DNA of 64,000 nucleotides from Zygnema circumcarinatum SAG 698-1b (GCA_037447605.1 CM074820.1:1674001-1738000), one strand, 5' to 3'; positions 1-64,000 are shown, numbered from the stretch's first letter. Notes: generated by a model from the letters alone, not told the origin. A program made the numbers and translations.

Positions 1-760
1 CTCATCATCCGAGTCAGCTCCCTCTTCCTCTACTCCATACTCTCTTGCTTGAGCTTTCTTAACTGCTTTCCGAGCTTCTTCCTCTTCCTCATTGAACTTA
101 AACCCACTCCCTCCATAGCCACTCCCATGTGCCTGTACCTCTCCTGACTTGACTTTCTCCATAAAGTCATCAGCTAGTTTCTTAAGGTCTTCCGGAATGG
201 GCTGCTCTGATAGGTCCAAAGCCTTGACTAAGTCAGGAGCATATCTCTCCTCTTCTGGAGAGATAAAGGTGACCGAAAAACCTTTTCTCCCTGCCCGTCC
301 GGTCCTCCCCACCCTATGCACGTAATCCTCATAGTGATTTGGGACATCGAAATTTACCACGAGTTCAAGTTCTTTCACATCTAGCCCTCTCGCTGCAACG
401 CTTGTAGCAATCATAATGTTGCAAACATTGGCTTTAAAATCTGCCAAAGTTTCTTCTCTGTCAGTTTGATCTTTTGCTCCGTGTAAGGAGAGACAAGGGT
501 AGCCCTTTCCCATGAGTTCTTTGAACAGCCAATCACATTTGTCCTGCGAGTGAACAAATATCAAAATTTTTCCCTTTTCATACCATTCTCCCAGAAGCTC
601 AAGAAGTCGCAAAAAGCGTTGCTCGCCCTCAGGGCGGACCTCCACCGTTTGAGCAATGTCTTTGTTCACAACGCTGCGCCCTCCCACCTGCATGCAAAGG
701 ACACTGGAGTAAGTCTCTCTCGTAAGGGGTCTCTCTCTCCGTTTCTCTCTCTCTCTCTCG

Positions 761-793
<33 letters not shown>

Positions 794-2450
794 TCTTTCT
801 CTCTCACTTTCTTTGTCTCTCTCAAAACCTGTATCTGTCTAGGTGATTGCTCTCCTGCCACTCACTCACCTTCTGACACCAGTCTCTTCCATACACTCAG
901 TCTCTCACTCTGAAATTTCGTTCTCCTTCTCTCCTCCCCTCTTATCCCTCTGTCCTCTCACATTCTCCACGCCCTATCCCTCTTCGTCTTGCCTCATCTC
1001 TCCCTTCACCTCTCCCTCTTCCCCCTCTCCCCGCTCCCCCCCACCCCCCTTCCTTCCCCCTCTCCTCCNNNNNNNNNNCCACCTGAATCTCAACCGGCCG
1101 AGTCAACACTTTCCGAGCCAAAGTCTCCACTTGTCTCGGAAACGTTGCCGAAAACAATACTGTTTGTCTATCCGGTCGTGTGTTCTGCACCATTCGAGCG
1201 ATCTGCGGTTCAAACCCCATATCGAACATTCGGTCTGCTTCGTCCATTACCAAATAAGTAACTCGCCTCAAATTTGTGATTTTTCCTGCTCCCGTACATA
1301 GAATGTCTATCATCCGTCCCGGAGTACAGACGACTATATGTGTTCCCCGTTTCAGTTCGCTGATTTGCGCAGCAACTCCTCCTCCTCCGTAAACCGCAAC
1401 AGCACTCAAATTTAAGGGTTTACTGAATTTCCGAATATCGCTATAAATTTGATGCACGAGTTCGCGGGTGGGAGCCATGATCATCGCTATTGGTCCGTCT
1501 CCTGACTCCAAATCCGGCTGCAAAAAAAAAAAAAAACAGGGACCCATTTTCAGATCATGAAAATGTTAGGATGAAGACGACTGAATGTGACGAGGGGGTT
1601 GAGAAAATTAGCGGTATTCAGATAGTAAGGGTTCAGAACTAGTGGGCTAAAACCTTCTCTATGGGGATGTTAATACTTGTGACCTCTTCCGGTTCAGTTT
1701 CAACACTAGTTATTTCCCTCATTCTGGACATCTACATGTGATATGTGTTCATGTTCTTCCTTACTTTGCTCTTATTCCCATATCTAAAGTCCAGTGAAAC
1801 TGGCCCTTATTACCCACCCTAAATCTAAACATAACCATTGACTCGAACCCTAAAACTCTGACTCCAATCTAAAACCCTTGAGCCGTTCCTCTACTCTATT
1901 CGTAACCTGACTGTGAAGACTAAGCCTAAATACTTACGCCTTGACAAAAACTCTGCGCAGAAAAAAAAACCCTTACCCTGATTCAAACCTTAACCCTAAC
2001 TCTGGCCCTAATTAAACCCTAACCCTAACCTAACCCCAACCTTACCCCTAAGCCATACCCCTAATCCTAACACTAACCCTGACCCTAACCCTAACCCTAA
2101 CCTCAAACCTAACTCTAACCTTGAAACTAACCCTAACCATTACCCTAAATCCAACCCTCACCATAGGCCCAATCCCACTAAACCCAAACCCTAACCATAA
2201 CCTGACCCTAGACTTACGCCGGCCATACCCCTAACCCTACCCTAACATCCAAACCTGCCTAACCGTGAGCTTAGCCCTAAACTCCAACCCTAACCCTAAA
2301 CCTAACCCTAACGCTAACCCTAGGCTAGCCCCACCCCTAACCCTAACCCTAACCCTCACCCTCACCCTCACCTAACCCTAACCCTAAAACCCTAACCCTA
2401 ACCCTAAAACCCTAATCCTAACCCTAACCCTAACCCTAACCCTAACCCTA

Positions 2451-2488
<38 letters not shown>

Positions 2489-5400
2489 CCTAACCCTAAA
2501 ACCCTAAACCCTAAGCCCTAAACCCTAACCCTAACCCTAACCCTAACCCTAACCCTAACCCTAACCCTAACCCTAACCCTAAAACCCTTACCCTAACCCT
2601 AAAACCCTTACCCTAACCCTAACCCTAACCCTAACCCTAAAACCCTTTCCCTAACCCTTACCCTGACCTTAACCCTAACCCGAAAACCCTAACCCTAACC
2701 CTAAAACCCTTACCCTAACCCTAAAACCCTTACCCTAACCCTAACCCTTACCCTAACCCTAACCCTAACCCTTTTGCCGGCATGCATGAGTGAGCACTGC
2801 TCTCCTGCTCACCTCGCATGCCCCGTTGCGCGGCGCCACATTCCCATCCCTGACAGCACGACAAGGATTATGTTTGTCAATTTCTTACCTAATTCCTGCC
2901 CTTTCTTCGAGTCAAATATTAGTCAGTCCCCCAGTTATTTGATAAAACGTTTTGTCCATTTCTCACCTAATGTCTCCTCGTTTGTTCGAACCAACTGTAG
3001 GAATCCCCTTAACTTGGTAAAGCACAGGGCGGAGCTCACTTTCAACTGCCACTCTCTATTTGCTTCATGGACCTATTTAAAGCCTCTTCAAGTCACAACT
3101 GAAGAAACCCATTCCATAAAAACCCTAAAAAACAGAGCTCTGGAGAAACAGATTTCAAGACCAGCAAAGTGGAGATCGTTCCCCGCACCGCTAAGCCAAA
3201 ATCATCACCACCATTGACAAGCATCGCTTTTATAGCTGTTCTATGTTTACATTTACACGTAATGTAAACAATGCCCCAAGACTCTTTATGACGTTCAGAA
3301 AAAAAAGGGGGGTAAATGTCGTCAGAGCATTGCAACAAGTAGATTTTTTTTGTGGCAGGATGTCAGGAACTTCGATTCAACCGAGTTCGAAGAAAAAAAA
3401 CCCTAAAATCTGAATGAACAATGCCATCAGATTTCTGCAACCCCTGTATGCATCTGTTCCATCATATTTCGTTCCGTTTTCCAACCCGTTAAGTTCCAAT
3501 AAACTCTTAACGCCTACAAATTTTGAGTTTAATGAGCCAAAGGCCATTAGAACCCTAAATAACCCCAATTCTCTAAACACCCAAGTTTCAACCAATTCGA
3601 CTAATCAACCAACCAACCAATCAATTAGTCAAATCAGTCAAACAGGTGACTAATTACCTGATCCATAATATGTCGCAGCATCGGCAGCACAAAAGCGAGC
3701 GTTTTTCCAGACCCAGTTTTTGCAATTCCAATGCAGTCTCTCCCACTCATAATGATCGGCAAAGCCTGTGCCTGTATCGGCATGGGTTTTTCAAACCCTG
3801 CTTTTTTTATCACCTCTAAAATCTTGTTACTGAGCCCCGTCTGATTCCATGTCTTAACTGGCTTCGGAACTTCCTTCCCTCTCAGTTTAAACTCGTGTTC
3901 CGTGCGATATTCCGTAACGTCTGCCTGAGACATCCGTTCAATCTCCTTCACTTCTATGTAGAAATTTTTACGGAACGGAGGGTAATCGATTTTCGAGTGG
4001 TCGACCGGCGGTAGTTTATCGACTTTTGAGCCTTTTTCACTCATCCTTTTGTAAAATTCGGCGTCATCTTCTTCTTCTGATTTTCCAGGACCCCCTTCGT
4101 CGTCTTTTTCCTCCTCCGCATCTGACTCGTCTCCAAACATTAATCCAATTGGACCCAATTTTGCCTTTTTCTTAGAATTATTATTACTAGTACTATTTAC
4201 GCCACCTGTTGCCTTCCGATTGGCTCCCATACCTTCCAAAAACTTCGCTCCGCCGATTTTTATACCGAAGCCCCCTTTCTTCTCCTTCCCTCCTTTCTTC
4301 AGAACCTTAAAAAACCTCTCCTCTTCCTCCTCCTCCTCCTCCATCTTCACGTCCATCTTTAAGCCTTCCTTGCCCCCTCCCTCTCTCGCTCCCACTCCCA
4401 CTCCCTCGCCCTCTTCCGCTCCTTTAGCAGTTAACTTCTGAACCTCTGGAAGCACCATCGAATTCATGAAAGCATCAAGAGGGTCTACCTCCTCCGCCTC
4501 CTCCACTCCTTCTCCCTCTTTCTCTCCACCTCTCCCTTTCTCTCCCTCTCCCTCGCCCACTCCTTCTCCCTCTCCCTCTCCCTCGCCCTCCCTCTCTCCC
4601 TCTCCCTCTCCCTCTCCCACCTCCTCCATTTTCACGTCTCCTGTCCCTTCCTTCGCCCCATCCTCCTCCTCGTCCGACTCGTCTCCCTCCAAAGTCCATT
4701 TCTTAACCTTCTGTTTCACGCCGCCTTCCTCTCCCTCTCCTCCCTCTCCCTCTCCCTCTCCGCTTCCCTCCTTCCCCTCTCCCCTCAACGCTCTCTCCTC
4801 TTCCTCCTTCTTCCTCTTCGTCTCCTGCCACTCCTGAACCCTCCTCCTCCTCTTCTCGATCTCCTCATCGAGCTTTTTCTGCTCCTCCTCCGCCGAAATT
4901 TCCTCCGATTTAAGGCTCAAAGTTTTTTCTTTTCTGGGCCCCTCCTCCTTTTCCTCTTTTCTCCGCTTCTTGCTCTCTCTCTCGTCCTCCTCCTCCTCTC
5001 TTGCCGCCCTCTCTCGCTTTTCTCTCTCTCTCTCCTTAGCCTTCTCTTTTTCTTTCCTCCTCTCCCTCTCCTTCTCACGCTCCCTCTCCTCTCTATGCTT
5101 CTCCCTTTCTCTTTCCCTTTCCCTCTCTCTCTCCCTCTCTTTCTCGCGCTCCCTCTCCCTCTCCCTCTCCCTCTCCTTCTTCTCCCGGTCTCTTGCAATC
5201 CCCCTCTCTATCTCCCTCTCCCTCTCCTTCTCCCTCTCTCTCACTACTGCAGCCCTCTCCCTCACCCGATCCCTCTCCCGCATTCTCTCCTTCTCCTTCT
5301 CCTTCTCCTTCTCTCTCTCCCTCTCCTTCTCCATATCCCCCCTCTCCCTCTCCTTCTCCCTCGCCTTCCTCTCCCTCCCCCTCCCATCTTCCTCTTCCCT

Positions 5401-5922
5401 CTTCCCCCTCTCCTTTTCCTTTTCCTTCTCCTTCTCCTTTTCTTTCTCTCCCTCCAACCCCCTCTCCTCCTGCCTCTCTCCCTCCCGCCGACTCCTCTCC
5501 TCTCTCCTTTTTTTCTCTTTCTCTCTATCCCCCTTCCCTCCCCTGCTTCTTCCTTTCTCTCTACCCCCCAAGCCCTCTCCCTCCCTCCCTCCCTCCTCTC
5601 CCTCCCCAACACCCACTCCCATCTCTCTCTCTCCCCCTCTCTTTCTCCTCCCCCCCTCCTCTCCTCCCTTCCTCCCGCCGTTCATCACCTCTCTCCTCCT
5701 CTCCGCCTCCTCTCCCGCCAATTCCCTCCCTCGCCTCCCCTCTCTCTTCCTCTCCCTCCTCTCCTCCTCTCCCTCCCCACTCCCGCCTCCCTCTCCCTCT
5801 CCCCCCCCATGCCCATCTACCGCCTTGCCTTCCCCCACTTCCTCCGCCTCCCTCCTCTTCGACCTCCTCTCCTTCCCCCTCCGCCCGCCGCTCGCAGGCT
5901 CTCCCCCTCCATCGCTGCCCAT
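1..5922 (-). CDS. RH42: DEAD-box RNA helicase RH42/Prp5/DDX46, 3'-partial (exons 5922-3658, 1517-1083, 687-<1)
   Basis: Long RE/KE-rich N-terminus followed by the Q-motif ([11 protein letters not shown]), [24 protein letters not shown] and ARGLD...[14 protein letters not shown] junctions restore the continuous protein (MDQ|PDLESGDGP and EIQ|[10 protein letters not shown]). Confidence 0.95.
1980..2772 (+). repeat. Interstitial telomere-like array (CCCTAA)n with CCCTAAA/CCCTAAAA/CCCTCA/CCCTTA variants, inside RH42 intron 1
   Basis: Read directly; near-perfect CCCTAA runs at about 2420-2455 and 2525-2580. Confidence 0.95.
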
Positions 5923-7110
5923 CGCCCTCTCCCTCTCCCCTCTCGCTCCCTCCCTCTGTCTCTCCCTCTCCCTTCTCCCTCTCGAACTCCCTCTCTCCCC
6001 CCCAACCCTAAAACAGAGTGCCTACACATTTGGAGCCGATTCCACGAGGTCGGCGATGGTTGGGTTCGGAACGGAGCCCTACATAGAACGCGGCTCATCT
6101 CACAGCGTTCCATGAGTTTGTACTGCTGCAAATCTGCTCTACGGTTAGACCGTCAGATTAACACCTGCATAGAAGTTAGTAATTCAGTAGTAGATGCTAT
6201 ATTTGTATTTCTTAAACTAAACGACCGAGAGCATGTGCACAGTCGCAGATTTTGTAACAATAACTGGAACTGCGTCTCATGTGACCGTCGGATAGTCATT
6301 CCTAACTGGCTGCTGAACGGGATTCAGACAGGGAAGGATTCTGTGCAATTAGAATCCGTAAAAATCCGTACTCTTTCAATCCGTACAGTTACCGTTGAGC
6401 CATGATGTTCGTAACTTTACGATACCGATTCTTCCGATCAAGAACGTGACGTGACATTAACGAGGGTTGTACCCTTCATGACCCGTCCAATGTTCCAAAC
6501 ATGCGATTTGTTCAACACGGCTCGGAAAACTCCAATTTGTGAACTGTCGGTTTGCAAGAATAATTTTTTATAATTAAACGGAGGAGGAGCTCCAATCACA
6601 TCACGCCACTAAGCAGCACGCGTATGGACACTCGTGGTTTCGTGGACACTCGTGGACACTCGTCACGTACACTCGTGGTTTCGAGATCATCAGAATTTCG
6701 TTCCTTCTAAAAACATAAAAATAAATAAAAAATAAGGAATTCTTACATGGTAGTTGAACCCAAGCGACATGAAGCATGGCTCAAGGACAATGGCGCAAAC
6801 TCAATTCTTCTCCTTAAACCCCCGCACTCTACACTCTATAAGCCCTGAGACCTGAGTTCCTTGCCCCTTGCCCCCTCCCTCGAACCCTAATCGCGTCCTT
6901 ACAACTACCGCAAGTACAACCGACTCTCGATAAAGACATATTCCCAACGACTGGACTGGATAAAGTTACAGAAACGGAGCCGTCACATCGCGCTCAAGTC
7001 CTTCCTATTGGAGCGGACCTCCCATGGTGACCCATCCCGACCCCATGACCCCATGACCCCATGACCCCATGACCCCATGCATCTATGCATACATGCGCGC
7101 ATGGGGGCGG

Positions 7111-10100
7111 TCAGGCGAGGGCGGCGCGCGCGGTGATGGCGGCGATGAAGCGTTCGGAGTCCGAGACGGAGCCGAACACGCCGCCCTGCACACGGGCATG
7201 CAGCGGTGAGAGGGAGGGAGGGAGGGAGGGAGGGAGAGAGGGAGAGAGGGGAGAGGGGAGAGAGGAGGGNNNNNNNNNNGAGGGGGGGAAGGGGGCCGGA
7301 GAGGTGGAAGGAGGGGGAGAGGGAGAGGGAGAGGGAGGTGGGGAGGCGGAGAGGTGAGCAGGAGAAGAAGGGAGAGGGTGAGTGGGACAGGAAGGAAACC
7401 GGGTGGAGGGAGAGGGGGAGTGGGGAGAGGGGAGAGAGGGAGAAGGAGACAGAGAGAAGAGAGGAGTAAGCGCACCTGCATCTTGACCATGTTGATGGCG
7501 GCGAGATGGTTACTGTAGTCAGTTGCTCCCGTGCAGTCCGAAAGCAGCAGGCACTCAAACCTGGTAGGGAGCAATACAGGTGGACTCGGATCCACTGAGA
7601 TCAATATTTAATAACTGTTGCCAGTGAGATCCTTGAGATCAACAGAGGGCAACTAGGGTCAACTGAGATAAGAACTAAGACAAACTAAAACTGAGATCAA
7701 CTGATACTAACTGAGATCAACCGAGTCTAACTGGGGTCAACCGAGATCATCAGACAGTGAGTATCACAGAGTATCAAACAAAATTTTAGGGCAGCAGGCT
7801 TCACAAAAGACAAGAAAAGAAAAAAAAAAAAAAGCTCTGACTGGTACACTTCAAACTAAAAAATTTCAGTTCCTGCGAGTCCTGCCTTTTTTTTTCCTCC
7901 TCCTCGATTTCCTGTTTTTTTTCTTCAGTCCTTTTTTCAGAACAATGTGAACAAAAGAAATTGCAAAACTGACCCGCGATCGTTCGCATCTCGCATCGTA
8001 GTGTGAACGCAGACATCTGTCGTAATTCCCGCCAAAACAATGTTCTTGATTCCCCTGCAAACAAAACCACTAGTTTTTTTTTTCCTTAAGTAATCGTTTT
8101 TCCGCACGCACTTCAGTTCAGAAACGAGAAAAAAAAATGCGTCTAACTAAGCTTAGAAATAATCAAAGTCATGTCAATGCACAAGAATAAATAGGGGAAA
8201 AGAAAGCACCTGAGATGAAGGAGAAGCTCCAAATCCGTGGCATAAAAGGAGCCCTGCAGGATGCGGTCATGAACATGTTCGGTCAGAAGTGAGACAGAGG
8301 TAGAGAGGGAGAGAGAGGGAGGGAGAGCAAGAGGGAGGGAGGGAGGGAGGGAGGGAGGAGGGAGGGAGAGGGAGAGAGAGGGAGGGAGAGCAAGAGGGAG
8401 GGAGGGAGAGGGAGGGAGAGGGAGGGAGGGAGAGGGAGGGAGGGAGAGAGAGGGAGAGGGAGGGAGAGAACGAGAGCCAATCAAAGAGAAGAGAGTGAAC
8501 TAGGGTTCTCTTTCTTTGGAGGGGAAAGGAAACGTTTATGGTGTTGTGGAGGTTCGAACTGGTGACCTTTCCAGGCTTCTCTATGACCGGCTCTCCCTCG
8601 ATGGGGTAAAGCTCGGGAATGATGTCCCACCCCTTCTCTCCTCTCACCTGCAAACATTGGCAAGGTTTGAACAGGGGTCCATTTCGAATATAGATTGACA
8701 CTCTTGCAGAACACAGCCTCTCTCCTCCTCTCGCTCTCTCCCACCCTCTCTCGTGCTCTCTCTTCTTCTCTCGTTCTCTCCCACACTCTCTGCCTCCTCT
8801 CCCGCACTCCCTCCCCTCTTGCCCTTCTCCCCTCCCCCCCTCCTCCCCTCTTTCCCCCTCCCTCCCCCCCCTCTCCCTCCCCNNNNNNNNNNCCCTCCCC
8901 CCCCTCTCCCTCCCTCCCCTCTCCCTCCCCCCCCTCTCCCTCCCCCCCGGCAGCATCGCTCACCAAAATGCGGCCTGCCGGACCTTTATCGCCGATTCCT
9001 GCTCCAATTTTTTGCGACCTCCATCGCTGCAAACTCAAAATAGTGAAAGAAATTGCAGAATTGGGCCTTTCTTATCTACAAGTCGCAACTCCAAACGAAT
9101 AAAAAAGGAAAAATTAAAAATTTTCATCTCCTTTGTCAAAAATTTCCCTCTCTTTCCTCACCTTATTCGCAGGGAGGTCCGCGAGATCTGGTCTATGGCC
9201 CTCACGCGTGTGAAACACGTGGTAGCCCAAATCGCGACACGTGGCAAGAACTCGCTTGATAGGCTCAATAGGAGCCTGCCACGTGGACACACACCCCCTC
9301 CCTCTCTCCCCCCTCCTACTCAGACTTCTTCTCAACATTAAAAAACTCGCCAAAATTCAAAAGAAAAAAGGGGAAGGGGGGTCGGGAGGGAAAAAAATGA
9401 AGTATTAGAAAGGAGCCTTAGGAGCCCTGAACCCTAATAGACCCAAGAAACTCTAGTTTCAATCCTAGAATTAAGTTTTTTTAAACAGTTTCCTAAAACC
9501 CTAAAACTCCCTTTTTTCTTTATCTTTGTACTTTTCCTACCTGTGTGAGGGAGAGGTCATATCCCATCTGTTCCACATAACCTCCTTTTCCGCAAAAATC
9601 TGTTTGCATATCAATAATAAGAAAAACCTGCAATAAAAAACTACCCAAAGAAATTGGGGGTTATAGTGAGAATGAAGTGTTCAGGTTTATATCAGATTTG
9701 AGTTTTAGGGTTTGGCCAAAAGTCAGAGTTTAGGGTTTTGACTTCCGTACAGTGTTGGAGGGTCGGAGGTCCGCATCGTACGGCCAGTTGTACGGATCCC
9801 CCTCTACAAGTGGAGCAGCAATGCCAAGTGGCACGCTCCCATTGGCTCCAGCAGCCTCTGTATAGGCCCTCCAACCGCCATACGAAGTAATGTCTTTCTT
9901 CCCCTGCACGAAAGACACAACTTTTAGGGTTTAGGGTTTTAGGGTTTAAGATGCGGTTTAGAGAAAGCGTTCATTAAAAGATTGTGGCACAGAAACCGCT
10001 ATAAACTAACAGCGTACGAACCAACTAAGACATGGAAACGCGGCCCTTGCCACATGGAAACTGTCAGAGACCATAGAGACATAGAACGGAGAGCTGTTTA

Positions 10101-11319
10101 ACGGCGAGACACAGAACAGAACGGAACGGCGCGCATGGAGCACCTGTACGATGTACGGCTCCGCGAGCACTCCGAGGAGCGCCTCGCCGCCCGCCAGCGC
10201 GACGCGGCCCACGGCCAGACCGGGGGGCTCCTGGAGGAGGACGGCCACCAGGCCGGGGGGGGGGACCTCCCACACCTGGGGGAGAGAGGGAGAGGGAGAG
10301 AGGGAGGGAGGGAGAGNNNNNNNNNNGGGTTGGGAGAAGGAAGGGGAGGGAGAGGAGGGAGAGGGAGGGAGAGGGGGAGGGACGGTGATGCGAGGGGGGG
10401 AGGAGGGGTGAGGGGGAGAGAGGGAGGGAGGGGAGGGGAGGCAGGGGAGGAGGGAGCGGGGATGGGGTAAAAGGGGGGGAAGAGAGACGAAGTTGGACAG
10501 GGGTAGAAAGAGAGAGTGCCAGAGAGAAGGGGCGAAAGGGACGAGAGACAGAGAAAGTGAAGCATAACGAGAGAGAGAGAGAGAGAGAGAGTAGGAATGA
10601 CAGAGAGAGAGAGAGAGGCCTACCTCCACTGCAATAGCCGCACCCTCCGACTCCTCCGTCACCCTCACCATGGCGGGATGCACATCATCGATGGAGTAGA
10701 GGCGGTACACAGGGGCGGTTTCAGTCTCCCTGAACCCCAAAATCAATTACCAAGATTATACTAAATTCTGAAGTAAAAGACATACCTTTAATTCAATCTT
10801 TGTAGTACTCTCTGTGCTGCTATTCACATTCTCGCTGGGATTTATTAGAAAACACAAAAAAAATTAAGCCACCGATCCTGTTTTAGGATTGCTTTATGCA
10901 TGACTACTCATTGTTACATTCTGGGCCAAATTTCAAATTTATAACATCTCTGTTGCCAAAAAAAAATTGCAATTATTCACGGAAACCCATATGTATCAAA
11001 AAAATTAAACTGAGGGCGCATGGAACCCCAAAACTGGAAACTTCAATGGCGATCGATCAGTGGCTGACTGCTATTCAAAATCTGAGGGGAGGGCTGTGCC
11101 CCCAACGGCAGCCATGGACCGCCACTGGCAATGTAGGCGCGGAGGGATGCGCACTACGTGACAAGCCGTGATGTGCGTGACGTGACGTGCATTCGCGACA
11201 TAATGTGATGCAGAGAAGGGAGGTGATGCGCGCCTGACAAAGGATGCGCCGGCGGTCAGGAGGTTGCCGTTGAGGGCGAGGCCGCGCATTAGGGTTCCGT
11301 TGACTGCTAACTGAACCAT
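7111..11319 (-). CDS. biuH: Allophanate-hydrolase C-terminal-like (GGCT-like) domain fused to biuret hydrolase (isochorismatase-like cysteine hydrolase), 368 aa. Exons 11319-11234, 10729-10624, 10275-10144, 9903-9751, 9627-9541, 9275-9162, 9026-8964, 8647-8567, 8253-8210, 8054-7974, 7560-7476, 7185-7111
   Basis: The spliced exons sum to 1107 nt with an open frame. N-domain: [14 protein letters not shown]...[16 protein letters not shown]...VEVWEVP...[10 protein letters not shown]...[11 protein letters not shown]-domain: [34 protein letters not shown]...[21 protein letters not shown]...[34 protein letters not shown]...[52 protein letters not shown], which closely matches my recollection of Rhizobium BiuH. 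The D-K-C triad is present. Confidence 0.9.
7600..7770 (+). repeat. Degenerate ~10-bp minisatellite (ACTGAGATCA-like) in an intron of the biuH-fusion gene
   Basis: Repeated actgagatca/accgagatca/actgagataa units read directly. Confidence 0.7.
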
Positions 11320-12056
11320 GGCGGCAGGGGAGGGGAGGAAGGGGGAGGGAGAGGAGGAGAGGGAGAGAGAGAGAGAGAGAGAGAGAACGGGAGGGGGGGG
11401 GAGGGGGGGAAGAGAGAAACAGGGGCAAGAGGGAGAGAGAGAGAGTAAGAGGGAGGGAGGGGAAGGGGTAGGGAGAGAGGGGAAGAGAGAGAGGGAGAGG
11501 GAGAGAGGGCGAGAAGGACGGGGAGGGAGAGTGGGAGGTGAGTAGGGAAATTTGCGAGTCGCCTCTTTTGTCGGGAGAAACGTTTTGGAGCAAGAAATCT
11601 GGTCGCTGGAAGCTGGTGAGTGACGTCATAACATGAATATTTATGATGGTGTTATGCCAAGAGTTGGATGCTATGATGTATGCTGATTTGTCGGCTTCCT
11701 AAGATACATGACCTTTCCCACCGACATCGGGCAGAAAGGTTTAATTTATCTGACCGTGATTGGCGACCTTGCCTTGGGGCCGCGCCGGTCGTACGAACAA
11801 AACATTTCCGGTCAGGTCCGCAGCCAATGGGAGAGGAGAATGCCTGCCACGTGGACCACGTGGGCAGGCGTAAAAACGACAAAGTGTTCATTGCTACAGT
11901 ACGGACAAGACGAACGGTTGTACTTTAAGCATGAAGAAAACGACAGAGGACGTACATCCGCTCACACTGTGCGAACGAATTTCCAGATTCGTCTTTGTCC
12001 TACTATGCTGTACCTTACGGCACTACAGTCTCTATCTGGTCGGACCATCGATTGGA

Positions 12057-12305
12057 TCAACCGTTGAATGGTTGCTACTTCTGAGCCATTGATTCGCGAC
12101 ATAGCCAACCATTTCCAATGGTTCCAACCATTGAAAATGGTTGTCAAGTATGGCAACCATGGCCATCCAATGGGAAGCGACCATTGGCAATGGTTGTTTT
12201 GGGCGTAACGGAAATGGTTGGCAACCATTAAACGCAACGATTGGAACCATTGCCAATTGTTAGCTGGGTCGCGAATCAATGGCTCGCAATCATTCCAACG
12301 GTTGA
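12057..12305. mobile_element. ~250-bp foldback/MITE-like element built from CCATTG/CAATGG/CAACCA motifs
   Basis: Perfect 18-bp inverted repeat GAGCCATTGATTCGCGAC (12083-12100) / GTCGCGAATCAATGGCTC (12268-12285), plus outer TCAACCGTTG/CAACGGTTGA arms. No TSD resolved. Confidence 0.55.
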
Positions 12306-15300
12306 CTCTACCGTCGATTCCATGTCTATTGCCCTCAGAAGGGAACGGCCCTTGGACCAACCCGTGTTCCTTGTATGGTTCCGCACTGAGATTCCATGAC
12401 CTGTGTCGCGTTCAGTGCAACCTCAGTTGCACAACTCACAAATATATACAGTCAATTTGTCAGCCCTGGTTCAAAAAAACAGTGCCACGTGGCACATCCT
12501 CATTGACAGTACCACAGACAGTAAGCGACAACGTTTGACACTCAAACAGTTCCGTCGCGCTACGTGTCGCAATCGCAGCCGTCCGACCTTGGCAAAACCA
12601 CGCGCCTTCGATTCCGTATCCTCCAATGACGACGTGCCACATCAGCAATTTGTCACGTGTCCAACCACTATTGGTTGAACCGATCGCATATCTCTGCGAC
12701 AGCGCATGGACGCCTTCCTCTCCGGCTAGAACTTCCTCTCCATCTCTCCCCCTAACTCTACCTCTTTCTCTCCCTCTCTCCCCTCCCCTTCCCTCTCGCC
12801 CGCTCTCACTTCCTCCCACTCCCTCTTTCCTCCCTCCCCCTCGCGCTCACACTTCCTCTCCCTCTCTCCCCTCCCTCTCCATCTCCCTCTCTCTCTCCCC
12901 CTCACACTTCCTCTCCCTCTCTCCGCCTCCCTCTCCCTCTCCCTCCCCCCCTCCCTCCCTCTTCCTCTTCCACTCTCTCACACAATCAACAAAAACCAAC
13001 GATCCCCTGTAGCTTAAATTAAAAATCAAACCTGCCATCCAGCCAAGGGCGCATTCAGGAATCTAATTCAGATTGGGCTGACCAATAAGGGAAAAAAAAT
13101 CTGAATTTCGAGAGTGTGTATCTTTGCTATCAGTTGCTGACAGCTTTTCAAAATTGAGGGGCGACATGCCCCCCCCTCGCCTCTGCCTCAAGCTCATACT
13201 ATGTTCGCATGTTCTCTCCACTCCGTTCTTCACGACAGTTCTATGAACGCCAGAAATGCGCAAAAAATCCGTTGCACCAAAATCCCACATCTAGAAACAG
13301 CGATGTGGCTTTAGTTATAAGTTTAATTCATTCCCAGCGCTAACGCTTCCCGCGTGTCCCTATCCGCCCGCCCTAACGCGCTGTCTATCTATCCCGTGTA
13401 ACTGAGCGTAAACTGGCATAGAACGCTCGCGGAGCCCTTCAGCTCGCTCGCCTTTATCTGAGATATGCAGCGGCTCCGCAGCCACGTCAGCACGGCATCT
13501 GCAACGGAACGGAACGGAGGCACATGGAAACATTCAGCACTGTCACGGTCACAGAAGTTCCAACCACAAGGAAAGACGCGCACTGGCATGAATGGCCAAA
13601 CCCTTACGAAATAAAAAAGGTTTAAAGGAGCCAAATAAGAAACAATGAAACAATCTACGGCAACAGTAAGGGCCAATTCAAGCCTTGCAAGGCTCGCACA
13701 AGACGAATATTTTTTGAACCTCCAAAGAAAAAAGGAAAGAGGGAAAGCCTCCCTCGAAAGTAGGGGAACCCCCCTCCACCCCACAAAAAACCAGAAATTG
13801 CCCGAGGGACGCAGAAGAAGAAAAAAAGAAAGTTGAAAGAAAAGAAAAGGACGGGGTTGCCACAAAGATGAGAGGAAAAAATTCTTACTTGAGTAGGAGG
13901 CAATCGCATACGCGTATCCGGTGGCGAAGTCGCGCTCTTGCTCTATTTGTCGCCATTTTCCGTCCTTAGTTTTGTAAACGGGAGCATGGAGCCAGTCGGA
14001 GTTCCCGCGGACGATTGTGTACGGCACCTTTCTCCGCGCAAAGGCGTTGTATCTGAAAAAAAAAAATCATTCAAAAATCAATAAAAATAGGCAACAAGAA
14101 AACAAACCCACATGGAAAAAATCTGCAAGTTTCATCCTCCCTCTTTTCTGAAGTTTTGAAAAAACTGCTGAAAGCTGCGACGTGACACGACGTGACATGA
14201 CAGCTTACTGCTGGATGGCCATGGCCACTCCGATGGCTTCCATGGCGGACACTGCGATGACATGCTTTTGAGTGAAGCGCTTCTTCCCCTTCCACACTTC
14301 GTTCAACAAAAGAGCCGTGAAATTTCGCGCGCTCATGTCCCACGGCACGCCCGAGTAGAAGAACTGCCCGTCCGCCTAAAAAAGAAGGGCGGAGTCAACG
14401 GGTTAAAAACTCGCACTCTCTGCCAGAATGCGTTGACCGACTCGCCATGGATTGTCCTAGAACGAGAGAGAAAGTTGTTGTTGTTCAAGTTTGCTCTCAT
14501 GCTTTCAAGGTCGGTCAAGGTCGGTCAAGATCGGTCGTACCTCGGAGCAGGTTTGGTGGTCATAGGCGGTGTTCCGCGCGTCGGGATAATCGTATCGATA
14601 TCGGACCCCAGTTCCGGCGGACATGTTGCCGAAGTAGATTTTCTCGTTGTAGAGGACGGCCTTGGAGCGCTTCGGCCTGCTGCTGAAGGCCATCGCGCTC
14701 ATCGCCGCGCGGTAGAGCTGCCGGGCGAGGACCACACTCGCGCGGGTCTGGAAAAGAGAGAGAGGGCAAAGTAGATGTTCTGAGTGAATGTTCAGGGGGA
14801 ACGCTTGTCCTTTATGGAGAGATTGGAAGAGGGAGAGAGTGAGAGAGGAAGCCGGTAGGAAGAGTCAGAGGGAGAGAGGAACAGAAGGGAAATGGCGAGA
14901 GGAAATAACACTGCTTCAGAGCAAGAATGAGGAGACAACGAGAACGGGAGGGAGCGAACACCAATGAAGTTAACACTGACACTGAAACAAGGAAAGGAGA
15001 GAGAGCACAAGAAAGAGAACGGGAACAGCGAGCTCCGTATGGAGAGTATAAGAGACAGGGAAGAAGGGGGAGGAGAGAAAGGAGAGAGAGAGAGGAGAGA
15101 GAGAGAGCGAGAGAGAGAGAGAGAGAAAGAAAGAGAGAGAGAGGGAGAGAGAGCGAGAGAGGGAGAGAGAGAGAGAAAACATACCGCGGAGGTGAAGATG
15201 CACTGGCCATAGAGGAAGGAGGCAGCGGGGCCAAAGATGTCCTGCGGGTAGCTGTCGACATTCGGGAAGCCCTTGCACTGCTGCGTCCAGTCCGTCTGCT

Positions 15301-16112
15301 GACACTCCCAATTGATCGCGAACGGGGACACGCACAGGTCGCCGAGCCGCGTCACCTGCGCTCGCTCGCACGCGCCAATGTCGGTGCGAGCAACTCAACA
15401 TTGTTCCTTGCATGCATGCATGCATGCGCGCGCGCATGTTGTTGGGGCAGCGCGGGCGGGCCCGCACCTTCCTGCTCGGGTTCGGCGCGCCCTCCGCGTT
15501 GAGGACTCCGCCGACCTGCGCCGACCACCCCGACGTGCCCGCGTACACGACGGAGGCGATGTACGGACGGCACTTCAGCAGCTCCGTCACGCATGTGATG
15601 ATGATGATGCTACGGGTTGTACGGACTGTTGTACGGAATCTGTACGAATACATGTACGGACATGTGTACGGATACTATACGGAATATGTACGGGCGAAAG
15701 AGAGACTGCGCATGTGAGAGAGTTCAGGAAGGTCTGTGCAGGAAGAGAAGTGTCAGGCGGAGGAGAAGCGTCTGGCGAAGCGTCGCAAATGTATGGTGCT
15801 CAAGAAGGAGGATTCAGAAAGGAGAATTCTGGAAGCTTAGACATTGGGTAGAAAAGAAGCGCTGCGCAGATGTAGAAGACAGTGAAGAGAGAACAGGAAG
15901 AGAGAAGAGAGGATGAAGTGATCTGTAATGAGGCCTCATATGAAATAAAGAAGTGTTTATGAGTTGTGTGTTGATCTTGTGAGAACATGTGTTTTGTATG
16001 TCAAGCTTGAATGTGTTCTCTTCTGTCACAATGTGGTATCAGAGCTGAGTGATTGAAAGCTGGTTGATAATTTATTGAGAGAGCAAGTGAGTAAGCAAGT
16101 GAGTGATTCTGA

Positions 16113-17123
16113 GTGAGATCGAAAATGAGTAAGCGGAGTGATGAAGGGAAAATATTCTTCGATGGAACTAACTATGCAGCATGGGAGATATTCGCGAAGA
16201 TCAAGCTGCAGAAGAAAGGATGCTGGAAAATCGTGGAAGGTACATCTGCTAAACCAGCGGCGGCAGGACCAGAGTTGGAGAAATGGCAGGAATTAGACGA
16301 TGAGGCAAAATATCAGATTGCTAGCTTAGTAGATAAGAAGCATCTTATTCTGCTAGGGGGCAAGGATACTGCGAAGGAGATGTGGGATAAGTTAAAGGAG
16401 ATTTATTTGAAGAAGTCTATGGCTGTGAGAAATTCCCTCTGGACAGAATTGACGACCTTAAGTCTATCAAGGAGAGAGTCAATAGATGAGTTTATTTTAA
16501 GATTTGAAGTTCTGGTAAGACAGTATGAGGATGTAGGGGGAACTATCTCTGAGGAACAACAGGTCCATACGATCTTACGGTGTTGTGAAGAGAGAGCCTC
16601 CAGAGATGTCGGGAACATAAAAACTCAACAGTTGAGCGATGTAGAGTCAGTGAAAGCTATTTTAAGGGCAGCAGAATCTGAGCAGAACGATAAGCAGAGG
16701 TTTCAGAAGTTCATAGGTCATAGGCCTCAGACTAGTGAGGCCTTCCACAGTCAAAGCGGAGATGAGGATGGAGGAGAACAGGTGGAAGCCTACGCAGCCA
16801 ACTACAAAGGCAGAGGACGTGGAGCAAGAGGGGGTGCCTTCCGTGGAGGTCCATCGTTTGGAAGAGGACGCACAGGTCAGGCCCAGGCCCAGCAGGCAGC
16901 ATGTTTCAATTGTGGAAAACCTGGACATCTTGCCAAGGATTGCTGGAGCAGTTCAAGGAGTTCTGGAGCAGGAAATGGTGCAGCTACCGGAAGAGGCGTT
17001 TGGAGAGGCGTTAGTGGACAGAATGAAGACACAAGAGGAGAAGGATGTTTTGTGTGTGGAAAGCCAGGTCATTTTGCTCGGGATTGCTTTCATAAACCGC
17101 AAGGTAGAGGAAGAGGCGGCTGA
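16113..17123 (+). CDS. gag: Copia Gag with two CCHC zinc knuckles
   Basis: Copia-type N-terminus (FDGTNYAAWE...), CFNCGKPGHLAKDC and CFVCGKPGHFARDC, and RGG-rich linkers; ends at TGA 17121-17123. Confidence 0.9.
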   Translation: MRSKMSKRSDEGKIFFDGTNYAAWEIFAKIKLQKKGCWKIVEGTSAKPAAAGPELEKWQELDDEAKYQIASLVDKKHLILLGGKDTAKEMWDKLKEIYLKKSMAVRNSLWTELTTLSLSRRESIDEFILRFEVLVRQYEDVGGTISEEQQVHTILRCCEERASRDVGNIKTQQLSDVESVKAILRAAESEQNDKQRFQKFIGHRPQTSEAFHSQSGDEDGGEQVEAYAANYKGRGRGARGGAFRGGPSFGRGRTGQAQAQQAACFNCGKPGHLAKDCWSSSRSSGAGNGAATGRGVWRGVSGQNEDTRGEGCFVCGKPGHFARDCFHKPQGRGRGG

Positions 17124-20100
17124 AGAGGCGGCATTAGAGGACTTGCAGCTTCAGTGAGAAATCTTCAAGGAGGTTCAGAGGAAGATGAGGAGTCAGCTTA
17201 TCGTTTGGAGGAGAAGGAGCAACGTGCAGATTGGATAGTGGATAGTGGCGCATCACATCATATTTGTGCAAATAGAGACGAATTTGTGGAGATGAGGAAA
17301 TTGGCAGTTCCAAAGATCCTTCGGACAGCCAATGGAGGAGAGGAGATCGTGGATGAAGTCGGGACAGTGAAGCTGAATTTGATAATGCGACCACAACAAG
17401 AGGAAGTACTCGTTTCAGAGGTCATGTATGCTCCAAGCCTTGAAAAGAACCTAATGTCAGTGAGGCAGCTTGCTAGAAATGGCATGAATGTTAATTTCTT
17501 TGGAGATAGATGCATAGTGAGAAGGCCAAATGGGCACTTGGCTTTGGAGGCATATGATGATGGGAATCTCTACAGAGTTAGATGTGCAAGAGGCAAGAAA
17601 GGAAGGAATTTTATAGAGTCACATGTGTTGAGAGCATACGCTGCAGATGCTGATTTATGGCACAGGAGGTTAGGCCATCTCAGTTGGAGGTCGTTAGTAG
17701 CAATGAGTAAGAAGGAGATGGTGGCAGGATTGGAGGCTTTGAGCAGTAAGGAAATGCAGCATAGTTGTAAAGGATGTGAGGAAGGGAAACTAAAGCAGAA
17801 AGCATTAAAGCGGCTGGATGAGACCATTCGAACAAGGAAACGATTGGAGCTTGTGCACATGGATGTGTGCGCATCAGATGTAGAGAGCATTGGCGGCAAT
17901 CATTATTTCCTTACTATTGTTGATGACTACAGCAGGAAAGTTTGGGTGCGGATGATCCGGCATAAGCATGAAGTCTTCAAAGCTTTTCTGGGCTGGAAAG
18001 CAATGGTGGAGAGAGAGAGTGGAGAGTTAGTGAAAAGGATAAAGACTGACAATGGGGGCGAATTCAAAAACAGGAGTTTTGAACAGATGTGTGCAGAGAC
18101 AGGTATAAGGCAGGCATTCACTGCCCCTTATACACCGCAGCAAAATGGAGTTGCAGAGAGGATGAACAAGTCCCTCATGGACATTGCAAGGTGCAACCTG
18201 GTGGAGAGTAATCTTCCAGAAAACCTCTGGGCTGAAGCAGTCACTGCAGCAGCCTACATCAAGAACAGGAGCTACAACTCTTTGCTGAAGGAGCAGACTC
18301 CACAAGAAAGGTGGGCAGGTTCAAAGCCCAATATTTCTCATCTTAGAGTGTGGGGGAGTAGGTGTACTGTTTGGATCCCTCAACATCAGAGAAGTTGGAA
18401 GATGGCAGCTAGAGGGAGAACAGGTTTTATGGTTGGCTATAGCCGGGACAGTTACCAGTACAGGATTTATGACCCTCAGATGCAGCAGGTTATCACGAGC
18501 AGAAATGTGCAGTTCTATGAGGATGAGTATATTCAGAAGGAGGACAGGCAGCAGCCAAGGAGATTCAGTTATCAGCCCGCAGATGATAGTGATGAGGAGG
18601 ACACAGATGAGAGTGATGATGAAGAGACACCAAGGAAGTCAGCAAGGAAGGAGACAAGACCAGTGGAGACAGCGCAGGAGGAGCAGCCTCAAAGGGAGAC
18701 AAGAGGAGATTCCAGCGCAACAGAATTGAGGAGATCAGAGAGACCAAAGAAGCCGATAGTGAAGTTGACATCAGACAGAATTGGAGAACTACATATGGCT
18801 GAGGAGAAGAAAGGAGGGAGACATAGACTTTCAATTGGGACAATTTATTGCAATCAGGTGGTAATTGGAGAACCACAGAGTTATCAAGAAGCTTTGGAAG
18901 GAGAAGATGGAGAGAAGTGGAAAGGAGCAATAGATAGTGAGTGGAACAGCTTGTTGGAGAACAAAACTTGGACTTTGGAGGAGTTGCGAGAAGGGAGGAC
19001 AGCAATTGGCGCTAAATGGGTGTTCAAGAAGAAGCTGAAGTCAGATGGAAGCATTGAGAGATACAAGGCCAGATTAGTTGCCAAGGGATATAGTCAGATT
19101 GAAGGGATTGATTTCACAGAGACTTTTGCTCCAGTAGTGAAGATAGAGAGCTTGAGGAGCATGTTAGCTATTGCAGCTGAGAAAGGATGGCACATTCATC
19201 AGATGGATGTGAAGACAGCCTTTCTGAATGGAGAATTAGAGGAGGAGATATTCATGGAGCAGCCAGAAGGAAAGGTGGAGCCAGGAAAGGAAAATTTAGT
19301 TTGCAGGTTGAAGAAATCCATCTATGGACTGAAGCAAGCTCCAAGGCTTTGGTATGAGAAGCTTCATCAAGTGTTGTTGAAGGAGCAATGTGAGAGGTTT
19401 GATTCAGATCATTCAGTTTACAGAAGAGGAGTTGGTGAGAAAATGGTTGTTATTGGTGTGTATGTGGATGACTTGGTCATTGCTGGACCAAGCTTGCAGG
19501 AAATCAAGAAGCTGAAGAAGACTTTGATGAGACACTTTAAAATGTCTGACTTAGGGGAAGCTGAATACATTCTCGGTATCCAGATTCAGAGGGGGACAGA
19601 TGGATCTATATTTATGAATCAGAGGAAGTACATGGGGGAGATCTTGGAGAAATTCGAAATGAAGGATGCTAAACCAGTGAGTACCCCATTAGATGTGAGT
19701 GTGAAGTTGACAAGTGAAATGTGTCCCAGGACTGAGAGAGAAAGGGAGTACATGAAGGGGGTCCCTTATAGATCAGCAGTAGGAAGTCTGATGTATCTCA
19801 TGACTTCTACCAGACCAGATCTTGCAGCGGCTGTTGGAATGCTGAGCAGGTTTCTGAATGATCCAGGAAAGGCGCATTGGGAAGCAGTGAAGAGAGTCAT
19901 GCGCTATGTGAAGGGGACTTTGGATACAGGATTGAAGTTCCAAAAGATTGAAGGAGAGCCAACAGTGATTGGCTATTGTGATTCAGATTGGGGAGGATGT
20001 GTTGATACAGGCAGAAGCACCAGTGGATATATCTTTGTTTGTGCAGGAGCAGCAATTTCATGGAACAGCAAACTTCAGGAGTGTGTGGCGTTGAGCAGTG

Positions 20101-20348
20101 CAGAAGCTGAGTACATGGCGGCGTGTCATGCAGCGAAAGAAGCTAAGTGGCTGCAGCAGTTGTTTGCAGAGTTGAAGGAACCGCAGCCAAAGTTATTAAT
20201 GTGGAGTGATAGTCAGAGTTGCATTGCTTTAGTTAAGAACCCAGTTTATCACAAGAGGACAAAGCATATAGATTTGAAGTATCATTTCATTCGTGAGTTA
20301 GTGACCAAGAAGGAGATTGAGCTGAANNNNNNNNNNGAAGGAGATTGA
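17124..20348 (+). CDS. pol: Copia Pol (protease-integrase-RT-RNase H), in frame with gag
   Basis: WIVDSGASHH protease; GAG-pre-integrase LWHRRLGH; integrase HMD...TDNGGEF...QQNGVAERMN; RT RYKARLVAKG, QMDVKTAFLNG, YVDD; RNase H GYCDSDWGG...SSAEAEY...SDSQS...RTKHIDLKYHFIRE. There is a small assembly gap at 20328-20337. Confidence 0.95.
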   Translation, partial: RGGIRGLAASVRNLQGGSEEDEESAYRLEEKEQRADWIVDSGASHHICANRDEFVEMRKLAVPKILRTANGGEEIVDEVGTVKLNLIMRPQQEEVLVSEVMYAPSLEKNLMSVRQLARNGMNVNFFGDRCIVRRPNGHLALEAYDDGNLYRVRCARGKKGRNFIESHVLRAYAADADLWHRRLGHLSWRSLVAMSKKEMVAGLEALSSKEMQHSCKGCEEGKLKQKALKRLDETIRTRKRLELVHMDVCASDVESIGGNHYFLTIVDDYSRKVWVRMIRHKHEVFKAFLGWKAMVERESGELVKRIKTDNGGEFKNRSFEQMCAETGIRQAFTAPYTPQQNGVAERMNKSLMDIARCNLVESNLPENLWAEAVTAAAYIKNRSYNSLLKEQTPQERWAGSKPNISHLRVWGSRCTVWIPQHQRSWKMAARGRTGFMVGYSRDSYQYRIYDPQMQQVITSRNVQFYEDEYIQKEDRQQPRRFSYQPADDSDEEDTDESDDEETPRKSARKETRPVETAQEEQPQRETRGDSSATELRRSERPKKPIVKLTSDRIGELHMAEEKKGGRHRLSIGTIYCNQVVIGEPQSYQEALEGEDGEKWKGAIDSEWNSLLENKTWTLEELREGRTAIGAKWVFKKKLKSDGSIERYKARLVAKGYSQIEGIDFTETFAPVVKIESLRSMLAIAAEKGWHIHQMDVKTAFLNGELEEEIFMEQPEGKVEPGKENLVCRLKKSIYGLKQAPRLWYEKLHQVLLKEQCERFDSDHSVYRRGVGEKMVVIGVYVDDLVIAGPSLQEIKKLKKTLMRHFKMSDLGEAEYILGIQIQRGTDGSIFMNQRKYMGEILEKFEMKDAKPVSTPLDVSVKLTSEMCPRTEREREYMKGVPYRSAVGSLMYLMTSTRPDLAAAVGMLSRFLNDPGKAHWEAVKRVMRYVKGTLDTGLKFQKIEGEPTVIGYCDSDWGGCVDTGRSTSGYIFVCAGAAISWNSKLQECVALSSAEAEYMAACHAAKEAKWLQQLFAELKEPQPKLLMWSDSQSCIALVKNPVYHKRTKHIDLKYHFIRELVTKKEIELXXXXEGD

Positions 20349-22913
20349 GCTGAAATATGTTCATACGACTGAGCAGGCAGCTGATATGATGACTAAGGCA
20401 GGGACAGGACCAATGATTGGTAGATGTTGCAGACTTGTAGGTTTGATGAGTGCTTGAGTTGATCAACCCTTGCATCAAGAGGGGGAATTGTGATGATGAT
20501 GATGCTACGGGTTGTACAGACTGTTGTACGGAAGCTGTACGGATATATGTACGGACATGTGTACGGATACTATACGGAATATGTACGGGCGAAAGAGAGA
20601 CTGCGCATGTGAGAGAGTTCAGGAAGGTCTGTGCAGGAAGAGAAGTGTCAGGCGGAGGAGAAGCGTTTGGCGAAGCGTCGCAAATGTATGGTGCTCAAGA
20701 AGGAGGATTCAGAAAGGAAAATTCTGGAAGCTTAGACATTGGGTAGAAAAGAAGCGCTGCGCAGATGTAGAAGACAGTGAAGAGAGAACAGGAAGAGAGA
20801 AGAGAGGATGAAGTGATTTGTAATGAGGCCTCATATGAAATAAAGAAGTGTTTATGAGTTGTGTGTTGATCTTGTGAGAACATGTGTTTTGTATGTCAAG
20901 CTTGAATGTGTTCTCTTCTGTCACAACGCAGAGGGCGGCCGTCAGCGGCCCGATGCCTGCACGCGCGGGGATAGGGCCACACTGATATTGATTATGATGC
21001 CTGCATGCATGGGATAGGGCCACACTGATATTGATACTGATGCCTGCATGCATGGGATAGTAGCACAGTGCTATTGATAATGATGCCTGCATGCATGGGA
21101 ATAGGGCCACAGCGCTATGGATGATAATGCGTACATGAGGAACAATGGAGACTTGGAGGGAGCACCTTTCTCTAGAGGGGATGGGGGGGGGGGGGCCGTT
21201 ACCGGTGGTGACGAGGACGACGGGCTGCCCCATAATGACGCCGAAACTTTTGCCGCCGCAGACCGTCTCGTTGCTGCCAATCGCGTGGCCGCTTTTGAGG
21301 TTCTCCGAGAAGTACTTCTCTTCGGCGCTGCCCGAAAAGCTGCCCGGGTCGGCCACGAGCAGCGCCACGCGCTTCACCCCGCCGAAGTGCGCGCAGGGCG
21401 CCATCTTGGCGGAGGCGGACCTGCGAGACGGGGCGGGCGGGGTTAGGGCGGAAGGGGGTTAGGGTTCAGACCGAGGGCGGACGGCTCTGGGAGGGAGAGG
21501 CATGCGCGTAGGGGCCAATGCATGCATCCATGGACCCATGCGTGCATCCATCCATGCATGCATGGATGGGTCCGCGCTCACCACAAGAGGGCGCAGAGGA
21601 GCGTCACAGCCAGCAGGCGCACGAGGGAGGGCGCCGCCATGGCGGAAAGGGAGAGAGAGAGAGAGAGAGACGAGAGAGAGAGAGATAAGAGAGAGAGTTG
21701 AGGTGAGAGGGAAGAGTAAGGTGGGCGGAGGTATGGGGAGCGCCAGAGGCAGCTCGACAGCCAGACTACCATACGACAAACTATAGTACGGACAGTTAGG
21801 ATTCTGTACAGTACAGTACATATTTGTACGGTTCTTTCGGGCGGGCAAACGACTGTAGTGTATGCGGGCAGAAGCAAAATGTCAAACGGGGACCAAAAAG
21901 CAAAGCATTGATTGGTGGAGGGCAGAACCTAAATTTCGTACTTCCTAGGCGAGAATGTCGGTGGAGTGTCCTTACCGGCGCACGTGTCAGTCCACCGTCC
22001 GGCGCTGGTGTCGACCAATCAGAGGGCCCTCTTGGTACACGTGGCACTTAGCCATTGGCTTTACGTAGTGTACGTTGACACGTTGGAATCCGGACGATGC
22101 GAAGAGAGATGAGGCGAGGGGACGTGACAGCTCGACTGCACGACTGTGCCGTCGTGTACGACAAGTGACCGTACGAGCAGTAGCTTCCGTACACATTTTT
22201 ACGGAACACGGCCGGCTTGGGGTAACGACCGCTACGCCAAGCGGGCAGAAAGAAAATTTTCAAAAGGTTTAGAGCAGCCTAATGCACGGCTGCGATTGGT
22301 CTTTGACAAAAATTGAGATTGTTTTTGGACGGTGGATTGTCGGTGGAGCCTCATCTGATTGGCTGATTAAAAATCAAACAAATCACAAAAGAGGATAAGT
22401 TTTGTTGGGTAGGAGCCCATTGAGAAGGACCGTTTGGGACACGTGTTATTTGACCTTTGGCGCTTTCCAATGTTCGTTTGTCACGTCACGTTTCAAGAGG
22501 AGCTTTCAAGAAGCTCGCAAAGCAACAAGCCGCACAGCGCAGAACGTTACCCACGTCATGCAGACGTCAGCAAGACCATTCTAGTCAATCAGGAGCCAGC
22601 AAGAACTCCGGTTCGCGCTTGAGCTGTGGCCTTATCACATCCATCCTGTCGTTCGCGGGATGGTTGACAATATATCGGAATATTGCCAGCGTATCGAATC
22701 TTGCCATCACAAGTCGGAGGACCACTGATTGGCTCGCAAACCGTTGTAGGACAACCATTTGGACGCCAATGGTTGCCTATCCAATGGTTGGCAGCAAGTG
22801 CCTGAGTTTTTAGGGTTTTGCTGGCGCTCTCTCTCTCTTTCCCGATTTTGAAGGAAACCGAAGCAATGTAGGATCTAAACGAACAATTATATTTTATTTT
22901 TGGATTTTTTTTT

Positions 22914-25900
22914 TTATATTTCCGGCTCAACGTCGTCTGCAAATGCGCATTGCGATGCGGGAGTCGCATATTTGTGCGGGCCGCGATGTTCATAGCACCA
23001 ATTGTTCGAAAATTTGAAGGTTCGAGGGGCGAGGTTCGGGTCGTGGAGTTTTTCACAGACCTGCCCAGAAAGAAGAGGAGGGCCAGGATTGAAATATGTT
23101 TGTGGAGGAAGAAAATAAACTTATGGAGGGGGGGAACAAAAGGCTAAAGAAATTGTTATGGAAAACTTGAATCGGAGAAAAGGGAAGGGTGGGGTCGGAG
23201 GACAAGAGACAGAGAGGCGAGGGAGAGAGTGAGAGAGCGAGATGGGGAGAGAGAGAGAGGGGGGGAGAGAGGGAGAGAGAGTGAGAGGGAGAGAGAGAAA
23301 GAGGGGGAGAGAGGGAGAGTGAGAGAGAGGGAGAGAGAGAGGGAGAGAGAGAGGGAGAGAGAGAGAGAGAGGGAGAGAGAGAGAGAGAGGTCCTACCTTG
23401 CACCACGCATTGACAGAGTCTCCGGAGGCCATCTCAAAGGAAAATCGCATGTCTTCTCTGACGTCATATTTGAGAGTGAACCTCTTCTTCCACTCGAAGT
23501 GTGACGTGTACAAACTTTCGTTCCCGGCCACTTTGTGCAAATGCGCCGCGAGCTGCTTCGGCCCGGGGAAATCTCGAGCGTTGATGTAAGATCCTACGGC
23601 CAGGAAAAGGTTCACGGAATAAGAGAAAGGAAGAAAACTCAGTAACTCCTCCAGGTAGGAAAAAAAAAAAAAAAAAAAGCAATGGCGATCTCGGGCAGTC
23701 AAAAGAGAAAGGGAAGCAAGGTGTGATGTCACCAAAAAAACAACCATTTCCCTCCCTTACGATTGAAACAAACATACAAAACCCAAAAAGATTATAAACA
23801 ATTTAAAGGAATTTAATGGGAAATGGGAGTCCGCGGTTGAGGACCAACCAGGTGGCGCCACCTTGGCAATGTCGTTCTTTGTGAGTCCGTTCCGTACAAC
23901 GGGAACTGAATCATGCATAAGGCCGAGCTTCCAGAACTTCTCCGTCACGTAGTCGCGGCAGAGGGCGTTCTCAAAGGCGAGGATGAAGCGGTAGCGGTGG
24001 GAGAGGAGGTGGAAGAGCTGCCGGTCCGGGACCTGAGGGAGGGAGGGAGGGAGGGGGGGAGGGAGGGAGGGAGGAGGGAGAGAGGAGGGAGGAGAGAGAG
24101 GAGGGAGGAGAGAGGAGAGGAGGAGAGGGAGGGAGAGAGTGGGGACAGAGAGTGGAGGGAGGAGAGAGGAGAGGAGAGGGAGAGAGAGGAGGAGAGGGGG
24201 GGACAGAGAGAGGAGGGAGGGAGGAGGAGAGGGGGAGAGGAGGGAGAGAGGGGGGGACAGGGAGAGAGGAGGGGAGGAGAGAGGAGAGAGGGAGAGAGGA
24301 GGGAGAGAGAGGAGGGAGAGAGGGGCGGACAGAGAGAGTGGAGGGAGGAGAGGAGAGGGGGAGAGAGGAGGGAGAGAGGGGGGGACAGAGAGAGTGGAGG
24401 GGAGGAGAGAGGAGAGGGGGAGAGAGGAGGGAGAGAGGGGGGGACAGGGAGAGAGGAGGGGAGGAGAGAGGAGAGAGGGAGAGAGGAGGGAGAGAGAGGA
24501 GGGAGAGAGGGGCGGACAGAGAGAGTGGAGGGGAGGAGAGAGGAGAGGGGGAGAGAGGAGGGAGAGAGGAGGGGAGGAGAGAGGAGAGGGGGGGAGAGGA
24601 GGGAGAGAGGGGGTGACAGAGCGAGAGGAGGGGAGGAGAGAAGTAAGGGCGAGAGAGGAGGGCGAGAGGGCGTGACAGAGAGAGGAGGGAGAGAGGGGGC
24701 GACAGAGGGCGAGGAGGGATGGAAAGTGGAGAGGGGGAGGAAGCGGAAAGAGAGAGGAGGGTGAGAGATAGGAGAGGGAGAAAGGGGGAGAGAATGGATG
24801 GGGAGTAGGAAAGGGAGAGGGCGGATTAGGAATAGGGGAGGAGGGGAGACGACAGCGTGAGGGACGGGAAGAGGACGGAGAGAGGAGGGAGTGGGAAGAG
24901 AGTGGGAAAGCACAGTGCGAGAGGAAGGGAGAGAGGCAGTGAAGAGAGGGGGGCAAGGCGAGGAGGGAGGACGAGTTGAGACAGAAGGGAAAGGGAGGAG
25001 GTGGGGGAGGGGGCAAAGGAAAGGGAAGGAGAGGGAGTGGGAGAGAGGAAGCGAGAAAGGGAGAGGGAAAGGGAGAGGGTGGGGGAAGACAGACGAGGAA
25101 GACAGAGAAAAAGGGGGAGAGAGAGGAGGGAGAGAGAGGAGAGGAAGAGAGGAGAGGACGAGGGAGGAGAGAGAGGAGGGAGAGAGAGGAGAGGAAGAGA
25201 GGAGAGGACGAGGGAGGAGAGAGAGGAGGGAGAGAGAGGAGAGGAAGAGAGGAGAGGACGAGGGAGGAGAGAGAGGAGGGAGAGAGAGGAGAGGAAGAGA
25301 GGAGAGGACGAGGGAGGAGAGAGAGGAGGGAGAGAGAGGAGAGGACGAGAGGAGAGGACGAGGGAGGAGAGAGAGGAGGGAGAGAGAGGAGAGGAAGAGA
25401 GGAGAGGACGAGGGAGGAGAGAGAGGAGGGAGAGAGAGGAGAGGTAGAGAGAAGGTGGAGAATAAGCCAGACAGAGGAGAGAGAGAGGCAGCGAAGAGAG
25501 GGGGGAGGAGGGAGGAAAATCAGAGTCAGAGTGGGGAAAGGTGGAGAGGGGGGAGAGTGGATGGGGCGAAGGAGAGGTATGGGGAGGCAGAGGAGGGAGA
25601 GAGGGGAGAGAGAGAGGGAGAGGGAGAGGGAGGGAGAGGGGCCTACCCACGTCTCATTCTGCCCAATCACATCGACTTCAATGTACTTCTGAAGTTGCCG
25701 TACATATTCCGTTCTCCACGATTCAACCGTTCTTGTCTTATGTGAAATGAAAAGAACCATCTTCGTTTTCTGGGCAGCGAAACAAAAGGTAAAAAAAACG
25801 ATTCCGATGAAGAGAATCAGGATTTAAAACTCACGACGAGTTTCTGCAACTTCAAAAAATAAAAGAAACCTTCTCTTTTGTTCACGTCGCATGTTCATTC

Positions 25901-28753
25901 AAAGTTTATGGTTTTGATTGCCTTGTGCGTTTCTTTAGCCTTCATTCTCTCCCAGCCTCTCTCTCCCTCCTTGTCCAACTCCCTCCCTCTCCCACTATCC
26001 CTCCTACCCACTCTCCCTCCCCCCTAACTCCACCCAACCCCCCTTCCTCCCCTCCGCCCCTGCCTCCCCCCTTCCCCCCTCTCCCTTCCACCCTCGTTCC
26101 ACCCCTCCCCCTCTCACTCTCTCCGCCTCTGCCTGGCCCCTCCCCCTCCCTTCTTTCCCTCTCCGTCCCTCCCTCCCTCACTCCCCCTCCCTCTCCCTCC
26201 CCCTCCCTAACTCCCTCTCCCTCCCCCCTCCCCCTCGCTCTCCCTCCCCCCTCCTTCCCTCCCTTTCTCTCCCTCCCTCCCTCTCCCTCCNNNNNNNNNN
26301 CTCTCCCTCCCCTCACCCTCCGGAACGCCCTCTCGAATTGTCTCTCCCACTGCGCCTCCGGCTTTCTCAGCTCCGTCGGCGTCCGTACAGCCACTCCGTA
26401 CGGCCACCAAATGTCAGAGTTTAACTTGTAGCTCATGGTCCAATTAAAAAAATTGTCAAATCGAATTTTTGCATCTTCGCATTTTACGCTCTCCCATTCT
26501 TGACTCGAGGCAATCCAAACTTGACTCGGGTTTTGTCGTTTTGTGGGATAAACATCGGGAGGGTCTCTATCCGGAGGGTAATACACGAGGTGAAACCAAA
26601 CAGCGGCAGCTTCCGGGAACCTTCGTATGAGGGAAAAAACCCAGTTTGTTAGAGCCGGTTTTTTGGAAAGAAATTAAAAAAAAGTAGTTTGGGGTTCGGA
26701 TACTAGAATTAGAAGGATGAAGTTGGATGAAAACAAAAAAAAAAAAAAGGGAGAGGTAAGATTTACTTTTTTTTGTCGTTAGTCCATTCACAGTACGGAA
26801 CGCGGCAATGATTGAAATTGAATTTCGGATTGAAGGGGACCACCCCCGGGGTGTAATAACTGCTCCAAATTAAAATCAGTTTTTTCTGCTTCGGAGGCCA
26901 ATTATTTGGATCGAATTGGGGCAGTTCGGCTGCAAGCAAAATTTCAAAATTTCAGAATTTCAGAATTCCAAAATTCCATTCACTAGGAAAAAAAAAGTTG
27001 AAGTTTAAGTTGAGGGGTCCCAAAAAGTATTTTTGGACTTTCGATTTTTAGGGATTTCGCCATATTTTTAAGGTTAGAAAAGTTTGCAAGGTTGACTGCA
27101 TGACCTCTCGTATATTCCGCCACTCGCAATGTTGGGGGGTAGAATTTCAAATAAAAAACAGAAATGAAAAATAAAAAATAGGGTAGTAGATTGATTTTTG
27201 TTCAAACAAAAAAATATATATTTACCGGAATAGGACGTGACGTACTGTTGGCCGACAAAGTCCTCCGTCAAATGACGAACTGCTCTCCATCTCCAAATGG
27301 GGGGGAAAGAAGAGAGAGAGCGAGAGAGAGGGAGAGAGAGAGAGGGAGGGGGAGAGCGAGAGGGGGAGAGAGAGGNNNNNNNNNNCCTCCCTCTCCCTGC
27401 CCCCTCTCCCTCCCCTCACCCTCCGGAACGCCCTCTCGAATTGTCTCTCCCACTGCGCCTCCGGCTTTCTCAGCTCCGTCGGCGTCCGTACAGCCACTCC
27501 GTACGGCCACCAAATGTCAGAGTTTAACTTGTAGCTCATGGTCCAATTAAAAAAATTGTCAAATCGAATTTTTGCATCTTCGCATTTTACGCTCTCCCAT
27601 TCTTGACTCGAGGCAATCCAAACTTGACTCGGGTTTTGTCGTTTTGTGGGATAAACATCGGGAGGGTCTCTATCCGGAGGGTAATACACGAGGTGAAACC
27701 AAACAGCGGCAGCTTCCGGGAACCTTCGTATGAGGGAAAAAACCCAGTTTGTTAGAGCCGGTTTTTTGGAAAGAAATTAAAAAAAAAAAAGTAGTTTGGG
27801 GTTCGGATACTAGAATTAGAAGGATGAAGTTGGATGAAAACAAAAAAAAAAAAAAGGGAGAGGTAAGATTTACTTTTTTTTGTCGTTAGTCCATTCACAG
27901 TACGGAACGCGGCAATGATTGAAATTGAATTTCGGATTGAAGGGGACCACCCCCGGGGTGTAATAACTGCTCCAAATTAAAATCAGTTTTTTCTGCTTCG
28001 GAGGCCAATTATTTGGATCGAATTGGGGCAGTTCGGCTGCAAGCAAAATTTCAAAATTTCAGAATTTCAGAATTCCAAAATTCCATTCACTAGGAAAAAA
28101 AAAGTTGAAGTTTAAGTTGAGGGGTCCCAAAAAGTATTTTTGGACTTTCGATTTTTAGGGATTTCGCCATATTTTTAAGGTTAGAAAAGTTTGCAAGGTT
28201 GACTGCATGACCTCTCGTATATTCCGCCACTCGCAATGTTGGGGGGTAGAATTTCAAATAAAAAACAGAAATGAAAAATAAAAAATAGGGTAGTAGATTG
28301 ATTTTTGTTCAAACAAAAAAATATATATTTACCGGAATAGGACGTGACGTACTGTTGGCCGACAAAGTCCTCCGTCAAATGACGAACTGCTCTCCATCTC
28401 CAAATGGGGGGGAAAGAAGAGAGAGAGCGAGAGAGAGGGAGAGAGAGAGAGGGAGGGGGAGAGCGAGAGGGGGAGAGAGAGGGAGAGGGGGNNNNNNNNN
28501 NGGGGGGGGGGGGGGGTCGGGTAGAGACGGGGGAAAGGGCGAGAGAGGGAGAGAGGAAGGTAGAGAGGGAGCGAGGGAAAGATAGTGAGGTGAGAGGGAG
28601 AGAGAGAGAGAGGGAAAGAGGATGGGAGGGAGAAGGAATGGGAAGGGGAGGTGAAGGCTCACTTGCTATAACCACTATCAGAACGAACATCGCCCACAAA
28701 AGTGAAACAAATTTTGGAACTTTTCTCATCGAAGTGTGGCCCTTCGGATCCAT
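22914..28753 (-). CDS. Alpha-1,3/1,4-fucosyltransferase (GT10). Approximate exons 28753-28663, ~28400-28335, 27723-27420 (duplicated at 26620-26317), 25769-25647, 24032-23849, 23593-23397, 23060-22914
   Basis: N-terminal TM segment (FVSLLWAMFVLIVVIA); AAAVWFH; FNWTMSYKLNSDIWWPYG; GT10 motif YRFILAFENALCRDYVTEKFW; VAPPGSYINARDF; WCKVCEKLH. The exon 2 phase is not resolved because of gaps. Confidence 0.88.
26301..28491. repeat. ~1.1-kb tandem duplicate covering two exons of the fucosyltransferase gene, with gaps at all boundaries
   Basis: 26301-27375 and 27386-28491 look identical by eye apart from homopolymer lengths and a few terminal bases. Confidence 0.85.
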
Positions 28754-28884
28754 GTCTCGCCGTTACATGCAACGGAACGGACCTCAAGGCTGCATGTGAC
28801 GATGGAAACAAATCAGGAAACACATTTGCGCTTCGTATATTTAAAATCTTTCATTTAGAACATGGATGAACATTGCAACTTTAG

Positions 28885-29095
28885 GACTGGGGTGTAGGGT
28901 TTAAGGCGAAGGTACGAGATTATGGTTAGGGTTAGAGTGTTGGGGTTTAGGGCGAAAGTACGCGATTAGGGTTAGGGGTTAGGGTTAGGGTTCAGGTTTA
29001 GGGCGAAGGTACGAGATTAGGGTTAGGGTTAGGGTAAGGGTTAGGGTTAGGGTTAGGGTTTAAGGGTTAGGGCGAAGGTAAGGTGCAGGGTTTAA
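28885..29095 (+). repeat. Telomere-like (TTAGGG)n array with a composite unit TTAGGGCGAAGGTACGAGATTAGGG
   Basis: About 4 copies of the GGCGAAGGTA spacer embedded in TTAGGG repeats, read directly. Confidence 0.85.
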
Positions 29096-29993
29096 GGGCG
29101 GTTCTTAACATATCGCATTCCCGCCATCGTATCGGCTGTGACCGACAGAAACAGGCGGCGAAGGCGATATTGCGTGGGGTCGACCCGCCGGCCGGCGCGA
29201 CCCAGACGGCAAGCTTAAAAGGCGGTAAAGTCTGTCGGCCAGACCCAATACGACGGCGATATTCCGATATATTGAGATCTTGCTCGCGAACGACAAGATG
29301 GCTGTAATAGGGTCACCACCCAAGCTCCAACCGTACATTTTTCAGTGGCTACTGATTGGTTGGGAAGGTTGTGCTGACGTTTGCAATGTGGAAAGAGGGT
29401 CCTGCCTTGTGCCGATAGCGGAATGTAAGCTTTTAGTAGCTTCGCAGAAGCTTCCTATGTCTCCCACTAGAGTGTGCCAAAAATGGAGATTTTTGAGGGC
29501 ATCTGCCGGACTCTCACTTGTCAAAAGTAGACTGAATGACCCAATAGTCAAGCGCCACGTGTAAACAATCGTCCTCTGATTGGACCTGAGCCTGACAGTG
29601 CCTGACACGTGACCAGGTAAGCCAATCAGGTGACACTCCACCGACATTCTCTCCTAGGAAATACGATTTTTTTTTTTTTTTTTTTTTTCTGCCCTATACC
29701 AATCACTGCTTTCCTTTTGGCTGCCCGTCTCCTTTTGGCATTTTGCATCTGCCCGCGTACAACTTGTCGTTTGCCCGCCCGACAGAACCGTACACAAATG
29801 TACCAGATTCGTACTGTTCGTACTGTAGTTTGTCGTAATCTGGCTGTCGAGCAGCCTCTGGCTCGCTCCCCTCCCAGTCCCATCATTCCACCCTTCCCTC
29901 TCCCCCCTCTCGCTCCCTCTCACCTCAAATCCCTCTCGTGTCTCTCCCACTCGCTCTCCCGTCTCTCTCTCTCTCTCTCTCTCACTTTCCGCC

Positions 29994-32869
<2,876 letters not shown>

Positions 32870-34522
32870 TTAGCGCGCTAGGGCGGGCGGATAGGGACAC
32901 GCGGGAAGCGTTAGCGCTGGGAATAAATTAAACTTGAGCGAGGGGAGGGTTGAATGTGCTCCTAATCGACGATTCAGGAACTAAAGCCACACTGCTGTTG
33001 CTAGATGTGGGATTTTGGTGCAACGGATTTTCTGCGCGTTTCCGCGCAAAAGCGTTCATAGAACTGCTGTGAAGAACGGAATGGAGAGAACATAACATCA
33101 TGACGAGCAGTTCTATGTACTTCGAGCTGGACCTCCGTAATGGCATGTTTGAATTTGGACCTGGACTCCATCGCTTTTTGTCGATTCTGTGTGGGAGGGA
33201 GAGGGAGAGGGAGAGGTAGAGGGAGAGGGAGAGGGAGAGGTAGAGGGAGAGGGAGAGGGAGTGGGAGAGGGAGTGGGAGAGGCAGAGCGACAGCGAGAGA
33301 GATGGAGAGGGAGAGAGAGGAGTGGGAGTGGCAGAGCCAGTGCGAGAGGGAGAGGGAGAGGGAGAGGGAGTGGGAGAGGGAGAGGGAGAGGAAGAGGGAG
33401 AGGGAGAGGGAGAGTGCTAGGGAGAGGGAGAGGGAGAGGGAGAGGGAGAGGGCGAGGGAGAGGGAGAGGGAGAGGGAGTGGGAGAGGCAGAGCGACAGCG
33501 AGAGAGATGGAGAGGGAGAGGGAGGAGTGGGAGTGGCAGAGCGAGTGCGAGATGGAGAGGGAGGGAAATTGGGTATCGAGAGATGGAGAGGGAGCAGCGT
33601 CCATGCGCTGGCGGAGAATTCGGTTAGTTTTTTCCGTGCAAACACTTGCCAATGGCTGCTGGCCACGTGTCCTGATTGCTGAGGTGGCACGTCGCCATTG
33701 GACGATGCTGCACGTTCCCCGTGGATGCGGCAGATCCATCGTTGACTGTTTGTACAGTGCCACGTGGCGCCTCCGCGAGGGGACGACGACGTGGCGCCAT
33801 CGTGGCGCTGACGTGGCAAGCGCAGTAGGGGACTCGGTTCCACAAAAAAAAATGTTATCTGCACAGCTCTCCGGTATCGAATTCGGAATATCGGGATACG
33901 GGAACGGCGCAGGGAGGATTACTGCGAGATAGTATCTTGATATCTCGATATATCTCGATACTGAAATTTATATCGAAATCCGCGATACGCGAATAATGAG
34001 CAGAGGTTTGCTGCTCGAGTTCTATGACGATACGATACATTGGAATACATACGATACGATATTTGGCTATATTTTTGATACTCTCCAATCGCAACCCCTT
34101 ATTTTTCTCTCAAGACAAAATGAACGAAATCTCCAAAAGGGGAAAGCGCGAAAGCGAATATTTACTTCTCATTTTCAGAAATCGACGGCTGAAAGGCCAA
34201 GGACGAAATTCAACGGAAATAATATTTGAACTGTGACAACATTTTGCACATGGAACCGCGTGACCATTGCTCGCCATTGACTCTTCATTCGCCGCAAAGA
34301 AAGGACGTTATTTCCAGCCGCAAAAGAATTGAAAATATTCACATCTTTCTATGCTGACCGAAAGCTAAAAAAAAGAAAAAATCGACTTCTGCTTCTAGAC
34401 AAACCTACCCGAAACCTTTTACTCTGACCGAACTTCCAACTTGCCCTTTGAATCAAAAAAAAAAAAAAAAATTTAGCAATCACATTTTATAGCAAAAAAG
34501 ATTTTAATCAATTTCGTGCCTC

Positions 34523-37500
34523 CTACTCCTTCCCACCCTCTCCATGCGTTCCAGTTCCCGTTCCAGTTCCAGTTCCTATTCTCGTTTCTATGTTCATTTC
34601 AGTTCCCCTCTCCGTTCCCGTTCCCATGCCGTTCCCAGTTCCAGTTCCAGCTCCACTTTCAGTTTCCGTTCCACTTCCAGTACCAGTTCCAGTTTCCGTT
34701 GCGGTTCCCGTTGCGGTTCCCGTTGCGGTTCCCGTTGCGGTTCCCGTTTCCGTCACCGCCGTCAACAGCGCCTGGAACTGTACGGCCAAACTGCGGTACA
34801 TGGAACCGTCAAGGTACATTTTTTTGACCCTGCCCCTGCCCCGCGCCCCCATCCTTCGGCCCATTTTGGCGTTGCTTTGCAGCTGCCGCAAATGTTCCAT
34901 GAGCGGCAAAATTCCTTTTTTTCCGACCGGATGCAAAAAACCCGTCAGACCCGGAAGGACTATTTCCGCTGTGCCTCCAACATCCGTACCCAAAACCTGC
35001 TCAGAAAAAAAAAAAAAAATTTAAATACATTAAAACGGGATGGAAAAGAAAGACAGTCGCAGAAAGTATGTTAAGGAAAAAAATATTTTTTGGCCTCGAC
35101 TTTAGAAAGGTTTAATGAAAGGGTTTAAGGGCAAATTTTAAGGGGGAAAAAAAATTTGATGGGATTCGGCTTACAGGGAGTCCAAAGGCCATCGCTTCGA
35201 CTGTGACACGACCGAAAGTTTCTCCAATGCCCTGCCCCCAAAACACGGGCAGCCCGGAAAAATAAATAAGCCCTCCAACTTTCCACTTCTTTTCTCAACA
35301 GGCTACTTTAGCAAGCGTTATTTTTTACGCATTTAAAATTGCAAAATGATTCGATTTAAAAAAATAACATTATTGTCCCCTCCTAATTTCCTCACCTGAG
35401 CATTCATAATATAAGCATCTGCCGCCGCGTAAATTGGAGAAACCCTAAAAGTCGAATTTACCCACATCACCGAATTCGCAAATTTTGCGTATTTTGACGA
35501 AATCAGAGAATGGATCCGTTCCAGATATTCCAATTTGTTGCTTTTTGAATTCATCGAACCGACCAATAGCTTTATTTTATTCCACCGAAAATTTTCCGTC
35601 TCCGTACTTCCAAAATCTCCCCCTCCTCCTCCTCCTCCTCCTCCTCCTCCTATACTCAATTCACTCTCTTTGTCTTTTTCTAATTTCAATTCAGCCCCTT
35701 CCTCTGCTTGCAACTTCCGCCTCCCAAAAATTTTCTCCTGCCCGACCGCCCAAGTCTTATTATTTTCTGCCTCTTCCGATACCATTTTCAGTACTGCCTC
35801 AATAGCGAAAATTTGTCCTTTACTTGGAGTCACCGAACTTAGAATCAGTACAAGCATCTCGTCGTCTCCTAACCCCATTTTTCCCCTCGCAATTTTGCGC
35901 ATTTCTCGTCGAAAAAATTCCGCCTGTTCCATGTCCCGTTCCGTCATCAGTTCCGCTAAACCCGTGATCCGTGCCAGATCTTCCGCTAAAGATAACGGAA
36001 CTACGGAAATCCGTTCCGGCATGGAAGCGTTTTCCTCCTTGCCCCACTGCCGCCACGTGGCGGCCTGTGATTGGCTGATGTAGATAAGGCTGCCCACTTT
36101 GGCCATTTCCGGCTTCGCGAGTTCGAAATATTCGCGGCGGTTTTCCATGAGCCACCAAAGGACGCGCTGAGACCGCTCCGGGAAATTCAGCTCGTATTGG
36201 GCTGCACAGGGTTTAGGGTTTTAGCGCTTCCCGTTTTAGGGTTTAGGGTTTAGGGTTTAGGGTTTAAGGTTTAGGGTTGAGGTTTTTAGGGTTTTAGCGC
36301 TCCCGTTTTAGGGTTTAGGGTTTAGGGTTTAAGGATTAGGGTTTAGGGTTTGGGGTTTAGGATTTTAGCGCTTTCGTTTAGGGGTTTAGGGTTTAGGGTT
36401 TAGGGTTTAGGGTTTTAGCGCTTCCATTTTGGGGTTTAGGGTTTTAGCGCTCCCGTTTTCGGACTTAGGGTTGTAGCGCCACTGGTTTAGGTTTTAGGGT
36501 TTTAGCGCCACCGATCTATGGATCAGGGTATAGGGTTTTAGCGCTCCCGTTGTAGGGTTTAGGGATATAGCGCCGATGTTTTAGGTTTAAGGGTTTTAGT
36601 GCCGCCGTTCTAGGGTTTCAGGTTTAGGGTTTAGGGTTTTAGCGCTCCTGTTTTAGAGTTGTAACGTTTTAGGGGCGGGTTTTAGGGTTAAGGGTGGGTG
36701 GTACGGGGTACGATAGTAGGGTGTAGGGTCAGGTTTAGGGTTTTAGGGTTTTAGGGTTTAGGGTTTAGGGTTTTAGGGGTTAGGCGTTAGGGGTTAGGGT
36801 TTAGGGTTTAGGGTTTAGGGTTGAGGGTTTAGGGTTTCGTGTTTCAGTGTTTTAGGGGAATGCATGTATGCATTGGGGTTTTGAATTTTGGGTTTCTGGT
36901 TTTTGGGGGGTTTGGGTTATATGTCTCTGGGTTTGAGGTTTTATTGTTTTGGGGTCTTAAGGTTTTGTTGACCAAAACAAATAAACACTAAAGACCTAAA
37001 CCCTACACCCAAACTCCTTAAACCCTGCATCTTACACCTTAAACCATTAACCGTAGACCCTAACGCTTGACTCTTAACCATTAACCCTAAACCCTCGATC
37101 CTAAACCGTAAACCCGAATCCGAACCTTGAACTCTACACCCTGAACCCTAAACACTGAACCCTAGACCCGAAACCTTAAACCCTACATCCTACACCCTAG
37201 ACCCTAGACCCTAAGCCCTAAGCCCTAAACTCTAAACCCTGAACCCTAAACTCTAGATCCTAAACCCTAAACCCTGAACCCTACCCTATACCCTATATCC
37301 CAAACCCTAGATCCTAAACCCTACACCCTAGACCCTAAACCCGAAACCCTAAACCCTAGATCCTAAACCTTAGATCCTGAACCCTGAACCCTGAACCCTA
37401 AACCCTAACCCATGGATCCTAAACCTTAGATCTTGAACCTTGAACCCTGAACCTAAACCCTGAACCCTACACCCTGAACCCTGAACCCTACGCTAGATCC

Positions 37501-39014
37501 TAAACCCTAGATCCGAAACCCCAAACCCTAAACCCTAAGCCCTAATCCCTAAACCCTAGATCCTAAACCTTAGATCCTGAACCCTGAACCTTGAACCCTG
37601 AACCCTAAACCCTAGCCCCTAGATCCTAGACCTTAGATCCTGAACCTTGAACCCTGAACCTAAACCCTAGATCCGAAACCCTAAACCCTAAACCCTAAGC
37701 CCTAACCCTAAACCCTAGATCCTAAACCTTAGATCCTGAACCCTGAACCTTGAACCCTGAACCCTTAACCCTAGCCCCTAGATCCTAACCCTTAGATCCT
37801 GAACCTTGAACCCTGAACCTAAACCCTGAACCCTGCACCCTGAACCCTGAATACTAAACCCTGAACCCTGAACCCTACGTTAGATCCTAGACCCTAGATC
37901 CGAAACCCTAAACGCTAAACCCTAAGCCCTAAACCCTAAACCCTAGATCCTAAACCTTAGATCCTGAACCCTGAACCTTGAACCCTGAACCCTAAACCCT
38001 AGCCCCTAGATCCTAAACCTTAGATACTGAACCTTGAACCCTGAACCTAAACCCTGAACCCTAACCCTGAACCCTGAACCCTAAACCCTAAACCCTGAAT
38101 CCTGAACCCTGAACCCTACCAATCCACGAGGAGCAAGCTGCCGACCCCGCCACCACAAAGTCTGCCGCCGCCGCCGCCTCCCACGTCTCCTTCCCCTTTC
38201 CGGGACTCACACGGATTCCATGTCGCGCCAGTTCCGTTAACAAACCCCCCTTCCTGTTCAACAGAACGGCCGTCACATTCGCTCCGCAGCCCTGCAGTTC
38301 CCCCGCTAGTTCCGTTACGGCCAACGGAGCTCCAGTTAGCGAAGCTTCATGCATCACCACTACCACCGTCTTTCCGTTCACTACTTCGCTGAAAATTCCC
38401 GGCTTCCGACAATCTTTCGCAAATGTACCTCCCCCAAATGCTCGCTCTCTCTCACCCTCCCTCCCTCCCTCTCCCACTCCACCCCCTCCCACTCCCACTC
38501 CCTCTCCCCTTCCCCCTCCCTCTCCACCTCCCTCTCCCCCTCCCTCTCCCGCTCCCTCCTCCCCTCTCCCTCCCTCTCCCTCTCCCTCTCCCTTCCCCGC
38601 ACTCCTACGCACAGCCGCCCACGCCTCCACCTCCACATCATCTAATGGGGCGATCCATGTCCCCAAATCCGACCCGTAAAACGGATTTCCGTTCTTCAGC
38701 GCAGCGAACGCCCCCCGTACGGAGGTGCTGCCATGGAAGCGGAAGAAGCCATGGAAGGAGTAGAGGATGAGGAGAGCGGTCGCCAAGTACCCCATGGGAG
38801 GCAGGAGGGGCGTCACCCACGTGCGAAGGAAGCCATGGCTGCGCCTGCGAAGGCTTCGGCCATGGCGGCTCTGCTCTCCCCCTCCCCCTCCTCCTCCTCC
38901 CCCTCCCCCTCCTCCTCCCCCTCCTCCTCCTCCTCCTCCTCCTCCTCCTCCTCCTCCTCCTCCTCCTCCTCCTCCTTCCCCGCGCGTGCGAGCGGAGGCT
39001 CTCGCAGCGCGCAT
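34523..39014 (-). CDS. GT4 (Glycos_transf_1) glycosyltransferase of the plant At1g52420/At3g15940 type. Exons 39014-38120, 36201-35396, 35231-35175, 34996-34523
   Basis: HEASLTGAPLA..ELA.EL..CGA; AGSAACSSWI|AQY...VLWWLMENRREYF; YAAADAYIMNAQ|GIGETFGRVTVEAMAFGLP|VLGTDVGGT. The exons sum to 2232 nt in frame, with an N-terminal poly-Gly run followed by a TM segment. Confidence 0.9.
36209..38117. repeat. Head-to-head telomere-like arrays filling GT4 intron 1: (TTTAGGG)n at ~36209-36830, then (CCCTAAA/CCCTGAA/CCCTAGA)n at ~37000-38117
   Basis: Read directly. The G-rich block has a TTTTAGCGC spacer unit, and the C-rich block has a higher-order repeat containing CCCTAGATCCTAAACCTTAGATCCTGAA. Confidence 0.9.
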
Positions 39015-39905
39015 GGTGACGAAATGCAGCTTGTTAAACCCTAGGGAGGTTAAACCCTACGGAGGTTAAACCCTGGCGAGGGCTGAGGGATCGCAGCTTT
39101 ACACTTCAGAGAATGGAAAACCCTAAACCCTAAACCCTAAATTTGTGAGAGGTCCGGGAGGCATAGGCATGGGAAGACCCTACAACTCCGGCCGAGAGAG
39201 AGAGTAGGGGCAGTTCTATGAGGACTAATTCGACAGTCGAGCGTTAATTTCTGGGATTTCTCGGTTAGCGGTCGCGGGGGAGCCTTCGCATGTCCAAAGT
39301 TCAAGCCCTCAAGAACTGGACAGAACTGAGCACATGTGCACAGTAAAGTTGGACGGCTCCATGCTCCGTCAGAGACCGTATGGTCACCTACCGTACCATT
39401 TTGTTTTAAACCGGTTTTGTCGTGTACCGTAGGGCACTGAGTTTTCCATTCCGTAAAGCCCACTCCTTTCTCTTTTTCGAAAAAAACAAAGATTCGCCAC
39501 GTCGGATGCCGGCGTGGCACAGAGATGGTTTTTTGTAGTTCTTAAGCCACGTGGTGCCTTCCAATTGGTGATTGTGATCGCATTACATTGGAACTTTTCG
39601 CAACGTGTTCCAGAAGACTCCCACGTGGCAGCCACACAGATGCCACGTCATCAAAACGGTCCTTGACGGGGGCGTAAACGCGTCGCACATGACGCCAAAA
39701 CGGTTCATGGGTGCCCGCAAACAATTTTTTTGTCGTTTTATGGCCTAGCCGTCGGCGCACTAGAAATCACACGTGGCGCACGGCTAGAGAATGTACCGTA
39801 CGAAAATTCCCAAATCGATAACATGTATCCTTTAGCGCCTACTCCCCCTTACTGTATTATTCCTGCACCGACAAAAAGTGTACGGCCTTAAATTTAAATC
39901 AGGTA

Positions 39906-40382
39906 CAGTAGGGGCTCATATTTTCCACCCTGGTTTTGGCCAATATGAGGCGAAAATATTGATTTTGCATATATAAGGTTCGTGTTACCAATAGACGGGC
40001 GGTATTGTGTTAGAGTTCATGTTGAACCGTACGTATCGTACCCTACCATATCGTACCGTATCGTACTGTACTACTACAGCTCGTACGGCTCGTACGGCTA
40101 GTACCGTATCGGGGCGTTTCGTATTGTACCGTATCGTGCCGTATCGTATCGTATCGTACTGAAGCCAAGAAGAAGGGGAGAAGAGCGAGCGCCTCTTACG
40201 GCGGCACGTGCGGGGAGATTAGGTGAGTTTTGCGTAAGCCCGTAACGGGTAGTACATCTAGTACGGACAGTACGAATAGTACGGCTAACACCAAGTTACC
40301 GTACAAAAAGGTGGTTTCGGCAAAATCGGGGCGAATTTCTTGAGGACGCACTCAGGGCGGTAAATACGAGGACCCCCTACTG
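39906..40382. mobile_element. Putative Tc1/mariner(pogo)-type MITE
   Basis: TA|CAGTAGGGG...CCCCCTACTG|TA termini. The internal segment near 39945-40000 is homologous, in inverted orientation, to the element at 44473-44658. Confidence 0.5.
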
Positions 40383-42245
40383 TAGGTCGTTTGACATCGG
40401 GATTCGAGCGCGGGGGGTCAAGGCTAGACTACGGGAGGCCATCTAACGGCCAGGATCTGTCGACAGGAGACCAACGGACGGCGATGCGGCACCGACCAAA
40501 GATTCGTGTTCACATTCCGGGTATAATCCCCTGAGATTCCGCCAGATATCGTTTTTCAGAAGTGATCCGACAGGCGAAACAGATTTTATAATTTGGTACG
40601 TAGAAAAAGTACGAAACAGGGAAGCGGATTTTGAAATCTTTGGAACTGTCGAGAGAGAACGGACGGGTACCGCTTGCGGCACAAAGTAGACAACAAACGC
40701 CGGCAGGCGATTGGTTGAAGGAGATTGACAGTGACGTGGACCATATTGACCGTACGAAATATCTGCATTAGTGACTCATGATAGGTATCAATCAGATCCG
40801 CCATATTTGTCGTTTTCTCAATTATACGAATTGTACGATCAGATATGGATGTACGAATATAACTTGGGCTGTACGGTCATAGTGGGCGAAGTGATCAGCA
40901 AGACGAGCCGACTCGCACCGACATTTGTCGGTCAGGGCGATTTTCTTTTGCTCTGCCCGAGACACGCATACAGACAAAAAACGAGGAATTTCAAACTGTT
41001 TTGGCGGCCTGAAAGCCTTGCCCTCTGACTGCCCCCCGAGCTAAAAAGAAAAGTTCCGTAGCTTCGGGACTGGTACGGCAATCTTGTCGTGTTGGGCTGT
41101 CCAGCTCTACATATCCACTGGATGTCCGTCTGTACGGTATCCACTTGTACAGACCAAGATCTCACGTGTCATGATCGTATCGGCCGTATGACGTGCAACT
41201 ACGACAAAAACGGTATTCGGAAAAGACAAACACTTGTCGTTTCTGGTGGAGGTTAATTGTCCTTCGATTCGTTCCACCGACAACCGACTTTGTCTTTTAA
41301 GGTCAGGCCAAACTAAGACCGTTCTCGTGGCCTTAAATGGCGGGTCGCCCATTTCCTTTCCGCGAACAGTTCCGGATACTGGAAGGTGCTTTTCGCACAG
41401 TTTCAATCGTCCGTACATTTATGTGCCGAAAGTACATCCAAACAGTTGTCGATTCCGGAAGTTCCGTACTGTCCATGTGGTCAAACGACCGAATTGGGTC
41501 AACGCAGAACTTGATCCGCCGCGCGACGACGGTAAGTGCGCAGTTGATCTCCAAATTCATAGTGGACTCTCAGGATCCACCTCCGCAAGTGGAATATTGG
41601 TTCCACAGTGTTCGGTATGGCCTGCTTCTCCTTCTCCTTGTTAAACCCAGTTAAACCCATTTTCAATTTCATTTCGGTACATGTCCAACATCACAACAAC
41701 AGCAAGTACATCACTTCCATGCCAACATACGCAGTCACAACACCACCACAAGTCGGTCACACCATCCAATGTGTAAGCTTCAATTAGATGGTCCCCTCTT
41801 TACATCTCTCCCTCTCGCTCTCCCACTCCCTCTCCCACTTATCTCCCAGCCTCACCCTACCACTATCCTACTATTCCTGGCCGCCCCCCCCTAACCGCCT
41901 CTCCTAAACCGGATATATAAACAAGGACTCTCTCTGCATCGCCCCTCTTTGGCTGTACACCTACACCCTACTCAAGGGAGGGAGAGGGAGGAGAGAGAGG
42001 AGAGGAAGGAGAGGAAGAGAGGGAGAGGGAACCGCCACCAAACTCGCCTCACTCCTTTTTTTTTGCTCTTTCTCTGTTTCGATGCACTAAATTTGTCCAA
42101 AAATCTGTCCAAATTCCAAAATTTACCGCCTCAAATTCCGCTAACTTCTTAGCGAAGCCATCTCCCCACCAACGACACCCAAATTTCATTCTTCCTTGAT
42201 CTTATTTTTTCCAAATTTTTCAAAAGTAATTTCTTCCTTGGCCCC

Positions 42246-43634
42246 TCATAGATGGAGCTCAAGGTCAATCACTTTCGGCTCCCTCGAAGCGACACGTGTC
42301 GTCGTCACCATGGAAACTTCTCCGAAACTAATGTCCCCTTGGGAGGAGACCCCTTGGCTCGGCCTCTGCGCCACGGGACATAGAACTTGCGAATTTTCCG
42401 TTACCACATTTCTTCCCAGCAGCGCATTCCATGCGCTATTTCCGTTAAAAACACTCTGAAACGCAGAATTTCCGCCATTACGCAAACCAACGGCCGGCGT
42501 CAAAGGCAGCGGCGTCCCATGCAGTTTTCCGTAAAGTCCAAATCCGTTTCCGACGACGGGCGAAAATGCGGAATTCCGACATGTGAACTGCGGAATCGGC
42601 ACAGAGGACTGGGACTGGGCCTCTCTCTCAAGAAGAGGCGCGACTCCATGTTCGCCGTTCCGTGCCTCGTTACGGCCGAGAAAGACATCTTCCATGCTGG
42701 CTGTGCGTTGCCGTTTAAAGGAAGCGTCGCTGCTCGCTTCCTCTCTCCACTTCGCCGAAGGAAAAGGATATACCCCATTTGCGCCCCTTCCTCCTCCGCT
42801 CAAAAATTCCTTGTTTTCTTGCATTCCTCTCGCATTAGGAGGAGAGGGAGACGGAGCCGCCGCTCCGGACTGGAACTGTGACAGAAACTGTGACTGATAC
42901 TGTAACGGAAACTGAGAAGTTATCCAAGGAGTCGCGCCCGTGTCCGTACTGCTCGCCTCAAGAATGGCGCCTACCTTTCCGCCATGGAAAGGCGGCGGCG
43001 AGCAGCTGCTGTCGGGGCTTGCCCGTGGACGCTTCCCAGAAGCTTCCTGCCCTCCCAATGTCGCCGCTGCTCCGTACAAAGGCGGCGAAGCACATAGAGA
43101 CGGCAGCCTCTCCCTCTCCCTCTCCCCCCCCCTTCCCCTCCCACTCTCCCTCTCCCTCTCCCTCTCCCTCTCCCTCTCCCTCTCCCTCTCCCTTCCCCCT
43201 CCCATATCCCTCCCAAACAGAGTAATCCCCTTGCCCCCCACCACACTCCCAGAGCCGCCTCCGCCGCCGTTATCGACCACGGAGTGGTGCGCCATGGAAC
43301 CGGCCATGTTGTCGCCGACCATGCATGCCGGCGCGTTCTGTGCCCTCCGTTCCAGTTCCAGTTCCAGTTCCCGTTCCAGCCTGTGCCTCAGCAGGTCCTC
43401 CTCCCGGCGGCCCACCATCTTGGCGACCTCCGCGAGCCAAAGCGCGCCATTGGCGGACGAGCAGAGGTTGAGCAGGAACGCGGGGGAGACCATTGACAGC
43501 CACGCCTGCCCCTCCGCCTGCGCGCAGAACTCGGCCACCTCCAGGCCGCCACGTGGCAGCGCGCGGCTGGACGAGCAAGGACACTCGCCAGAGGCGGCCG
43601 GAGGGGACCCGCACCCGCAGCACGCCAAAGCCAT
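42246..43634 (-). CDS. Intronless 462-aa protein of unknown function with a C-terminal EAR-like motif (DLELHL*)
   Basis: Long ORF with ATG in GCCATGG context, mostly non-repetitive sequence, a Cys-rich N-terminus, a basic KRQR segment and a terminal KVIDLELHL-stop. Confidence 0.6.
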   Translation of the reverse strand: MALACCGCGSPPAASGECPCSSSRALPRGGLEVAEFCAQAEGQAWLSMVSPAFLLNLCSSANGALWLAEVAKMVGRREEDLLRHRLERELELELERRAQNAPACMVGDNMAGSMAHHSVVDNGGGGGSGSVVGGKGITLFGRDMGGGRERERERERERERERESGRGRGGERERERLPSLCASPPLYGAAATLGGQEASGKRPRASPDSSCSPPPFHGGKVGAILEASSTDTGATPWITSQFPLQYQSQFLSQFQSGAAAPSPSPPNARGMQENKEFLSGGGRGANGVYPFPSAKWREEASSDASFKRQRTASMEDVFLGRNEARNGEHGVAPLLEREAQSQSSVPIPQFTCRNSAFSPVVGNGFGLYGKLHGTPLPLTPAVGLRNGGNSAFQSVFNGNSAWNALLGRNVVTENSQVLCPVAQRPSQGVSSQGDISFGEVSMVTTTRVASREPKVIDLELHL

Positions 43635-44472
43635 GGCCGCTTTCTCTCCTCTCCTCTACTCTCTCACTCTCTCTCTCGTGCGCTCTTTCTCTATCCCTTT
43701 CGCCCCTCTCTCTCTCCCCCTCACCCTTTCTCCTTCTCTCCGCTCCCCTCTCACTCTCTCTCCCCCTCCCCCTCCCCCTCTCTCCTTCTCTCCGCTCCTC
43801 TCTCGCTCTCTCGCTCTCTCTCTCCACTCACCCGCACTCCCACCTCTCCCTCTCTCCCTCCCCCCCTCCCTGCCAGCCGACTACCGCACTCGCCCGCCCG
43901 CCCGTGCACCGAAGGCCGGCGGTTGTCCGCCGACACGTTTAGCCGTTCCATGCTCCGTTCCGTGTCGCTTAACAGAACTGCTATCCTTTCCTTGTGAGGT
44001 TCCCTACACCGTACCATCTCTGTACGGACGATAGATCTCCCCCTCTCTGAACCGTCCGCCCGTCCGTACCAAACGTCCTCAGAACGTCCGCAGGCGGGTT
44101 GACGGCGGAAACCGACGGACAGGAAACGACAGAAGGACTCTGGCGGGTATGTGATAAACGACAAGGTCGTACGGGGCACCTGGACAAGGATTTTGGCGTT
44201 TAGTGAGGCGACCGTACAGGGTGTTCCGTACATATGCTTATCAAAATTGCGGCGGAAGAAGCTGACAGGACGAGTGACGACAAATATTTTGTCGGTGGTG
44301 GCAAAGGGTACGGTCCGTACATTGCTTGGAGTCGAGGCCGGGCCAAGCTGGCGAGTCGCGACAGGCGAGGCGTATCCGATACATAAACGGCCAAAAAACA
44401 TACGGCTCTCACTTTGTTGTACGACAGTACGAATTGTACCATCGTTCGGTTCGTACAGTACCGTGTCGCTTA

Positions 44473-44658
44473 CAGTACCCCAATATTTTCGCCCCTCTTA
44501 TTTTCGCTCCCCAATATTTTCGCCCTGAATTTGCCAAAACCACTTTTTAATATAATACTGCCCGCCTATTGTTAACACGCACCCTTATATTTTCGCTACC
44601 CAATATTTTCGCCCAATATTTGCCGAAACCATGGCGAAAATATTGGGGGGGTCTACTG
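44473..44658. mobile_element. 186-bp Tc1/mariner-type MITE
   Basis: TA|CAGTACCCCAATATTTTCGCC...GGCGAAAATATTGGGGGGGTCTACTG|TA, with TA TSD at 44471-72 and 44659-60. Confidence 0.65.
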
Positions 44659-44744
44659 TACAACGTTTTATATTTGGTACGGACAATACAAATACCAAAT
44701 ATTGGCCATAGGATAAAAACTTTGTTTGTAGTGAAAAACTGCGA

Positions 44745-44955
44745 ACTTGATAGCCAACCATTGCCATGGGTACCAACCATTGCCGTCGGATCGAAACAAC
44801 CATTGCTAATGGTCGCCAATGATCACACAACCATTGGCATCCAATGGTTGAGTGATTTCCAAATATTGTCAATGGTTTCTAGCCATTGGATCTTTCAACC
44901 ATTGACATCCAACGGTTGGCCAATGGTCCATGGGCCAACCATTGGCAATGGTTGC
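44745..44955. repeat. CAACCATTG/CAATGGTTG motif cluster, same family as 12057-12305
   Basis: Multiple caaccattg and caatggttg units read directly. Confidence 0.6.
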
Positions 44956-46000
44956 CGACTCCATCGTAGGGCGGGTCGAATAGGTTTTTTGGACAGAATT
45001 TTGCGAACGTCCGTACGGTATTCTGAAAAAAAGTACATTGTAAGAAAGGAGAAGCCCTCGCAAAACGCCAAGGACGAGTGAGGACGACTAGGCTGTCATG
45101 TACGGACATGTCCAAAAATCTTAAGGCGTCCAAGCGGGCGGGCCATTTGTCGTACCAACCCTCATATCCTTAGAACCCTAAAATCCATAAAGTCCCTAAA
45201 ACCATAAAGCCTTAAAACCCTCAAAATAGTCATAGTCGACAGTTGGTGCCTTTCCACAAATCAGAATCCGTACGGTCTCGGGGAATCTCGGAACTTGCGA
45301 AACATCGGCGCGCCGCGATTGGTTCGTTTCAAAGAAAAAACAAATCATATCTGCGGACATTTTAAAGTTCATTTTAATATTGTTTGTCGTCTTCCGTGTT
45401 CGATTTTTGTCGTCGCCTGGCCGGCTCTTCGTACAATTCAGGTCACCTTTTCTGGTTTTTCGTACACCAGCTGGTAATATTTTATCGTTTAGTGTGTCAG
45501 CAGGATACCAGGATGCGTACGGACGATCGCTCGGCTCCTCAAGCTCGGACACGTGTCATAATTCCTGGGCGTACGAACAATCGTATCTGTAGAAGATTCA
45601 AAACACACAACCGTCCAAGAAAAGTACACACTAAACGACAAATTTAATGTACAAAACTTTGTCTGAACGTAAACAGTTCAATTGGCGTACGGCCCAGTTG
45701 CCTACTTTCCCTCGATTCAACTTTTCGAAACCGCCACAAGTTGGCGTACGGACGGCCTTTCTGACGCTTCTGTCCGTACAAGAGGCGCCCATTGAGAAAC
45801 GAATGTACGGCTATGAAGGTTCCTGTCAATCAATGGAGACTTTCGTACACCTTGTAAGTTCCGTACAGATTGGAATTTTGGTACAGTACAGCTTGTACGT
45901 TCCGTACATAAACAACATCTACGGTAAAAAGCAATGATGGTTTCCGAAGAGCATTCCATGGCAAGGGCACCCGGGCAATTTCAAAAGAACTTAAAGAGTA

Positions 46001-47034
46001 GGGTAGTGTTATTTCCACCCCTTTTTTGGATCCAAACACCCCTTCCCGGCCGGGCAGATGTAAAAAAGGATTAAAAACGAAAAATGCTTTTTTCAGTCCT
46101 TTTCGGAATCGATACACCACCTTGATACCAAACATGGAAAACGATACCTTGTCACCCCATTTTCAATATCTCGATCCCCTGATTTTTTTTTTTGAGAGAA
46201 AAAAATATCGGCCTGCCCGAATCCGCTCGGAGTGGAAGATCCGTCCACGAGATCGTTCGCGGCTGGCCGTCCTTTACACTTGCAATGAATCTCAGCCGTC
46301 GTTTGCTTACAGATCGCACCGAGGCAGATCACCGTTAGATCTGTCCCTGGGCTCGGTCCAGCGAATGTCACGTGCCCACGTGTCCCACCAAAGCCGTCTC
46401 AAAAGTGGATCCGTACGGTCGCAACTTCGAGGAAACGCAAAATTTTGAACATTGAGAGCCTGGACCAATCACAAGTTGCCAGGTCATACAAACGAACATG
46501 TGGCAGATGGTGAATGGCTGTCAGTTGTCAATGGCGAGCCGCCACAGGCTGGCCTGTCCAGCTCATAATTTTGCAGAGATCTCGGGCCGAGGACGCGCGC
46601 ACTCGCACTTTGCGAGCCGGCTTTGGCGGGACACGTGGGCACGTGACATTCGCTGGACCGAGCCCAGGGACAGATCTAACGGTGATCTGTTCTGGTGAGA
46701 TCTGCAAGAGAATCGACGGCTGAGATGCATTGCACGTTTAAAGGACGGCCAGACACGAACGATCTCGTGGCAGACGGATCTTACGCTCCAAGCAGATTCG
46801 GGCAAGCCGATACGTTTTTCTCTCAAAAAAAATCAGGGGAGCGAGATATTGAATATGGGGTGACGGGGTATCGTTTTCCATGTTTTGCAAAAATAAAATC
46901 TGCCCGACGGAAAAGGTGTGTATCGATTCCAAAAAGGACTGAAAAAAGCATTTTCCGTTCTTAATCCTTTTTTACATCTGCCCGGCCAGGAAGGGGTGTT
47001 TGGATCCAAAAAAGGGGTGGAAATAACAGTACCC
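46001..47034. mobile_element. ~1-kb foldback element with ~400-bp inverted arms
   Basis: The left arm GGGTAGTGTTATTTCCACCCCTTTTTTGGATCCAAACACCCCTTCC... (46001-~46400) is the reverse complement of the right arm ...GGAAGGGGTGTTTGGATCCAAAAAAGGGGTGGAAATAACAGTACCC (~46610-47034). It is flanked by TA on both sides. Confidence 0.8.
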
Positions 47035-47704
47035 TAACAGTATAACAATTTCCCACATGGAAACGATTGTTCCAGAATCCGTTTGTGTGTACACACAGCC
47101 AAAACTGAGGATTCCACGGAGAAGTCTTCTGCAGCCAATCAGAGGGCGTCCAGAGATCGCGCTGACTAGGCACCATCCACACCCATGCAGACGGCGATCG
47201 GCCTAAGGCGAAAAGCCAATCAACGCTTGCCACGTGGTCAAAACGCGATCGACGGTCAAGTTCCAGCGAGCTGCGACCTAGAACGGCGGTCACCGCGGTC
47301 GACGGCCGCCCGCCAGCGTGGCAGCAGCAACATGGAATCCGCAGTGATCCGGTGGCCACGTGGTGACATCCCATTGGTTCAAGCCATCGTGAACAACAAC
47401 GTGGGTGCCACGTCAACAAACACCACCGTAATGAACCCCAGAATGCGTTGTACACGACGGCAACAGGACTGTTGAACTGTTGTCAACTGCCAACCCTTCC
47501 CTCCGCCCTCTCTCCCTCTCCCCTCTCCCCCTCCCCGCTCTGTCCTCGGCTCTCTCCCTCTATCAACATAACGTTACAACAATCTTCTATGTACAATTCA
47601 CAAAAAAATTACACTTTTCTCCTCCCCCAAACCCCAAAATGCCCTATCTCTCTCTCTCACACCCCCTCTCTCTCTCGCTCTCTCTCTCTCTCTTCCCCCA
47701 CCCT

Positions 47705-48128
47705 TCACCCATTCCCTGCCTGCCGTCCGCCCTCCCCCCCCTCCCGCCAATCAGAATTCGTCGTGGGCCATCCCGGAATCGGCTGCAACGGACTCTGCAT
47801 GATGCTTAACGGAGCGGATTTCCGTCGCCGACTTTCCGTGTCACGGGCCCTAGGGGGCTGGGAACTGTGAACGGAACTGTTAACGGAACTGCCGGCTCCA
47901 TGCGCTGCCTCCGTTGGCGGTACGGCGATCTGTGTGGCCGTTCGCCGCGACGAGCTTTGGCTCCGCGTTGAACTGCGCAGTTTCCGTTCAACGGATTTTT
48001 GAACTTCACGGAGAGAAGCCGCCTCACGTTTGAGAGTCTCCAGCTGCAGCAATAATAGCCACAGGGAGCAACTTTTAAACGAGGATGCTTAGCCTCTCTC
48101 TCTCTCTATCGCTCTCTCTCTCCCTCTC

Positions 48129-48181
<53 letters not shown>

Positions 48182-49622
48182 TCTCCCTCTCTCTCTCTCT
48201 CTCTCCCTCTCTCTCTCCCTCTCTCTCTCGCTTTCTCTCCGTCTCTCTCTCTTTCTCCCCCTCACTCTCTCTTCCCCCCACTTAGCTCTATAAATCGTAC
48301 AAACCTCAGACCTCAAAGACTGCAACAAACATCAAAACCCCTCTAAACACCCAAATACCCAACACCTGATTTGTCTGAAAGCTCTGCATTGACCCAAAAA
48401 AACTCTAAACCCTAAACCCCTAAACCCTGAACCCTAAACATTAAACCCTAAACGTTAGACCCTTAATCCTACATTACCAAGCGGAGCAAAAAATCACCTT
48501 AAGTTTGTTCTGCTCGTGACGGTCCCACAAGGAACTGATCACCGGAGCCAAACTGAATCCGTTCCGCCCAACAATCAGAGAAAAGGTTCAATAATTTCCA
48601 ATCTTCTCTCACAAAAAAGTATTTCAAAATTTACAAAAACAACGGATTTCTAGTGTGAAGGCTATTAGGGTTCTGTGGAAAGACATTTATGTTAGAAACT
48701 CTCTCCTTCCCTCCCTCTATCCCTCCTCCTTCCCTCCCTCCCTGCTTCCCTCCCTCCATTCCTCCTTCCTCACTCCCTCCCTCCCTCCTTCCCTCCCTCC
48801 CTCCTCCTTTTCCTCCCTCCCTCCCTCCTCCTTTTCCTCCCTCCCTCCCTCCTCCTTCCTCCCTCCCTCCCTCCTTCCCTCCCTCCCTCCCTCCTTCCCT
48901 CCCTCCCTCCCTCCTTCCCTCCCTCCCTCCCTCCCTCCCTCCCTCCCTCCATGCCTCCTCCCTCACTTCCTTCCTCCCTCCCTCTCCCTCCCTCCATCCC
49001 CCCTCCCTCCCTCCCCTCCCTCCCCTCGCTCCCTCCTCCTTCAGAGCTTACCAGTATTCGAGGAGTTTGCAGAGAGAGGCCTGATAGGTGGCGCTGTGGT
49101 GGAGGGAGGCCAAGGGGTGGACTCGGGATCCACTGCAAACGAGGGAGAGGGAGCGAGGGAGGGGAGAAAAGGAGGGAGGGAGGGAGGGAGTGAGGTTGGA
49201 AGTAGGGAAGGAGGAAACGGAAAGAACACAGCGAGAGAGAGAGACCGAGCAGCGAGAGAGCGAGCAGAGAGAGGGAGAGGGAGAGAGAGAGAGAGGGAGA
49301 GAGAGGTACGTGGTGCTCTGTGAGAGAGCGTTCTGGAAAGCTGCTCTCTCCTCTGTGAACAGAATCCGTTGGAGGTCGACGAGAGGGTTGAGAGCAGCGT
49401 CGCTCGAAACGGAGGACGGAACTACCTTCATGGGAACCTCCCTCCGTTGGAACTCCGCTTCACTGAACATAATTCACATGGAACGCAGGGCGTCAGCAAA
49501 ACGGGCAGGAGTTCGGTTGCGTGAATGTGGGGAGAGAGAAGCGGAGAAAAGAGAGAGAGAGAGAGAGAGAGAGGAGGGGGGAGCGCAAGGAAGGGAAAGA
49601 AGAAGAAAGGGAGGGCAAGAGG

Positions 49623-49689
<67 letters not shown>

Positions 49690-49748
49690 GGGAGCGCAAG
49701 GAAGGGAAAAAAGAAGAAAGGGAGAGCAAGAGGGAGAGAGAGGGAGAG

Positions 49749-49820
<72 letters not shown>

Positions 49821-52800
49821 GAGGGGGAGAGAGAGAGAGAGAGAGAGATAGAAAGAGAGAGAGAAAGAGAGAGAGAGAGGGAGAGAGAGAGAGAGAGAGA
49901 GAAAGAGACAGCAGTCCACCTAAGGTCCCTGGTGGATCTGTGCATGGCCTCCTGCATGGTCGGAGAGTCCACCTCCCCACCGCCCTTCCCCACCGCCATC
50001 GCGTAGTTCAACGGCGTCCGGGATCCACCGGATCCACCCGCGCCCCTCTCCTCCTCCAAACCCGCCTGGAGAAGATCAACAAGTACAGTCTCAATCAGGA
50101 GGAAGAATAGGCGCGAAAGGAACAGAGAAGGAGAAGAGAGAGGGGGAGGCAGGGAGTGGGAGGGGGGGAGGGGGAGAGGAGTGGGAGAGAGAGAGGGAGG
50201 CAGGGAGTGGGAGGGGGGGAGAGGAGTGGGAGAGAGGGAGGGAGGCAGGGAGTGGGAGGGGGGGAGAGGAGTGGGAGAGAGAGAGGGAGGCAGAGAGTGG
50301 GAGGGGGGGGCGAGGAGTGGGAGAGAGAGGGAGGGAGAGAGAGCACCTTCTCCCCTCCCCCGTCAATCTCGGAGGAGGCAACCATGGCTGCTGACGTGGC
50401 GGGAGAAGGCGGCGCCTTGGAGGGGTGGCGGCCGTGTACGGACTGAAAGGCGATGGCTTGGACGCGGCCCGTCTGCAGGCAGGGGACGGTCAACGGTCAA
50501 ACCCTACACCATAAACCCTAAACCCTAAGCCTAACCAAATCCCTAACCCCTAACCCTAGACCATAAACCCTAAACCCTAAACGTAAACCTTAAAACCATA
50601 AACCCTCTCCCTAACCCCTAAACCCTAACCCCTAAACCCTAACCCCTAAACCCTCACCCTAACCCCTAAACCCTAAACCCTATACCCTAAGCCCTCACCC
50701 TTAAACCCTCACCCTAACCGCTAAACCCTCACCCTCACCCTAACCCTAAACCCTAACCCTAACCCCTAAGCACCAAACCCTCACCCTTACCCTAACCTTA
50801 AACCCTAACCCTAACCCTTGACCCTTTTGGTTCTGAATCCTAGACCTAAACCACTAAGCCCAATTTTTGGCACCTTGCCGGCGTCTTCGCTGAAGCATGA
50901 AAAGATGAGACCCACAAATCCCTCGTCCAACATTTGGTACATCCCCTGCGTCCGCACGTCTGCAAAGAGCAGGAAATTCCGTACGTATGCATAAAACAAG
51001 GATGTATAGAGCCGGAGTTCCGTCCAGATGCATCGAGAGGACTCCGCCCACATGCATGAAAGGAAGAGATTTATAAAGGGGTGACTGATTTGAAACACTT
51101 CATGAACTTTATGTCAAAATTGAGCAGCCAAAGAAGGCTAAGCTCGTCGAGGAGGGGCAGAGAGGGCGAGGGAGGGAGGGAGGGAGGGAGGGAGGGAGGG
51201 AGGGAGGGAGGGAGGGAGGGAGGGACACTCACCTACATGTGAAGGGAGGACAGTGATGTGGGGGTGCGAGTGGTACCATCCGATGACACGTGTCGTCTTT
51301 CCAGTGGCTACAGAGAGGCGGTTTGGGGAGTCAAGGAGAACGGAATTGGGCTCTGATCCGCGGTCCATGCAGTGCCACAGAACGGCACAGACGACGGAAA
51401 CACAGAGAAGCTGACAACTGAGAACAGTGAACTGATTGATGCATAGAACACAATGTAAAAGTTCGATTTCACATATCCTCAGCTACTCTCTAATTAAGAG
51501 AGAAAGATAAAGATTAAAGATCCCGTGTAAAGATTCTGTGAATTTTGTTCAGTATTTCAAAATCGGTAACTTATTGAATGATTCAATGATTAGTGACTAA
51601 TGGATTAATTACGAAAGTGACCACTTTAAAGGGATATTTCTGCCTCTGCTGAAGCAGCTGCCAACTGTTCCGGATTCGTCTCCACTCGATCTTTCCGCCG
51701 GTCTGAACGCGTTTGGGGGGCGGCCGCCCACACATGGGCGATGACTGCGCCGTTGGAGCAATACTGGGGGGAGAGAGGGAGGGAGGGAGGGAGGGAGAGA
51801 GAGAGAAAGAGGGGGCGGGAGAGAGACGGGAGGAGGTTTGTGAGAGAGAGAGAGAGAGAGGGGGGGGGAGAGAGGGAGGAGGGGGAGAGAGAGTGGGGGG
51901 GCGGGAGAGAGAGGGGAGTGAGTGTGAGAGAGAGAAAGAGAGTGGGCGGGAGAGTAGGAGGGAGGAAGAGAGAGAGGGGGGCGGGAGAGAGAGGGGAGGG
52001 GAGAGTGTGAGAGAGTGGCATCTCTATCTCTCCCTTCGCCTTTCATTTGGCATCTCTCTCTTCCTCCTCCCTCCTCCCCCTCCATCGCCCTCTCCCTGTC
52101 CCTTTCCCGCTCCCTCCCACTAGGGATCAGGGTTAGGGTGTAGGGTATAGAATATAGGGTATAGGGTATAGGTTCAGGGTTTAGGTTTAGGGTTTGAGAT
52201 TTACGTCCTTTCGGGTTTCGGGGTCAGGGTTTAGGGATTAGGGTTTAGAGCTTAGGGTTTAGTGTTGAGGGTTTAGTGTTTAAGGTTTAGTGTTGAGGGT
52301 TTAGGGTTTAAGATAAGGATTTAGGGTTTAGTGTTTAGGGGTTTAGTGTTGAGGGTTTAGGGTTTAATGTTTAGGGTTTAGTGTTGAGGATTTAGAGTTT
52401 AGGGTTTAATGCTTAGGGTTTAGTGTTGAGGGTTTAGTGTTGAGGGTTTAAGGTTGAGGGTTTCGGGCTTAGGGTTTGATGTTTAAAGTTTACTGTTTAA
52501 GGTTTAGTGTTTAGGGTGGAGGGTTTTGGGTTTAAAGAATAGTGCAGAGGGTATAGGGTGCAGGTCTTCGACGTTCAGAAACACAATTGTGCCGGGCTTA
52601 GGGTGTAGGGTTCAGGGTTTAGAGTCTAGGGTCTAGGGTTTAAGGTCTAGGGTTTAGAGTCTAGGGTGTAGGGTTCAGGGTTTAGGGTTTAGGGTCTAGG
52701 GTTAGGGTTAAGTCTAGGGTTTAGGGTTTAGAGTTCAGGGTTGCAGGTGCACCTCGACGTCGCCGAGCAGAAGGCCCATGACCTCCTCCGTCTCCGTTGA

Positions 52801-52863
52801 GAGGGCGTGCGTGACACACGTCAGCCAGACCTCTGACGTCACGCGCACCTCCCACAGCGCCAT
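47705..52863 (-). CDS. BRCC36: BRCC36 (JAMM/MPN+ K63 deubiquitinase). Exons 52863-52753, 51763-51638, 51320-51233, 50959-50874, 50472-50347, 50065-49920, 49462-49310, 49132-49052, 48552-48498, 48043-47705
   Basis: VWLTCVTHALSTETEEVMGLLLGD; RSDRRKDRVETNPEQLAAAS; JAMM motif GWYHSHPHITVLPSHVD; VHPLASLHHSATYQASLCKLLEYC. The exons sum to 1311 nt in frame. Confidence 0.95.
50510..50822 (+). repeat. Telomere-like (CCCTAA/CCCTAAA) array in BRCC36 intron 4
   Basis: Read directly. Confidence 0.9.
51321..51637 (-). other. U12-type AT-AC intron (BRCC36 intron 2, 317 nt)
   Basis: Donor ATATCCCTTT at 51637, branch point TTCTCCTTGAC at 51340-51330, acceptor AC at 51322-51321. It joins AEAE|RLSVATGKTT in frame. 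Confidence 0.9.
52122..52740 (+). repeat. Degenerate (TTTAGGG/TCTAGGG/TTGAGGG) array in BRCC36 intron 1
   Basis: Read directly. Confidence 0.9.
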
Positions 52864-53884
52864 GCCCCTGAACCCTAAGGGTGGGAGAGAGAGGGAGAGA
52901 GAGGGAGAGAGAGAGAGAGGGAGGGAGAGAGAGGGAGGGAGAGAGGGAGAGAGAGGGAGAGAGAGAAGAGAGAGGGAGGAGAACGAGAGAGAAGAGGGAG
53001 AGAGAGGAGATCGAGAGAGACGGAGAGAACGGACAGGGAGAGTACCAGACAAGTGTCGACGGTATTGCAGTTACGGTTAGTCCGGTGAAACGACTAATGC
53101 CTGGTTCGCTGTTCCAGCTAGTTCACAGTTCAACTACGGAGCGTGTAACTGTGTACATGTATCCCGTGTGTCGAATCCTCGGCAACCAATCAGGTAGACG
53201 GGTCCCCCCGCCAAACCCGGTCCTTGCTGGTCCTACAGTCTGATTTGTCCGTATACACTGCCCGTACTTATATTGTACGATCAGTACTCTTTTGTGGACT
53301 GCTGTAATTTTCGTGTGAGGACGATGTAGCACAAGAAAAAAGAACAAGAAGACAAACCACACAGCAAATACAAATACTAAGCCCAGCACTAAAAGACAAA
53401 ACAGCATCACTGACATCCCATCTACTTAACTCTGACAATAGATCTTGAGTCCTAGCAGTGACAGCCTCTGATTGGCTAACTGCCCACTGAGAGGCCTGAC
53501 TGACTACGTGGAGCCTTCGGATAGGTCAACGAATGATTGTCGGCGGCCTCTGGCGGTGTTCCGCCAGTGTTCTTAGATAAGTGGGGTTAAACAAAGACTG
53601 CTGAGCTAGCTGCAGGTGCTGTACGGCCACACGCGCGTCCGTGCTGAAACTAATGAAGGGTTGGGTTGGTTCTGTGGGTCTGCCTGCAGCATAGAGCCAG
53701 GATCCGGGGGATTCAGAGGTACGCGCAGCGGAAGACGTAGGGATCCTGAAGATGTTCCCACCGGCGGCTGGACTCGATGCGCAAAGAGCCCTTCCTTGGG
53801 GGCTCTCTTCCCCTGTCCTCTCCTCGGCTAGTCTCTTAGCTAGGCTTCTAGTTATCATCGGTCATTGGGATAAGCGTAGGGCAG

Positions 53885-56800
53885 NNNNNNNNNNAGCTCG
53901 TAGGGAGAGAAGCCCGTGGAGGAGTGGACGGAGGTGTTATACGTGAAGACCAGGGAGGGGATGACCTCGCGCCAGTCCGCCTCCAGCTCCGCGCAGCCGC
54001 GGACGCACGCATCCTTGACCGTCTGAATGGTACGTTCTGCAAGCCCATTCTGCCAGGGGGAGTAGGGGCTGGAGGTGTGGTGAATGATGCGGAAGTCCTG
54101 CATGAGCTTGGCGAATGCCCCCTTGTATTCGGTGCCGTTGTCAGAGTGGACAGAGTAGGGTATAGAGTGGCGGTGAATGATGGCCGTCAGGAGGCGAGCA
54201 GAGTGGATGGAATGCTTAGATTCTGTCGTATGAACTTCTACCCACTTGGTGTATCTGTCCACGGCTAGGAAGACCCGAATGTAGCCAGAGGGGGTGCCGA
54301 GCTGGGGACAGAAAAGTGTCACCTTCATGCTGTGAATTGGGGTCTTACCCATCTTAGGGGTTGGGCGGTTCGGGGAGGAGGGGTAAGAGCGCCTTGCCGT
54401 GCTGGGGAGCGAGGGAGTTTCAATGTAGTGGGCTTGTTGCTGTGATGGTAGCTGGGCCATCAGTAGTGTTCCCTGCAGGAGGACCACTCACCCCTCTTCT
54501 GTCCGAGGTGGAATCTGCTGACTACCTGTGGTGAGATTCAGGGTCTTTGAACGTCGTTGGGGAAAGGGAACAGTAAGGCCAGCAGGGTACAGATCGTCGT
54601 CAATCACCAAATTGAGAAGTTCTGAGTAGTGGTGAGCAGCCGAGCCCTCTCGGTGTCCGTGATAAAGGGGGGCAGCGTGCGGGTCATAACGTAGCGCAGC
54701 AGGGAGGAGTCTGAATGGACGTCATTGGAGCTGGGGAAATGGGGAGGAAGTAAGGGAGCGTCGCCATCGTCATCCATGAGGATTTCCCACGGATCCGCAT
54801 GGGGGTGGCCGTGGGTGAAGTCAGGGTCCTCCCAGCGATGGAGGGTGGTGGCGGTGGCCGGAATGTCGATCAGCCCATCTGCGAAGAGGACATCATGCAG
54901 GGCTTGAGCGGCAATAAAGATCTCAATGGGAAGATGCTCAGGGTTCAAGAGGGTGGGTGGAGGGATGGGCTCAGGGACGGCCGGATCGTGGCAGAGGAGG
55001 GGAGCCGAGGGATTGCGACTGAGGCCATCAGCATTTCCGTGACTACGGCCGGGACGGTGAGTGACTTTGAGTACATTGTACTCCTCCAACTTCATCACCC
55101 ATCGTGCAAACTTAGGGCGTAGGGTAGCCATGATGTGCAGCCAAGTGAGGGGCATGTGGTCAGTTCGGATGATAACGGGCTGGTAGGCTGTGAAGAGCTT
55201 GAACTTCTCGAGTGCCCAGAGGATAGCNNNNNNNNNNGATAGAATGAGGTGAGCCCCAAGAAGGACTTGAGCTGAGTGAGGGTCTGTGGAATCGGCATGA
55301 GGGCAATCGCTTCAATCTTATCGAGTGATGGTTTCAGGCCATTGATGCCGAGGCGGTGCCCGAGATGAGTGATCTCCTGGTGGCCCCATTTGCACTTCTT
55401 GGGTGCAATCTTCAGACGCGCACTGATGAGCTGTTGCAGGACTTGGTCAATGTGCTGCAGGTGGGAGGACCAGTCCTTGCTGTGGATCGAAGCATCATCC
55501 ACGTAAGGTTCGCAGAAAGCACGACAGGGGCCAAACACCTGGTTGGCCAGGCGCTGGTGAGTCTGGCTGGAATTCTTGAGCCCGAATGGAAGCACTGTCC
55601 ATTGCACAAAGCGCGTGGCTGTGCGAAGCCCTGTCTTGCAGCGATCAGCCTGTCGCAGGGGAATCTGCCAGAAGGACTTCTGCATGTCCAGGGCCGAGAA
55701 CCATCGGTCCTCAGGGGAGACGCCGTGGAGAATCAGGTCCACATCTGGTAATGTGTAGGGATCCCACTTCGTTATTGCATTCAGTTTCCGGTAGTCCCCA
55801 CAGAAGCGGAGTGTACCATCTGGCTTTGGGGGCANNNNNNNNNNTGGAGCCGTGCCCGAGGAACTGGCGCCGGTGACATTGGCAGGGAGGAATGGCAGAG
55901 GATGAGAATGAGGATCGCCTCGGTTGACAGGGAGCCTGCGAAGGGCAGTTGCAATCTCGGCGATCCGGGCTTGAGCCTCAGCTTCAGAAGTGATGGGGGA
56001 TTCTGACAAAGCCGGTTGAAATGCCGCGGCAACCTGGGCAGTGCGTGATCGGGCAGCAGGATCGGGCTCAGCACCCAATACGTTTGACAGGGAGGGGGAA
56101 TCCATGGGGTGCAGATGGATAGGTGGTCGTTGCAGGATGGTGTAAGCGGGTGAAGGAGATGGAGGCGGGCGAAAGGGAGCCGGAGCTCTCGGTGGTGTGG
56201 GGGCAGCCGGGAGCATATCCATGAAGGTGATCTCTGCAGGTGAGCTCCCTTCAGCTGCCTCTTTCCCCTTGCGGGCCTTCTCACTCGAGAGTCTCCGCAT
56301 GCACACACGGGCATCATGTCCCGTGATCTGACAGAAGGTGCAGGTCCATGGTCCGCAACGCAGCCGCGGATTATGATTCAGGCCGCAGGCAAGACAGACG
56401 CCCTCTGGAACCCCTGCCTCTGTCATCCGACGGCGCAGATCGGCCCTGGCAGCTTCTCTCTCTTCGGGCGTGCGATCGGAATAAGGAGCCCGATATCCTG
56501 GACGAGAAACATCTGGTATGTGAGGATTCACCGCCGGCTCAATGGGATGGGCCGGATCATGAGGGTATGGGGAAAGGGGAAGGGGCTTGGTTGTGCTGGC
56601 TATGGCCAGAGGCTGCACCACAGGGGCTGTCCGGACGTCCTGAGCGGTGACGCCGGAGAAGGAAGGCTTGTTCCGAGCAGATGTAGCGTAGGGATCGAAC
56701 AGCTGTTGATTCTGTGTCTTCAGGAACTGCTGGTAGAGTCGATCTTGTCGTGGATCTGTAGCGTTCATGTAATGTGGTCTTACATGTCGGTTGCCTCTCT

Positions 56801-57525
56801 CTTGATCCTTCTGAATTCGCTCTGCCCTGTCTAACAATGCCTGGGCATCTGCTGGTGGGTTGTCGCGCAGCTCACGATCCAGGTGGAGATCCTTCTCGCT
56901 GATGGCCTTGCGGAACCACTGGAGTACTTCGGAAAAGTCAGGCAAGTTCTCGATCGTATTTGCCATGCGCACAAAGCGCTCAGTGAATTCAAACAGCCGC
57001 TCATCACTGTAGCATTCTATGTAGCGAAGTCGGTCTAGCACAGTGATCGGATCTGAAATCCAACGTTGTCTGAAAGCTTGCTTGAATGTGTCCCTTGTCA
57101 GGGTGGCGACGACATCCGCTTTGTGCCAGTTTCGGGAGAGCTTCCAGTTGACGGCCTCTCCTTCCAGCGCTCCAAGGGCCAGCTTGATCCATTGGTCCTC
57201 CTTCAGGTCTGCTTGCGCTGCCTTCTCCTCAAGGTGTCTCAGCCATGCTTCTGCATCTTCCTGCTTGCCGGTGAAGCCTCTTGTGATGATGCCCGTGGTA
57301 TCCCTCGCCTCACTTTTTTCAGGAATCAAGGCTATCAGTTTTGTCATCATCTCTTCCATCTTGCTGGGGAACTCAGATCTGACTCGTGTGCTTCTCTGCA
57401 GGTTGGTTCGAAAGCTGGAGGGTCCTTGCGATCGTCCTGCCCTTGCCCCTGAAGTCGCTCGCCTGGGGCTGCCGGATGGGTAAGTTGTGAATGCCGGAGG
57501 TGAGGGTGTCTTCTGAGGAATCGCT
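53885..57525 (-). CDS. Gypsy gag-pol (Gag, RT, RNase H, integrase core), interrupted by assembly gaps
   Basis: ORFs 55095-57620, 54604-55155 and 53855-54487 carry gypsy domain motifs. The protease probably lies in the gap at ~55835. Confidence 0.8.
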
Positions 57526-59967
57526 NNNNNNNNNNGGTCTGCCTGCAGCATAGAGCCAGGATTCGGGGGATTCAGAGGTACGCGCAGCGGAAGACGTAGG
57601 GATCCTGAAGATGTTCCCACCGGCGGCTGGACTCGATGCGCAAAGAGCCCTTCCTTGGGGGCTCTCTTCCCCTGTCCTCTCCTCGGCTAGTCTCTTAGCT
57701 AGGCTTCTAGTTATCATCGGTCATTGGGATAAGCGTAGGGCAGATTAGGACAAGATGGCAGCTTTGCATAGTGACAGCAAAGGGAAAAACAGTGCTCAAC
57801 TTAGATAAAGGTTGCATTTTGGAAACTCACCCCAGCCAACGGTTGGCTGGGGAATGTCATTACAATGAAATTGTCTTCTCACTGAAATCTTTGTCTAGCT
57901 GGGCTGAATGGGACGTCTGAATGCTATCAGCAAGAAGAGCCTTTCTCACTCTCTCTCTCTCTCTATCTATGGCATGGAACTCTCTCTCTCTCTCTCTATC
58001 TATGGCATGGAACTCTCTCTCTCTCTCTCTCTCTTACTTAGCATCTGTTGCTGTAACTGAAGAGGAAGGAAAAAAGAAGAAAAAAGAACAAGAAGACAAA
58101 CCACACAGCAAATACAAATACTAAGCCCAGCACTAAAAGACAAAACAGCATCACTGACATCCCATCTACTTAACTCTGACAATAGATCTTGAGTCCTAGC
58201 AGTGACAGCCTCTGATTGGCTAACTGCCCACTGAGAGGCCTGACTGACTACGTGGAGCCTTCGGATAGGTCAACGAATGATTGTCGGCGGCCTCTGGCGG
58301 TGTTCCCGGGTGCGCCTTGCTGGATGGTGTGCTGTTCCGTGGGCCGCCAACGCATGGCGCCGCCTTCTCTCAATCTCCGTTGGCAGCTCCTGGATTCCGT
58401 TGATCCATGACACGGAAGATGCATACGTCAAGTACAATCGAACTGACGCCAAGCCGTCGAACGCAGCTCCGTTACGCTACATCTGTAGCACAAGATAAGT
58501 GGGGTTAAACAAAGACTGCTGAGCTAGCTGCAGGTGCTGTACGGCCACACGCGCGTCCGTGCTGAAACTAATGAAGGGTTGGGTTGGTTCTGTGGGTCTG
58601 CCTGCAGTATAGAGCCAGGAACCAAGGGATTCAAAGGTACGCGCAGCGGAAGACGTAGGGATCCTGAAGATGTTCCCGCCGGCGGCCGGACTCGATACGC
58701 AAAGAGCCCTTCCTTGGGGGCTCTCTTCCCCTGTCCTCTCCTCGGCTAGTCTCTTAGCTAGGCTTCTAGTTATCATCGGTCATTGGGATAAGCGTAGGGC
58801 AGATTAGGACAAGATGGCAGCTTTGCATAGTGACAGCAAAGGGAAAAACAGTGCTCAACTTAGATAAAGGTTGCATTTTGGAAACTCACCCCAGCCAACG
58901 GTTGGCTGGGGAATGTCATTACAATGAAATTGTCTTCTCACTGAAATCTTTGTCTAGCTGGGCTGAATGGGACGTCTGAATGCTATCAGCAAGAAGAGCC
59001 TTTCTCACTCTCTCTCTCTCTCTATCTATGGCATGGAACTCTCTCTCTCTCTCTCTCTCTTACTTAGCATCTGTTGCTGTAACTGAAGAGGAAGGAAAAA
59101 AGAAGAAAAAAGAACAAGAAGACAAACCACACAGCAAATACAAATACTAAGCCCAGCACTAAAAGACAAAACAGCATCACTGACATCCCATCTACTTAAC
59201 TCTGACAATAGATCTTGAGTCCTAGCAGTGACAGCCTCTGATTGGCTAACTGCCCACTGAGAGGCCTGACTGACTACGTGGAGCCTTCGGATAGGTCAAC
59301 GAATGATTGTCGGCGGCCTCTGGCGGTGTTCCCGGGTGCGCCTTGCTGGATGGTGTGCTGTTCCGTGGGCCGCCAACGCATGGCGCCGCCTTCTCTCAAT
59401 CTCCGTTGGCAGCTCCTGGATTCCGTTGATCCATGACACGGAAGATGCATACGTCAAGTACAATCGAACTGACGCCAAGCCGTCGAACGCAGCTCCGTTA
59501 CGCTACATCTGTAGCACAAGATAAGTGGGGTTAAACAAAGACTGCTGAGCTAGCTGCAGGTGCTGTACGGCCACACGCGCGTCCGTGCTGAAACTAATGA
59601 AGGGTTGGGTTGGTTCTGTGGGTCTGCCTGCAGCATAGAGCCAGGATCCGGGGGATTCAGAGGTACGCGCAGCGGAAGACGTAGGGATCNNNNNNNNNNG
59701 GGGAGGGGCCCATGATGACGTGGACAGGGGGACCGCGCGAGAGGAGTCGGCGGCCGTCTGGAGAAGCTTCCGCGTACATTCGGAAATGGGGAGTATCGGC
59801 GGGATCGGAGGTGGAGGAGGGAGTAAGACAAATTCGAAATCGAAAGTTACGGCCGACAGGCGCAATGTGGGCGAAGCGGCAAAAAGTGGCGGGAATTAGA
59901 AATGGACCAATGAGGAGTCGTCATGGCAGGGGGGTACGGAGGAGGCCGCGCTGTCGGTCGCGAACGC

Positions 59968-60957
59968 TCAGCCATCGGGGGGGGGAGGGACTGCTGACGT
60001 GGCAGGACGAATGTCGATCCAGTGTGAACGCCAGCGCCGGGCGTTTCCACTAGAGTCAGGGCCTTCCGAAATGATGGCCCAACCTGGGATCTCCGACGGA
60101 CCGACACACATGAGGGGCCCAGTCATAGAAAGCCCGCCGAGTCGGCTCTGAACATCTCTGAGCCAAATGAGCTGATGTGGCGCTACCTGATTGGGCGGGA
60201 GAGCAGCACGTCGGCGCCTCCCAAAGTCGGTGAGTTGTCGTCTGTGCGCTCGGTCGAGGTGGTGGGAGGCCATGGAATCTAGGGTTTGGAAGCGGAGGGC
60301 CAGGAGCTGAAGCTGGGCGACCCGATCCGGGGGAGGCGCGTCATCGTAGAAGAGGGGCTCAGCAGAGAGGAGGTCAAGGGGAATGCGGGGCTTACGGCCA
60401 TAGAGAAGCTCGTAGGGAGAGAAGCCCGTGGAGGAGTGGACGGAGGTGTTATACGTGAAGACCAGGGAGGGGATGACCTCGCGCCAGTCCGCCTCCAGCT
60501 CCGCGCAGCCGCGGACGCACGCATCCTTGACCGTCTGAATGGTACGTTCTGCAAGCCCATTCTGCCAGGGGGAGTAGGGGCTGGAGGTGTGGTGAATGAT
60601 GCGGAAGTCCTGCATGAGCTTGGCGAATGCCCCCTTGTATTCGGTGCCGTTGTCAGAGTGGACAGAGTAGGGTATAGAGTGGCGGTGAATGATGGCCGTC
60701 AGGAGGCGAGCAGAGTGGATGGAATGCTTAGACTCTGTCGTATGAACTTCTACCCACTTGGTGTATCTGTCCACGGCTAGGAAGACCCGAATGTAGCCAG
60801 AGGGGGTGCCGAGCTGGGGAATAGAAAAGGTGTCGATGTTCCAGTCTTCGGCGACGCCGCGTATTGGGATCTCACCCATCTCAAGGGGTTGGCGGTCGGG
60901 GGGAGCAGAGCGCTTGCCGCGTTGGCAGCGGGTGCAGGTTTCAATGTAGCGGCTCAC
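59968..60957 (-). CDS. Second gypsy integrase copy (zinc-finger end, DDE core and C-terminus)
   Basis: YIETCTRCQRGK...DWNIDTF...SDNGTEY...NGLAERTIQ...TGFSPYELLYGRKPRIPLD. Confidence 0.85.
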   Translation of the reverse strand: MSRYIETCTRCQRGKRSAPPDRQPLEMGEIPIRGVAEDWNIDTFSIPQLGTPSGYIRVFLAVDRYTKWVEVHTTESKHSIHSARLLTAIIHRHSIPYSVHSDNGTEYKGAFAKLMQDFRIIHHTSSPYSPWQNGLAERTIQTVKDACVRGCAELEADWREVIPSLVFTYNTSVHSSTGFSPYELLYGRKPRIPLDLLSAEPLFYDDAPPPDRVAQLQLLALRFQTLDSMASHHLDRAHRRQLTDFGRRRRAALPPNQVAPHQLIWLRDVQSRLGGLSMTGPLMCVGPSEIPGWAIISEGPDSSGNARRWRSHWIDIRPATSAVPPPPDG

Positions 60958-62870
60958 CGNNNNNNNNNNTTCAAGAGGGTGGGTGGAGGGATGGGCTCAG
61001 GGACGGCCGGATCGTGGCAGAGGAGGGGAGCCGAGGGATTNNNNNNNNNNNNNNNNNNNNNNNNNNNNNNNNNNNNNNNNNNNNNNNNNNNNNNNNNNNN
61101 NNNNNNNNNNNNNNNNNNNNNNNNNNNNNNNNNNNNNNNNAAACAAAGGCTAGCGTGGCTACTTGAGGTCTTTGTCTGCTGACCTGCTTGGCGGCGTCCC
61201 GTCTTTGCGAAACTAATGAAAGGGTTGGGTTGGTTTGTGGAGTGCACTGCGGCCTTAGAGCGAGGATCGGGGATTGAGTGCAGCGTGAGCGTCAGGGATC
61301 ACGAAGATGTTCCCCATAGAACGAATTTCCGATGCGCCAAAGCCCCGCTTCGCCCAGAGAACTCTCTTCCCACATCTCTCACCAGTACGAATCTGCATTG
61401 AAGCTTAGTTATCATCGATTAAATTCTGGGATAAAAGCGTAGAGCGGTGGACAAGATGGCGGTTTCGCGTAAAGTGGCAATAAAGAGGCATGATCTGGCT
61501 TAGATAAAAAGGATTCGCATTTAAACTCACAATGTAGTTGGTAGGGAATATCATTCTGATAATTAATATACTCTTAAAATCTTTATCTATTTATTTGAAT
61601 AGAATGCGGATCTTGTCGTGAAGGCCTTCTGCATCTCTCTCTCTATCTGTAATGGAACTCTCTCTCTCTCTCTCTGTCTATGGCATGGAACTCTCTCTCT
61701 CTCTCTCTCTTACTTGGCATGCGTTCTTTGTGGCGGAAGAGGAAGGAAAAAGAAGAAAAAAGAACAAGAAGACAAACCACACAGCAAATACAAATACTAA
61801 GCCCAGCACTAAAAGACAAAACAGCATCACTGACATCCCATCTACTTAACTCTGACAATAGATCTTGAGTCCTAGCAGTGACAGCCTCTGATTGGCTAAC
61901 TGCCCACTGAGAGGCCTGACTGACTACGTGGAGCCTTCGGATAGGTCAACGAATGATTGTCGGCGGCCTCTGGCGGTGTTCCCGGGTGCGCCTTGCTGGA
62001 TGGTGTGCTGTTCCGTGGGCCGCCAACGCATGGCGCCGCCTTCTCTCAATCTCCGTTGGCAGCTCCTGGATTCCGTTGATCCATGACACGGAAGATGCAT
62101 ACGTCAAGTACAATCGAACTGACGCCAAGCCGTCGAACGCAGCTCCGTTACGCTACAACGATTTGGACGATAGTACAATGTGTACGGCGACTTCCCATAC
62201 GGCTTGACTGTCGTCTATTGATGGGCTGCTTTTGTAGCACGATCCTAAGTCGAATGGGATTGCGCCACGTGGACAATTGTTTGTCTTCTTGCAGTTTCTA
62301 TAGCCGTTTCACAGGTGTCGTGCTGTACCGTCCGTACCATTTGTGTACGAAGATCGTTTGTCGCTTTGTGACCTATGTCCTCCTGCAGGCGAGGAGCCCG
62401 GTTCTCGAAAGTTCTGAAGGTCAGTCAGTCCGAGCGGCAAGGAGAGTTTGAGTCTTACGCTTTTGATGAAAAAATTAAAAAAAAATTTAGGATTTCAGAA
62501 ATTTAGAATTTTCTTCGGATCTGGGTTCCTGAATAAAAACGGCAGTGAGTGGATTTTTTTTATGTAAAATTTTCTTTTCTTTTTTTACTATCAAGTTACA
62601 GCTGTTTTAGGGCTTAGTTGTCCTTTTTTCCTTGAACCCTTCCAATGCGGCTTCCGTCCAGTCCCCTTCTTTCCCCCTCCTCTGAACCCTAACTGCCAAC
62701 CCCCGTCCTATGACCTGCCGCCGTTTTACAGGTTCCATGCGCGAAATCCGTTAAATCTGACGATTTCCGTTCGCCAAACCGCAAATTTCCGTACTTTCGG
62801 CTCCACTCCTGTTTTCCGCATTCACCGTAATTTCTGTAACTTTTTTTTTTTTTGAGCCCGTGTCTAGCGA

Positions 62871-63647
62871 ATGGCGGATTCCGTCCCGGTGGTGCCATTA
62901 GAGGGCCCAGAAAAGAATTTTTTTTGCATGACCTGTGGAATTCAGTATGAGGCTGCGCTGGAGCCGCCGGAAAAATGCAAAATTTGCACGGACGACCGGC
63001 AATTTGTGGCGAGGTAAAAAAGAAAAAGAAATGGTATTATAAATGGGGGGGGGGGGAATGTATGCTGTTAAATTTAACAAGAGAAAAAATCTGGTTCCCT
63101 TTTTCTGGTTTAAATAAAATGAGGTTTAATGAAATTTAATCAAATGTTATCAAATTATAAGGGGGGGAGGGGGGGGGTGGATGGGTTCAGGGGCGGGCAG
63201 AAATGGACCACTCAGGCGGAGATCATTGAAGGAGGACATAGAAACTGTTTTCAGTTGGTGGAGCCGAACTTATTCGGAATCGGTACAACGCCGAGATTCG
63301 GAATAGGGCAGCGCGCGCTTTTGGTCAAAACGCCAGGTACTCTTTCTAAAAAATGGACCGTTTCTGTTCAGCTTTTGGATTTCGGTTTTTGCTTTTCTGT
63401 TCTTTTGTTTTCCCCTTTCCAACCTTCTCACACCTTTCTCTTTTTTTGATTTTTTTTTTTTTTTGGCAGAAGGCAACCTCCTGTGGGACTGCATCTCCCT
63501 CCTCGACGGGGCCACAATTGAAATTATTTCAGCTCTCGGCGGAATTCGCGCCATTGCAATTTCGCATCCTCACTATTACGCGAACAGCGCGGATTGGAGC
63601 GAGGCCTTTGGGAATGTCCCCATATACATCCACTCCTGGTGGGACAC
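62871..63647 (+). CDS. Metallo-beta-lactamase-fold hydrolase with N-terminal CxxC...CxxC, 3'-partial (exons 62871-63013, 63191-63336, 63470-63647, continuing)
   Basis: CMTCGIQY...CKICTDDRQFV|RGGQKWTT...FGIGQRALLVKTP|EGNLLWDCISLLD...GGIRAIAISHPHYY, joined in frame by GT-AG introns. Confidence 0.8.
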
Positions 63648-63683
63648 GTGGCTCTCTCTCTCTCTCTCTCACACTCTCTCTCT

Positions 63684-63717
<34 letters not shown>

Positions 63718-63733
63718 ACTTTCTCTCTCTCTT

Positions 63734-63861
<128 letters not shown>

Positions 63862-64000
63862 CCTCTCTCTCCCTCTCTCTTTCGAACCCATACATTTTCT
63901 CAAATGTCTCCATTTCTCAAACTTTTATCCATCTCTCAAACCTATACATATTTCCTTTTTGTCTTAATTTTTTTTTTTTACTTTACTTAGGGACGAAAAA

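Follow-up and report, generated by a model that had tools for sequence, protein, structure and literature searches.

Biuret hydrolase (BiuH), an isochorismatase-like hydrolase with a Cys-Asp-Lys triad, cleaves biuret into allophanate and NH3. In a 64,000-nt stretch of the Zygnema circumcarinatum SAG 698-1b genome (the window), the minus strand at 7111-11319 appears to encode such a hydrolase joined to an N-terminal domain that resembles the C domain of allophanate hydrolase (AH). This raises a question: is this one functional gene, and if so, what does a small AH_C-like domain contribute to a biuret hydrolase?

The gene is nuclear, spliced and expressed. Its 12 exons join into a 1107-nt open reading frame of 368 codons plus a TGA stop; 10 of the introns are GT-AG, and intron 1 (10730-11233, 504 nt) is GC-AG. 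In the public RNA run X1, a single 1230-nt contig (depth 32.8) covers 7050-11333 and agrees with the spliced exons at every base, its length being accounted for by 62 nt of 5′ UTR, the 1107-nt reading frame and 61 nt of 3′ UTR. All 9 joints listed for this contig are consistent with the gene model, among them the one that removes the 504 nt of intron 1, and 8 of the 9 were seen in run X2, which comes from a separate study. Exons 7 (8964-9026) and 9 (8210-8253) are placed by the exon chain and the RNA contig. The mapped part of the 5′ UTR lies at 11320-11333, with the remaining 48 contig bases in a GA-rich repeat, and the 3′ UTR (7050-7110), which runs to the limit of the contig, has a (ATGACCCC)n microsatellite. 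An alternative GT-AG splice of intron 1 (its donor following TTT and its acceptor lying 6 nt further downstream, to read ...ASF/TETAP... across the joint) was rejected, because it would skip 515 nt and the contig skips 504 nt. Since one contig carries both the AH_C-like and the BiuH domains, they lie on one transcript rather than on two; the earlier note's model of 12 exons encoding a 368-aa two-domain protein is therefore borne out by RNA-seq.

Three assembly gaps lie within the gene span, and the BiuH domain is ~78% identical to bacterial proteins, as might be expected if the gene were an artefact of bacterial contamination, of a mis-join over the gaps, or of the false chaining of two adjacent genes. 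We consider this extremely improbable. Every gap is intronic (10317-10326 in intron 2, 10276-10623; 8883-8892 in intron 7, 8648-8963; 7270-7279 in intron 11, 7186-7475). These three introns are GA/CT-rich, with purines or pyrimidines making up 79-87% of one strand (introns 2 and 11 are GA-rich, intron 7 is low-complexity), and the contig offsets across them leave no space for a hidden exon. The RNA contig, whose length is exactly as predicted, confirms the splicing of the 11 introns, and next to the gene lie a DEAD-box helicase with several exons and a Ty1/copia element. Intron positions are also shared with Klebsormidium, which together with the contig refutes both contamination and two separate genes.

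To characterize the protein we used P0002, an ortholog 76% identical to the window protein, as its stand-in in structure and database comparisons. The C-terminal 230 aa of the window protein (residues ~137-365, beginning in exon 4 at ~9819) are ~78% identical to bacterial BiuH. In an exon-by-exon Pfam scan, exons 5, 6, 8 and 11 match Isochorismatase (PF00857) collinearly and exon 7 gives no match; orthologs score 139-149 bits against the same profile. A PDB search with P0002 returned Rhizobium BiuH at 390 bits, Herbaspirillum BiuH (6XJM, same family) at 339, triuret hydrolase TrtA at 197, RutB at 76 and nicotinamidases at ~30. Against the NCBIfam BiuH equivalog NF050097, P0002 scores 394.6 bits (cut-off 370), compared with 237 for a TrtA-like protein, and with a custom HMM trained on 93 bacterial BiuH that lack a fusion, the scores are 451.7 for the window protein and 449.2 for P0002, compared with 169-210 for TrtA-likes. 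In the BiuH-domain tree, the BiuH clade is split from the TrtA-likes with 100% support. Sequence comparison thus identifies residues ~137-365 as an ortholog of bacterial BiuH. TrtA (6XIX) belongs to the same pathway neighborhood, and in relatives BiuH is joined to TrtA-like domains, but TrtA is only ~46% identical to the window protein; with a BiuH score about twice the TrtA score and nicotinamidases at ~30 bits, both TrtA and nicotinamidase identities were rejected.

Inspection of individual residues leads to the same assignment. Relative to the BiuH of Rhizobium leguminosarum bv. viciae 3841 (PDB 6AZO/6AZN/6AZQ), a member of the same family, the catalytic domain has equal length and no indels, so that the numbering differs by a constant offset of 129. 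Exon 5 (9541-9627) encodes IIDMQTDF, with Asp165 (codon 9612-9610), Phe170, Tyr176 and Tyr182 corresponding to BiuH D36, F41, Y47 and Y53. Exon 6 (9162-9275) has 32 of 38 residues identical to Rhizobium BiuH. Exon 8 (8567-8647) encodes EKPGK, with Lys271 (codon 8578-8576) and Lys274 (codon 8569-8567) at K142 and K145, and exon 10 (7974-8054) encodes GITTDVCV, with the nucleophile Cys304 (codon 8011-8009) at C175. The last codon of exon 11 (7476-7560) is Gln344 (7478-7476), equivalent to Q215, and exon 12 (7111-7185) ends with the stop at 7113-7111. The catalytic triad (D165, K271, C304), the substrate-binding residues (F170, K274, Q344, and T300 at T171) and the residues that discriminate BiuH from TrtA (Y176, Y182, and V347 at V218) are therefore all kept, as are I299 and V303 at I170 and V174. 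D36, K142, C175, F41, K145 and Q215 are documented as BiuH residues in PMC5806882, and the roles of active-site and discriminating residues in PMC5806882 and PMC7948467. The earlier assignment to BiuH, made on the D-K-C triad and the F41/K145/Q215 equivalents, holds, and the best database matches are BiuH rather than nicotinamidase or TrtA. The window gene departs from bacterial BiuH, a single-domain protein of ~225-245 aa, in its 11 introns and in the 136 aa (AH_C-like domain plus linker) that precede the hydrolase.

Could the hydrolase act in vivo on another ureide, such as triuret, carboxybiuret or an oxidized purine product, rather than on biuret? Some BiuH are generalists that take both biuret and triuret (PMC7948467), the natural origin of biuret for an alga is unclear, and in Chlorokybus and chlorophyte relatives the polypeptide also contains a TrtA-like domain, which suggests a triuret-type pathway. 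However, the window protein keeps every BiuH discriminator (the Y47, Y53 and V218 equivalents), and its twofold higher BiuH score also argues for biuret, so that we find a different substrate very unlikely.

The N-terminal domain can also be assigned to a family. Exons 1-4 match Pfam AH_C (PF21986) collinearly over profile positions 1-26, 29-63, 64-106 and 109-122 of 123, with scores of 20.9, 28.5, 26.5 and 14.8 bits, and orthologs score 95-141 bits. Exon 1 (11234-11319) begins with the ATG at 11319-11317, carries an NGTLMRG motif at 11301-11281 and is followed by the GC donor. The codons of the invariant Glu64 (10626-10624) and Glu103 (10161-10159) lie in exons 2 (10624-10729) and 3 (10144-10275), and exon 4 (9751-9903) holds the end of the domain (~9859) and the linker. 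Against the PDB, the domain scores 127 bits with 5C5Z, the structure of E. coli CFT073 c4763 ("allophanate hydrolase-related protein"), to which it is 52.5% identical, and 44-63 bits with AH C domains. An AF2 model of the ortholog's N-domain (pLDDT 89.9) superposes on 5C5Z with TM 0.83-0.87 and on the Kluyveromyces lactis AH C domain with 0.82, the next structural matches being the GGCT-fold proteins PH0828, YtfP, YkqA and GGACT. On this evidence, residues 2-123 (the N-terminal ~125 aa) can be assigned to a GGCT-fold, c4763-type domain within AH_C.

The earlier note had likened this domain to the C domain of AH, lacking the amidase and with GTLM in place of GAHL. These particulars stand, but the closest kinship lies elsewhere. 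The AH and urea amidolyase C domains (K. lactis 4ISS and 5I8I; Granulibacter 4GYR) share PF21986, the fold and the invariant residues G8, N17, Y37, E64, W66, E103 and G118-W119-R120 with the window domain; N17, Y37, E64, E103 and R120 are invariant in both AH_C clades. Nonetheless, AH tails are only ~30% identical to it, sit behind an amidase-signature domain and make up a clade of their own, split from the c4763-type clade by a long branch with 100% support. NGTLM is present in 63 of the 66 free-standing copies and in 14 of the 16 fused ones, whereas GAH[LM] occurs in 20 of 20 true AH tails and is absent from the window protein, which falls inside the 82-row c4763-like clade. No amidase-signature domain was matched in the gene or the window, the protein beginning directly with the AH_C-like domain, and against the allophanate hydrolase model TIGR02713 the ortholog scores 99 bits, compared with a cut-off of 511. 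We therefore rejected a stripped-down AH tail in favor of membership in the large free-standing NGTLMRG clade. A TrtB identity was likewise rejected: TrtB groups with AtzH, an NTF2/DUF3225 protein, and HpxZ, and the NTF2 fold of all three is unrelated to the GGCT fold of the window domain. Copies of the c4763 clade are typically free-standing proteins of ~125-135 aa (c4763 itself has 129 aa and an uncharacterized function), whereas the window copy is fused to BiuH.

The same two modules meet repeatedly in bacteria. One bacterial fusion (P0022), located in an operon, represents a separate fusion event, because it groups with cyanobacterial genes in both domain trees, and another (P0025) has the two domains in reverse order. 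From the sequences, AH_C-like and BiuH modules have thus fused at least two more times in bacteria, in both domain orders. A cyanobacterial operon reads Bmp-permease-permease-AH_C-BiuH-ABC ATPase-TrtA-like, with no TrtB homolog seen among its ORFs. In CFT073 and Nonomuraea the order is BiuH/TrtA-like cysteine hydrolase-AllH-AllF-AllG-carbamate kinase-c4763-permease; here the partners of c4763 are the AllFGH-like proteins and carbamate kinase together with a related cysteine hydrolase, not BiuH proper. One free-standing AH_C-like copy adjoins urea carboxylase.

These associations bring us back to the question of what the tethered domain does. We lean toward a mechanism, drawn from sequence relationships, in which BiuH frees NH3 from biuret and the AH_C-like domain handles a labile N-carboxylated neighbor metabolite, either allophanate or carboxybiuret, both of which are unstable (PMC6219798, PMC7948467, PMC7700744). 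BiuH-type hydrolases would act on a terminal ureido amide to yield an unstable N-carboxylate (R-NH-COO-), and the AH_C-like domain would most likely bind and decarboxylate such a product. Candidate reactions are allophanate to urea and CO2, with the urea then passing to urease, and carboxybiuret to biuret and CO2. We infer that this second step is probably the task of the AH_C-like domain. It would parallel what has been proposed for the AH C domain and would make the AH_C-like domain a functional analog of the unrelated NTF2-fold helpers TrtB, AtzH and HpxZ. The TrtB family carries out N-carboxylate decarboxylation of this kind. The two-domain enzyme is probably cytosolic, as there is no space for a transit peptide.

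Several observations run counter to a decarboxylase. Whether the AH C domain has a catalytic role is itself a matter of dispute. In the c4763-type clade, Leu stands in place of the His of the AH motif GAH; Fan et al. (2013) reportedly proposed this His (His492) as catalytic, and if it is, the chemistry of the AH C domain would not simply be transferable to the Leu-bearing clade. The copy beside urea carboxylase also counts against this activity, because an allophanate decarboxylase would be futile there.

A non-catalytic role would dispense with such chemistry altogether: the N-domain could be an oligomerization or docking module that, for example, holds BiuH beside an allophanate-consuming enzyme so that the labile product is channeled. 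C-terminally truncated AtzF is fully active with an altered oligomeric state (PMC3944691), BiuH is a tetramer (PMC7948467), the c4763 structure has two chains, and the AH-type His is absent. In the full-length AF2 model (pTM 0.65), linker residues 132-138 fall below pLDDT 50 and no defined interface forms between the domains; this predicted flexibility would suit a docking module and speaks against the proposed mechanism. On the other hand, N7, T9, N17, Y37, E64, E103 and R120 are strictly conserved in thousands of free-standing homologs and in both AH_C clades, a polar conservation better matched by a ligand site than by a surface patch, and the free-standing proteins occur in operons without an amidase. 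We judge a purely structural role rather unlikely.

Alternatively, the N-domain could supply the function of the AH C domain (N-carboxycarbamate processing) in trans to a tail-less amidase, completing biuret mineralization. In two Leptolyngbyaceae MAGs, a close free-standing homolog lies directly upstream of a 466-aa amidase, copies that fit a post-amidase role rather than a decarboxylase. Gene clusters with archaeal biuH include gatA-like amidases, the C termini of atzF in these archaea being described as truncated (PMC12625717), and AH is said to catalyze sequential reactions with its N and C domains (PMC5770610). Yet no amidase occurs in the cyanobacterial BiuH operon, in the CFT073 and Nonomuraea operons or in the window, where tblastn also found no second BiuH or TrtA gene, and the motif is unlike that of true AH tails. 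This arrangement is in our view improbable.

How old is the fusion in algae? The earlier note had placed its novelty in the fusion and the lineage. This did not survive comparison: AH_C plus BiuH also occurs in Klebsormidium, Chlorokybus, Spirogloea, Netrium and other eukaryotes, and it arose independently in bacteria. Klebsormidium nitens GAQ79543.1 (A0A1Y1HND9), Spirogloea SM000196S05355, Chlorokybus Chlat1 1832/1831 and a Netrium digitus transcript share the architecture at 65-72% identity, the Chlorokybus proteins having a third, TrtA-like domain. GAQ79543.1 is annotated solely as "Isochorismatase family protein", and its model lacks the first 20 residues, probably from a start called too late. 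All 7 introns of the K. nitens gene match, in alignment column and phase, 7 of the 11 in the window gene, which has 4 more; this correspondence places the fusion and these 7 introns before the split from Klebsormidium. We found no paper describing the AH_C-BiuH fusion.

The earlier note also called the enzyme probably horizontally acquired. A foreign origin is plausible, as the nearest relatives are bacterial (~78% identity), but any transfer would be ancient, and a bacterial donor cannot be named because the backbone of both domain trees is poorly resolved. A single eukaryote clade is neither supported nor rejected (p-AU 0.51). None of the 8 introns in the chlorophyte Micractinium coincides with those of the window gene, so that introns are uninformative on a common green origin. 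Transfer from the plastid ancestor and later horizontal transfer stand on an equal footing.

The window gene is itself one more ortholog of an architecture already present, uncommented, in public protein sets. Given the age of the fusion and its presence in other streptophyte algae, it is chiefly of value for what it may reveal about the function of the small domain. The repeated joining of BiuH and c4763-type AH_C, whether in one polypeptide of either domain order or in one operon, constitutes a Rosetta-stone link, which offers a very large uncharacterized family (>4,500 clusters at 90% identity, one solved structure) a function that can be tested and is relevant to the debate over what the AH C domain does. 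The relatives also suggest that multi-domain ureide enzymes evolved stepwise in algae. Tentatively, and with considerable doubt, these strands can be joined: c4763-type AH_C domains may be N-carboxy-ureide decarboxylases, and a green-lineage AH_C-BiuH-TrtA ancestor may have been trimmed and then lost in land plants. If so, c4763-type AH_C domains would partner BiuH-family cysteine hydrolases as a non-homologous counterpart of TrtB, AtzH and HpxZ. The ancestral enzyme would have taken triuret towards urea and would persist in Chlorokybus and an intron-poor alga, with later streptophyte algae keeping AH_C-BiuH and core chlorophytes BiuH-TrtA. BiuH is well characterized in bacteria and, according to reviews, is present in green algae and not in land plants; its loss there would explain the poisoning of crops by biuret in urea fertilizer. 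The closest algal relatives of land plants have an old, intron-bearing nuclear BiuH gene, and algal BiuH would offer a plant-lineage alternative to the bacterial gene that already makes rice biuret-tolerant (PMC7700744).

We derived the exon chain from a three-frame reading of the minus strand between 7000 and 11400, joining coding pieces at splice sites. The exons, all on the minus strand, lie at 11319-11234 (exon 1), 10729-10624 (2), 10275-10144 (3), 9903-9751 (4), 9627-9541 (5), 9275-9162 (6), 9026-8964 (7), 8647-8567 (8), 8253-8210 (9), 8054-7974 (10), 7560-7476 (11) and 7185-7111 (12). Together they make up 1107 nt, or 368 codons and a TGA stop, in agreement with the 12 exons and 368 residues of the earlier note. 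Intron 1 uses a GC donor; the other ten introns are GT-AG. The gene's three assembly gaps sit within introns 11, 7 and 2. All three introns are of low complexity: on one strand, purines or pyrimidines make up 79-87% of the bases.

An RNA-labelled public sequencing run (X1) contains 29% of the sampled words from this 4.4-kb stretch, approximately the exon share. On 6900-11600 it yields one 1230-nt contig at a depth of 32.8, spanning 7050 to 11333, and all nine joints listed for it agree with the exon model within the stated cut ambiguity. At intron 1 the contig skips 504 nt, as a GC-AG intron requires; a GT-AG alternative would need a skip of 515 nt and was rejected. No joint is listed for introns 2 and 7, where repeats were skipped, but record offsets place both: 9162 corresponds to record position 740 and 7184 to 1096, the intervening 355 bases equaling exons 7-11 plus 1 base, while across intron 2, 10728 corresponds to 250 and 10274 to 256. 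The total length is accounted for as 62 + 1107 + 61 = 1230. Thus the gaps conceal no exon, the reading frame is unbroken, and both domains share one mRNA, contradicting the possibility that they lie on separate transcripts. A second run from a separate study, of a kind not given (X2), contains 8 of the 9 joints listed for X1.

The surroundings of the gene are eukaryotic. A multi-exon DEAD-box helicase gene occupies 942-5922 on the same (minus) strand; its very long Arg/Glu/Lys-rich N-terminal region is in the style of PRP5/DDX46, and an assembly gap (1069-1078) falls inside one intron. On the plus strand, a Ty1/copia retrotransposon at 16113-20326 has gag (336 aa) and pol (protease, integrase, RVT_2) ORFs that look intact, and is interrupted by a gap at 20327. 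Long purine/pyrimidine tracts of the (GGGAGA)/(GAGGGA) type (10276-10623, 8254-8566, 8648-8963, 7186-7475 and 11320-11540) occupy several introns and the 5' flank of the fusion gene and contain all of its assembly gaps. The plant-type telomere repeat (TTTAGGG / CCCTAAA) occurs in short interstitial stretches at 9420-9510, 9680-9745 and 9920-9950, within introns 3, 4 and 5. The mapped 3' terminus of the mRNA falls inside a (ATGACCCC)n microsatellite of ∼5 units at 7040-7080, ∼30-70 nt beyond the stop codon.

The C-terminal domain closely resembles bacterial biuret hydrolase (BiuH): exon 6 alone is identical to Rhizobium BiuH at 32 of 38 residues. With exon 4 as query we retrieved P0002 (369 aa), which has the same domain layout and is 76% identical to the window protein. 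P0002 scores 390 bits against Rhizobium BiuH and 339 against Herbaspirillum BiuH, versus 197 for triuret hydrolase (TrtA), 76 for RutB and ∼30 for nicotinamidases, which upholds the assignment to BiuH over TrtA or nicotinamidase. It also exceeds the cut-off of the NCBIfam BiuH equivalog (394.6 bits against 370; one TrtA-like protein scores 237). An HMM trained on 93 unfused bacterial BiuH sequences only gives 451.7 for the window protein, 449.2 for P0002 and 169-210 for TrtA-like domains. The domain is ∼78% identical to BiuH from Verrucomicrobiota and cyanobacteria, and follows BiuH numbering at a constant offset of 129 without indel. At this offset D165, K271 and C304 correspond to the triad D36, K142 and C175, the substrate residues are F170, K274, Q344 and T300, and Y176, Y182 and V347 occupy the positions separating BiuH from TrtA (PMC5806882, PMC7948467); the triad and specificity residues given in the earlier note are correct. 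We infer the BiuH reaction for this domain from such strong orthology.

The N-terminal domain is encoded by exons 1-4, which match positions 1-122 of the 123 in Pfam AH_C (PF21986) in order. Its closest solved structure is c4763 (5C5Z, 127 bits), a free-standing 129-aa E. coli protein with 52.5% identity; the C-terminal tails of allophanate hydrolase (AH) score 63 and 44. The predicted model of the P0002 N-domain (pLDDT 89.9) reaches TM 0.83-0.87 to 5C5Z and 0.82 to the K. lactis AH C domain, followed by the GGCT-fold proteins PH0828, YtfP, YkqA and GGACT. Free-standing homologues number 4503 clusters at E≤1e-5. The AH_C tree unites free-standing with fused copies in a single clade and sets them apart from the true AH tails by a long branch of 100% support. 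Among free-standing copies 63 of 66 carry the motif NGTLM, as do 14 of 16 fused ones, whereas GAH[LM] is found in all 20 AH tails; in the window protein Leu stands in place of the AH-type His. Both clades share, without exception, residues G8, N17, Y37, E64, W66, E103 and G118-W119-R120, all of which the window protein keeps. These patterns make GTLM the hallmark of a distinct conserved clade, not of decay. The difference from GAHL in the earlier note stands, with the domain placed in the c4763 clade, apart from the AH tails.

The combination of AH_C-like and BiuH domains recurs in Klebsormidium nitens (GAQ79543.1), K. subtile, three Spirogloea models, Netrium digitus and several transcript contigs. 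BiuH domains from streptophytes cluster together (support 81-91); inside this clade the window protein groups with P0002 and P0007, then with Spirogloea, a placement that suggests a zygnematophyte-like host. The test of a single all-eukaryote clade gives no rejection (p-AU 0.51). Each of the seven K. nitens introns matches, by alignment column and by phase, one of the 11 in the window gene, which implies that the fused gene bore introns before Klebsormidiophyceae split from the Zygnema lineage. A 16-exon Micractinium gene (L090:3001-7543) has no intron position in common with the window gene. The public K. nitens model (L089:3001-3029, DF236981.1) begins 20 residues inside the AH_C-like domain; its start codon was probably mis-called, because the K. 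subtile transcript has a complete start.

Other eukaryotic arrangements exist. Two tandem Chlorokybus genes (P0015, P0018) and the metatranscriptomic P0006 (L082:70-1935) encode AH_C-like, BiuH and TrtA-like domains in that order, the gene order of the cyanobacterial operon L001. P0006 adjoins an uninterrupted NIPA transporter gene on its 3.6-kb contig, suggesting an intron-poor algal host. Proteins of 450-480 aa with BiuH and TrtA-like domains and without AH_C occur in the chlorophytes Chromochloris (P0016) and Micractinium (P0021/P0023) and in the pelagophyte Chrysophaeum (P0024). Five further proteins of 434-472 aa (P0027, P0033, P0037, P0120, P0124) have a C-terminal BiuH and an N-terminal extension of ∼230 aa that has no Pfam match; that of P0120 shows a weak isochorismatase-like match. 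Land plants gave no match among the best 120 listed, in agreement with PMC7700744 and bioRxiv 10.64898/2026.06.29.735191.

Among bacteria, P0022 is an uninterrupted 374-aa AH_C-BiuH gene that overlaps its neighbours by 4 nt at both ends and is followed by an ABC ATPase gene. In both domain trees it clusters with a Prochlorococcaceae MAG, away from the eukaryotes, which marks it as an independent fusion. In that MAG the order is Bmp, permease, permease, AH_C (143 aa), BiuH, ABC ATPase, cupin-like ORF and TrtA-like. A further bacterial fusion, P0025, has its two domains in the opposite order to P0022. E. coli CFT073 (L091:28190-35403, NC_004431 4528189-4535402) and Nonomuraea (L086) share another operon, in the order a cysteine hydrolase with 50-59% identity to BiuH and TrtA, AllH, AllF, AllG (DUF2877/FdrA/DUF1116 in CFT073), carbamate kinase and lastly the c4763 homologue, after which comes a permease gene (a cytosine permease in CFT073). 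Other N-domain homologues adjoin an amidase (Leptolyngbyaceae) or urea carboxylase, or follow Bmp-type permeases, and some copies have no informative neighbourhood.

The occurrence of BiuH in green algae, mentioned in the earlier note, is indeed known in the literature. Our literature search found nothing linking biuret to streptophyte algae, or on the AH_C-BiuH fusion or c4763-type function. Novelty had been placed in the fusion and the lineage: the fusion is undescribed in the literature searched, but the architecture is already visible in public protein sets, in other streptophytes, and the window gene is one further orthologue.

What might the N-domain contribute? A terminal ureido amide becomes an N-carboxylate in the reactions of such hydrolases and of the AH amidase; the products, allophanate, carboxybiuret or N-carboxycarbamate, lose CO2 spontaneously (PMC6219798, PMC7948467, PMC7700744). 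The N and C domains of AH are reported to work in sequence (PMC5770610), and in known pathways such steps are served by the NTF2-fold helpers TrtB, AtzH and HpxZ. Carboxybiuret, which TrtA or AtzD can generate, has a spontaneous half-life of ∼20 min. No TrtB homologue occurs among the ORFs of the cyanobacterial BiuH operon, where an AH_C-like gene is found instead. These points together lead us to favour a tethered decarboxylase. Against it, AtzF is active without its AH tail (PMC3944691), the N-domain has Leu where AH has His, and in the full-length model (pTM 0.65) the two domains are joined by nothing more than a flexible linker, with no interface between them; as rivals, the N-domain could be a docking module, or a C-domain given in trans to a tail-less amidase. 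In the favoured decarboxylase reading, the BiuH domain would act on biuret and the tethered N-domain would decarboxylate allophanate or carboxybiuret.
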